Virus record (IMG/VR): IMGVR_UViG_2563366976_000005
Source: a virus
Lineage: Duplodnaviria; Heunggongvirae; Uroviricota; Caudoviricetes
Reading direction: 5' to 3' (one strand)
DNA length: 13,080 nt
Shown here: positions 1 to 13,080 of the stretch, piece by piece
How the letters are laid out: the number at the start of each line of letters is the position of its first letter
How positions within the stretch are numbered: position 1 is the stretch's first letter
The notes under the pieces: generated by a model
Told to the model about the DNA's origin: nothing
What the model saw: the letters and a program-made list of their open reading frames with translations, nothing else
Database searches by the model: none
Program-made: the position numbers and the translations under genes

Positions 1-1284
1 TTACTTCTTCGCCTCTGCAACCACTTTACTACCCACGCCGCGGTTATTGTATTCCCACATGCGGTTGTAGTTAGTGTCATTCAGATTGCGCTGTATTTCG
101 TCGTTATCATCTACGCTGCCGGTATTACCCGCAAACGGACGATTAGAGATCACCGCATCGGCCCACGGTTTAGCCGTGTTAAAACCTTCGTTGATGGCGC
201 TATCACGGATCACCACCTGACCGTTGGTATTGGCATCAACATCCAGCGAGCGGCCCAGTTGCGCCACACCATCACCGAAAGCATTGAAACGGCTGTTTAC
301 GGCGAGGAAACCGTAGTAAATGTTGGACAGCGTAGCCGGTGCAAACACATACGCTTCTTGCTGAGTACGTGAGTTCACCACGCGGAATTCGGTGTTATCG
401 AACACCACTGCGCCGCGACCAGAAACGATATCCACATCCCCTTCAATGTAGCTGTTGGTCACCAGCGTACGCGGCTGACGATTCGTTTCCAGACGGTTCT
501 GCACACCGCTGTTGGTGACAAAGAAGGTGTTCTGACGACCGAGAATGTTAACGTTGTTAATCTGTACCTGGTCACCATCAGTACGCAGTGCCACCGCCGG
601 ATGGTTACCTGCATCTACGCTATCGCCCAGCGTGTTTTCGATGGTCAGATTTTGCAGTTGCAGGCCATTGTTTTGTGACCAGAAGACCGCAGAGCAGAGA
701 ACACCGATACTGTCGCTGCGTTTGCTCTGGCAGCTATCGTACATATACCACGCTGGTTTACCTGGCATATATTTGCCGCGCGGGTTGACGTCGTGACGCC
801 AGTCGGCAGGGCTCATGCCACCATCAAGGGAAAGCCCAATCTTCACATCAATCGGTTTTTCACCTGTACCGTACAGAGTAATTCCACCCGGAGCGGCAGG
901 GACATATACCGTTCCCTGATACTCACCAGGCATCACGGCAATATACTGGCGCTTGTTGGTACGCTTGATAATTGCCGCATCTACCGCCGCCTGAATCGTG
1001 GTATGCGTTACACCTTGAGTGCCCGCCGGGCCGACAACAAAGTCAGGTTGCGCAGGCAGGGTAATCGGGGAAGGATTCCACGCTGCAGCACCTGGTGTCA
1101 GGGATGCAAAATAGTGTTGAGCATCGAAATTCTGCGCTTCTTTTGCCGACAGAATCGGGCGAGAAGAGGTACCAGGCGCGGTTTGATCAGAAGGACGTTG
1201 ATCGGGCGGGGTTGAGCTACAGGCGGTCAGCGTCACGCCAAAAGCCAATGCCAGCGCCAGACGGGAAACTGAAAATGTGTTCAC
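1..1284 (-). CDS. ybhC: YbhC, pectinesterase-family outer-membrane lipoprotein (acyl-CoA thioesterase), host chromosomal gene flanking attB-lambda
   Basis: Complete 427-aa ORF with its stop at 1..3. It has a signal peptide with lipobox LTAC. Pectinesterase-like blocks are present in variant form (GRQNTFF, GDVDIVSG, QLGRS). It lies directly next to the lambda att core, as ybhC does in E. coli. Confidence 0.9.
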   Translation of the reverse strand: MNTFSVSRLALALAFGVTLTACSSTPPDQRPSDQTAPGTSSRPILSAKEAQNFDAQHYFASLTPGAAAWNPSPITLPAQPDFVVGPAGTQGVTHTTIQAAVDAAIIKRTNKRQYIAVMPGEYQGTVYVPAAPGGITLYGTGEKPIDVKIGLSLDGGMSPADWRHDVNPRGKYMPGKPAWYMYDSCQSKRSDSIGVLCSAVFWSQNNGLQLQNLTIENTLGDSVDAGNHPAVALRTDGDQVQINNVNILGRQNTFFVTNSGVQNRLETNRQPRTLVTNSYIEGDVDIVSGRGAVVFDNTEFRVVNSRTQQEAYVFAPATLSNIYYGFLAVNSRFNAFGDGVAQLGRSLDVDANTNGQVVIRDSAINEGFNTAKPWADAVISNRPFAGNTGSVDDNDEIQRNLNDTNYNRMWEYNNRGVGSKVVAEAKK

Positions 1285-1320
1285 AGGTTGCTCCGGGCTA
1301 TGAAATAGAAAAATGAATCC

Positions 1321-1420
1321 GTTGAAGCCTGCTTTTTATACTAAGTTGGCATTATAAAAAAGCATTGCTTATCAATTTGTTGCAACGAACAGGTCACTAT
1401 CAGTCAAAATAAAATCATTA
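1321..1420. other. attL: attL (B-O-P'): core 1331..1344, IHF H' site 1370..1382, Int arm-type sites P'1 to P'3 at 1391..1420
   Basis: The core reads gctttttatactaa. It is preceded by the host B arm (gttgaagcct) and followed by gttggcattataaaaaagcattgcttatcaatttgttgcaacgaacaggtcactatcagtcaaaataaaatcatta, recalled as the lambda P' arm. tatcaatttgttg fits the IHF consensus WATCAANNNNTTR. aggtcactat, cagtcaaaat and aaaatcatta are arm-type Int sites. Confidence 0.9.
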
Positions 1421-2488
1421 TTTGATTTCAATTTTGTCCCACTCCCTGCCTCTGTCATCACGATACTGTGATGCCATGGTGTCCGACTTATGCCCGAGAA
1501 GATGTTGAGCAAACTTATCGCTTATCTGCTTCTCATAGAGTCTTGCAGACAAACTGCGCAACTCGTGAAAGGTAGGCGGATCCCCTTCGAAGGAAAGACC
1601 TGATGCTTTTCGTGCGCGCATAAAATACCTTGATACTGTGCCGGATGAAAGCGGTTCGCGACGAGTAGATGCAATTATGGTTTCTCCGCCAAGAATCTCT
1701 TTGCATTTATCAAGTGTTTCCTTCATTGATATTCCGAGAGCATCAACATGCAATGCTGTTGGGATGGCAATTTTTACGCCTGTTTTGCTTTGCTCGACAT
1801 AAAGATATCCATCTACGATATCAGACCACTTCATTTCGCATAAATCACCAACTCGTTGCCCGGTAACAACAGCCAGTTCCATTGCAAGTCTGAGCCAACA
1901 TGGTGATGATTCTGCTGCTTGATAAATTTTCAGGTATTCGTCAGCCGTAAGTCTTGATCTCCTTACCTCTGATTTTGCTGCGCGAGTGGCAGCGACAGGG
2001 TTTGTTGTTATATGGCCTTCAGCTATTGCCTCTCGGAATGCATCGCTCAGTGTTGATCTGATTAACTTGGCTGACGCCGCCTTGCCCTCGTCTATGTATC
2101 CATTGAGCATTGCCGCAATTTCTTTTGTGGTGATGTCTTCAAGTGGAGCATCAGGCAGACCCCTCCTTATTGCTTTAATTTTGCTCATGTAATTTATGAG
2201 TGTCTTCTGCTTGATTCCTCTGCTGGCCAGGATTTTTTCGTAGCGATCAAGCCATGAATGTAACGTAACGGAATTATCACTGTTGATTCTCGCTGTCAGA
2301 GGCTTGTGTTTGTGTCCTGAAAATAACTCAATGTTGGCCTGTATAGCTTCAGTGATTGCGATTCGCCTGTCTCGGCCTAATCCAAACTCTTTACCCGTCC
2401 TTGGGTCCCTGTAGCAGTAATATCCATTGTTTCTTATATAAAGGTTAGGGGGTAAATCCCGGCGCTCATGACTTCGCCTTCTTCCCAT
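1418..2488 (-). CDS. int: Lambda-type tyrosine integrase Int
   Basis: The 356-aa ORF is essentially lambda Int by recall (MGRRRSHERRDLPPNLYIRNNGYYCY...). The catalytic set is intact: R in GQRVGDL, H..R in HELRSL, H in LLGHKS, Y in ASQY. It overlaps xis as in lambda. Confidence 0.97.
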   Translation of the reverse strand: MGRRRSHERRDLPPNLYIRNNGYYCYRDPRTGKEFGLGRDRRIAITEAIQANIELFSGHKHKPLTARINSDNSVTLHSWLDRYEKILASRGIKQKTLINYMSKIKAIRRGLPDAPLEDITTKEIAAMLNGYIDEGKAASAKLIRSTLSDAFREAIAEGHITTNPVAATRAAKSEVRRSRLTADEYLKIYQAAESSPCWLRLAMELAVVTGQRVGDLCEMKWSDIVDGYLYVEQSKTGVKIAIPTALHVDALGISMKETLDKCKEILGGETIIASTRREPLSSGTVSRYFMRARKASGLSFEGDPPTFHELRSLSARLYEKQISDKFAQHLLGHKSDTMASQYRDDRGREWDKIEIK

Positions 2489-2684
2489 TTCTGATCCTCT
2501 TCAAAAGGCTACCTGTTACTGGTCGATTTAAGTCAACCTTTACCGCTGATTCGTGGAACAGATATTCTCTTCCATCCTTAACCGGAGGAGGGAATATCCT
2601 GCATTCGCGCACCCATCGACGAACTGTTTCAAGGCTTCTTGGGCGTCGCTGGCGAGCGTTCCACTCCTGAAGTGTCAAGTACAT
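2466..2684 (-). CDS. xis: Excisionase Xis
   Basis: The 72-aa ORF MYLTLQEWNARQRRPRSLETVRRWVRECRIFPPPVKDGREYLFHESAVKVDLNRP... matches lambda Xis by recall. Its 23-nt overlap with the int start is as in lambda. Confidence 0.95.
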   Translation of the reverse strand: MYLTLQEWNARQRRPRSLETVRRWVRECRIFPPPVKDGREYLFHESAVKVDLNRPVTGSLLKRIRNGKKAKS

Positions 2685-2710
2685 CGCAAAGTCTCCGCAA
2701 TTACACGCAA

Positions 2711-2732
2711 GAAAAAACCGCCATCAGGCGGC
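2711..2732 (-). terminator. Putative intrinsic terminator (leftward) overlapping the orf55 stop
   Basis: The minus strand reads gccgcc-tgat-ggcgg followed by tttttt. The stem is 5 bp and GC-only. Confidence 0.5.
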
Positions 2733-2891
2733 TTGGTGTTCTTTCAGTTCTTCAATTCGAATATTGGTTACGTCTGCATGTGCTATCTGCGCCCACAGCA
2801 TCCAGTGGTTATAGCAGTCGCTGATGTTCTCGGCTTCGATAACTCTGTTGAATGGTTCTCCATTCCATTCACCTGTAACTCGGAAGTGCAT
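2724..2891 (-). CDS. Small lambda orf55-like protein (55 aa), below the ORF-track cutoff
   Basis: Hand translation gives MHFRVTGEWNGEPFNRVIEAENISDCYNHWMLWAQIAHADVTNIRIEELKEHQAA, with ATG at 2891..2889 and TGA at 2726..2724. It resembles the lambda ORF between xis and ea8.5 by recall. Confidence 0.6.
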   Translation of the reverse strand: MHFRVTGEWNGEPFNRVIEAENISDCYNHWMLWAQIAHADVTNIRIEELKEHQAA

Positions 2892-2902
2892 TTATCATCG
2901 CC

Positions 2903-2929
2903 ATAAAACAAAACTCGCCGTAGCGAGTT
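2903..2929 (-). terminator. Putative intrinsic terminator (leftward), second of a tandem pair
   Basis: The minus strand reads aactcgc-tacg-gcgagtt followed by ttgttttat. The stem is 7 bp (2912..2918 with 2923..2929). Confidence 0.6.
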
Positions 2930-2931
2930 CA

Positions 2932-2960
2932 GATAAAAGAAAACCCGCACTCGGCGGGTT
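2932..2960 (-). terminator. Putative intrinsic terminator (leftward), closes the accessory cassette
   Basis: The minus strand reads aacccgc-cgagt-gcgggtt followed by ttcttttat. The stem is 7 bp (2942..2948 with 2954..2960). Confidence 0.7.
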
Positions 2961-2980
2961 CGCATTCGTTCAAATTGCGT

Positions 2981-3262
2981 TTACTTCTTGGCGTTCTGTT
3001 CATCCATATCGATATACCATGGGTTGCTTCCCTTGGGCATGTTTAACGACTGCTCGCGATAGTATCTGATGCGCTCCATGAAATACTCGCGTGAGTGCTC
3101 AGGTTGCTCTCATGATACCTGCTCAGTGATAACAGGTATGTTAAGGCGCTCTCTGTACTCCATGCCTGATGCTGCAAGGTCAACGTTTACCTTGTTCTGT
3201 TTTTCTTTCGATTTCTCGGCGATGTTATGCCTGACATTGTCAACCCGCCTCCTTCTGAACAT
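2981..3262 (-). pseudogene. 93-codon reading frame broken by one in-frame TGA (3110..3112); alternatively two short ORFs of 50 and 32 aa
   Basis: Hand translation gives MFRRRRVDNVRHNIAEKSKEKQNKVNVDLAASGMEYRERLNIPVITEQVS-stop-EQPEHSREYFMERIRYYREQSLNMPKGSNPWYIDMDEQNAKK-stop. The same frame runs on both sides of the TGA. No clear SD precedes the ATG at 3262. Confidence 0.3.
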
Positions 3263-3482
3263 AACGGTTATAAATCAGTCCCTGAGGGCCATAAGGAAGC
3301 GGGATGTGCAACTCCTCTGGTTCAGAAACTATCCATTCCCCGGCCATCTCCGCTGGAGAGGTAATGATAAGTTGTTTGCTAATAAAAGGACCACTCCTCT
3401 CAACAACAAGCTTACCATCTTCATTAATAAAAGCTTGGATGTCAGGTGTGCTTCCACACTTGGTGATGCAGCGTTTGAACAT
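3240..3482 (-). CDS. Hypothetical protein (80 aa from MFKRC; the frame is open to 3524)
   Basis: This minus-strand ORF runs in the same direction as the operon. A G-rich SD (ggggggacacaaaATG) precedes the ATG at 3482. The putative promoter at 3513..3521 would exclude the 3524 start. I recognise no family. Confidence 0.4.
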   Translation of the reverse strand: MFKRCITKCGSTPDIQAFINEDGKLVVERSGPFISKQLIITSPAEMAGEWIVSEPEELHIPLPYGPQGLIYNRYVQKEAG

Positions 3483-3512
3483 TTTGTGTCCCCCCATTTT
3501 ATGGACGGGGTA

Positions 3513-3521
3513 ATTATAACA
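3513..3521 (-). promoter_or_regulatory. Putative extended -10 promoter element (TGtTATAAT) for the accessory cassette
   Basis: The minus strand reads gTGtTATAAT in an AT-rich 85-nt spacer (3525..3608). No good -35 is present, which is acceptable for extended -10 promoters. Confidence 0.35.
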
Positions 3522-3608
3522 CATTGAAATATAGTAATATTTGACGTAGATTTCTTTTGATCTATAAGCGATTTTTTAATGCTTTTAAGTTATAAATACT
3601 TGTTTTCA

Positions 3609-4184
3609 TCACCCATCTTGCTGCGGTGCTACTATTGAAAAGTACTCACACCCTTTAGCCCAAATAGTTTTGATAGTTGTCCAACTGACTGGAACCTTGA
3701 TTTCGATTCTTCCGCTGCCGTCACAAGTTTCGCAATCATCATCACCAAAGCATTCCGGGCAGCTTATAAACGTAGTTTCTGAAAATTCACCGGATAGCAC
3801 ACCCTTAGCGCCGTTCTCAGCGGTTAGTTTCTTCGGCACTATAACCCAACCATCCGGAGTTACCGGAGAATTGCCATTTATATCGAAGTTTGGCTCTGCG
3901 TCCTGAACCAGGAGGATGTAACCATTCTTGGCAGTATCAAGTTCTAACGCCTCGGTGACGGTACCGAAATAGCGATTACCTAAATCCGCATCACAAGTGC
4001 TTACATCAATGGAAACCTCCATGCCTTCGATTAATTCTGGCAAGTTGTAAGTTTGGCTTACAGGTTCTGCTCCCAGTGATGCCAGTGCAATTCGTGCCAG
4101 TTCCATTTGTTCGCCACGAGTAAGCCCGTTTTCAAGCGGATTTTTAATGAACAATTCAATACGTTCTTTGGTAATAGTGGTCAT
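3609..4184 (-). CDS. Hypothetical protein with a C-terminal DnaJ-type CxxC..CxxCxGxG zinc-ribbon motif
   Basis: 191-aa ORF with SD aaggactaacaaATG. The motif is CPECFGDDDCETCDGSGRI. The N-terminal part (LTRGEQMELARIALASLGAEPV) resembles N-termini of the variable Ead/Ea22-region proteins of lambdoid phages. Confidence 0.6.
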   Translation of the reverse strand: MTTITKERIELFIKNPLENGLTRGEQMELARIALASLGAEPVSQTYNLPELIEGMEVSIDVSTCDADLGNRYFGTVTEALELDTAKNGYILLVQDAEPNFDINGNSPVTPDGWVIVPKKLTAENGAKGVLSGEFSETTFISCPECFGDDDCETCDGSGRIEIKVPVSWTTIKTIWAKGCEYFSIVAPQQDG

Positions 4185-4194
4185 TTGTTAGTCC

Positions 4195-4950
4195 TTAAAC
4201 TGCTAGTTGCAATTGCATTTCAAAGCGGTCGCGTTGTTCACAATACGCAAGAGAACCAGGGCTATTGTGTGCCTCAATCCGTTCTACCATTAATGCTGCG
4301 CGTGTCTCTTTACTTGCAGGTGCATAAGCCCCAGACCAGGCTTTATCAATACCGATGTTTCGAGCGACGTTCGTACTATCTGCGCTGGCTAAGGGTAATT
4401 TTGTGAATATCAGCGGATTTAACATGCGCAATCCATGTAGTTTCGTAACCGGCTGACCATGCCCATCAACAATGTGACGAATCAGGTCTTTCATTCTGGC
4501 TACCGCAAGAGTTGGGCGCTTTACGTCATAGTCGCCACAACTACCGATAGCCACTCGCGGAAACTCATTGCACAAATGAATAAATCGCTCGTCACTTTCA
4601 TTCATGTGCCACACTGGAACGCCAGCTAGTTTTCCGTGAGGCCACTCATTCAGAAGCGCATCATTTTCCTCCTCTCCGCCATCAATAACATCCGGGATAA
4701 TGGCAAAATCGAATCCTGGGTGATTCTTCCAGCGAGCAACAAACTCGTAGTAATCGCTCCAGTCGATTTTGTTTTTGCCAGCTGCTTTCCAGGCGGTGAA
4801 TGCACCGTTGTCCAGCGCGAACGACTGACAGTATTCAGCCGCGAGATTGATCTGGCCTGAATGCGCAAAACTGATAAACGCATGTCGCCCTTTCCATGCT
4901 CTCATTGCGCACGTATCAGGAGTAATAGGCCCACCGTGGTAGTGAATCAT
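4195..4950 (-). CDS. TGT-superfamily protein, DpdA-like (putative guanine/7-deazaguanine transglycosylase)
   Basis: 251 aa from MIHYHGGP. The SD is aaaggagagtgagATG, and this start lies 1 nt after the upstream gene's stop, so I prefer it to the 4992 start. Motifs are colinear with E. coli Tgt: FALDNGAF/TDSGGFQ, IIPDVI/MIFDEC, VAIGSCG/YAVGGLA, LHGLRM/LMGVGK, ADSTNVARN/FDCVMPTRNARN. The assignment is not confirmed by a search. Confidence 0.55.
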   Translation of the reverse strand: MIHYHGGPITPDTCAMRAWKGRHAFISFAHSGQINLAAEYCQSFALDNGAFTAWKAAGKNKIDWSDYYEFVARWKNHPGFDFAIIPDVIDGGEEENDALLNEWPHGKLAGVPVWHMNESDERFIHLCNEFPRVAIGSCGDYDVKRPTLAVARMKDLIRHIVDGHGQPVTKLHGLRMLNPLIFTKLPLASADSTNVARNIGIDKAWSGAYAPASKETRAALMVERIEAHNSPGSLAYCEQRDRFEMQLQLAV

Positions 4951-4951
4951 C

Positions 4952-5359
4952 TCACTCTCCTTTGATGCGAATGCCAGTAGCGCGGATTGCATCGATGACT
5001 TCAGAAACTTTGTATGCCATTACCGTTTGGTAATCATCGTGAAAATCTGTTCGATGAAGCATGCTGCTACGTTCCGGGAGCAGTATTTCCCGCGCTTCCA
5101 GTTCTGCAATGCGCTTTTTTGCTGCTTCCAGTTCATCCAGTAATTCCAGCACGGTAGCCGGATTAGCCTTGGCAACAAAATCCCGGACTGGCTTACAATC
5201 AATCTCCGCAATGGGTTGATACGATGTGTAGCCATGCTGTCTTGTATAACTACCGTGACGAATAACGAAAAAATCACCATTTATTTTTTTAGCCTGCCAC
5301 TTATCTTCACCGGCTTTCTCTGCCGCTTCACGCAGTGCCTGAGAGTTAATTTCGCTCAC
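4952..5359 (-). CDS. Ead/Ea22-like family protein (lambda Ea22 N-terminus, divergent body)
   Basis: 135 aa with a GTG start in a GTGA overlap with the upstream stop. The first residues, MSEINSQALREAAE, and the last, GIRIKGE, match lambda Ea22 by recall. The coiled-coil segment LELLDELEAAKKRIAELE is typical of the family. Confidence 0.7.
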   Translation of the reverse strand: MSEINSQALREAAEKAGEDKWQAKKINGDFFVIRHGSYTRQHGYTSYQPIAEIDCKPVRDFVAKANPATVLELLDELEAAKKRIAELEAREILLPERSSMLHRTDFHDDYQTVMAYKVSEVIDAIRATGIRIKGE

Positions 5360-5577
5360 GTCGAACCTCTCTGTTTACTGATAAGCTCCAGATCTTGCTG
5401 GCAACTGGCACAAGTCCGACAACCCTGAACGGCCAGTCGTCTTCGTTCATCTATCGGATCGCCACACTCACAACAATGAGTGGCAGATATAGCCTGGTGG
5501 TTCAGGCGGCGCATTTTTATTGCTGTGTTGCGCTGTAATTCTTCAATTTCTGATGCTGAATCAATTATGTCTGCCAT
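5356..5577 (-). CDS. DksA/TraR-family C4 zinc-finger protein (lambda orf73-like)
   Basis: 73 aa with CCECGDPIDERRRLAVQGCRTCASCQ, which is CxxC-x17-CxxC. The position matches lambda orf73. Confidence 0.85.
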   Translation of the reverse strand: MADIIDSASEIEELQRNTAIKMRRLNHQAISATHCCECGDPIDERRRLAVQGCRTCASCQQDLELISKQRGST

Positions 5578-5629
5578 CTTTCATTAATCCCTGAATTGTT
5601 GGTTAATACGCTTGAGGGTGAATGCGAAT

Positions 5630-5653
5630 AATAAAAAAGGAGCCTGTAGCTCC
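5630..5653 (-). terminator. Putative intrinsic terminator (leftward)
   Basis: The minus strand reads ggagc-tacag-gctcc followed by ttttttatt. Confidence 0.55.
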
Positions 5654-5675
5654 CTGATGATTTTGCTTTTCATGT

Positions 5676-5891
5676 TCACCGTTCCTTAAAGACGCCGTTC
5701 AACATGCCGATCGCCAGGCTTAAATGAGTCGGTGTGAATCCCATCAGCGTTACCGTTTCGCGGTGCTTCTTTAGTACGCTACGGCAAATGTAATCGACGT
5801 TTTTATCCGGAAACTGCTGTCTGGCTTTTTTGATTTCAGAATTAGCCTGACGGGCAATGCTGCGAAGGGCGTTTTCTTGCTGAGGTGTCAT
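5676..5891 (-). CDS. Lambda orf61-region hypothetical protein (71 aa from MTPQQ)
   Basis: I chose the start at the ATGA overlap with the preceding 27-codon ORF. The longer ORF-track start at 5957 has no SD and would overlap that ORF. Confidence 0.6.
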   Translation of the reverse strand: MTPQQENALRSIARQANSEIKKARQQFPDKNVDYICRSVLKKHRETVTLMGFTPTHLSLAIGMLNGVFKER

Positions 5892-5971
5892 TGAACAAGC
5901 CCCATGTCGGCAAGCATAAGCACACAGAATATGAAGCCCGCTGCCAGAAAAATGCATTCAGTGGTTGTCAT
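5888..5971 (-). CDS. 27-aa hydrophobic micro-protein, below the ORF-track cutoff
   Basis: Hand translation gives MTTTECIFLAAGFIFCVLMLADMGLVQ. ATGA overlaps occur at both ends: with the orf63 stop at 5968..5971 and with the next gene's start at 5888..5891. Confidence 0.45.
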   Translation of the reverse strand: MTTTECIFLAAGFIFCVLMLADMGLVQ

Positions 5972-6159
5972 ACCTGGTCTCTCTCATCTGCTTCTGCTTT
6001 CGCCACCATCATTTCCAGCTTTTGTGAAAGGGATGCGGCTAACGTATGAAATTCTTCGTCTGTTTCTACTGATATTGGCACAAACCTGACTCCAATTTGA
6101 GCGAGGCTATGTGCCATCTCGATACTCGTTCTTAACTCAACGGGAGATGCTTTGTGCAT
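5968..6159 (-). CDS. Lambda orf63-like protein
   Basis: 63-aa [26 protein letters not shown]... matches lambda orf63 by recall. Confidence 0.75.
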   Translation of the reverse strand: MHKASPVELRTSIEMAHSLAQIGVRFVPISVETDEEFHTLAASLSQKLEMMVAKAEADERDQV

Positions 6160-6314
6160 ACAGCTCCCCGTTTATTATTTATCTCCTCAGCCAGCCGCTG
6201 TGCTTTCAGGGGATTTCTGATAACAGAAAGGCCGGGAAATACCCAGCCTCGCTTTGTAATGGAGTAGACGAAAGTGATCGCGCCCACCCGGATATTATCG
6301 TGAGGATGCGTCAT
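6132..6314 (-). CDS. Lambda orf60a-like protein
   Basis: [61 protein letters not shown] chose the start at the ATGA overlap with the exo stop (6311..6314). Confidence 0.75.
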
Positions 6315-6991
6315 CGCCATTGCTCCCCAAATACAAAACCAATTTCAGCCAGTGCCTCGTCCATTTTTTCGATGAACTCCGGCACCATCTCGTCAAAACT
6401 CGCCATGTACTTTTCATCCCGCTCAACCACGACATAATGCAGGCCTTCACGCTTCATACGCGGGTCATAGTTGGCAAAGTACCAGGCATCTTTTCGCGTC
6501 ACCCACATGCTGTACTGCACCTGGGCCATGTAAGCCGACTTTATGGCCTCGAAACCACCGAGCCGGAACTTCATGAAATCCCGGGAGGTAAACGGGCATT
6601 TCAGCTCAAGGCCATTGCCGTCACTGCATAAACCATCGGGAGAGCAGGCGGTACGCATACTTTCGTCGCGATAGATGATCGGGGATTCAGTAACATTCAC
6701 GCCGGAAGTGAATTCAAACAGAGTTCTGGCGTCGTTCTCGTACTGTTTTCCCCATGCCAGCGCCTTAGCATTAACTTCCGGAGCCACACCGGTGCAAACC
6801 TCAGCCAGCAGGGTGTGGAAGTAGGACATTTTCATGTCAGGCCACTTTTTTCCGGAGCGGGGTTTTGCTATCACATTGTGAACTTCTGAAGCGGTGATGA
6901 CGCCGAGCCGTAATTTGTGCCACGCATCATCCCCCTGTTCGACAGCTCTCACGTCGATTCCGGTACGCTGCAGGATAATGTCCGGTGTCAT
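6311..6991 (-). CDS. exo: Lambda exonuclease (Red alpha)
   Basis: The 226-aa [68 protein letters not shown]... is lambda Exo by recall. Confidence 0.97.
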
Positions 6992-7773
6992 GCAGCCACC
7001 TTCTGCTCAGTGGCTTTCTGTTTCAGGAATCCAAGAGCTTTCACTGCTTCGGCCTGTGTCAGTTCTGACGATGCGCGAATGTCGCGGCGAAATATCTGGG
7101 AACAGAGCGGCAATAAGTCGTCATCCCATGTTTTATCCAGGGCAATCAGCAGAGTGTTAATCTCCTGCATGGTTTCATCGTTAACCGGAGTGATGTCGCG
7201 TTCCGGCTGACGTTCTGCAGTGTATGCGGTATTTTCGACAATGCGCTCGGCTTCATCCTTGTCATAGATACCCGCAAATCCGAAGGCCAGACGGGCACAC
7301 TGAATCATGGCTTTATGCCGTAACATCCGTTTGGGATGCGACTGCCACGGCCCCGTAATTTCTCTGCCTTCGCGGGTTTTGAATGGTTCGCGGCGGCATT
7401 CATCCATCCACTCGGTAACGCAGATCGGATGATTACGGTCCTTGCGGTAAATCCGGCATGTACAGGATTCATTGTCCTGCTCAAAGTCCATGCCATCAAA
7501 CTGCTGGTTTTCATTGATGATGCGGGACCAGCCATCAACGCCCACCACCGGAACGATGCCATTCTGCTTATCAGGAAAGGTGTAAATTTCTTTCGTCCAC
7601 GGATTAAGGCCGTACTGGTTGGCAACGATCAGTAATGCGATGAACTGCGCATCGCTGGCATCACCTTTAAATGCCGTCTGGCGAAGAGTGGTGATCAGTT
7701 CCTGTGGGTCGACAGAATCCATGCCGACACGTTCAGCCAGCTTCCCAGCCAGCGTTGCGAGTGCTGTACTCAT
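6988..7773 (-). CDS. bet: Lambda Bet single-strand annealing protein (Red beta)
   Basis: The 261-aa [67 protein letters not shown]... is lambda Bet by recall. A 4-nt overlap links it to exo. Confidence 0.97.
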
Positions 7774-7778
7774 CCGTT

Positions 7779-8075
7779 TTATACCTCTGAATCAATATCA
7801 ACCTGGTGGTGAGCAATGGTTTCAACCATGTACCGGATGTGTTCTGCCATGCGCTCCTGAAACTCAACATCGTCATCAAACGCACGGGTAATGGCTTTTT
7901 TGCTGGCCCCGTGGCGTTGCAAATGATCGATGCATAGCGATTCAAACAGGTGCTGGGGCAGGCCTTTTTCCATGTCGTCTGCCAGTTCTGCCTCTTTCTC
8001 TTCACGGGCGATCTGCTGGTAGTGACGCGCCCAGCTCTGAGCCTCAAGACGATCCTGAATGTAATAAGCGTTCAT
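7779..8075 (-). CDS. gam: Gam RecBCD inhibitor (98-aa GamS form)
   Basis: [56 protein letters not shown]... is lambda Gam by recall. Confidence 0.95.
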
Positions 8076-8150
8076 GGCTGAACTCCTGAAAATGGCTGTG
8101 AAAATATCGCCCGCGAAATGCCAGGCTGATTAGGAAAACAGGAAAGGGGA

Positions 8151-8357
8151 TTAGCGATTCAGGCCGTTACCGCGTCCGTCGAGAAAAACTTCCACGAGCA
8201 AATCACGGGTATAAGTGCGCTCGATGCCGCGATGCAGATAAAGCCGTCCGCGTAAATTAGCTGATGCAGTCCAGGTACCATCTTTGTGTTTGACCAGCAT
8301 TCCTGGCATGACCGCACCTCGATTAACGGTCTGCGTTCCGTAATGTTGATGAACCAT
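8151..8357 (-). CDS. KilR-like small protein (putative FtsZ-directed host-killing function), in place of lambda kil
   Basis: 68 aa from MVHQHYGTQ with a strong SD (gcAGGAGtttttATG). By recall it aligns along its full length with Rac KilR: MIAHHFGTD.., ..YIASANN..KLYI.., ..IKVFLGRDAGG... The ORF-track frame is open upstream to a TTG at 8561, but without an SD. Confidence 0.55.
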
Positions 8358-8578
8358 AAAAACTCCTGCCCGTAAGCTGGGCTGCTGAACATATAGAGAC
8401 TTCTGCGCGTATTCAGGCGGTGGATGGCCGCCGGTTGTCATAACTAAGTCGCCTCGTTGAAGCGACTGAGGTATGAAGTGTTGAGTTGATTTCAGCTGGT
8501 CACACCGACGTTCACGCGTCCGCTTCACCCCTCGCACTCCCCGAAGCCTGCTGAAATTCAAACTGCGGATCTAAGCGG

Positions 8579-8630
8579 TCATCGCAACGGTGAAACAGGT
8601 GGTTACCGTATCGTTGTGTCGTTGCGATGA
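8579..8630 (-). other. Long inverted repeat at the 5' end of the predicted pL transcript
   Basis: tcatcgcaacg (8579..8589) and cgttgcgatga (8620..8630) are perfect 11-nt complements around a 30-nt loop. The loop contains acggt/accgt and a second cgttg copy that allows alternative pairing. No U-tract follows. Confidence 0.5.
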
Positions 8631-8634
8631 ATTT

Positions 8635-8710
8635 ATTTAAAACTATAGTTGTTTTATCGTCAACAACAAAAGTTGTTTTGTCGGTTGTTTTAAATATAAC
8701 TGGTTGTATT
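8635..8710 (-). promoter_or_regulatory. pL / oL region
   Basis: The minus strand has TTGACG (8663..8658), a 17-nt spacer, then TTAAAT (8640..8635). The block GTTGTTGAC..AAAACAAC.ATAGTTTTAA is shared with pR. GTTGT/ACAAC half-sites start at 8648, 8663, 8672, 8684 and 8703. Confidence 0.6.
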
Positions 8711-8802
8711 TAGGATGGATTTATTTTGTGACTTGCATCGCATAGCGATAACTGAAGTGAGGTGTGGTGGTTTTTTGGACGGTATGAGTTATGAGGGGGA
8801 GG

Positions 8803-8830
8803 AAAAGAAAACCCGGCGCGGTTGCCGGGT
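8803..8830 (-). terminator. Intrinsic terminator after the lipoprotein gene (functional analogue of t-imm)
   Basis: The minus strand reads acccggc-aaccgc-gccgggt followed by tttcttttcc. The stem is 7 bp (8811..8817 with 8824..8830). Confidence 0.75.
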
Positions 8831-8837
8831 ATGATTA

Positions 8838-9218
8838 TCAGTCAGCCCAACCTGATTTCGAGTTTATTTGGGTTTCTGACATTGTGTATTTCTTAATCGT
8901 GTCATCGTTAAAAAGAATAGTAAGTTCTTTTTTCGTACCGTTCGTTCCATTATGGAATAATCCATAGAATGGAATAAAAGTGGTGCCATTAACTTTTACT
9001 TTTGCAAAGGCGTACTTCCAGATCTCGTTTCCACTGTCAGTATATGAAACAGCATCAGGAGAACCAAAGTAAGATTTAACCTCATTCTTGGTTGTTTTAC
9101 CTTCCTGAAGTTTAGACTGGACACTAATTTCAGTTTCATTTTTGAGTTGCTGGTTGCCTGAAGAAGCACACCCAGCCAATACAGATGCCATCATGGCAGC
9201 GATTAGGATTTTTCTCAT
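8838..9218 (-). CDS. Prophage-encoded lipoprotein, BamE/SmpA-OmlA (BLIP-fold)-like
   Basis: 126 aa. The signal peptide carries lipobox LAGC, and +2 is Ala, which predicts outer-membrane sorting. KLQEGKTTKNEVKSYFGSPD fits the motif common to BamE-like small lipoproteins. The gene is visibly AT-rich compared with its neighbours. It occupies the rexAB position between cI and pL. Confidence 0.7.
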   Translation of the reverse strand: MRKILIAAMMASVLAGCASSGNQQLKNETEISVQSKLQEGKTTKNEVKSYFGSPDAVSYTDSGNEIWKYAFAKVKVNGTTFIPFYGLFHNGTNGTKKELTILFNDDTIKKYTMSETQINSKSGWAD

Positions 9219-9447
9219 TTTATGTTTCCATTCATTATAATCAGAAACATCTTAACATAATGATTCGAAATAAAAACCGCTACGAGATAGGGGGACATTT
9301 TGCTGACAGTAGCAACAAATCTCAGCTAACAACGAGAATATTTACTGAAATATGCAAACAGATTTGGCGTTCTTATAGAGAATTTAGTGCAATATCTAAT
9401 CCGAGTGGTATAAACCTTAACCTTCGCTCCCTTAAGTCGTAGATAAA

Positions 9448-10137
9448 TTAACCATGCTTCCTGTACGTCTGCGGCATGCTTCCAATGACCTTACCGAATA
9501 TGAACACCCGGTTCATCTCGTCTTTCTCGATCGGGTCCCACGGCGAGTAGCTCTTGTTATCAGAGATAACCAGCAGCTTATCCTTCATCATTTGAAGACG
9601 TTTTACATGGGCAGTGTCGTCGTACAGAAACGCATAGATGCCATCACCGTCGAAAGATTTAACAGTGATATCAACGAACAGCAGGTCACCTGGTTCGATC
9701 GTCCCTGACATGCTGTCACCTCGCACGTTAATGATGCGGATATTTTCCGCCTTCCTGCCATCGAACATGTGACGAGCATCGTCAAACGAGTACTCAACCG
9801 AGCGTAGAACTTCTACAAACTCACGGTTGATTACACCTGGCCCGGCACTGACTTCTATATCAAGAACGTCAATTTTGAAGTATTTGGAATGGCTGACAGT
9901 TGATTGTATTGGTTGCACTGTACTGTCTGACATATTTCCAACGCCAGAAGATAACCATTCTGCGCGCACACCCAAAGCGTTCGCGATCTCCACGATTTTA
10001 GTTGTTTGGTTAGCTTTCCCTGTTTCGATTTTCTGAATAGCAGCCTGGCTAACCCCGACCAAATCCCCAAGCGCCTTTTGTGTAAGGCCTCGCGCTAATC
10101 TGGCTTCTTTAAGTCTTTCTGAGAGTGTTGTTTTCAT
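9448..10137 (-). CDS. cI: CI-type prophage repressor (N-terminal XRE HTH, C-terminal S24 LexA-like autopeptidase)
   Basis: 229 aa. The HTH is LTQKALGDLVGVSQAAIQKIETG. The candidate Ala-Gly cleavage site is in VSAGPG. The Ser is in GDSMSGT and the Lys in HVKRL. The gene is divergent from cro. No SD precedes its ATG. Confidence 0.9.
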   Translation of the reverse strand: MKTTLSERLKEARLARGLTQKALGDLVGVSQAAIQKIETGKANQTTKIVEIANALGVRAEWLSSGVGNMSDSTVQPIQSTVSHSKYFKIDVLDIEVSAGPGVINREFVEVLRSVEYSFDDARHMFDGRKAENIRIINVRGDSMSGTIEPGDLLFVDITVKSFDGDGIYAFLYDDTAHVKRLQMMKDKLLVISDNKSYSPWDPIEKDEMNRVFIFGKVIGSMPQTYRKHG

Positions 10138-10241
10138 AGATCAAATGTACAACCAAGGTTTTATTTCATCAAACGAAAATGGTTGTTGACTAAAAACAAC
10201 CATAGTTTTAATCTTGATTCGGATTAACCACGGAGGTTGTT
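10138..10241. promoter_or_regulatory. oR / pR / pRM divergent control region
   Basis: A perfect 9-bp inverted repeat, atggttgtt-N7-aacaaccat (10179..10203), overlaps pR -35 TTGACT (10186..10191). The pR -10 is taatct (10209..10214). Candidate pRM on the minus strand is TTGATG (10172..10167), 17 nt, then TACATT (10149..10144), which places the transcription start at or next to the cI ATG. Extra half-sites are ACAACC at 10149 and GGTTGT at 10235. Confidence 0.6.
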
Positions 10242-10472
10242 ATGAACCCAGCAATCAAAACAGCGATCAATATCGTTGGTTCACAAAAGAAACTAGGCGA
10301 TGCCTGCGAAGTTTCACAGCAGGCCGTCTATAAGTGGCTTCACAACAAAGCAAAGGTATCCCCTGAACATGTCGGCAGCATTGTTACGGCTACTGGTGGA
10401 GTTGTGAAGGCATACCAGATTCGCCCGGATCTTCCGAAGTTGTTTCCACACACCGAAAAGAACGCAGCTTAA
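10242..10472 (+). CDS. cro: Cro-like repressor, YdaS family HTH
   Basis: 76 aa with SD cggaggttgttATG. The pattern IVGSQKKLGDACEVSQQAVYKWL...TGGVV....IRPDL parallels Rac YdaS by recall. Confidence 0.8.
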   Translation: MNPAIKTAINIVGSQKKLGDACEVSQQAVYKWLHNKAKVSPEHVGSIVTATGGVVKAYQIRPDLPKLFPHTEKNAA

Positions 10473-10484
10473 ATTTCCATTTCA

Positions 10485-10497
10485 CGCTCTTTAACAA
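10485..10497 (+). promoter_or_regulatory. boxA element (nutR position)
   Basis: cgctctttaacaa matches the rrn boxA TGCTCTTTAACAA at 12 of 13 positions. It lies between cro and the CII analogue, where lambdoid nutR sites lie. Confidence 0.65.
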
Positions 10498-10541
10498 TAA
10501 GCAATCAACTTAACAGTCAATTCAAACTAAAGGAGTCAATT

Positions 10542-11081
10542 ATGCAACCACTTACATACCAACAGACTAGCGGATTTATTCCGACTGCGGTGATAAATCG
10601 TTCTCAAACAAAACAAGCTCCAGGCCACGAAAAAATCCGTGATGCCGTCCGCGCCTGGTCGGCTGTAGATAATCAGGATGTCGTTGCCGCACTCATTGTG
10701 AATGAGTATCGGGAGCAGGGCGACGGCACCATCGATTTCCCTGATGATGTCAGCCGTGCACGCCAGAAGCTGTTCCGCTTCCTCGATAACAAATTCGATT
10801 CTGAAAAATACCGAAATAACGTGCGTGAACTGACCCCGGCAATTCTGGCGGTACTACCGCTGGAATATCGCGGTTACCTGGTTGAGCAGGATAGCTTCAT
10901 GACTCGGTTGGCTGAAATGGAAAAGGAACTCAGTGAGGCAAAACAGGCTGTCATTCTCAACGCACCACGCCACCAGAAACTGAAGGAAATGAGTGAAGGT
11001 ATTGTGTCGATGTTTCGTGTGGACCCGGATCTGGCTGGTCCATTAATGGCGATGGTGACCACCATGCTGGGGGCAATATGA
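10542..11081 (+). CDS. YdaT-like protein (functional analogue of CII)
   Basis: 179 aa with SD aaaggagtcaattATG. VAALIVNEYREQG.. and LTPAILAVLPLEYRGYL parallel Rac YdaT (ANAITEEYLRQGG, LIPAILAILPRELRHRL) by recall. It sits in the cII position. Confidence 0.7.
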   Translation: MQPLTYQQTSGFIPTAVINRSQTKQAPGHEKIRDAVRAWSAVDNQDVVAALIVNEYREQGDGTIDFPDDVSRARQKLFRFLDNKFDSEKYRNNVRELTPAILAVLPLEYRGYLVEQDSFMTRLAEMEKELSEAKQAVILNAPRHQKLKEMSEGIVSMFRVDPDLAGPLMAMVTTMLGAI

Positions 11082-11167
11082 CAGGTTCAGAAATGGCGAA
11101 AGTCGGTCTGCGGGAACAGAACCGACTTTCAGGTGCAAATCGTAACACACTCATTGCGGGAGGAATT

Positions 11168-12097
11168 ATGGCAAACACTGCTGAGATATTCAATTTTCCA
11201 GTGCCGGATGCGGCACAAAAGGAGCCGCGCGTGGCAGATCTCGATGATGGTTATACGCGCATTGCAAATGAGTTGCTGGAAGCTGTGATGCTGGCCGGAT
11301 TAACACAGCACCAGCTTCTGGTCTTCCTGGCTGTCATGCGCAAAACATATGGCTTTAATAAAAAACTGGATTGGGTGAGCAACGAGCAACTTTCCGAGTT
11401 GACCGGGATATTGCCGCACAAGTGTTCTGCTGCAAAAAGCGTTCTGGTAAAGCGTGGGATTCTTATTCAGAGCGGGCGGAATATCGGCATTAATAATGTG
11501 GTCAGTGAATGGTCAACATTACCCGAATCAGGTAAGAAAAATAAAGTTTACCTGAAAGAGGTAAATTTACCTGAATCAGGTAAGAAAAGTTTACCCAAAT
11601 CAGGTAAAGGCGTTTACCCGAATCAGGTAAACACAAAAGACAAACTAACAAAAGACAATATAAAACCTTTTTCGTCCGAGAATTCTGGCGAATCCTCTGA
11701 CCAACCAGAAAACGATCTTCCTGTGGAGAAACCAGATGCTGCAATTCAGAGCGGCAGCAGGTGGGGGACAGCAGAAGACCTGACCGCCGCAGAGTGGATG
11801 TTTGACATGGTGAAGACCATCGCGCCATCAGCCAGAAAACCGAATTTTGCAGGGTGGGCTAACGATATCCGCCTGATGCGTGAACGTGACGGACGTAACC
11901 ACCGCGACATGTGCGTGCTGTTCCGCTGGGCATGCCAGGACAACTTCTGGTCCGGTAACGTGCTAAGTCCGGCCAAACTCCGCGACAAGTGGACCCAACT
12001 CGAAATCAACCGTAACAAGCAACAGGCTGGCGTGACAGCCGGAAAATCAAAACTCGACCTGACAAACACTGACTGGATTTATGGGGTGGATTTATGA
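11168..12097 (+). CDS. O: Replication initiator O (chimeric: novel N-terminal iteron-binding half, lambda-type C-terminal half)
   Basis: I chose the start MANTAEIFNF (SD gggaggaattATG) because it aligns with lambda O MTNTAKILNF. An in-frame alternative ATG at 11078 forms an ATGA overlap with the upstream stop. From about SSENSGESSDQPENDL to the end the protein equals lambda O by recall. Confidence 0.85.
   Translation: MANTAEIFNFPVPDAAQKEPRVADLDDGYTRIANELLEAVMLAGLTQHQLLVFLAVMRKTYGFNKKLDWVSNEQLSELTGILPHKCSAAKSVLVKRGILIQSGRNIGINNVVSEWSTLPESGKKNKVYLKEVNLPESGKKSLPKSGKGVYPNQVNTKDKLTKDNIKPFSSENSGESSDQPENDLPVEKPDAAIQSGSRWGTAEDLTAAEWMFDMVKTIAPSARKPNFAGWANDIRLMRERDGRNHRDMCVLFRWACQDNFWSGNVLSPAKLRDKWTQLEINRNKQQAGVTAGKSKLDLTNTDWIYGVDL
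11519..11630. repeat. ori: Replication origin iterons (five copies) inside O
   Basis: TTACCyGAAwsAGGTAA occurs at 11519..11535, 11548..11564, 11567..11583, 11591..11607 and 11614..11630. Each copy is internally palindromic (TTACC-N7-GGTAA). An A-rich tract follows at 11631..11670. The layout matches lambda ori, but the iteron sequence is different. Confidence 0.85.
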
Positions 12098-12771
12098 AAA
12101 ACATCGCCGCACAGATGGTTAACTTTGACCGTGAGCAGATGCGCCGGATCGCCAACAACATGCCGGAACAGTACGACGAAAAGCCGCAGGTACAGCAGGT
12201 AGCGCGGATCATCAACGGTGTGTTCAGCCAGTTACTGGCAACTTTCCCGGCGAGCCTGGCTAACCGGGACCAGAACGAACTGAACGAAATCCGCCGCCAG
12301 TGGGTTCTGGCTTTCCGGGAAAACGGGATCACCACAATGGAACAGGTTAACGCAGGAATGCGCGTAGCCCGTCGGCAGAATCGACCATTCCTGCCATCAC
12401 CCGGGCAGTTTGTCGCCTGGTGCCGGGAAGAAGCATCCGTTACCGCCGGACTGCCAAACGCCAGCGAGCTGGTTGATATGGTTTACGAGTATTGCCGGAA
12501 GCGTGGCCTGTATCCGGACGCAGAGTCTTATCCATGGAAATCAAACGCGCACTACTGGTTGGTTACCAACCTGTACCAGAACATGCGGGCCAATGCGCTG
12601 ACTGACGCGGAATTACGGCGTAAAGCTGCCGATGAGCTGACCTGTATGACCGCGCGAATTAACCGTGGTGAGGCGATACCTGAACCAGTAAAACAACTTC
12701 CTGTCATGGGCGGTAGGCCTCTAAATCGTGCACAGGCTCTGGCGAAGATCGCAGAAATCAAAGCGAAGTGA
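12094..12771 (+). CDS. P: Replication protein P (DnaB loader), C-terminally truncated by IS insertion
   Basis: 225 aa, lambda P by recall up to ...AKIAEIKAK. Lambda P continues FGLKGASV. Here the TGA stop (12769..12771) is the first three bases of the IS inverted repeat. Confidence 0.9.
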   Translation: MKNIAAQMVNFDREQMRRIANNMPEQYDEKPQVQQVARIINGVFSQLLATFPASLANRDQNELNEIRRQWVLAFRENGITTMEQVNAGMRVARRQNRPFLPSPGQFVAWCREEASVTAGLPNASELVDMVYEYCRKRGLYPDAESYPWKSNAHYWLVTNLYQNMRANALTDAELRRKAADELTCMTARINRGEAIPEPVKQLPVMGGRPLNRAQALAKIAEIKAK

Positions 12772-13080
12772 ACCGCCCCGGGAATCCTGGAGACTAAACT
12801 TCCTGAGAAAGAGGTAAACAGGATGACTAAAAATACTCGTTTTTCCCCTGAAGTCCGTCAACGGGCAGTCCGTATGGTTCTGGAAAGTCAGGGCGAATAT
12901 GACTCACAATGGGCGACAATTTGTTCCATTGCTCCAAAGATTGGCTGTACGCCGGAGACTCTGCGTGTCTGGGTTCGCCAGCATGAGCGGGATACCGGGG
13001 GCGGTGATGGAGGGCTCACCACCGCTGAACGTCAGCGTCTGAAAGAGCTGGAACGTGAAAATCGTGAACTGCGCCGCAGT
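12769..13080 (+). mobile_element. IS3-family insertion sequence, IS629/IS1203-like; left end only, continues past the window
   Basis: The terminal repeat tgaaccgccccgggaatcctggagactaaac and the OrfA sequence match IS629 by recall. The TG terminus is typical of the IS3 family. Confidence 0.85.
12823..13080 (+). CDS. IS629-like transposase OrfA (partial, 86 codons in the window)
   Basis: [86 protein letters not shown]. It has an HTH followed by a leucine zipper, typical of IS3 OrfA. The SD is gaggtaaacaggATG. It is absent from the ORF track because it runs off the window end. Confidence 0.85.

Follow-up and report, generated by a model that had tools for sequence, protein, structure and literature searches.

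The 251-aa gene described here probably encodes a functional stand-alone phage DpdA of the 'singleton DpdA' cluster of gamma-proteobacterial phages, which would modify DNA with 7-deazaguanine bases supplied by the host. The gene lies in a 13,080-nt stretch of DNA, hereafter the window, from a virus of the Caudoviricetes (IMG/VR record IMGVR_UViG_2563366976_000005). We infer from its sequence and that of its relatives which base is the substrate, that DNA and not tRNA is the target, how far modification goes and whether it has a protective effect. The stand-alone dpdA of lambdoid and P22-like temperate phages was already known, near-identical copies having been catalogued in 2019. The initial annotation had regarded a one-gene module for deazaguanine DNA modification as unusual in a lambda-type temperate phage, which is contradicted by the published list of 76 phages encoding only DpdA (Hutinet et al. 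2019), where BTP1, SPN3UB, SfI and HK106 are already found in the 'singleton DpdA' table (Supplementary Data 1). As the family was described in that year already, both as stand-alone and as present in these temperate phages, the discovery value is small; the gene offers an easy experimental system for asking what a singleton DpdA inserts, where and why.

Gene organization

The 251-aa ORF has the N-terminus MIHYHGGP, and a longer ORF from an ATG at 4992 was rejected because the homologues all begin at MIHYHGG. Only 1 nt separates the stop of the Ead/Ea22-like gene from the dpdA start, the ribosome-binding site of dpdA falls within the 3' end of the upstream gene, and the junction reads AAAGGAGAGTGAGATG. 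The order of an Ea22-like gene followed by dpdA is also kept in BTP1 and in the three E. coli prophages sampled. On the other side, a gap of exactly 10 nt (4185..4194), with a TAAGGA ribosome-binding site inside, precedes the 191-aa ORF (Table 1), in agreement with the spacing reported initially. The assignment to the early-left operon also holds, as dpdA is part of the leftward early operon in the ea region of a lambdoid E. coli prophage, with exo (6311..6991) to one side and xis/int to the other, but the adjacency to the Red genes described at the same time is loose, exo being about 1.4 kb away with five small ORFs between. The promoter/terminator scan did not find a dedicated promoter for dpdA. 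Pfam and PHROG scans and tblastn found no homologues of folE, queD, queE or queC in the window, as had been noted from the sequence, and it is by this missing linkage to preQ0 synthesis that the published 'singleton' subgroup is defined.

Table 1. Coordinates of the genes, motifs and predicted catalytic codons in the window
Feature	Position	Strand	Basis
Mosaic EaA-type accessory protein, 191 aa	3609..4184	-	PHROG 60, function unknown
Zinc-ribbon motif CPEC-x5-CETCDGSG (C142..G158)	3711..3761	-	Read from sequence
Common leader, aa 1-37 (MTTITKERIELF...ARIALASL)	4074..4184	-	Nucleotide and protein matches
Singleton phage-type DpdA (DNA guanine / 7-deazaguanine transglycosylase homologue), 251 aa	4195..4950	-	PHROG 887 and relatives
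Codon of Asp191 (SADSTN), predicted nucleophile	4378..4380	-	S189, D191 and S192 invariant
Codon of Asp87 (IPDVI), predicted base-recognition Asp, tentative	4690..4692	-	Nearly invariant
Codon of Asp47 (LDNGAF), predicted general acid/base	4810..4812	-	Invariant in 56 diverse members
Ead/Ea22-like gene, directly upstream of dpdA	4952..5359	-	PF13935, E 2.6e-17

Family membership

By its sequence, the 251-aa protein belongs with the DpdA-type guanine transglycosylases of phages and is a compact member of the TGT superfamily, as had been proposed. It matched PHROG 887, 'queuine tRNA-ribosyltransferase', with E 2.3e-103, and 7855 database homologues were found, with similarity far above chance. 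The profile of a 56-member family aligned with the experimentally validated DpdA of Pseudomonas phage Iggy (hhalign, 98.8%, E 6e-17). The identity to the DpdA of Pantoea phage MED16 (gp38) was 38% (BLASTP, E 8e-44) and that to the DpdA of Salmonella phage 7-11 was 36%, and tblastn with the 251-aa protein gave matches in 7-11, Vid5 and EC151. Closer still are BTP1 gp23, an orthologue, and the SPN3UB copy, both 93% identical, and the orthologue SfI gp34 and the copy of Vibrio phage Athena1, both 68% identical; in RefSeq, the genes of BTP1 and SfI carry the name queuine tRNA-ribosyltransferase. The BTP1 orthologue is carried by a Salmonella phage recovered from the culture supernatant of strain D23580.

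Scans of the protein with the Pfam, NCBIfam and PADLOC models gave no match, NF041059 of the bacterial Dpd DpdA (NCBIfam) included, and PF01702 matched neither the protein nor any of the 56 family members. The Pfam and PADLOC nulls are uninformative because the validated Iggy DpdA has no Pfam or PADLOC match either, and the same holds for the PF01702 check suggested in the initial annotation, which Iggy DpdA also fails. Searches of PDB sequences with phmmer and hmmsearch gave noise only, for the 251-aa protein, for the family profile and for Iggy DpdA alike. By hhalign, the family reached only 29% probability (E 5.8e-4) against the bacterial DpdA profile, and nothing was found with a single E. 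coli Tgt sequence.

Predicted catalytic residues and fold

The five Tgt active-site blocks are present in the correct order, at residues 44, 84, 133, 171 and 187 against 88, 140, 210, 243 and 260 of E. coli Tgt, and the difference in length, estimated before as about 120 aa, is 124 aa relative to the 375-aa E. coli enzyme. The zinc subdomain is missing as stated from the start: there is no CxCxxC...H site, and none of the cysteines (14, 41, 127, 138 and 237) is conserved. Iggy DpdA is likewise without CxCxxC, and the zinc site is incomplete in 9g DpdA (PMC5699537).

The alignment with the DpdA of Salmonella Montevideo, whose residue roles were taken from PMC10164549, is collinear over 164 columns and places D47, F51, D87, G136-S137 and D191 on D95, F99, D130, G206-G207 and D256. 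The motif of Asp47, the predicted general acid/base, also aligns with LDSGAF of Iggy DpdA, and that of Asp191, the predicted nucleophile, aligns with SCDSS of Iggy DpdA and SIDST of the bacterial enzyme. The assignment of Asp87 to base recognition is tentative because the Iggy alignment matches the neighbouring D90 instead. His181 of bacterial DpdA has no clear aligned equivalent, with the nearly invariant H115 adjacent. Even among proteins with identities as low as 33%, none of the catalytic residues varies. Structure prediction had been recommended for both proteins, and it was informative for the enzyme, of which the AF2 model of moderate confidence (pLDDT 71.5) is a TIM barrel, but not for the 191-aa protein, of which the model was unusable (pLDDT 38). 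The predicted (beta/alpha)8 barrel of the enzyme has TGT-family enzymes as its closest solved structures, and the BFVD fold search gave 23 matches at E<=1e-3, of which the seven with names are all phage queuine/queuosine tRNA-ribosyltransferases and the other 16 are unnamed.

Genomic company of the family

Across the DpdA family, que genes were adjacent in four of 71 loci. Family members of two Acidobacteria (50-56% identical) are located beside queC-queE-queD-folE2 and dpdB-dpdA, the DpdA there being canonical, and a weak DpdC-like (DUF328) protein co-occurs as well. Members in Paraburkholderia and in another MAG adjoin preQ0 genes, the Paraburkholderia locus having a DpdA1-type enzyme alongside, and at one locus a NF041059 match and a DpdB lie beside the family member. 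This linkage of distant members to que and dpd clusters is new supporting evidence which strengthens the functional assignment, and on this basis bacterial Dpd systems might have a second transglycosylase with a non-redundant role. DNA methyltransferase genes (MT-A70, C5, N6/N4) were found directly beside dpdA at seven loci, as confirmed by Pfam, and sequence clustering together with near-identical N-termini suggests about ten such neighbours in all.

Comparison with known systems

The singleton DpdA proteins of BTP1 (gp23), SPN3UB, SfI (gp34), HK106 and Athena1 share family, length and stand-alone status with the window protein, those of temperate lambdoid and P22-like phages occupy the same ea-region place after an Ea22-like gene, and these copies differ by allele and downstream gene only. 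Our literature searches found no experiments on a lambdoid or P22-like singleton DpdA. MED16 gp38 and 7-11 DpdA belong to the singleton cluster of the window protein, keep all motif blocks and, like the window, come without que genes, but both phages are virulent. In MED16, dpdA is the only deazaguanine-pathway gene, the DNA carries dADG at about 0.13% of Gs, and most restriction enzymes tried still cut it (PMC8306585). The DNA of 7-11 contains 50 dADG per 10^6 nt, or 0.02% of G (PMC6884629). At 0.02-0.13% of G, modification is very sparse in both singleton phages that were tested, and the mycobacteriophage Orion, another singleton, had no modification (PMC6884629).

As compared to the window protein, the DpdA1 enzymes of Iggy, CAjan and 9g have a homologous catalytic core (about 26% identity) but are about 60 aa longer and are encoded beside folE/queD/queE/queC. 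According to PMC10484667 and PMC6884629, about 16-32% of G is modified in these phages, and the former gives about 16.5% of dG replaced by dPreQ0 for Iggy. When 9g DpdA was expressed alone in E. coli, 790 dPreQ0 per 10^6 nt were found in plasmid DNA (PMC6884629). In the Dpd restriction-modification system, the bacterial DpdA (PDB 7UI4) is unlike the window protein in having more than 400 aa and a large zinc-containing insertion; it matches NF041059 and requires the ATPase DpdB and ATP, whereas the window encodes no DpdB. From Tgt, the bacterial tRNA-guanine transglycosylase, the window protein differs in length, in having no zinc subdomain and in giving no significant profile match.

Proposed function and alternatives

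In the mechanism that we propose, dpdA would be transcribed as part of the leftward early operon in lytic growth or upon induction, and the enzyme would act on double-stranded phage DNA after replication. Asp191 would attack C1' of the target deoxyguanosine and displace guanine, with Asp47 as the general acid, and the resulting covalent enzyme-DNA intermediate would be resolved by a free 7-deazaguanine base from the host FolE-QueD-QueE-QueC pathway (preQ0, possibly the precursor ADG). A small fraction of G would thus become dPreQ0 or dADG at preferred sequence motifs. Such a host-fed mechanism is feasible because 9g DpdA alone inserts dPreQ0 in E. coli. It is possible, though doubtful, that the singleton family is more than a reduced preQ0 insertase and has a specificity of its own: it might, for instance, insert ADG, the QueC intermediate, directly or recognize a different target motif, and serve at low stoichiometry as a specific anti-defence or marking device. 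If so, direct insertion of ADG would explain the dADG of MED16 and 7-11 without DpdC, and where canonical DpdA, DpdB and DpdC-like proteins (Acidobacteria) or a DpdA1-type enzyme (Paraburkholderia) occur alongside, the family member would be a second transglycosylase with a role that is not redundant.

The same co-occurrence with canonical DpdA could suggest that the fold and the catalytic Asp serve another reaction, such as base removal by a glycosylase, transfer to another base or to a non-DNA acceptor, as in protein deazaguanylation of the Cap10 type, or a sink for host preQ0; the singleton phages carrying dADG by an unexplained route, and not the expected dPreQ0, would fit as well. We consider this unlikely. 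The sequence resembles phage DpdA and not Cap10 of type IV CBASS (PDB 9NTN), to which the window protein is 8% identical. Cap10 deazaguanylates a protein together with Cap9 and a CD-NTase, whereas Cap9/QueC-like and CD-NTase genes are absent from the window and PADLOC gave no match. Moreover, MED16 and 7-11 encode this type of transglycosylase only, yet have deazaguanine in their DNA.

The names given to PHROG 887 and to the RefSeq phage records, and the historical proposal of a tRNA role for the TGT-like genes of Dp-1 and Rosebush (PMC5699537), would instead agree with a tRNA-guanine transglycosylase that modifies host or phage tRNA and tunes translation in infection. This is quite unlikely for a protein so much shorter than E. 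coli Tgt and without its zinc subdomain, in which Tgt profile similarity is undetectable against the strong similarity to a validated DNA-modifying DpdA. The relatives with analysed DNA, MED16 and 7-11, have the deazaguanine in DNA, family members adjoin DNA methyltransferases and Dpd DNA-modification clusters, and a Tgt is already present in the host.

The downstream zinc-ribbon gene

The gene for the 191-aa zinc-ribbon protein is an unrelated, mosaic member of the ea region, and its product is not a conserved partner of the enzyme. Its CPEC..CETCDGSG motif was correctly described, and the four cysteines (C142, C145, C151 and C154) are invariant in 30 homologues; the PGAP name 'molecular chaperone DnaJ' fits just one CxxCxGxG-type motif, and Pfam gave nothing significant, the sole match being Anti-TRAP (E 0.68). 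The nucleotide match to the Stx1a phage EH2115 and to Salmonella phages S107 and S135 stops about 40 codons into the gene, EaA of BTP1 opens with a similar MTTITKE start, and the leader through ARIALASLE also opens a DUF550 protein of E. coli 50579417. In prophages that lack dpdA, residues 38-191 were found joined to N-termini of the Ead/Ea22, DUF550 and DUF551 types.

The enzyme without a TGT zinc subdomain and the neighbour with a zinc ribbon lie 10 nt apart on the same strand, as would be expected of a two-gene module in which the 191-aa protein is required, for example as the source of the zinc or DNA-binding subdomain that the enzyme is missing. The partnership had been raised in the initial annotation, and it is very improbable: a homologue of the 191-aa protein was found at none of 70 other loci encoding relatives of the enzyme, the whole arrangement of dpdA and zinc-ribbon gene is present in 29 of the 201 E. 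coli genomes with the dpdA allele, and in at least 101 of them the gene downstream of dpdA encodes a DUF550/DUF551 protein instead. Pieces of the zinc-ribbon gene were found in 678 genomes, in most cases fused to other N-termini and with no dpdA present. The validated Iggy DpdA also does without CxCxxC, and 9g DpdA needs no partner to insert dPreQ0 in E. coli.

The DUF550 dATP/dGTP pyrophosphohydrolase, which follows dpdA in BTP1 and in those 101 or more E. coli genomes, was considered as the 'real' partner and was rejected as a conserved one. Among the more diverged loci its gene is adjacent to dpdA in BTP1 only. Parts of a query joining the DUF550 gene and dpdA matched 2796 genomes, most of which are without dpdA because it is present in only 204.

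Selection and distribution

The 251-aa gene is under strong purifying selection, with dN/dS of 0.02 against BTP1 at saturated synonymous sites. The ea region is dispensable and recombinogenic, and some genomes have neighbouring genes disrupted by IS elements, but an inactive relic carried in this highly mosaic accessory region is hardly credible given that selection, the invariant catalytic residues and an intact copy of the dpdA allele in 201 E. coli genomes, about 4% of the complete E. coli genomes.

Results

The window holds the left arm of a lambdoid E. coli prophage together with its immunity region (table); the leftmost ORF is presumably similar to ybhC, the chromosomal gene that adjoins the lambda attachment site. 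About 2 kb around the two ORFs under study was 100% identical to prophages of 29 complete E. coli genomes. The initial annotation's description of these ORFs was confirmed in full: the enzyme (dpdA product) carries five Tgt motif blocks, whose quoted counterparts do occur in E. coli Tgt in identical order, and lacks CxCxxC in a motif search of the protein; the second ORF follows after 10 nt and its zinc ribbon, CPEC-x5-CETCDGSG, is invariant among homologues; and no que or folE genes were found within the window.

Features of the window and of loci carrying relatives of the enzyme (L-numbers, extracted loci)
Feature	Position	Strand	Basis or remark
427-aa ORF	1..1284
Lambda-type Int	1418..2488		family match
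Xis	2466..2684		family match
Small ea-region ORFs			several, besides the two under study
191-aa zinc-ribbon ORF	3609..4184	(-)
dpdA, 251 aa	4195..4950	(-)
Ead/Ea22-like gene	4952..5359	(-)	family match
DksA/TraR-like zinc finger	5356..5577		family match
DUF1382 and DUF1317 genes			family match
exo, bet, gam	6311..8075		family match
Kil-like ORF			family match
Lipoprotein gene, 126 aa	8838..9218	(-)	signal peptide and Cys; PHROG 3135
S24 repressor	9448..10137		family match
YdaS-like Cro, YdaT/CII-like protein, O, P			family match
que/dpd cluster, Terracidiphilus MAG	L053:5748-12783
que/dpd cluster, Bryobacteraceae MAG	L057:423-7460
Paraburkholderia sp. HD33-4 locus	L051:9947-15477
Methyltransferase neighbour: L018, L021, L025, L029, L041, L055, L072	~10000-12500 of locus		Pfam-confirmed
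Methyltransferase neighbour: L007, L014, L044			clustering or N-terminal similarity only
DUF550 gene after dpdA, BTP1 (eaA)	L001:4767-5732
DUF550 gene after dpdA, three E. coli prophages	L085:1693-2313; L086:1693-2397; L087:1831-2490

The enzyme had no match in Pfam, NCBIfam or PADLOC, and the TGT profile match proposed for it failed to appear in the Pfam scan; Pfam and PADLOC equally miss Pseudomonas phage Iggy DpdA, an experimentally validated enzyme (PMC10484667). PHROG 887, 'queuine tRNA-ribosyltransferase', was matched with E 2.3e-103, and tblastn of the enzyme against phage genomes gave identities of 99% in Stx1a phage EH2115, 93% in BTP1 and SPN3UB, 68% in SfI, 38% in Pantoea phage MED16, 36% in Salmonella phage 7-11 and 26% (E 1e-5) for Iggy DpdA, to which a profile built from 56 diverse members of the family aligned with 98.8% probability (hhalign, E 6e-17). 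The AF2 model is a beta/alpha barrel (pLDDT 71.5), and all seven named proteins among the 23 significant matches to viral models are phage queuine/queuosine tRNA-ribosyltransferases (the other 16 are unnamed); Foldseek matches in the PDB were non-specific. The profile-profile alignment with bacterial DpdA was weak (29%, E 5.8e-4) and collinear across 164 columns. When the numbering of S. Montevideo DpdA was carried over through the 7UI4 alignment, D47, F51, D87, G136-S137 and D191 fell on D95 (general acid/base), F99 (stacking Phe), D130 (base-recognition Asp), G206-G207 (Gly-Gly motif) and D256 (nucleophile) of the bacterial enzyme (PMC10164549). D47, S189, D191 and S192 are invariant across family members with identity down to 33%, and dN/dS against the BTP1 orthologue was 0.02, with synonymous sites saturated. 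The homology series, profile match, residue alignment and dN/dS therefore place the enzyme among the phage DpdA proteins, a branch of the TGT superfamily, as a constrained and predicted catalytically intact member, which supports its assignment as DpdA-like.

Such a single-gene module had been considered unusual in a lambda-type phage, which is incorrect because Hutinet et al. in 2019 (Supplementary Data 1, PMC6884629) listed phages with DpdA as sole pathway gene (singleton DpdA), among them Enterobacteria phages HK106 and SfI (YP_009147480), Salmonella phages BTP1, SPN3UB, SEN1, SE131 and 7-11, Pectobacterium phage PEAT2 and Vibrio phage Athena1. Our tblastn matches in SfI and BTP1 coincide exactly with the listed genes, which lie within the ea region in both. 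A gamma-proteobacterial singleton DpdA cluster was described, with host preQ0 suggested as its supply (PMC6884629), and MED16 DpdA was assigned to the same cluster (PMC8306585). The claim of novelty is thus refuted, and the enzyme is a further allele of a catalogued clade. Literature searches found no experiment on any temperate-phage singleton DpdA; the interest of the enzyme is low to moderate and lies chiefly in its convenience for studying what singleton DpdA does.

The zinc-ribbon protein had been proposed as a partner of the enzyme. Among 71 loci with an enzyme relative, drawn from 185,579 species genomes, the downstream gene differs almost every time and is never a homologue of the 191-aa protein. 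The window's dpdA allele is present in 201 of 5426 E. coli genomes and the window's arrangement in only 29; BTP1 and at least 101 E. coli genomes instead have, after dpdA, a gene for a DUF550 protein (PF04447, dATP/dGTP pyrophosphohydrolase), often fused to DUF551. The 191-aa protein is itself a mosaic. Its residues 1-37 are a leader common to these EaA-type (DUF550/DUF551) proteins, and its gene loses nucleotide identity to Stx1a and Salmonella phages about 40 codons in. Residues 38-191 form a near-invariant module, which many prophages lacking dpdA carry as a fusion to an N-terminus of the Ead/Ea22, DUF550 or DUF551 type. Structure prediction of this protein gave no usable model. The varying downstream genes, the rarity of the arrangement, the DUF550 alternative and the mosaic protein therefore refute the partner hypothesis.

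A purine-dNTP hydrolase adjoining a guanine-exchanging enzyme is suggestive; DUF550 was rejected as a conserved partner of the enzyme, being widespread without dpdA and not adjacent in more diverged loci. The read-through peptide MQSALLAFASKESEM (window 4948-4992, (-)) lies upstream of the dpdA start. Because it also precedes MSTITKERIELF... genes in prophages without dpdA (P0140, P0145), the dpdA cassette apparently entered precisely where two genes meet, with the ribosome-binding site in the 3' end of the Ea22-like gene on one side and the EaA-type leader on the other. IS2/IS3-family elements occur in or beside the ea region of several E. coli prophages (search hits H26 and H33; L085:3662-5196; L086:145-1373), and in O121:H19 strain FWSEC0006 an IS element interrupts the DksA/TraR-like gene, which there lies just upstream of the Ea22-like gene and dpdA.

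Discussion

No conserved neighbour was found across the family loci. Two acidobacterial MAGs each encode a full-length member of the family (237 aa, 50% identity, hhalign 100%) at the head of a cluster that continues with queC, queE, queD, folE2, a weak DUF328/DpdC-like gene, dpdB (NF041060, E 1.7e-129) and bacterial dpdA (NF041059, E 3.7e-172); the order is identical in both lineages, and this Dpd modification cluster holds two different transglycosylases. Paraburkholderia is a second case of two DpdA types together, the family member being followed within 1.3 kb by ParB-like, DpdA1-type (32% identity to Iggy DpdA, E 2e-20), QueC-like, folE, queD and queE genes. In a fourth que-linked locus a queE-like gene lies directly upstream of the family member. 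DNA methyltransferase genes (MT-A70, C5-cytosine, N6/N4) directly flank the family member in seven loci by Pfam, and sequence similarity suggests about ten in all; these loci are prophages and integrative elements. In one further locus (L077) a PAPS-reductase-like gene follows the dpdA-like gene, and such neighbours suggest small DNA-modification islands. The que/dpd and methyltransferase neighbours thus tie the family to 7-deazaguanine chemistry and DNA modification. The protein encoded by a 1719-bp GenBank entry, OR850331.1 (hit H45, 'Staphylococcus phage SA 1298 Kay'), shares 93% identity with the enterobacterial dpdA-like gene product; the entry is probably mislabelled or contaminant sequence.

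Given its strand, tight spacing and putative translational coupling to the Ea22-like gene, dpdA expression would come from the leftward early operon. The enzyme would replace guanine residues of dsDNA by a 7-deazaguanine base that the host supplies, with preQ0 or ADG as candidates, through a covalent Asp191 intermediate by analogy with the proposal for bacterial DpdA (PMC10164549). Phage DpdA can use the E. coli pool, since 9g DpdA alone in E. coli yielded 790 dPreQ0 per 10^6 nt of plasmid DNA (PMC6884629). In the closest analysed singleton phages dADG reached 0.02% of G in 7-11 (PMC6884629) and 0.13% in MED16, whose DNA gained little resistance to restriction enzymes (PMC8306585); because of these low levels and scant protection, modification by the enzyme may by analogy be expected to be sparse and motif-restricted.

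Elsewhere in the window, the S24 repressor, YdaS-like Cro and YdaT/CII-like proteins (9448-11081) are combined with lambda-type Int/Xis (1418-2684) at the left end of the prophage, a further example of lambdoid mosaicism. Immediately downstream of the repressor gene, where lambda has rexAB, is the lipoprotein gene, within a low-GC (43%) stretch; its PHROG is a function-unknown family, a weak BamE-like match was seen, and the gene is a candidate lysogen-expressed moron.

What the first reader, a model, noticed from the sequence alone, without database searches (positions are those of the whole stretch)
8358..8640. No N or cIII gene; the pL leader instead carries an 11-bp-stem structured element at the transcript 5' end
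Between gam and pL, lambda has kil, cIII, ea10, ral and N. Here there is only a KilR-like ORF, preceded by a leader of about 270 nt. I found no ORF resembling an N-type antiterminator or cIII.

The predicted pL start (about 8628) falls at the edge of a perfect 11-nt inverted repeat, tcatcgcaacg/cgttgcgatga (8579..8630). Its 30-nt loop contains a second cgttg and an acggt/accgt pair, which permit mutually exclusive foldings. No U-tract follows, so it is not an intrinsic terminator.

Candidate roles are:
- a 5' stabilising hairpin
- a cis-acting RNA antiterminator or attenuator (HK022 put RNAs show that lambdoid phages can dispense with N)
- a DNA-level protein-binding site overlapping the transcription start

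At least four intrinsic terminators (5630, 2932, 2903, 2711) lie between pL and xis/int. How leftward transcription reaches int/xis is therefore an open question.
Basis: partly seen in the sequence, partly recalled or inferred. Interest (0 to 1): 0.55.

Follow-up and report, generated by a model that had tools for sequence, protein, structure and literature searches.

The report
Candidate antiterminator RNA in N-less prophage
The hairpin is real, but the more important feature is a conserved 99-base folded RNA next to it, found in about 40% of complete E. coli genomes, which sits exactly where related phages carry their known signals for reading through transcription stop sites and so may be a new kind of such signal.

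Summary
The 11-nt inverted repeat (8579-8589 / 8620-8630) exists. No N gene is found in the window or in a 99%-identical complete phage. Five strong terminator-like sites lie on the pL strand.

The stem starts at the predicted +1 of pL. It is kept (6-9 bp) behind four different promoter and immunity types, while its loop changes in sequence and length. The perfect 11-bp form is a minority allele, and the proposed alternative loop foldings are not conserved.

The main result lies just downstream. Element "b" (8583-8485, minus strand) is a 99-nt RNA with two hairpins supported by compensatory changes. It occurs once per phage, always in the pL leader, in at least 10 immunity types and in 2231 of 5426 complete E. 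coli genomes. In phi80-type leaders with identical flanks, the same slot holds a boxA-like (nutL-type) sequence, a put antiterminator RNA (HK639, CobraSix) or b, and nothing else (145 leaders). Neither a put covariance model nor Rfam recognises b.

Best reading (about 0.45): hairpin plus b is a cis-acting antitermination RNA, analogous to put but unrelated to it, with the hairpin as a 5'-end cap and folding insulator. No function has been shown. The leader also carries a widely shared covarying hairpin that buries the start of a small MTTGGHPPP ORF.

The parts
8635..8663 (-). Predicted pL promoter: -35 TTGACG (8663-8658), 17-nt spacer, -10 TTAAAT (8640-8635), predicted +1 at A8628. It overlaps the GTTGTT/AACAAC operator repeats (8641-8700), which also occur at oR (10171-10211).
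   Evidence: Sequence read by eye. oL/oR inverted matches I2, I3, I16, I17. The consensus scan does not report this promoter because the -10 lacks A at position 2. By homology, HK639's GenBank record annotates a putative pL whose -10 ends 7 nt before ATCGAAAC.
8579..8630 (-). Element a: the reported hairpin. The stem is 11 bp in DNA and 8-9 bp (8628-8620 with 8589-8581) within the predicted transcript. The loop is 30 nt. It forms the 5'-terminal stem-loop of the pL RNA.
   Evidence: z = -3.06. The stem is kept behind four promoter types with 90.7% of cells paired, but without significant covariation. The loop is replaced in the O157 type and is 8 nt longer (38 nt between the 9-bp arms, against 30 nt) in L158/L174.
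8485..8583 (-). Element b: a conserved 99-nt structured RNA and the candidate antitermination cassette. It contains helix P0 (8577-8575 with 8535-8533), hairpin b1 and hairpin b2.
   Evidence: Covariance model R2 hits window 8485-8583 on the minus strand at 121.8 bits. It finds exactly one copy in each b-carrying phage and none in N+ or put phages. Structure and covariation. Slot equivalence with put and boxA.
8541..8568 (-). Hairpin b1: CCG-C-AGYUUG / CAGGCU-N-CGG, with an invariant loop AAUUUCAG (8558-8551).
   Evidence: Two pairs show compensatory changes (A-U to C-G and G-C to A-U in 7 of 21 sequences). 98.9% of cells are paired.
8494..8532 (-). Hairpin b2: an irregular long hairpin, AG-GGU...GCGGACG-loop-CGUCGGU...ACC..CU. 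The ARM-like ORF reading (VKRTRERR) overlaps this hairpin.
   Evidence: One compensatory pair (A-U to G-C in 5 sequences) plus several one-sided changes that keep pairing. The upper stem is replaced by ACGGGC/GCCCGU in another lineage.
8476..8493 (-). C-rich, G-poor linker (AAAUCAACUCAACACUU). It is variable, and some relatives carry a CAACT duplication. In N+ phages this position holds the U-tract of an intrinsic terminator.
   Evidence: A similar 13-mer, AAUCAACUUAACA, occurs in the cro-cII intergenic region at 10503-10515 (I14). Its significance was not established.
8416..8475 (-). Module c. Hairpin c1 (8475-8439) buries an SD-like GAG and the AUG at 8441-8439. The small ORF begins MTTGGHPPP. 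Hairpin c2 is GGCGG-CCAUCCA-CCGCC (8432-8416). In this phage the ORF runs in frame into kil.
   Evidence: The module is shared with phi80, HK225, and Klebsiella, Enterobacter and Citrobacter phages. In the N+ phages and in most other sequences listed it follows a terminator-like GC-rich hairpin and T run. Seven pairs in c1 show compensatory changes.
8151..8357 (-). kil (KilR-like FtsZ inhibitor, 68 aa). It is the first recognised gene of the pL operon.
   Evidence: RefSeq WP_000233577.1. PHROG 294, E = 1.3e-38.
6228..6250 (-). Terminator-like site in the pL operon.
5637..5655 (-). Terminator-like site: 8-bp stem followed by TTTTATTATT.
2911..2961 (-). Two tandem terminator-like sites (2961-2941 and 2930-2911).
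2715..2734 (-). Terminator-like site immediately upstream of xis.

Best explanation
The pL transcript of this N-less lambda-like prophage begins with a roughly 150-nt structured RNA made of three hairpins. The reported hairpin (a) comes first, followed by a portable 99-nt two-hairpin element (b, 8583-8485).

I propose that b, aided by a, is a cis-acting processive antitermination signal. Once transcribed, it would fold and stay with the elongating RNA polymerase that made it. That polymerase would then read through the terminator-like sites at 6250, 5655, 2961, 2930 and 2734 to reach xis and int, as HK022/HK639 put RNA does, without an N protein.

The 5'-terminal stem (a) would cap the 5' end against 5'-end-dependent decay and keep b folding on its own.

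What is shown:
- The structures exist and are conserved.
- b always lies in pL leaders.
- It is mutually exclusive with put and with boxA-like (nutL-type) sequences in the same slot.
- Terminator-like sites lie downstream.

What is inferred: any effect on polymerase, independence from proteins, and the role of hairpin a.
For: 1. Slot equivalence. HK639, whose GenBank record annotates a 'putL-like antiterminator RNA', and phages L147/L149 share the same 52-nt 5' flank. L149 (and, to within a few substitutions, L147) also shares the 3' flank TTTACCAGCAGCTCTTTGCGAGGGGCTGACGG; L149 additionally shares the first gene (MADKKT...), whereas L147's first gene differs. Between those flanks HK639 and CobraSix carry put and L147/L149 carry b.
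2. Slot census. Of 145 leaders sharing the anchor CAGCTGAGCGAAGTTAGCCAGCGGCG, the slot holds a boxA-like (nutL-type) sequence in 88, put in 42 and b in 14. The one remaining leader also has a boxA. Every other occupant of the slot is therefore a known or boxA-like antitermination signal.
3. Distribution. Model R2 finds exactly one b per phage, always just downstream of pL. It finds none in N+ phages (phi80, HK225, KO-TP1, ENT1) and none in put phages.
4. Structure. b is a real structured RNA: 94.2% of cells are paired against 27-40% when the partners are slid, three pairs show compensatory changes, and the covariation score exceeds all 500 shuffles.
5. Not protein-coding. Variable sites show no third-position bias (7/7/6). 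The ARM-like frame has in-frame stops in the other lineages (sequences).
6. No constant partner gene. The gene after b differs among phages. In this phage nothing lies between b and module c.
7. No N. None is found in the window or in the whole 99%-identical phage PhiR26_1, yet five terminator-like sites lie on the pL strand before xis/int.
8. Hairpin a. Its stem starts at the predicted +1 behind four promoter types, while the loop is replaced or lengthened.
9. Prevalence. The leader is present in 2231 of 5426 complete E. coli genomes at 95-100% identity in most.
Against: - There is no functional data of any kind.
- The argument rests on position. The slot could also accept cassettes with other roles.
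- b does not match the put covariance model and has no significant sequence similarity to put, so mechanism cannot be transferred by homology.
- There is no second copy downstream of pR. HK022 has putR. HK639 and CobraSix, however, also showed no putR in the loci examined.
- Covariation in b rests on only 3-4 lineages, so there are few independent events.
- Covariation in hairpin a is not significant.
- The transcription start is predicted, not mapped.
- A trans-acting factor encoded elsewhere, or a host factor, cannot be excluded. N-like proteins can sit outside the pL leader (mEp021 Gp17, PMC11893012).
Confidence: 0.45

Rival explanations
1. Element b, with or without hairpin a, is a nut-like loading site. 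A protein that has not been recognised binds the RNA and modifies polymerase. The protein could be a phage N analogue encoded elsewhere, or a host factor such as the Nus complex.
For: The commonest occupant of the same slot is a boxA-like (nutL-type) sequence of the kind that works with proteins. This phage has a perfect consensus boxA, CGCTCTTTAACAA, at the nutR position (10485-10497), so Nus factors are probably used on the right arm. N-like proteins are hard to recognise and can lie outside the pL leader (mEp021 Gp17, PMC11893012).
Against: No boxA-like sequence lies on the pL strand of the leader. The only arginine-rich stretch in the window is the leader ORF, and that frame is broken in homologous copies of b. 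No gene co-occurs consistently next to b. No N is annotated in the complete PhiR26_1 genome. The boxA is confined to one immunity type, whereas b occurs in at least 10.
Confidence: 0.2
2. The leader has nothing to do with termination. Hairpin a is an ordinary 5' stabilising stem-loop. Element b is a stability, processing or translation-control element for the early left mRNA, or the body of a small RNA released from the leader.
For: The stem starts at the predicted +1 in every promoter context, as required of 5' stabilisers of the ompA type. That requirement is quoted from my own knowledge of Emory, Bouvet and Belasco 1992. The leader is long, and the adjacent module c clearly controls access to a start codon. 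Prophage leaders in E. coli are known sources of Hfq-bound small RNAs (own knowledge).
Against: The gene downstream of b differs between phages, which argues against gene-specific translational control. No terminator-like 3' end follows b that would release a discrete small RNA. This reading does not explain why b alternates only with put and boxA-like sequences.
Confidence: 0.2
3. The inverted repeat acts in DNA, as a protein-binding site overlapping the transcription start.
For: It overlaps the predicted +1 and abuts the operators.
Against: The same arms follow four unrelated operator/promoter sets with different repressors. The arms are 41 bp apart centre to centre. The spacer changes in sequence and in length.
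Confidence: 0.03
4. The leader encodes a small N-like protein. The ORF 8561-8151 (GTG at 8528, MKRTRERRCDQL...) has an arginine-rich N-terminus resembling the RNA-binding motif of N.
For: One phage record annotates a 125-aa 'Kil' starting at this GTG. The stretch KRTRERR resembles the lambda N motif (the lambda motif is quoted from memory).
Against: Variable sites are spread 7/7/6 over the three codon positions. Homologous copies of b have in-frame stops (GUG AAG CGG ACG UGA in L147; GUG UAA in L155/L157). Three variants carry a 2-nt deletion at 8404-8403 that breaks the frame. RefSeq starts kil at 8357.
Confidence: 0.02
5. The repeat is a chance feature with no function.
For: 18% of shuffled windows contain a perfect repeat of this kind. 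The stem shows no significant covariation.
Against: The stem is kept at the predicted +1 in four promoter contexts while the loop is replaced. The hairpin folding energy has z = -3.06.
Confidence: 0.05

Closest known systems
put antiterminator RNAs of HK022 (putL, putR) and the putL-like RNA of HK639
   Same: - It lies in the pL leader of a lambdoid phage that has no N gene.
- It starts near the 5' end of the transcript. HK022 putL structure begins at +3 (PMC9378689).
- It consists of two stem-loops.
- In phi80-type leaders it occupies the same cassette slot, between the same flanks, as HK639 and CobraSix put.
- Terminators lie downstream.
- As in HK639 and CobraSix, only a left-operon copy was found.
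   Different: - There is no detectable sequence or structure homology. The put covariance model gives no hit at E up to 10, and local alignment scores are no better than shuffles.
- It is longer: 99 nt, or about 150 nt with hairpin a, against about 73 nt.
- It has different conserved loops (AAUUUCAG).
- Activity is untested.
Lambda-type nut sites (boxA + boxB) with N protein
   Same: It takes the same position in the early left leader. boxA-like (nutL-type) sequences are the commonest alternative occupant of the same slot. This phage carries a consensus boxA at the nutR position.
   Different: There is no boxA on the pL strand of the leader. There is no boxB-like short hairpin with a purine-rich loop. 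No N gene is present.
5'-terminal stabilising stem-loops such as the ompA 5' UTR hairpin
   Same: The stem of element a begins at the predicted first nucleotide of the transcript in each promoter context. The loop sequence is unconstrained.
   Different: This applies to hairpin a only and does not account for element b. The transcript 5' end and RNA half-life have not been measured.
Other cis-acting RNA elements that suppress termination: the Bacillus EAR element and the Rho-antagonising RNA element of the Salmonella mgtCBR leader (own knowledge)
   Same: Each is a structured leader RNA that acts on the polymerase or on the termination factor of its own transcript.
   Different: They are unrelated in sequence. 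Rfam finds nothing in this window or in related leaders.

Membership tests
put antiterminator RNA (HK022/HK639 family) | Matches the family's sequence and structure profile | tested here: not met
   Covariance model R1 was built from 10 putL/putR sequences of 6 phages. It scores its own members at 82-93 bits. It gives no hit at E up to 10 in the window leader or in the b elements of L147/L149, with filters off. Local alignment is no better than shuffles.
put antiterminator RNA (HK022/HK639 family) | Lies just downstream of the early left promoter in a lambdoid phage without N | tested here: met
   b starts about 46 nt after the predicted +1 here, and at the same offset as HK639 put in phi80-type leaders. 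No N was found.
put antiterminator RNA (HK022/HK639 family) | Two adjacent stem-loops supported by covariation | tested here: inconclusive
   b has two hairpins with three compensatory pairs. However, their sizes, loops and junction differ from put, so the resemblance is only one of general architecture.
put antiterminator RNA (HK022/HK639 family) | A second copy downstream of pR (putR) | tested here: not met
   No second copy is found in the window (nhmmer) or in 51 loci (R2). HK639 and CobraSix also showed only the left copy in the loci examined.
put antiterminator RNA (HK022/HK639 family) | Promotes terminator read-through in cis, without phage proteins, through the beta-prime zinc-binding domain | not testable with these tools
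   This needs reporter fusions, rpoC mutants and in vitro transcription.
Lambda N / nut antitermination | An N protein with an arginine-rich motif is encoded early in the left operon | tested here: not met
   Annotations and HMM scans find none. The only arginine-rich ORF is not conserved as coding.
Lambda N / nut antitermination | boxA and boxB in the pL leader | tested here: not met
   Searching GCTCTTTAACA with up to 2 mismatches gives no match on the minus strand between 8358 and 8630.
Lambda N / nut antitermination | boxA at the nutR position | tested here: met
   An exact CGCTCTTTAACAA lies at 10485-10497 between cro and the cII-like gene. It occurs only in the loci that carry this immunity type.
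5'-terminal stabilising stem-loop | The stem begins within a few nucleotides of the transcript 5' end | tested here: inconclusive
   This is met for predicted starts in three promoter types. In L008 the 7th base after the -10 is the first stem base. The same holds in L129 and, by eye, in the window. No start site has been mapped.
Intrinsic terminator | A GC-rich stem followed by a U-run | tested here: not met
   The stem is followed by GACCGCUUAGAUCC. The scan does not report it.
Any Rfam family | Reaches a family's gathering score | tested here: not met
   There are no matches in the window. Only chance-level matches appear at E up to 10 in 8100-8900. None appear in four related leaders.

The most novel reading that the evidence does not exclude
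Element b, together with its 5' hairpin, is a third class of phage RNA that acts with no phage protein. Structurally unrelated to put, it would bind the RNA polymerase that made it and render it resistant to terminators. It would be the early antitermination system of the N-less lambda-like prophages carried by about 40% of complete E. coli genomes, including O157:H7 and O104:H4 strains.
Probability: 0.3. Interest if true: 0.85.

Novelty: new variant of a known kind. Interest (0 to 1): 0.68.

Why it matters
RNA-only processive antitermination is known in phages from a single family, put, which has served as a model for how a nascent RNA can reprogram RNA polymerase. A second, unrelated RNA in the same genomic slot would show that this solution arose more than once. 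It would also provide a new structure for mechanistic work.

It would explain how a very common group of N-less lambda-like prophages expresses its recombination, excision and integration genes past several terminators. This group includes relatives in O157:H7 and O104:H4 strains. The question is directly testable with simple fusions.

In practice, the 99-nt element is unannotated in thousands of genomes. One phage record mis-annotates it as the N-terminus of Kil.

Tried and rejected
- **Rfam.** Searches of the window (gathering threshold, and E up to 10 in 8100-8900) and of four related leaders found nothing meaningful.
- **Direct similarity to HK022 putL/putR.** A put covariance model gave no hit. 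Local alignment against shuffles was not significant: the best of 12 comparisons had p of about 0.04, from a short G-rich string.
- **Second copy downstream of pR.** nhmmer found none in the window, and model R2 found none in 51 loci.
- **N-like reading of the arginine-rich ORF 8561-8151.** Rejected because there is no codon-position bias, homologues have in-frame stops, and some variants carry a frameshifting deletion.
- **boxA in the pL leader.** None was found. CGCUUAGA at 8574-8567 resembles boxA only loosely and was not pursued.
- **Conserved alternative foldings of the hairpin loop.** The inner loop structure differs in every lineage.
- **Covariation in hairpin a.** Not significant, because the stem is nearly invariant.
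- **Alternative pairing CCGCUU (8575-8570) with AAGCGG (8528-8523).** It is not conserved in the lineage with UAACGGG (by eye).
- **King et al. 2011** (J Bacteriol 193:5784, PMC3187212). The paper could not be read. Statements about HK639 rest on the GenBank annotation, the citation in PMC9378689 and my own recollection.
- **The mEp021 paper** (PMC11893012). It describes an N-like system and does not bear on this element.

Full report
**Context**

The window is a lambda-like prophage next to ybhC. It is identical over the region of interest to one in E. coli strain 582.

On the minus strand the order is:
- int (1418-2488) and xis (2466-2684)
- accessory genes
- exo, bet, gam (6311-8075)
- kil (8151-8357)
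- a 270-nt leader
- the operator/promoter region (about 8635-8700)
- a terminator (8830-8811)
- a lipoprotein gene (8838-9218)
- an S24-type repressor (9448-10137)

On the plus strand follow cro, a YdaT/CII-like gene, O and P. PhiR26_1, a complete phage that grows on K-12 and is 99% identical here, has lambda-type structural genes and a Q gene but no annotated N.

**The observation**

The 11-nt inverted repeat is exact (I23). It is followed by GACCGCUUAGAUCC, not by a U-run. It is the only such repeat in the window, but 18% of shuffled windows have one. As RNA the hairpin is more stable than shuffles (z = -3.06).

The promoter I read by eye is TTGACG-17-TTAAAT. It places +1 at A8628, two bases inside the 5' arm, so the transcript keeps 8-9 bp of the stem.

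**The hairpin in relatives**

The 283-nt leader occurs in 2231 of 5426 complete E. coli genomes and is not annotated in any of the 40 records listed. I analysed 120 viral contigs, some annotated phages and 22 further contigs.

In these, the same leader follows four unrelated promoter/operator sets:
- Type A is the window's own set.
- Type B is TTGATA-17-TATTAT, as in phage Lambda_4C10.
- Type C is TTGACT-17-TATTGT, as in an O157:H7 prophage.
- A type-B variant has a longer hairpin loop (L158/L174).

In types A and B, sequence homology begins at the predicted first transcribed base. In types B and C, the seventh base after the -10 hexamer is the first base of the stem.

The stem is kept: 8 bp in most, 9 in the window allele, 6 in type C. 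Meanwhile the loop is entirely different in type C and 8 nt longer in L158.

Changes in the stem preserve pairing (A to G at +1, C to U at +3). Because the stem hardly varies, covariation is not significant. The ninth pair is G-C in the window, A.C in most sequences, and A-U in two.

A DNA-level site for a repressor is therefore unlikely. A 5'-terminal RNA stem whose loop does not matter fits best.

**Dissection of the leader**

Comparison with other phages divides the leader into three parts.

*Part c (8475-8397).* This part is shared with phi80, HK225, and Klebsiella, Enterobacter and Citrobacter phages. In the N+ phages (phi80, HK225, KO-TP1, ENT1) it comes directly after a terminator-like GC-rich hairpin and T run that follows the N-position gene, and most other listed sequences show the same feature. 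It consists of:
- a hairpin with seven compensatory pairs, which buries an SD-like GAG and an AUG
- a conserved start, MTTGGHPPP
- a second small hairpin

Here that reading frame continues into kil. In phi80 and HK225 it stops after 21 codons.

*Part b (8583-8485).* This is the key feature; the hairpin (part a) is described above.

**Element b**

b is 99 nt long. An alignment of 21 distinct sequences from three or four lineages supports a short closing helix and two hairpins, b1 and b2:
- 94.2% of cells are paired, against 27-40% when the 3' partners are slid.
- Three pairs show compensatory changes.
- The covariation score is above all 500 shuffles.

These changes trace to few independent events.

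A covariance model of b finds exactly one copy in every phage that has it, always just downstream of the early left promoter. It finds none in phages with an N-position gene or in put phages. I saw b behind at least ten different operator/promoter sets, including phi80 immunity.

b is not coding. Variable sites fall 7/7/6 on the three codon positions. The arginine-rich frame that one phage record annotates as the start of Kil has in-frame stops in the other lineages. The gene that follows b differs from phage to phage.

**The slot argument**

Many Enterobacteriaceae phages have pL transcripts that begin AUCGAAACGAAACAUCGACAGCUGAGCGAAGUUAGCCAGCGGCG. The window's transcript begins with a related AUCGCAACGACACA.

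After that shared start:
- phi80, HK225 and KO-TP1 continue with a boxA-like sequence, CUGCUUUUUAACAA.
- HK639 and CobraSix continue with a put RNA. HK639's GenBank record annotates it as a 'putL-like antiterminator RNA'.
- L147, L149 and others continue with b.

HK639 and L149 are the same on both sides of the cassette, up to and including the first gene.

In 145 leaders carrying the shared anchor, the slot held a boxA-like sequence in 88, put in 42 and b in 14. The single remaining leader also has a boxA. About 32 of these 145, including all 14 b leaders, came from earlier b-targeted or other searches. Among the 113 newly fetched loci the counts are 72 boxA-like, 40 put and 1 other, and b leaders appear in that scan only under ids fetched earlier (L155-L157). 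The b share is therefore inflated. Every alternative occupant is thus a known or boxA-like antitermination signal. The b-carrying phi80-type phages listed (L147, L149, L155, L159, L161, L162, L164) also have a terminator-like hairpin and T run just before module c.

**Is b a put RNA?**

No. A covariance model built from ten put sequences, which itself shows the expected covariation, does not match b or the window leader. Local alignments are no better than shuffles. Rfam has nothing. I found no paper describing the element.

**Mechanism**

I commit to the following, at about 0.45. Hairpin a plus element b form a cis-acting antitermination RNA for the left operon. It is analogous to put in position and consequence but is a different RNA.

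The stem of a would protect the 5' end and keep b folding independently. The antiterminator must persist while polymerase travels 6 kb to xis and int.

All steps beyond structure, conservation and position are inferred.

The main rivals are:
- a nut-like site for an unrecognised protein or for host Nus factors (0.2)
- a stability, processing or translation element unrelated to termination (0.2)

The right operon of this immunity type carries a perfect consensus boxA between cro and the cII-like gene. That boxA is absent from the other immunity types that share b. The two arms therefore appear to solve read-through differently.

**Verdict**

The hairpin itself is modest. The adjacent element b is a widespread, unannotated, structurally supported RNA that alternates with put and boxA-like (nutL-type) sequences. 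It is best described as a new variant of a known kind of system, pending experiments.

Noticed in passing
window 8416-8475 (minus strand); also L004 3001-3058, L005 3001-3062, L130-L148: This is a module shared across genera. A strongly covarying hairpin (7 compensatory pairs) buries an SD-like GAG and the AUG of a small ORF beginning MTTGGHPPP, followed by the hairpin GGCGG-CCAUCCA-CCGCC. In the N+ phages and most other sequences examined it follows a terminator-like hairpin and T run. The ORF's length and C-terminus vary (21, 28, 41-77 aa, or fused to kil here). The polyproline start suggests a leader peptide that senses translation, but this was not tested.
   Followed up: partly
window 10485-10497 (+): A perfect consensus boxA (CGCTCTTTAACAA) lies between cro and the YdaT/CII-like gene, at the nutR position. 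No obvious boxB hairpin follows it, and the phage has no N. It is present only in loci with this immunity type (35 loci).
   Followed up: partly
window 8151-8561 (minus strand): A 136-codon ORF runs through element b and module c into kil. GenBank record PV340555 annotates 125 aa of it as 'Kil', with the N-terminus MKRTRERRCDQL. The extension is probably an over-call. RefSeq starts kil at 8357, and the frame is broken in relatives.
   Followed up: yes
window 8622-8649 (+): A promoter-like site on the opposite strand (TTGCGA-16-TATAGT, 9 of 12 matches) starts inside the 3' arm of the repeat and points rightward into the operators. It is present only in this promoter type, and ACTATAGT is palindromic with the pL region.
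   Followed up: no
window 8476-8493 (minus strand); L015, L021, L112: The C-rich linker after element b varies by a 5-nt CAACT duplication (CAACTCAACTCAACAC) in some relatives. A similar 13-mer, AAUCAACUUAACA, lies in the cro-cII intergenic region (10503-10515).
   Followed up: no
window 4195-4992 (minus strand): This left-operon gene matches PHROG 887, 'queuine tRNA-ribosyltransferase' (E = 5e-104). It may be a DpdA-like DNA-modification enzyme carried by the prophage.
   Followed up: no
L004 2640-2684, L005 2256-2300 and 2496-2520, L130 3270-3318, L149 about 5620-5665: A repeated junction sequence, AAAGCATTTCTCCCGCATCAGCGGGTAACGACAGAGGGTAAGG, precedes the start codons of several unrelated left-operon genes in phi80-type phages. 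It contains the small hairpin CCCGC-AUCA-GCGGG. Its role is unknown.
   Followed up: no
L157, L159, L160, L162, L165, L166, L169, L170: the ~330 nt after element b: In one group of phages, b is followed by a tiny ORF (MKH stop) and a long conserved non-coding stretch (…AAGCGGACAGACCGCACTTCCAAGCCGCAGTAATGATG…GGTCAGGGTTAATCGAGG) before the next gene. This may be another structured RNA.
   Followed up: no
L001 3361-4589 compared with the window: The otherwise identical prophage in strain 582 carries an IS2 insertion in the left operon, and an IS21 in the nin region. The window's copy lacks the IS2.
   Followed up: no

Follow-up and report, generated by a model that had tools for sequence, protein, structure and literature searches.

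The question raised by this locus is what a single small lipoprotein gene does in the immunity region of a lambda-like prophage, in the slot between cI and pL that is occupied by rexAB in lambda. The window, by which we mean the whole stretch of 13,080 nucleotides analysed here, is a prophage that adjoins ybhC. On the minus strand, int and xis are followed by early-left accessory genes, by exo, bet and gam, and by a kil-like gene that leads to OL/pL. Beyond OL/pL lie a terminator, an open reading frame for 126 aa, a 229-bp spacer and cI, and on the plus strand past cI come cro, a cII-like gene, O and P. Escherichia phage PhiR26_1 has the same immunity region at 100% identity, and there the open reading frame is annotated as a 'putative lipoprotein'. 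A literature search on the names of the PhiR phages led to a paper in which the lipoprotein gene is not discussed. The features that delimit the locus are as follows.

8151..8528, minus strand: kil-like gene
8640..8700 (approximate), minus strand: putative OL/pL, read from the sequence by its AACAAC/GTTGTT operator-like repeats and TTGACG-17-TTAAAT, and by analogy with OR/pR at ~10170-10240
8803..8830, minus strand: intrinsic terminator of the shared backbone (dG -14.1 kcal/mol, z -3.0), which ends the cI-cargo transcription unit
8830..9448, minus strand: variable cargo cassette of 619 bp with low GC, running from the cI stop codon to the shared terminator, as defined by blastn against PhiR47_2
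8838..9218, minus strand: lipoprotein gene, stop codon included (126 aa; phrog_3135; 'SEN1984 family lipoprotein' in RefSeq)
9264..9447, minus strand: AT-rich spacer private to the cassette, present in PhiR26_1 only within the phage collection
9448..10137, minus strand: cI-type repressor with a helix-turn-helix and an S24 peptidase domain (Pfam Peptidase_S24 1.2e-18, HTH_3 5.4e-13; phrog_4)

An exchangeable cargo behind the repressor

The open reading frame at 8838..9218 is the only credible gene between cI and OL/pL, as a preliminary description of this DNA had proposed. It lies immediately downstream of cI on the same strand. Two antisense frames on the plus strand, of 85 aa (9185..9442) and 58 aa (8791..8967), were rejected as genes; they fall in the unconserved spacer or overlap the lipoprotein gene, and they are annotated in no record. 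An Rfam search of the whole window returned no family.

Comparison with sister phages defines the exchangeable segment. PhiR47_2 and IdasGreatGrand, whose cI is 99% identical (228/229 residues), carry two genes between cI and the terminator, annotated as the toxin GevT and the antitoxin GevA. Homology to PhiR47_2 in blastn is lost exactly at 8829/8830 and at 9448/9449, which makes 8830 to 9448, a segment of 619 bp, the unit that is exchanged. Base composition had also been noted as unusual, and the GC content is indeed 35-38% across 8850-9450 as opposed to 47-53% in cI and the Red genes. Two marks of a moron in the sense of Juhala and Hendrix are found, namely cargo that is swapped between genes homologous in PhiR47_2 and IdasGreatGrand, and a GC content of 35-38% against ~50% around it. 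Copies of the cassette are present in 69 of 5,426 complete E. coli genomes, every one chromosomal and at least 99% identical. The backbone next to it (8600-8829) occurs at ~91% identity in ~1,450 genomes. In E. coli STEC409 the same cassette stands behind a cI whose C-terminal domain is identical and whose N-terminal DNA-binding domain is different, and the cassette also fills the slot in prophages of at least 10 other enterobacterial genera.

The terminator at 8803..8830 is a hairpin with a 7-bp stem containing six G-C pairs, followed by a T-run, and it is comparable to t_imm of lambda. The strong terminator that was initially assigned to the gene exists, but it is probably not the gene's own. 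Homology with PhiR47_2 spans the whole hairpin, and the same terminator is common to PhiR47_2 and IdasGreatGrand, both of which have GevT/GevA as cargo. Its inclusion in the mobile unit was rejected, since the homology break at 8829/8830 leaves the hairpin in the shared backbone. Relatives of the gene at other loci are likewise followed by a terminator directly after the stop codon.

The slot between cI and N, which contains rexAB in lambda and bstA in BTP1, is described in the literature as a mosaic hotspot whose genes are expressed from the promoter of the repressor (PMC8585504, PMC7067206). The rexAB, bstA and GevT/GevA genes occupy the same position as the lipoprotein gene, on the same strand as cI, and are bounded by a terminator before OL. 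They differ from it in encoding cytoplasmic or inner-membrane abortive-infection or toxin-antitoxin systems, whereas the cargo here is a single secreted lipoprotein. A literature search on GevT/GevA found nothing relevant. The locus had originally been read as a moron in the rexAB slot with its own promoter-gene-terminator anatomy. Mobile cargo in the cI-to-pL slot is borne out by the sister phages and their GevT/GevA genes; the anatomy needs revision, as the hexamer chosen for the promoter is the wrong one and the terminator is part of the shared backbone. The moron is genuine and well delimited, in a hotspot that was already known and with a cargo family that was already catalogued, and as it stands the finding would not surprise a specialist.

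Transcription of the lipoprotein gene

The sequence between cI and the start codon bears on how the gene may be transcribed in the lysogen. Its elements are these.

9219..9263, minus strand: conserved 45-nt upstream block, a candidate promoter plus 5' leader, defined by its conservation in relatives
9226..9229, minus strand: Shine-Dalgarno sequence GGAA, within the 45-nt block
9249..9257, minus strand: extended -10-like sequence TGTTAAGAT, within the 45-nt block

A perfect TATAAT had been put forward as the promoter. The hexamer is present at 9234..9239 (minus strand), 15 nt before the ATG, but it occurs at chance frequency, four copies being found in the window where 4.8 are expected, and it is not conserved. 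Relatives have TGCAAT, TGTAAT or TGTTAC at this position and thus lack the A at -11, a critical promoter position. The hexamer lacks a usable -35 and was not among the promoters called by the scan. With transcription from it, the leader would be ~8-9 nt long and would cut into the GGAA Shine-Dalgarno sequence. On these four grounds (chance-level occurrence, lack of conservation, no -35 and too short a leader), the hexamer was rejected as the promoter.

The 45 nt directly before the ATG have 70-78% identity to relatives, and the next 45 nt upstream fall to 23-37%. Because the block is conserved while the synonymous sites of the gene are saturated (pS 0.70-0.95), it is under selection. Its best promoter-like element, we infer, is TGnTAnGAT, a form of the extended -10, which reads TGTTAAGAT in the window. 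This element is kept in the copies of the cI slot, in those on the xis side and in those before the tape-measure gene, and it travels with the gene. Transcription from this element would yield a leader of ~24 nt, with the GGAA ribosome-binding site inside it. The block is missing from 4 of the 16 aligned loci, two of which abut cI; these two (L029 and L030) are among the seven newly aligned cI-slot copies.

Two routes of expression can be considered. In the relatives from Salmonella, Citrobacter and Enterobacter, a clear terminator stands 45-70 nt before the start codon and insulates the gene, so these copies need a promoter of their own. Since the 45-nt block travels with the gene, often just behind such a terminator, an own promoter is likely, at a place other than the TATAAT. 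In the window, no convincing terminator was found between cI and the gene, and shuffled sequences fold about as well as the spacer (z -0.10). Transcripts from pRM that continue into the gene, like those of rexAB, are consequently at least as likely here as an independent start. By either route, expression of the lipoprotein gene in the lysogen is likely, judging from this arrangement.

The lipoprotein, its fold and its constraint

The signal peptide (9168..9218, minus strand) is MRKILIAAMMASVLAG and ends before Cys17. Its lipobox L-A-G-C, codons 14-17 at 9168..9179, fits the pattern [LVI][ASTG][GA]C by which bacterial lipoproteins are recognised in sequence. Cys17 is the predicted lipidated residue and is followed by Ala at +2 and Ser at +3. 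The LAGC and the Ala described at the outset are thus present, and the Cys is invariant in 94 diverse relatives. The +2 residue of the relatives is A, V, S, G or T in 86/94 and Asp in none of the 94. Asp at +2 is the retention signal in Lol sorting of the Enterobacterales, and from its absence the lipoprotein is predicted to be sorted to the outer membrane.

The protein matches phrog_3135, a family annotated as of unknown function, over its full length (E=2.9e-48, residues 1-124 against profile positions 1-114 of 114). This is the only family that PHROGs gives, and no structure of Cor, Llp or Bor is among the fold matches, in agreement with the early impression that the protein is unlike these three. 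An exhaustive HMMER search found 1,332 clusters (50% identity) at E<=1e-3 and 309 at E<=1e-10. The conserved residues are the lipid Cys with a C-x-S-x-G-N motif directly after it, G52 and P54, W67 and Y69, an F-I-P loop and F103. In the AlphaFold model, the segment just past the lipid Cys is a strand that bears the conserved CxSxGN.

A resemblance to BamE or BLIP had been suspected from a sequence motif, and both the structure prediction and the Foldseek comparison that had been recommended for it were carried out. The AlphaFold model, built from an alignment of 94 sequences, is confident (pLDDT 89.5) and has the BamE/BLIP fold, also named SmpA/OmlA. In the PDB, the only near-significant Foldseek matches (E about 0.01-0.04) are BamE chains, and a fold search of BFVD matched only uncharacterised SmpA/OmlA lipoproteins of Pseudomonas phages. 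The Pfam BamE score is close to the threshold, at 21.8 bits under a gathering cut-off of 23.2 bits, and 80/94 diverse relatives match the Pfam model. The core residues Trp67 and Tyr69 align with the WFY motif of BamE.

By sequence and model, the protein has the BamE fold and yet is not a BamE orthologue. Orthology was rejected on an identity of ~20%, the Pfam score under the cut-off, a best family-profile match to PDB BamE chains of E=0.02, and the result from NCBIfam, where no BamE model matched even at E<=1. NCBIfam gave nothing above its cut-offs, and its sub-threshold matches, such as Ag473, TrsH and OsmE, are driven by the signal peptide. The N-terminal segment of BamE, which we take to be the one that binds BamD, aligns with unrelated residues of the phage lipoprotein. 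The protein also differs from BamE in having longer beta-hairpins, the family-specific CxSxGN and the conserved FIP loop, and in being prophage cargo where BamE is a core gene. Its function, we infer, is not that of BamE. In most RefSeq genomes the identical E. coli protein is nevertheless labelled 'outer membrane protein assembly factor BamE'. This label is a domain-level over-annotation, and the comparison corrects a widespread mislabel, as the prophage genes that bear this name are not BamE orthologues.

Another RefSeq name, 'SEN1984 family lipoprotein', is given to a 100% identical gene in one recent genome (NZ_AP045758.1; protein WP_001226568.1). SEN1984 is a lipoprotein of the excisable island ROD21 of Salmonella Enteritidis, encoded by 378 nt and likened to BamE by Phyre2 (PMC10655114, PMC3198454). 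It falls in the same length class as the phage lipoprotein and shares the likeness to BamE, and the two are matched through the RefSeq name and the descriptions rather than by alignment. The gene for SEN1984 lies in a mobilisable island, and that of the phage lipoprotein behind a phage repressor. Literature searches for a characterised homologue returned only the Phyre2 fold remarks on SEN1984 (PMC10655114). Membership in a well-characterised housekeeping lipoprotein family, which would have spoken against a moron function, was not found, and the searches gave no expression data, phenotype or function for any member of phrog_3135 or of the SEN1984 family.

Sequence divergence indicates how the protein is constrained. 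Against 17 relatives from other genera, the mature protein shows a pN of 0.06-0.10 in most comparisons, rising to 0.17-0.20 for Buttiauxella and Serratia, and a pS of 0.70-0.95. The dN/dS ratio is about 0.05 or less (0.036-0.05 where computable), a value limited by the saturation of synonymous sites. The signal peptide diverges freely in the same comparison. In the clade of enterobacterial prophages, only the signal peptide and a few positions in the helices vary, and the sheet and FIP loop are nearly invariant. Judged by these rates, the mature protein is under very strong purifying selection. The pattern argues for a real function aimed at a conserved partner and against an arms race with fast-evolving phage proteins. 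The near-invariance across genera fits a conserved host target, and it also fits a housekeeping-like envelope role.

Relatives on mobile elements and the likely benefit to the lysogen

A survey of homologues and their neighbourhoods, as the preliminary description had advised, found the relatives to be cargo on mobile elements, apart from a few chromosomal ones. The family is found repeatedly in two slots that are classic for genes expressed in the lysogen, one behind the repressor and the other directly upstream of the tape-measure gene. In the first slot, the copy is the last gene before the early-left operon and lies behind a cI-type gene on the same strand. It is found there in Salmonella phage S107, in each of the eight Citrobacter and Enterobacter loci inspected, which between them have four different repressors, and in 4 of 12 species-representative genomes whose loci came from a single-protein scan. 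In the tail-gene module, copies lie at or near the tape-measure gene in Klebsiella phage RAH1 and in a locus at 63% identity (L019), and another lies between DUF6246 and TMP_3 (L034). One further copy (L025) follows a tail assembly chaperone; the contig ends within the next gene, for which there is no family call. The copy of an E. coli phage-plasmid is two genes upstream of a lytic-transglycosylase-domain protein, which we read as the tape measure. The slot before the tape-measure gene is that of the exclusion moron gp15 of HK97 (PMC3594210).

Other settings also occur. The copy in Pseudomonas phage Lodos neighbours an integrase, another copy is near an excisionase, and that of Alteromonas phage P24 lies in the structural module. 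Copies are present on 139 plasmids, 103 of them conjugative and mostly from Burkholderia. The family travels between prophages, phage-plasmids and conjugative plasmids. Some relatives at 40-50% identity have ordinary chromosomal neighbourhoods in which phage genes are absent, from which it follows that the ancestral role is not specific to phages.

Our leading but tentative reading is that the lysogen expresses an outer-membrane lipoprotein that binds a conserved envelope component from the periplasmic side and protects the lysogen at the entry step. The gene would be transcribed either by read-through from pRM/pRE across cI, with no terminator intervening, or from its own -35-independent promoter at the extended -10 TGTTAAGAT, and transcripts would end at the shared terminator. 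At the outer membrane the lipoprotein would then serve as a small module that binds protein, its target being a conserved component of the envelope. Its most probable benefit would be an envelope-level protection of the lysogen against an incoming phage, either by a block of the receptor from the periplasmic side or by a block of a periplasmic step in DNA delivery. Superinfection exclusion by the lipoprotein, already suggested in the preliminary description, is plausible. The action would resemble that of Cor, Llp or HK97 gp15 with no relatedness to them. A search with the PADLOC defence models gave no family at E<=1.

The known proteins offer partial parallels. Cor of phi80, HK022 and N15 and Llp of T5, which serve as the model for the proposed mechanism, are small phage lipoproteins predicted, as here, to face the periplasm from the outer membrane. 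Cor and Llp inactivate FhuA. They have no sequence similarity and no fold match to the phage lipoprotein, and their genes are located by tail or receptor-binding genes instead of behind cI.

Two other explanations are each unlikely. According to the first, the protein is an orphan immunity or inhibitor protein. It would neutralise a toxin or enzyme acting in the periplasm, for instance a bacteriocin, an effector of the T6SS or contact-dependent type, or a tail-associated lysin of a phage, and would shield the lysogen in conflicts with other bacteria or with phages. Among the predicted immunity proteins against polymorphic toxins that target lipids, a colicin-M-like domain included, those that are BamE-like and anchored in the membrane are described as the most widespread (PMC12419801). 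The fold neighbours are in favour of this role, as is the presence of the family on many kinds of mobile element, the 103 conjugative plasmids included. However, neither the window nor any inspected locus has an adjacent toxin gene, which sets the phage lipoprotein apart from BLIP-type inhibitors and from BamE-like immunity proteins such as BtiO of Bacteroides. BamE-like immunity proteins are moreover described as rapidly evolving, whereas the dN/dS found here marks slow evolution.

The second of these two takes the protein for a host-fitness or envelope-homeostasis factor like Bor or OsmE, serving in serum, osmotic or envelope stress or in colonisation, with phage entry unaffected. The non-phage chromosomal relatives are consistent with it, and strong purifying selection across genera suits a host-directed role. 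PhiR26_1, the nearly identical phage, also bears the envelope morons Bor, Lom, an OmpD-like porin and an omptin, and the RefSeq family name recurs in ROD21, a virulence-associated island of Salmonella (PMC10655114). On the other side, the literature search found no reported phenotype for SEN1984 or its relatives, and exclusion and defence genes are what the two recurrent slots are chiefly known for (PMC8585504, PMC3594210). A BamE mimic that docks on BAM in place of or beside BamE and alters the assembly of outer-membrane proteins, for instance with lower receptor levels or changed RcsF signalling, is very unlikely: the Trp67/Tyr69 alignment and the RefSeq label point that way, but the Pfam, NCBIfam and PDB scores, the unrelated residues opposite the presumed BamD-binding segment, and the extra long hairpins and FIP loop do not.

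Protection of the lysogen at the entry step, the most likely of these readings, can be extended. In a broader version, which we regard as possible but doubtful, the lipoprotein would be the founding member of a widespread new envelope-exclusion family, with a BamE fold and carried on prophages, phage-plasmids, conjugative plasmids and islands across the Proteobacteria. Its members would bind a conserved periplasm-facing component, possibly BAM or a conserved receptor turn, and stop incoming phage or conjugative DNA. If true, this would explain both the extreme sequence conservation and the recurrence in the rexAB and gp15 slots. In lambdoid phages, the slot from cI to pL has already been shown to yield defence genes that the lysogen expresses (rexAB, bstA). 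The candidate found in it is marked by strong purifying selection, by a regulatory block that moves with the gene and by repeated capture into two slots for exclusion genes, and it belongs to a family of more than 1,300 sequence clusters.

HK97 gp15 is a parallel in position, as several relatives of the lipoprotein share its slot between the tail chaperone and the tape-measure gene (PMC3594210). The two proteins are different in kind, as gp15 is a YebO-like protein of the inner membrane and the phage lipoprotein is predicted to be in the outer membrane and has another fold. Chromosomal relatives outside prophages are known for gp15, and likewise occur in the lipoprotein family.

Alternative cargoes and a hybrid repressor

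The slot between cI and pL does not always carry the lipoprotein gene (8838..9218, minus strand). In the sister phages PhiR47_2 (L014, 3239..4667) and IdasGreatGrand (L015), it is occupied by a two-gene unit annotated as a GevT toxin and a GevA antitoxin. The cI of both phages is 99% identical to that of the window, with GevT/GevA in place of the lipoprotein, and therefore phages of one immunity type carry at least two different cargoes. E. coli STEC409 encodes a hybrid repressor (L040, 4230..4922) with an N-terminal helix-turn-helix domain unlike that of the window cI and a C-terminal domain identical to it. The same lipoprotein cassette as in the window lies behind this hybrid repressor.

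Annotation and surroundings of the lipoprotein gene

Most of the 69 E. coli copies of the lipoprotein are labeled 'outer membrane protein assembly factor BamE' in RefSeq. Since the lipoprotein fails BamE sequence models, this label looks like a systematic over-annotation that would stem from a domain match.

A promoter scan reported a plus-strand promoter-like site at 9212..9241 (TTCTCA-18-TATAAT, 10/12 matches), antisense and directed towards cI. The octamer ATTATAAT at 9234..9241 reads the same on both strands, which is why the scan detected this site; the site is probably a by-product of AT-rich sequence.

Prophages of Citrobacter, Enterobacter and Salmonella have a convergent small ORF of 68-75 aa immediately 3' of the lipoprotein gene. 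It has no Pfam match in these loci and no counterpart in the window.

Convergent small ORF in prophage loci
~6410..6720, Citrobacter/Enterobacter loci (L006-L013)
3923..4150, Salmonella locus (L002)

DNA next to pL and the kil-like gene

The segment 8600..8829, comprising the OL/pL region and the shared terminator, is present at ~91% identity in ~1,450 of 5,426 complete E. coli genomes, and no annotated feature covers it among the genome matches listed. Directly downstream of pL, a perfect 10-bp stem is formed by CAUCGCAACG and CGUUGCGAUG (~8575-8629). Within 8151..8640 (minus strand), no N-type antiterminator gene was recognizable between pL and the kil-like gene. In its longer version, which begins at 8561 or 8528 (minus strand), the kil ORF has an N-terminal Arg-rich stretch, RLRGVRGVKRTRERR, which we take to resemble the RNA-binding motif of lambda N; the Kil domain (phrog_294, residues 60-135) follows in frame in the same ORF. 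The kil annotation differs between databases, GenBank giving a 125-aa form and RefSeq the 68-aa Kil only.

Other morons of PhiR26_1

Envelope-directed and defense morons are unusually abundant in PhiR26_1, whose immunity region is identical to that of the window.

Other morons in phage PhiR26_1 (L001/L027)
9690..11192, PD-lambda-1
15616..16713, OmpD-like porin
18489..18782, Bor
39522..40121, Lom
46781..47734, omptin

Follow-up and report, generated by a model that had tools for sequence, protein, structure and literature searches.

A ribosomal-type boxA without boxB at the nutR position of an N-less lambdoid phage of Escherichia coli

What is the role, present or past, of a boxA motif that stands just downstream of a phage cro gene, with no boxB hairpin after it and no N gene to serve it? 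The question is raised by a 13,080 nt stretch of DNA (IMG/VR record IMGVR_UViG_2563366976_000005, Caudoviricetes; hereafter the window), in which a sequence closely resembling the boxA of the ribosomal operons lies between cro and the next gene of the rightward operon. The original prediction, made from the sequence of this locus, left two answers open: the element might be left over from an N-dependent system, or it might work by itself, through host factors, as an antitermination site on the rightward operon.

The window is a portion of a lambda-like temperate phage. Positions 1333-8154, from int to gam, are approximately 98% identical to lambda, and the stretch 9400-11200 matches Escherichia phage PhiR26_1 with 99.9% identity. 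The immunity region is common to five E. coli phages besides PhiR26_1, and 1,524 of 5,426 complete E. coli genomes contain the immunity module of which it is part. The local map, built from open reading frames (ORFs), family searches and shared operator repeats, is given in Table 1. The left edge of the module is formed by OL and pL, likeness to phages of other immunity beginning at 8627. On the right, pR as read from the sequence would consist of TTGACT at 10187-10192 and a -10 element TAATCT at about 10210-10215, and the genes ydaT, O, P and ren are densely arranged with overlapping stop and start codons, the 3' end of ydaT overlapping the start of O (11078).

Table 1. Features of the early region around the boxA element (positions in the window)
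Feature	Position	Strand	Remarks
gam	7779-8075	-	
kil, KilR-type	from ATG 8357	-	
pL leader	8358-8627	-	approximately 270 nt, non-coding, 5' of kil; ORF there broken in 23/53 haplotypes
OL operators and pL	8628-8720	-	TTGACG at 8661-8656; operator repeats common to OR
Intrinsic terminator of the lipoprotein gene	8830-8811	-	strong
Lipoprotein gene	8838-9218	-	126 aa; lipobox LAGC; weak BamE-like match; PHROG 3135
cI repressor	9448-10137	-	helix-turn-helix (HTH) and S24 peptidase; from family search
OR operators and pR	10140-10225	+	operator repeats common to OL
cro, YdaS-type HTH	10242-10472	+	76 aa; Pfam YdaS_toxin / P22_Cro; PHROG 35, transcriptional repressor
boxA, CGCTCTTTAACAA	10485-10497	+	orphan NusB/S10-binding motif; positional homologue of nutR boxA
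ydaT leader	10498-10541	+	unstructured, G-poor, C>G; Shine-Dalgarno sequence (SD) AAGGAG at 10529-10534
ydaT, CII analogue	10542-11081	+	179 aa; Pfam YdaT_toxin, 4e-30; PHROG 163, CII-like activator, 1e-66
O	11078-12097	+	
P	12094-12771	+	

Some features of the map lie away from the cro-ydaT spacer. The likeness to lambda stops at an abrupt mosaic boundary at 8154, just past gam and near the 3' end of kil, and the kil-cIII-ea10-ral-sieB-N block of lambda is swapped for the KilR-type kil and its leader. The lipoprotein gene and its terminator (8811-9218, minus strand), between cI and OL/pL, occupy the slot that holds rexAB in lambda; sister phages carry different cargo in the same slot, for instance an ASCH-domain protein. 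Further to the left, an ORF of 265 aa (4195-4992, minus strand) matches PHROG 887, 'queuine tRNA-ribosyltransferase' (5e-104), and may be a DpdA-like 7-deazaguanine DNA-modification gene.

The boxA element and the spacer behind it

The 13-mer at 10485-10497, cgctctttaacaa, equals the rrn boxA TGCTCTTTAACAA at 12 of 13 positions, and its 12-nt core GCUCUUUAACAA equals the E. coli rrn boxA at all 12, on the sense strand of the pR transcript. The residues G2, C5, U6 and U8, which are the key positions of boxA (PMC3177189), are all present. No other site in the window comes within one mismatch of the motif, every other match having three, and the exact core GCTCTTTA occurs once in the window. The 12-nt core GCTCTTTAACAA is also present as a single copy in the 48,207-bp genome of PhiR26_1, for which base composition predicts approximately 0.005 copies per genome, and approximately 4e-6 in the 69-nt spacer. 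A chance match can therefore be rejected: given this expectation, and given the homologous position of boxA in the relatives described below, the presence of the motif is non-random.

The placement of the element is that of a nut site. The cro stop codon (10470-10472) is followed after 12 nt (10473-10484) by boxA, approximately 263 nt from the inferred start of pR; lambda and P22 are arranged alike, with gaps of 7 and 6 nt, respectively. The original prediction had called the motif a ribosomal-type boxA and a better match than lambda's own, and on both counts it was right, since the nutR boxA of lambda (CGCTCTTACACAT) agrees with the rrn sequence at only 9 of 13 positions. Its framing needs one correction, in that boxA sequences of this quality are usual in lambdoid nut sites: P22 has CGCTCTTTA in both nutL and nutR, the boxA of phage 21 is reported to be identical to that of E. 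coli (PMC3177189), and several relatives of the present module are similarly endowed.

The 44 nt that follow boxA had been described as nearly free of G and unable to form a boxB hairpin, which composition and folding confirm. This stretch contains five G residues, three of them in the SD of ydaT, which starts at 10529, 32 nt after the end of boxA at 10497. The fold of 10465-10560 has a free energy of -4.1 kcal/mol (z = +0.41) and an unpaired centroid, and that of the 45 nt past boxA reaches -1.7 kcal/mol, as against -6.4 to -19.8 kcal/mol in relatives bearing nut sites; in neither fold was a boxB stem-loop or a tR1-type hairpin found near boxA. A boxB hidden on the 5' or the 3' side of boxA was considered and rejected, as the folds show none and that of 10380-10500 sits almost wholly within translated cro. 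The RNA has a C/G ratio of 2.0-2.7 between 10422 and 10560 and lacks structure; in composition it resembles a rut site, a property that by itself is no proof of Rho loading.

Short repeats are also present in the spacer, with A(A/G)TCAA at 10502, 10516 and 10533, TTAACAG at 10510-10516 and TTAACAA at 10491-10497, the last of these within boxA. A minority class of haplotypes (13 of approximately 200 copies) has a 12-nt insertion after 10509 that brings an extra TTAACAG. By analogy with CP-933P, it is possible that these repeats are elements of a putative YdaT operator or of a PRE-type promoter.

Searches for N, nutL and put RNA

The leftward operon was searched for the partners that a functional nutR would have. 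No second boxA was found at up to two mismatches in the window, in the PhiR26_1 genome or in approximately 200 related loci, and the minus strand of the pL leader holds none at this threshold. Nor was an N-like match obtained for any of the leftward ORFs in Pfam, PHROGs or NCBIfam; the 62 CDS annotated in the PhiR26_1 record include Q and not N, and approximately 200 copies of the module, together with the complete PhiR26_1 genome, yielded neither an N gene nor a nutL. The original prediction had reported both a pL leader without boxA and a missing N gene, in agreement with these results.

Two ORFs were considered as candidates for N and rejected. The 126-aa ORF beside cI encodes a lipoprotein, with the lipobox LAGC, a terminator of its own and a rex-type position. 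The second candidate lies within the pL leader, where an Arg-rich peptide, ...GVKRTRERRCDQLKS, is encoded in frame 5' of kil (8528-8358, minus strand); its KRTRERR stretch has the look of an Arg-rich motif. Frameshifts or stop codons interrupt this ORF in 23 of 53 haplotypes, it matches no family, and its substitutions, distributed 20/13/13 by codon position and comprising 35 non-synonymous against 11 synonymous changes, show no third-position bias.

An RNA of the put type, which might substitute for N, was sought with an nhmmer profile made from HK022 putL, HK022 putR and HK639 putL, the put RNAs of these two phages having a clear common consensus. The profile recovers only its own training sequences, without a match in the window, in PhiR26_1 or 4A7, or in any of the 14 relatives described below; as the spacer is moreover unstructured, this candidate was also set aside. 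Searches of Rfam at both gathering and permissive thresholds gave no meaningful match. The match TTTCACGCTCTTT in HK022 is irrelevant, because it lies inside the repressor ORF on the strand opposite to pR transcription.

The pL leader has features of its own. It is 97% identical in phages of other immunity, and this identity sets in precisely at about +1 of pL. The leader begins with a stem of 10-11 bp (8630-8620 paired with 8589-8579), which is followed by a second stem-loop, and the predicted fold of the whole (-63 kcal/mol, z = -2.3) is unlike a put RNA; polymorphisms in the leader show no clear covariation. The leader is a candidate replacement for N and nutL in these phages. Within it, a hairpin (CAGTCGCTTCAACGAGGCGACT, 8435-8457, minus strand) lies just 5' of, and overlaps, a possible SD and start codon of kil. 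HK639 has a counterpart, 94% identical and annotated as a terminator, and a block of 60 nt around the hairpin is kept in HK225 and phi80 too.

Relatives with complete nut sites and sister phages without boxA

A search with the Cro protein, restricted to one genome per species, returned 14 loci from other Enterobacterales, with 63-86% amino acid identity. In eight of these 14, a boxA with 0-2 mismatches is found 7-25 nt past the cro stop codon and is followed by a short spacer and a hairpin; the genera concerned are Izhakiella, Erwinia, Xenorhabdus, Buttiauxella, Photorhabdus, Arsenophonus and, twice, Rosenbergiella. Six of the eight also have a leftward site consisting of boxA and a hairpin, and half of these six leftward hairpins are of the same type as the one at nutR: GGGUG/CACCC in L208, CYCUGAAUAYGUGUUAGRG in L210, where the changes between the two hairpins are compensated, and UAUGCCGCGAGGUGUA in L212. 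An ORF with an Arg-rich N-terminus follows the leftward site in all six loci, five of these ORFs matching PHROG 271, 'anti-termination protein N-like'. The window's 13-mer recurs without change as the nutL boxA of four such loci, is found at the same side in L207 (Serratia), and is the nutR boxA in Arsenophonus.

Aligning the window with the eight relatives (alignment A1) leaves GCTCTTT as the sole invariant block after cro. When lambda and P22 are added (alignment A2), the window aligns at boxA and at the AT-rich leader adjoining cII, and is gapped where the relatives, lambda and P22 hold boxB and the tR1-type hairpin; this alignment, which underlies the deletion scenario set out below, is itself short and AT-rich. 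The original prediction had suggested a comparison of related nutR regions and had named a boxB together with an N gene as the signature of a relic. This is the signature displayed by the related cro modules, which carry boxA and boxB, a nutL and an N-like gene, and with which the window aligns minus its boxB/tR1 segment.

Two of the loci depart from this arrangement. In L207 (Serratia sp. Ag1) there is no boxA after cro, and a perfect CGCTCTTTAACAA at about 2170 (minus strand), in the leftward leader, is accompanied by no obvious boxB or N-like ORF; this may be a second, independent orphan boxA, on the pL side. In L213 (Ca. Arsenophonus triatominarum) the unit of boxA and a CUCCCUGAAAUUGGGAG hairpin occurs twice on the rightward strand, at 4235 and 5839, 1.6 kb apart, which implies that a nutR-like site has been duplicated.

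Sister phages that share the ydaT side give a different picture. Phages 4A7, Perceval and PhiR68_2 have a YdaT 97-99% identical to that of the window and the same O, P and Ren, together with a different cI/cro immunity region, and their cro-ydaT spacer is 30 nt long and has no boxA. Among the 80 best IMG/VR loci for this YdaT, 65 are of the boxA-less 4A7 type and 15 of the window type. Of 80 loci in the HK639-type YdaT clade, 79 lack a boxA upstream. The sole exception, L275 (1410-1503), has a lambda-Cro-like gene and then, in this order, a boxA, a 19-nt spacer, the hairpin GGCUGAGUAAUCAGCC (GGCUGA-GUAA-UCAGCC) and a YdaT-type gene. Hence a full nutR-like site can adjoin ydaT, and the two modules recombine independently. 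With the other loci of the clade boxA-less and this one complete, a boxA alone does not constitute a recurring solution.

In the boxA-less phages (L222-L301, L002, L203-L205), many unrelated cro genes end in a small, conserved hairpin of the form GCCGCY-TRA-nn-GGCGGC, whose loop contains the stop codon; members of the HK639-type clade have CCTAACCACGAAAGGGAAAGCAATG and then ydaT behind it. It looks like a conserved module-junction, or linker, sequence, and it could also be an RNA element.

Variation of the element within E. coli was assessed in 190 copies, representing 57 haplotypes. Segregating sites number 3 in the 13 nt of boxA, 8 in the remaining 56 nt of the spacer and 29 in the 231 nt of cro. 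No excess conservation of boxA is evident from these figures, the test having little power because the main haplotype class is nearly clonal and boxA variants are rare. The motif is intact in 98% of the sampled copies; the three variants observed are G2T, C3T and A9G, each of them rare. The substitution G2U in the boxA of lambda is reported to cause loss of function (PMC3177189).

Origin and possible roles of the orphan boxA

The explanation that accounts best for these observations, and which we regard as probably correct, is that the boxA is a vestigial nutR half-site, which may still bind NusB/S10 and is dispensable to the phage. The immunity module would descend from an N-dependent ancestor in which cro was followed by boxA, a boxB hairpin, a tR1-type hairpin and a lambda-type cII, with a matching nutL and an N gene downstream of pL. 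In the N-less E. coli lineage the boxB/tR1 segment would have been deleted from the cro-to-cII spacer, the next gene now being a YdaT-type CII analogue, and boxA, adjoining cro, would have stayed behind. Binding of NusB/S10 has probably been retained, because the RNA is still a consensus site for this complex. The rightward early operon, in turn, is presumably independent of boxA, because the sister phages manage without it. We infer from the comparison of loci both this history of deletion and the absence of a required function.

Some observations sit less easily with a functionless relic. The boxA agrees with the family's nut boxA at 13 of 13 positions, while its flanks cannot be aligned with those of the relatives; this implies either that boxB was lost recently or that the motif is under continuing constraint. 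In addition, the module is very successful, as its frequency among E. coli genomes attests. A search of the literature for orphan boxA elements in N-less lambdoids returned nothing relevant.

The principal alternative is that the boxA acts by itself, recruiting host NusB/S10/SuhB to the pR transcript, and thereby either protects transcription from Rho or throttles ydaT in the manner of suhB. Elements of this kind are active without N in rRNA operons, CRISPR leaders (PMC7665894) and suhB (PMC5725501). As stand-alone boxA works without N in those settings, and as the present one lies shortly before an SD in a stretch where C exceeds G, an effect is possible; a stand-alone role of one kind or the other is nevertheless a minority possibility. 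It is the functional option of the original prediction, and it came out of the analysis divided: the motif itself, intact and a high-affinity site for NusB/S10, speaks for it, and the comparative evidence, from the sister phages, the HK639 clade and the polymorphism, does not.

The first form of this alternative follows the rrn operons and CRISPR leaders: NusB/S10, with NusA, NusG and SuhB, would modify the RNA polymerase that starts at pR, so that it resists Rho without N. The identity of the core to the rrn boxA, its sense orientation and its classical nutR distance all fit this proposal, as does its intactness in nearly all sampled copies, and the phage has neither an N nor a put-type RNA that could do the work instead. 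Protection of CRISPR arrays from Rho by a stand-alone boxA has been demonstrated (PMC7665894). In the sister genome, PhiR26_1, terminator-like sites and an opposite-strand gene lie between ren and Q; terminator-like sites downstream in the PhiR26_1 locus include those at 11374 and 11828 (L001 coordinates). Antitermination of the rrn type is, on the other hand, poor against intrinsic terminators. Furthermore, Rho should already be blocked by translation, as expected from the overlapping stop and start codons of the closely coupled ydaT, O, P and ren, and the pL operon, with its untranslated leader of 270 nt, lacks a boxA. The same operon exists without boxA in sister phages, at least one of which forms plaques (phage R68.2 has been used in plaque assays; bioRxiv 10.1101/2025.11.03.685801). 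The layout is not repeated in the HK639-type clade, and boxA is not extra-conserved. This form is consequently improbable.

In the second form, the Nus complex on boxA would hinder ribosome loading at the ydaT SD, so that less of the CII analogue is made and Rho loads on the spacer; if true, this would tie the lysis-lysogeny decision to the availability of Nus factors. The boxA of suhB represses translation and promotes Rho termination, and still does so after relocation to as much as 100 nt from the SD (PMC5725501), a range that comprises the 32 nt found here. The C-rich, unstructured RNA of the spacer would agree with such a mechanism, and lambda has, according to its annotation, rutA and rutB flanking nutR at the equivalent place. 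The argument is nevertheless one of analogy throughout, and the analogy is imperfect in that the suhB boxA is located in a 5' UTR directly before its gene, while that of the window follows a translated gene. Since boxA is again missing from the sister phages, without recurrence and without extra conservation, we consider this form decidedly improbable.

A role at the level of DNA would make the boxA likeness a matter of descent or coincidence, its bases forming part of a putative YdaT operator or PRE-type leftward promoter. In CP-933P, YdaT protects approximately 95 bp in the ydaS-ydaT interval, where it controls a PRE-like promoter (PMC9986795), and the TTAACAA/TTAACAG and A(A/G)TCAA repeats of the spacer, with the further TTAACAG of the insertion variant, might be its counterpart. 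However, the GCTCTT half of the motif falls outside the repeats, and yet the full 13-mer is shared with the nut boxA in distant relatives whose CII is of another type; moreover, the 4A7-type spacer serves a nearly identical YdaT without any boxA sequence. Such a role is accordingly very improbable. That the site functions as a nutR, served by an unrecognised N-like protein or through an unconventional boxB, is scarcely credible, since the Arg-rich peptide encoded 5' of kil, which might suggest it, comes from the broken ORF with mostly non-synonymous changes and no N-family match, and there is neither a hairpin near boxA nor a second nut site.

On the preferred reading, that of a vestigial half-site, the locus illustrates how a classical regulatory site breaks down once its partner protein is lost: the half that binds host factors survives beside cro, and the phage-specific boxB, the terminator that the site served and the N gene are gone. 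This argues for caution in annotation, as finding a perfect boxA where nutR should be does not imply an N system. A very common E. coli prophage lineage, along with its sister lineages, consists of N-less lambdoids without a recognisable put RNA. If the orphan boxA should act after all, stand-alone control by Nus factors would extend from rRNA, CRISPR arrays and suhB to the developmental switch of a phage, and the Nus status of the host would feed into the lysis-lysogeny decision without a phage antiterminator, in about a quarter of sequenced E. coli.

Among known systems, the put phages HK022 and HK639 share with the window phage the condition of being lambdoids with early operons independent of N, and HK639 also shares a YdaS-type cro and a YdaT-type CII; the put-type RNA by which they achieve antitermination (approximately 70 nt, two stems) was found neither in the spacer nor elsewhere in the window phage. 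The nutR sites of lambda, P22 and phage 21 resemble the element in place, just past cro, and in the boxA motif CGCUCUU(U)A. They differ from it in having a boxB, a tR1-type hairpin, an N protein and a partner nutL, in the absence of which the window boxA cannot act as an N-utilisation site. The boxA of rrn operons and CRISPR leaders has the identical 12-nt core and needs no phage protein. By contrast with the present element, those sites stand in front of long untranslated RNAs and show conservation among relatives, whereas the window boxA is followed by tightly coupled ORFs, and sister phages that share the operon lack it; nor was a boxC-like TGTGTGG found in the window. The boxA in the 5' UTR of suhB is likewise a short distance before an SD, in pyrimidine-rich and G-poor RNA (PMC5725501), the difference being that the gene next to the window boxA encodes a phage CII analogue instead of a Nus factor and that the element follows a translated gene. 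As a remnant, the boxA is therefore best read as a known class of motif in a degenerate context, and any stand-alone role as a known mechanism in a new one.

Follow-up and report, generated by a model that had tools for sequence, protein, structure and literature searches.

The window, a stretch of phage DNA of 13,080 nt that was analysed at its full length, ends with the replication genes O and P and the beginning of an insertion sequence (Table 1). The open reading frame of P translates into 225 amino acids with the C-terminal AKIAEIKAK, followed immediately by TGA, as a preliminary description of the locus had read it. A Pfam domain search matched residues 39-198 of the product to PF06992 (E = 8.5e-62), and an O-type initiator gene is located directly upstream, which together place the product among the lambda P helicase loaders. 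Residues 1-225 are 98% identical to lambda P. The alignment further showed that lambda P does not stop at AKIAEIKAK but extends for eight more codons and ends in FGLKGASV, which is the continuation that the preliminary description had given for it. In the comparison with uninterrupted P genes of E. coli, the match ended at base 676 of the query, corresponding to position 12769 of the window. The possibility that the TGA is native, with a P protein naturally ending at K225, was rejected, because lambda P and all of the empty-site alleles described below run eight codons further.

Table 1. Features at the junction of gene P and the insertion sequence (positions in the window)
Feature	Position	Strand	Remarks
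Replication initiator gene O, intact	11078..12097	+	PF04492; overlaps the start of P
Replication gene P, truncated	12094..12771	+	225 codons plus IS-derived TGA; helicase-loader family PF06992
Target duplication AAG, left copy	12766..12768	+	Codon K225 of P; right copy outside the window (L001, L007, L008)
Stop codon TGA of P	12769..12771	+	Bases 1-3 of IS629
IS629 left terminal inverted repeat, TGAACCGCCCCGGGAATCCTGGAGA	12769..12793	+	23/25 complementary to the right end, first 14/14
IS629, first 312 bp of 1310	12769..13080	+	Element continues past the end of the window
IS629 orfA, N-terminal 86 codons, HTH_Tnp_1	12823..13080	+	Co-oriented with P and pR transcription

The window ends 312 nt into the insertion sequence, and the right end of the element was read from two sources. 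One is the closest complete genome, that of strain 23CRST038 (L001 and L007), a human faecal isolate from Ecuador, which differs from the full window at 2 of 13,080 positions (10586 and 12807); the other is KB732669.1 (L008, GCA_000351465.1), which showed no mismatches across positions 9094-13080. Position 12807, which is G in the window and T in 23CRST038, lies between the left inverted repeat and the ribosome-binding site of orfA, and the window agrees with KB732669.1 at both 10586 and 12807.

The element had been described as IS629-like, and this assignment was borne out by the comparison with the mobile_element IS629 of LC567824, a reference that rests on the depositor's annotation 'insertion sequence: IS3 family IS629' rather than on an ISfinder sequence. 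The 312 nt in the window are identical to it at 311 positions, and the full copy in 23CRST038, with a length of 1310 bp, at 1307 of 1310 (99.8%), as compared with our threshold of at least 95% nucleotide identity over the whole ~1310-bp element. The 14-mer TGAACCGCCCCGGG begins exactly at 12769 and occurs only once in the window, where 0.07 matches would be expected by chance with up to two mismatches allowed. Imperfect inverted repeats with TG...CA termini were found at both ends, the left one in the window and the right one in L001, L007 and L008. In L001, orfA (108 aa, HTH_Tnp_1) and orfB (296 aa; rve/DDE, HTH_21) are uninterrupted, and an Rfam ALIL frameshift pseudoknot (120 bits) is located 24 nt past the end of the window, so that the two-ORF architecture with a -1 frameshift element is present, orfA beginning in the window and the rest being read from L001. 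The Rfam scan of the whole window itself gave no family at its gathering score. The IS629 copy in P is complete and, judged from its intact ORFs and from flanks that equal empty sites, apparently active. The genome of 23CRST038 contains 29 places matching a query composed of P plus IS, mostly IS copies.

In 23CRST038 and KB732669.1, the right junction reads ...CCCGGGGCGGTTCA, AAG, TTCGGACTGAAAGGAGCAACTGTATGA, and the eight orphaned codons of P come directly after the right end of the IS. The right end, a 3-bp duplication and the remaining P codons, which the preliminary description had proposed to look for 1.3 kb downstream, were thus all found there, and the ren/nin/Q region, which it had considered to be separated from O-P, is displaced 1,313 bp downstream in the filled-site genome. 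The AAG on either side of the element in L001 and L008 is consistent with the target duplication of 3-4 bp reported for IS629 (PMC3271280). An empty counterpart of the site was found in strain GB089, whose P gene shows 0/675 differences from that of the window. The site there reads gcg AAG TTC GGA CTG AAA GGA GCA ACT GTA TAA, with a single AAG, and the encoded P protein has 233 amino acids and the C-terminal FGLKGATV. Comparison of the 233 residues of the empty-site product with the 225 found here confirmed that the last eight codons of P have been removed.

The T at 12769 is also the T of the native TTC codon, leaving the boundary ambiguous by one base. From the sequence alone, a 4-bp AAGT duplication with an element of 1309 bp is therefore equally possible; however, the canonical TG...CA ends of IS629 and the length of 1310 bp annotated in LC567824 favour AAG, and with AAG the left end of the IS starts exactly at 12769, in accordance with the earlier view that the TGA comes from the IS terminal repeat. 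With either duplication, the stop codon of P arises at the junction and does not belong to the native phage sequence. Both ends of IS629 read TGAACC inward, so that one in three insertions into an open reading frame stops at the first triplet of the IS; a stop codon supplied by the IS is thus the expected outcome, and there is no coincidence to explain. An assembly chimera at a repeated IS was also considered and rejected, since both junctions and the AAG duplication are present in a complete genome. The left junction recurs in several independent assemblies, one of which is a gut metagenome.

The prophage adjoins ybhC, at the classical lambda attachment site, and carries a lambda-type int/xis together with a lambda P' arm. 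In 23CRST038, it is a lambda-like prophage of ~47 kb with a complete-looking set of head, tail and lysis genes. We found the same prophage without the IS in several complete genomes, in one of which it matches positions 1-12769 of the window at 100.0% in a single ungapped piece, indicating that the insertion is younger than any detectable point divergence. The immunity/replication module shares 99.2% identity with its counterpart in phage PhiR26_1, which has an intact P (233 aa) and for which E. coli K-12 MG1655 is recorded as the host; the uninterrupted module type thus has a counterpart among deposited phage isolates.

When 5,426 complete E. coli genomes were searched for P and the junction, one genome only, that of 23CRST038, was found to carry this junction with this P allele, and no junction-spanning record was present among 50,697 phage entries. 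The exact 225-aa P was found in ~43 public contigs (NCBI, ENA, JGI and Logan), including contigs from human-gut metagenomes, and the intact P allele in 644 contigs. Contigs assembled from short reads usually break just inside the IS. A 28-mer junction pattern made degenerate for the P allele gave 0 exact-pattern matches in a one-genome-per-species collection and in JGI metagenomes. In public genomes, the locus is annotated as 'replication protein P' followed by 'IS3 family transposase'. The persistence of the truncated allele in ~43 contigs says nothing about the function of its product, since P is repressed in the lysogen.

We found that the same site is also filled in strain 61_150228 (L003), in a degraded O157-type prophage located at icd, whose P likewise has 225 amino acids. 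There, an IS629 (4676-5985 of L003) follows the same AAG, oriented as in the window and likewise flanked by a duplicated AAG. The P gene of this prophage differs from that of the window at 23 of 675 positions (3.4%), and its IS differs from the window-type IS at 52 of 1310 positions (4.0%), PGAP labelling its transposase as IS1203 family. The similarity of these two degrees of divergence is what would be seen if the two insertions were one ancient event, or if one had spread by recombination between prophages. We nevertheless regard such a shared origin as very improbable. Each filled allele has empty sites of its own, at 100.0% over 1-12769 for the window and at 800/800 for the reconstructed empty site of 61_150228, which is found in many O157:H7 genomes, and these exact counterparts argue that the two insertions are independent and recent. 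In addition, the two IS copies differ about as much as the described subtypes of IS629, which are 4-5% (>55-60 bp) apart (PMC3271280), and the prophages occupy different loci, ybhC and icd. On the basis of the empty-site counterparts, the IS subtypes and the loci, a single ancestral insertion common to the window and 61_150228 was rejected.

Two independent hits at one nucleotide suggest a local target preference, or hot spot, of IS629 at codons 225/226 of P. IS629-type elements were also found elsewhere in the P-ren-nin segment of related prophages, namely those of CFT073, ECO_1_S/ECO_2_R, ECO2947, SCU-306 and M15, at sites from a few hundred bases to ~1 kb 3' of P, in or after ren or after a tagO-like moron, and this segment appears to be a frequent landing zone for IS629. 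A stronger proposal, that K225/F226 is a hot spot of the IS629 group directed by sequence or structure, and that recurrent grounding of prophages would proceed via this one lesion if P(1-225) is dead for replication, seems to us unlikely. The second hit also bears on the suggestion that the junction is of strain-typing grade. This held at the sequence level when the flanking allele is included but failed for presence or absence, because the same site is filled in an unrelated O157-type prophage and an assay for the P-to-IS junction by presence or absence would not be lineage-specific.

To what extent the truncation affects P can be judged from the position of the lost residues. The P protein here has the same O-P-ren operon position as lambda P (PF06992; PDB 6BBM and 8V9T), but, unlike it, is devoid of residues 226-233 and thereby of Phe226 and the last part of the C-terminal lasso; this lasso (domain IV, residues 193-233) is thus incomplete, as P ends at K225. 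In the P-DnaB structure, in which the lambda P chains are modelled to residues 231-233, the contacts of lambda P to DnaB include Ala215, Lys218, Ile219, Ile222 and Phe226, the last of which packs against Met301 and Leu305 of DnaB (PMC12661323). An alignment of 22 P sequences, with homologs down to 63% identity, showed only F, H or Y at position 226 of the full-length sequences and a conservation of at least 90% for G227 and L228, which supports a functional role for the first three of the lost residues. P(1-225) has lost both Phe226 and this conserved [F/H/Y]-G-L motif. These data suggest that P(1-225) is somewhat more likely than not to be impaired in helicase loading, a defect that would be silent in a repressed lysogen.

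An alternative explanation is that P(1-225) is fully or nearly fully functional, in which case the insertion would be silent for replication and any phenotype would come from the 1.3-kb displacement of ren/nin/Q. [quoted passage not shown] Residues past 228 vary in sequence and length among the homologs in the alignment. Moreover, a 66-aa tag on the C-terminus of P still allows complementation of a P amber phage (PMC3640518), suggesting that this end of the protein is not highly sensitive to change. On the other hand, the lost Phe226 is a named hydrophobic contact with two residues of DnaB, and the retention of aromatic-G-L at 226-228 down to 63% identity argues for purifying selection on the very residues that are missing. 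Our literature search found no experimental deletion of residues 226-233 of lambda P. We consider a functional P(1-225) to be a tenable possibility, at somewhat less than even odds. It appears to us improbable that the main effect of the insertion is polarity, whereby the IS would block read-through from pR and leave Q and the late genes unexpressed. The insertion does lengthen the pR operon by 1.3 kb of foreign DNA, and the annotation of this phage type lacks a lambda-N-like gene, so that classical antitermination may be absent. However, a consensus scan of the + strand of the IS gave no convincing intrinsic terminator, the sole terminator-like site being weak, with a 6-bp stem and a poor T run; over the region as a whole, 10 terminator-like sites were counted as compared with 5.6 +/- 2.4 expected. 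In addition, orfA and orfB run in the direction of pR transcription and span most of the insert, which would limit the untranslated RNA available to Rho, and a much stronger native terminator-like hairpin (14936-14957 of L007) lies downstream, which the intact phage must read through or bypass. At the right end of the IS, no outward-facing promoter was detected by the consensus scan. RNA folding of the P-IS junction (12730-12850), in which a hairpin masking the ribosome-binding site of orfA in read-through transcripts was sought, was no better than that of shuffled sequences (z = -0.29). Taken together, polarity of IS629 on the downstream genes is neither supported nor excluded.

Several other features of the prophage were noted. 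The attL core at 1331-1344 of the window, GCTTTTTATACTAA, contains 5 T, in contrast to the canonical core with 6 T, GCTTTTTTATACTAA, that is present in attR of 23CRST038 (48694-48708 of L007) and in attL of the relative M15 (1331-1345 of L013). A pattern search of the window for the canonical 15-bp lambda att core with up to one mismatch gave no match, and the core was recognised by reading, with one T fewer. The 5-T core is shared by the window and 23CRST038, and probably by strain N10. Since the prophage of N10, with an empty P site, equals positions 1-12769 of the window at 100.0%, the deletion in attL seems older than the IS insertion. The loss of this nucleotide, within the 7-bp overlap or next to it, could hamper Int-mediated excision; a sequencing error in the homopolymer is a less likely source of the 5-T core.

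In the early region, no lambda-N-like ORF is present at 8358-9447, between kil (8151-8357, - strand) and cI (9448-10137, - strand); a BamE/SEN1984-like lipoprotein moron (8838-9218, - strand) occupies the position of rex, an arrangement shared with PhiR26_1. Early antitermination in this phage type is apparently managed in another way than by lambda N. The genes at the positions of cro and cII (10242-11081) belong to the Pfam families YdaS_toxin and YdaT_toxin and are Rac-like, not members of the lambda Cro and CII families. The early-left region shows additional traces of decay or mosaicism: a homolog of DNA polymerase III theta (HOT-like; 2981-3262, - strand), for which the annotation of the identical stretch in 23CRST038 gives a pseudogene interrupted by an internal stop, has a DnaJ-like gene and a partial gene on its flanks. 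Downstream of the insertion, ren is a pseudogene with a frameshift and an internal stop (14105-14373 of L007), in filled-site and empty-site relatives alike, and is followed by a TagO/VasI-like moron (14425-14957 of L007) with a strong terminator-like hairpin at 14936-14957, located between P and the Q antiterminator gene. The same prophage harbours a second IS629 (45863-47172 of L007), which lies within an IS2 remnant of the tail-fibre region, where the tail-fibre gene is annotated as truncated. This copy is inverted relative to the one in P and differs from it at 6 of 1310 positions, and ~32 kb of the prophage could be inverted by way of the two copies.

In the account that we favour, with a probability of about 0.9, a recent transposition placed a complete 1310-bp IS629, a member of the IS3 family, between codons 225 and 226 of P, as one event of ordinary prophage decay with a probable defect of the loader. 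Codon 225, AAG, was duplicated in the process, P now ends at the outermost TGA of the IS, giving P(1-225), and the last eight codons (FGLKGATV) and ren/nin/Q have been pushed downstream by 1,313 bp. P(1-225) would then probably be a weakened or dead helicase loader, and the prophage would replicate poorly after induction. The lesion would cost nothing in the repressed lysogen and would be one step of ordinary IS-driven decay, for which no selective explanation is needed.

This account conforms to what is known of IS629 (isoforms IS1203 and IS3411) insertions in prophages of E. coli and Shigella, with which the present element shares the length of 1310 bp, the TG...CA ends, orfA/orfB with the -1 frameshift and the duplication of 3-4 bp. 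We see nothing that differs mechanistically from these insertions; the host strain is no obvious O157. In O157 genomes, 62% of the IS629 sites are located in prophages (PMC3271280), and IS629 is a recognised driver of prophage diversity (PMC3271280, PMC4587872); its distribution is the basis of O157:H7 typing, according to work cited in PMC4587872. A literature search for an insertion at codons 225/226 of P found no description of this site. The insertion of IS629 into a gene of a lambdoid prophage is a known kind of event, and the only mildly unexpected part here is the independent reuse of an identical site. The prophage also resembles 'grounded' lambdoid prophages, such as DLP12 and Rac in K-12 and the Sp prophages of O157 Sakai, in carrying an IS in an essential lytic gene and in its further lesions, namely the ren pseudogene, the second IS629 in the IS2 remnant and the altered attL core. 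Unlike in those prophages, the lesion here is very young, with flanks equal to intact prophages, and the gene has lost only eight codons instead of being destroyed.

The wider significance of this insertion is small, as the contribution of IS629 insertions in prophages to genome variation in E. coli is textbook knowledge. The junction marks a sublineage, represented by the ~43 public contigs, but its use for typing would require the flanking allele to be read as well. As a corollary of the less likely hot-spot proposal above, and with the transposase genes co-oriented with pR, induction of the prophage might transcribe into orfA/orfB and so couple induction to the expression of IS629. The two insertions at an identical nucleotide make the target preference of IS629 open to experiment, and P(1-225) would provide a ready-made test of the share that the last contact of the loader has in the loading of DnaB.
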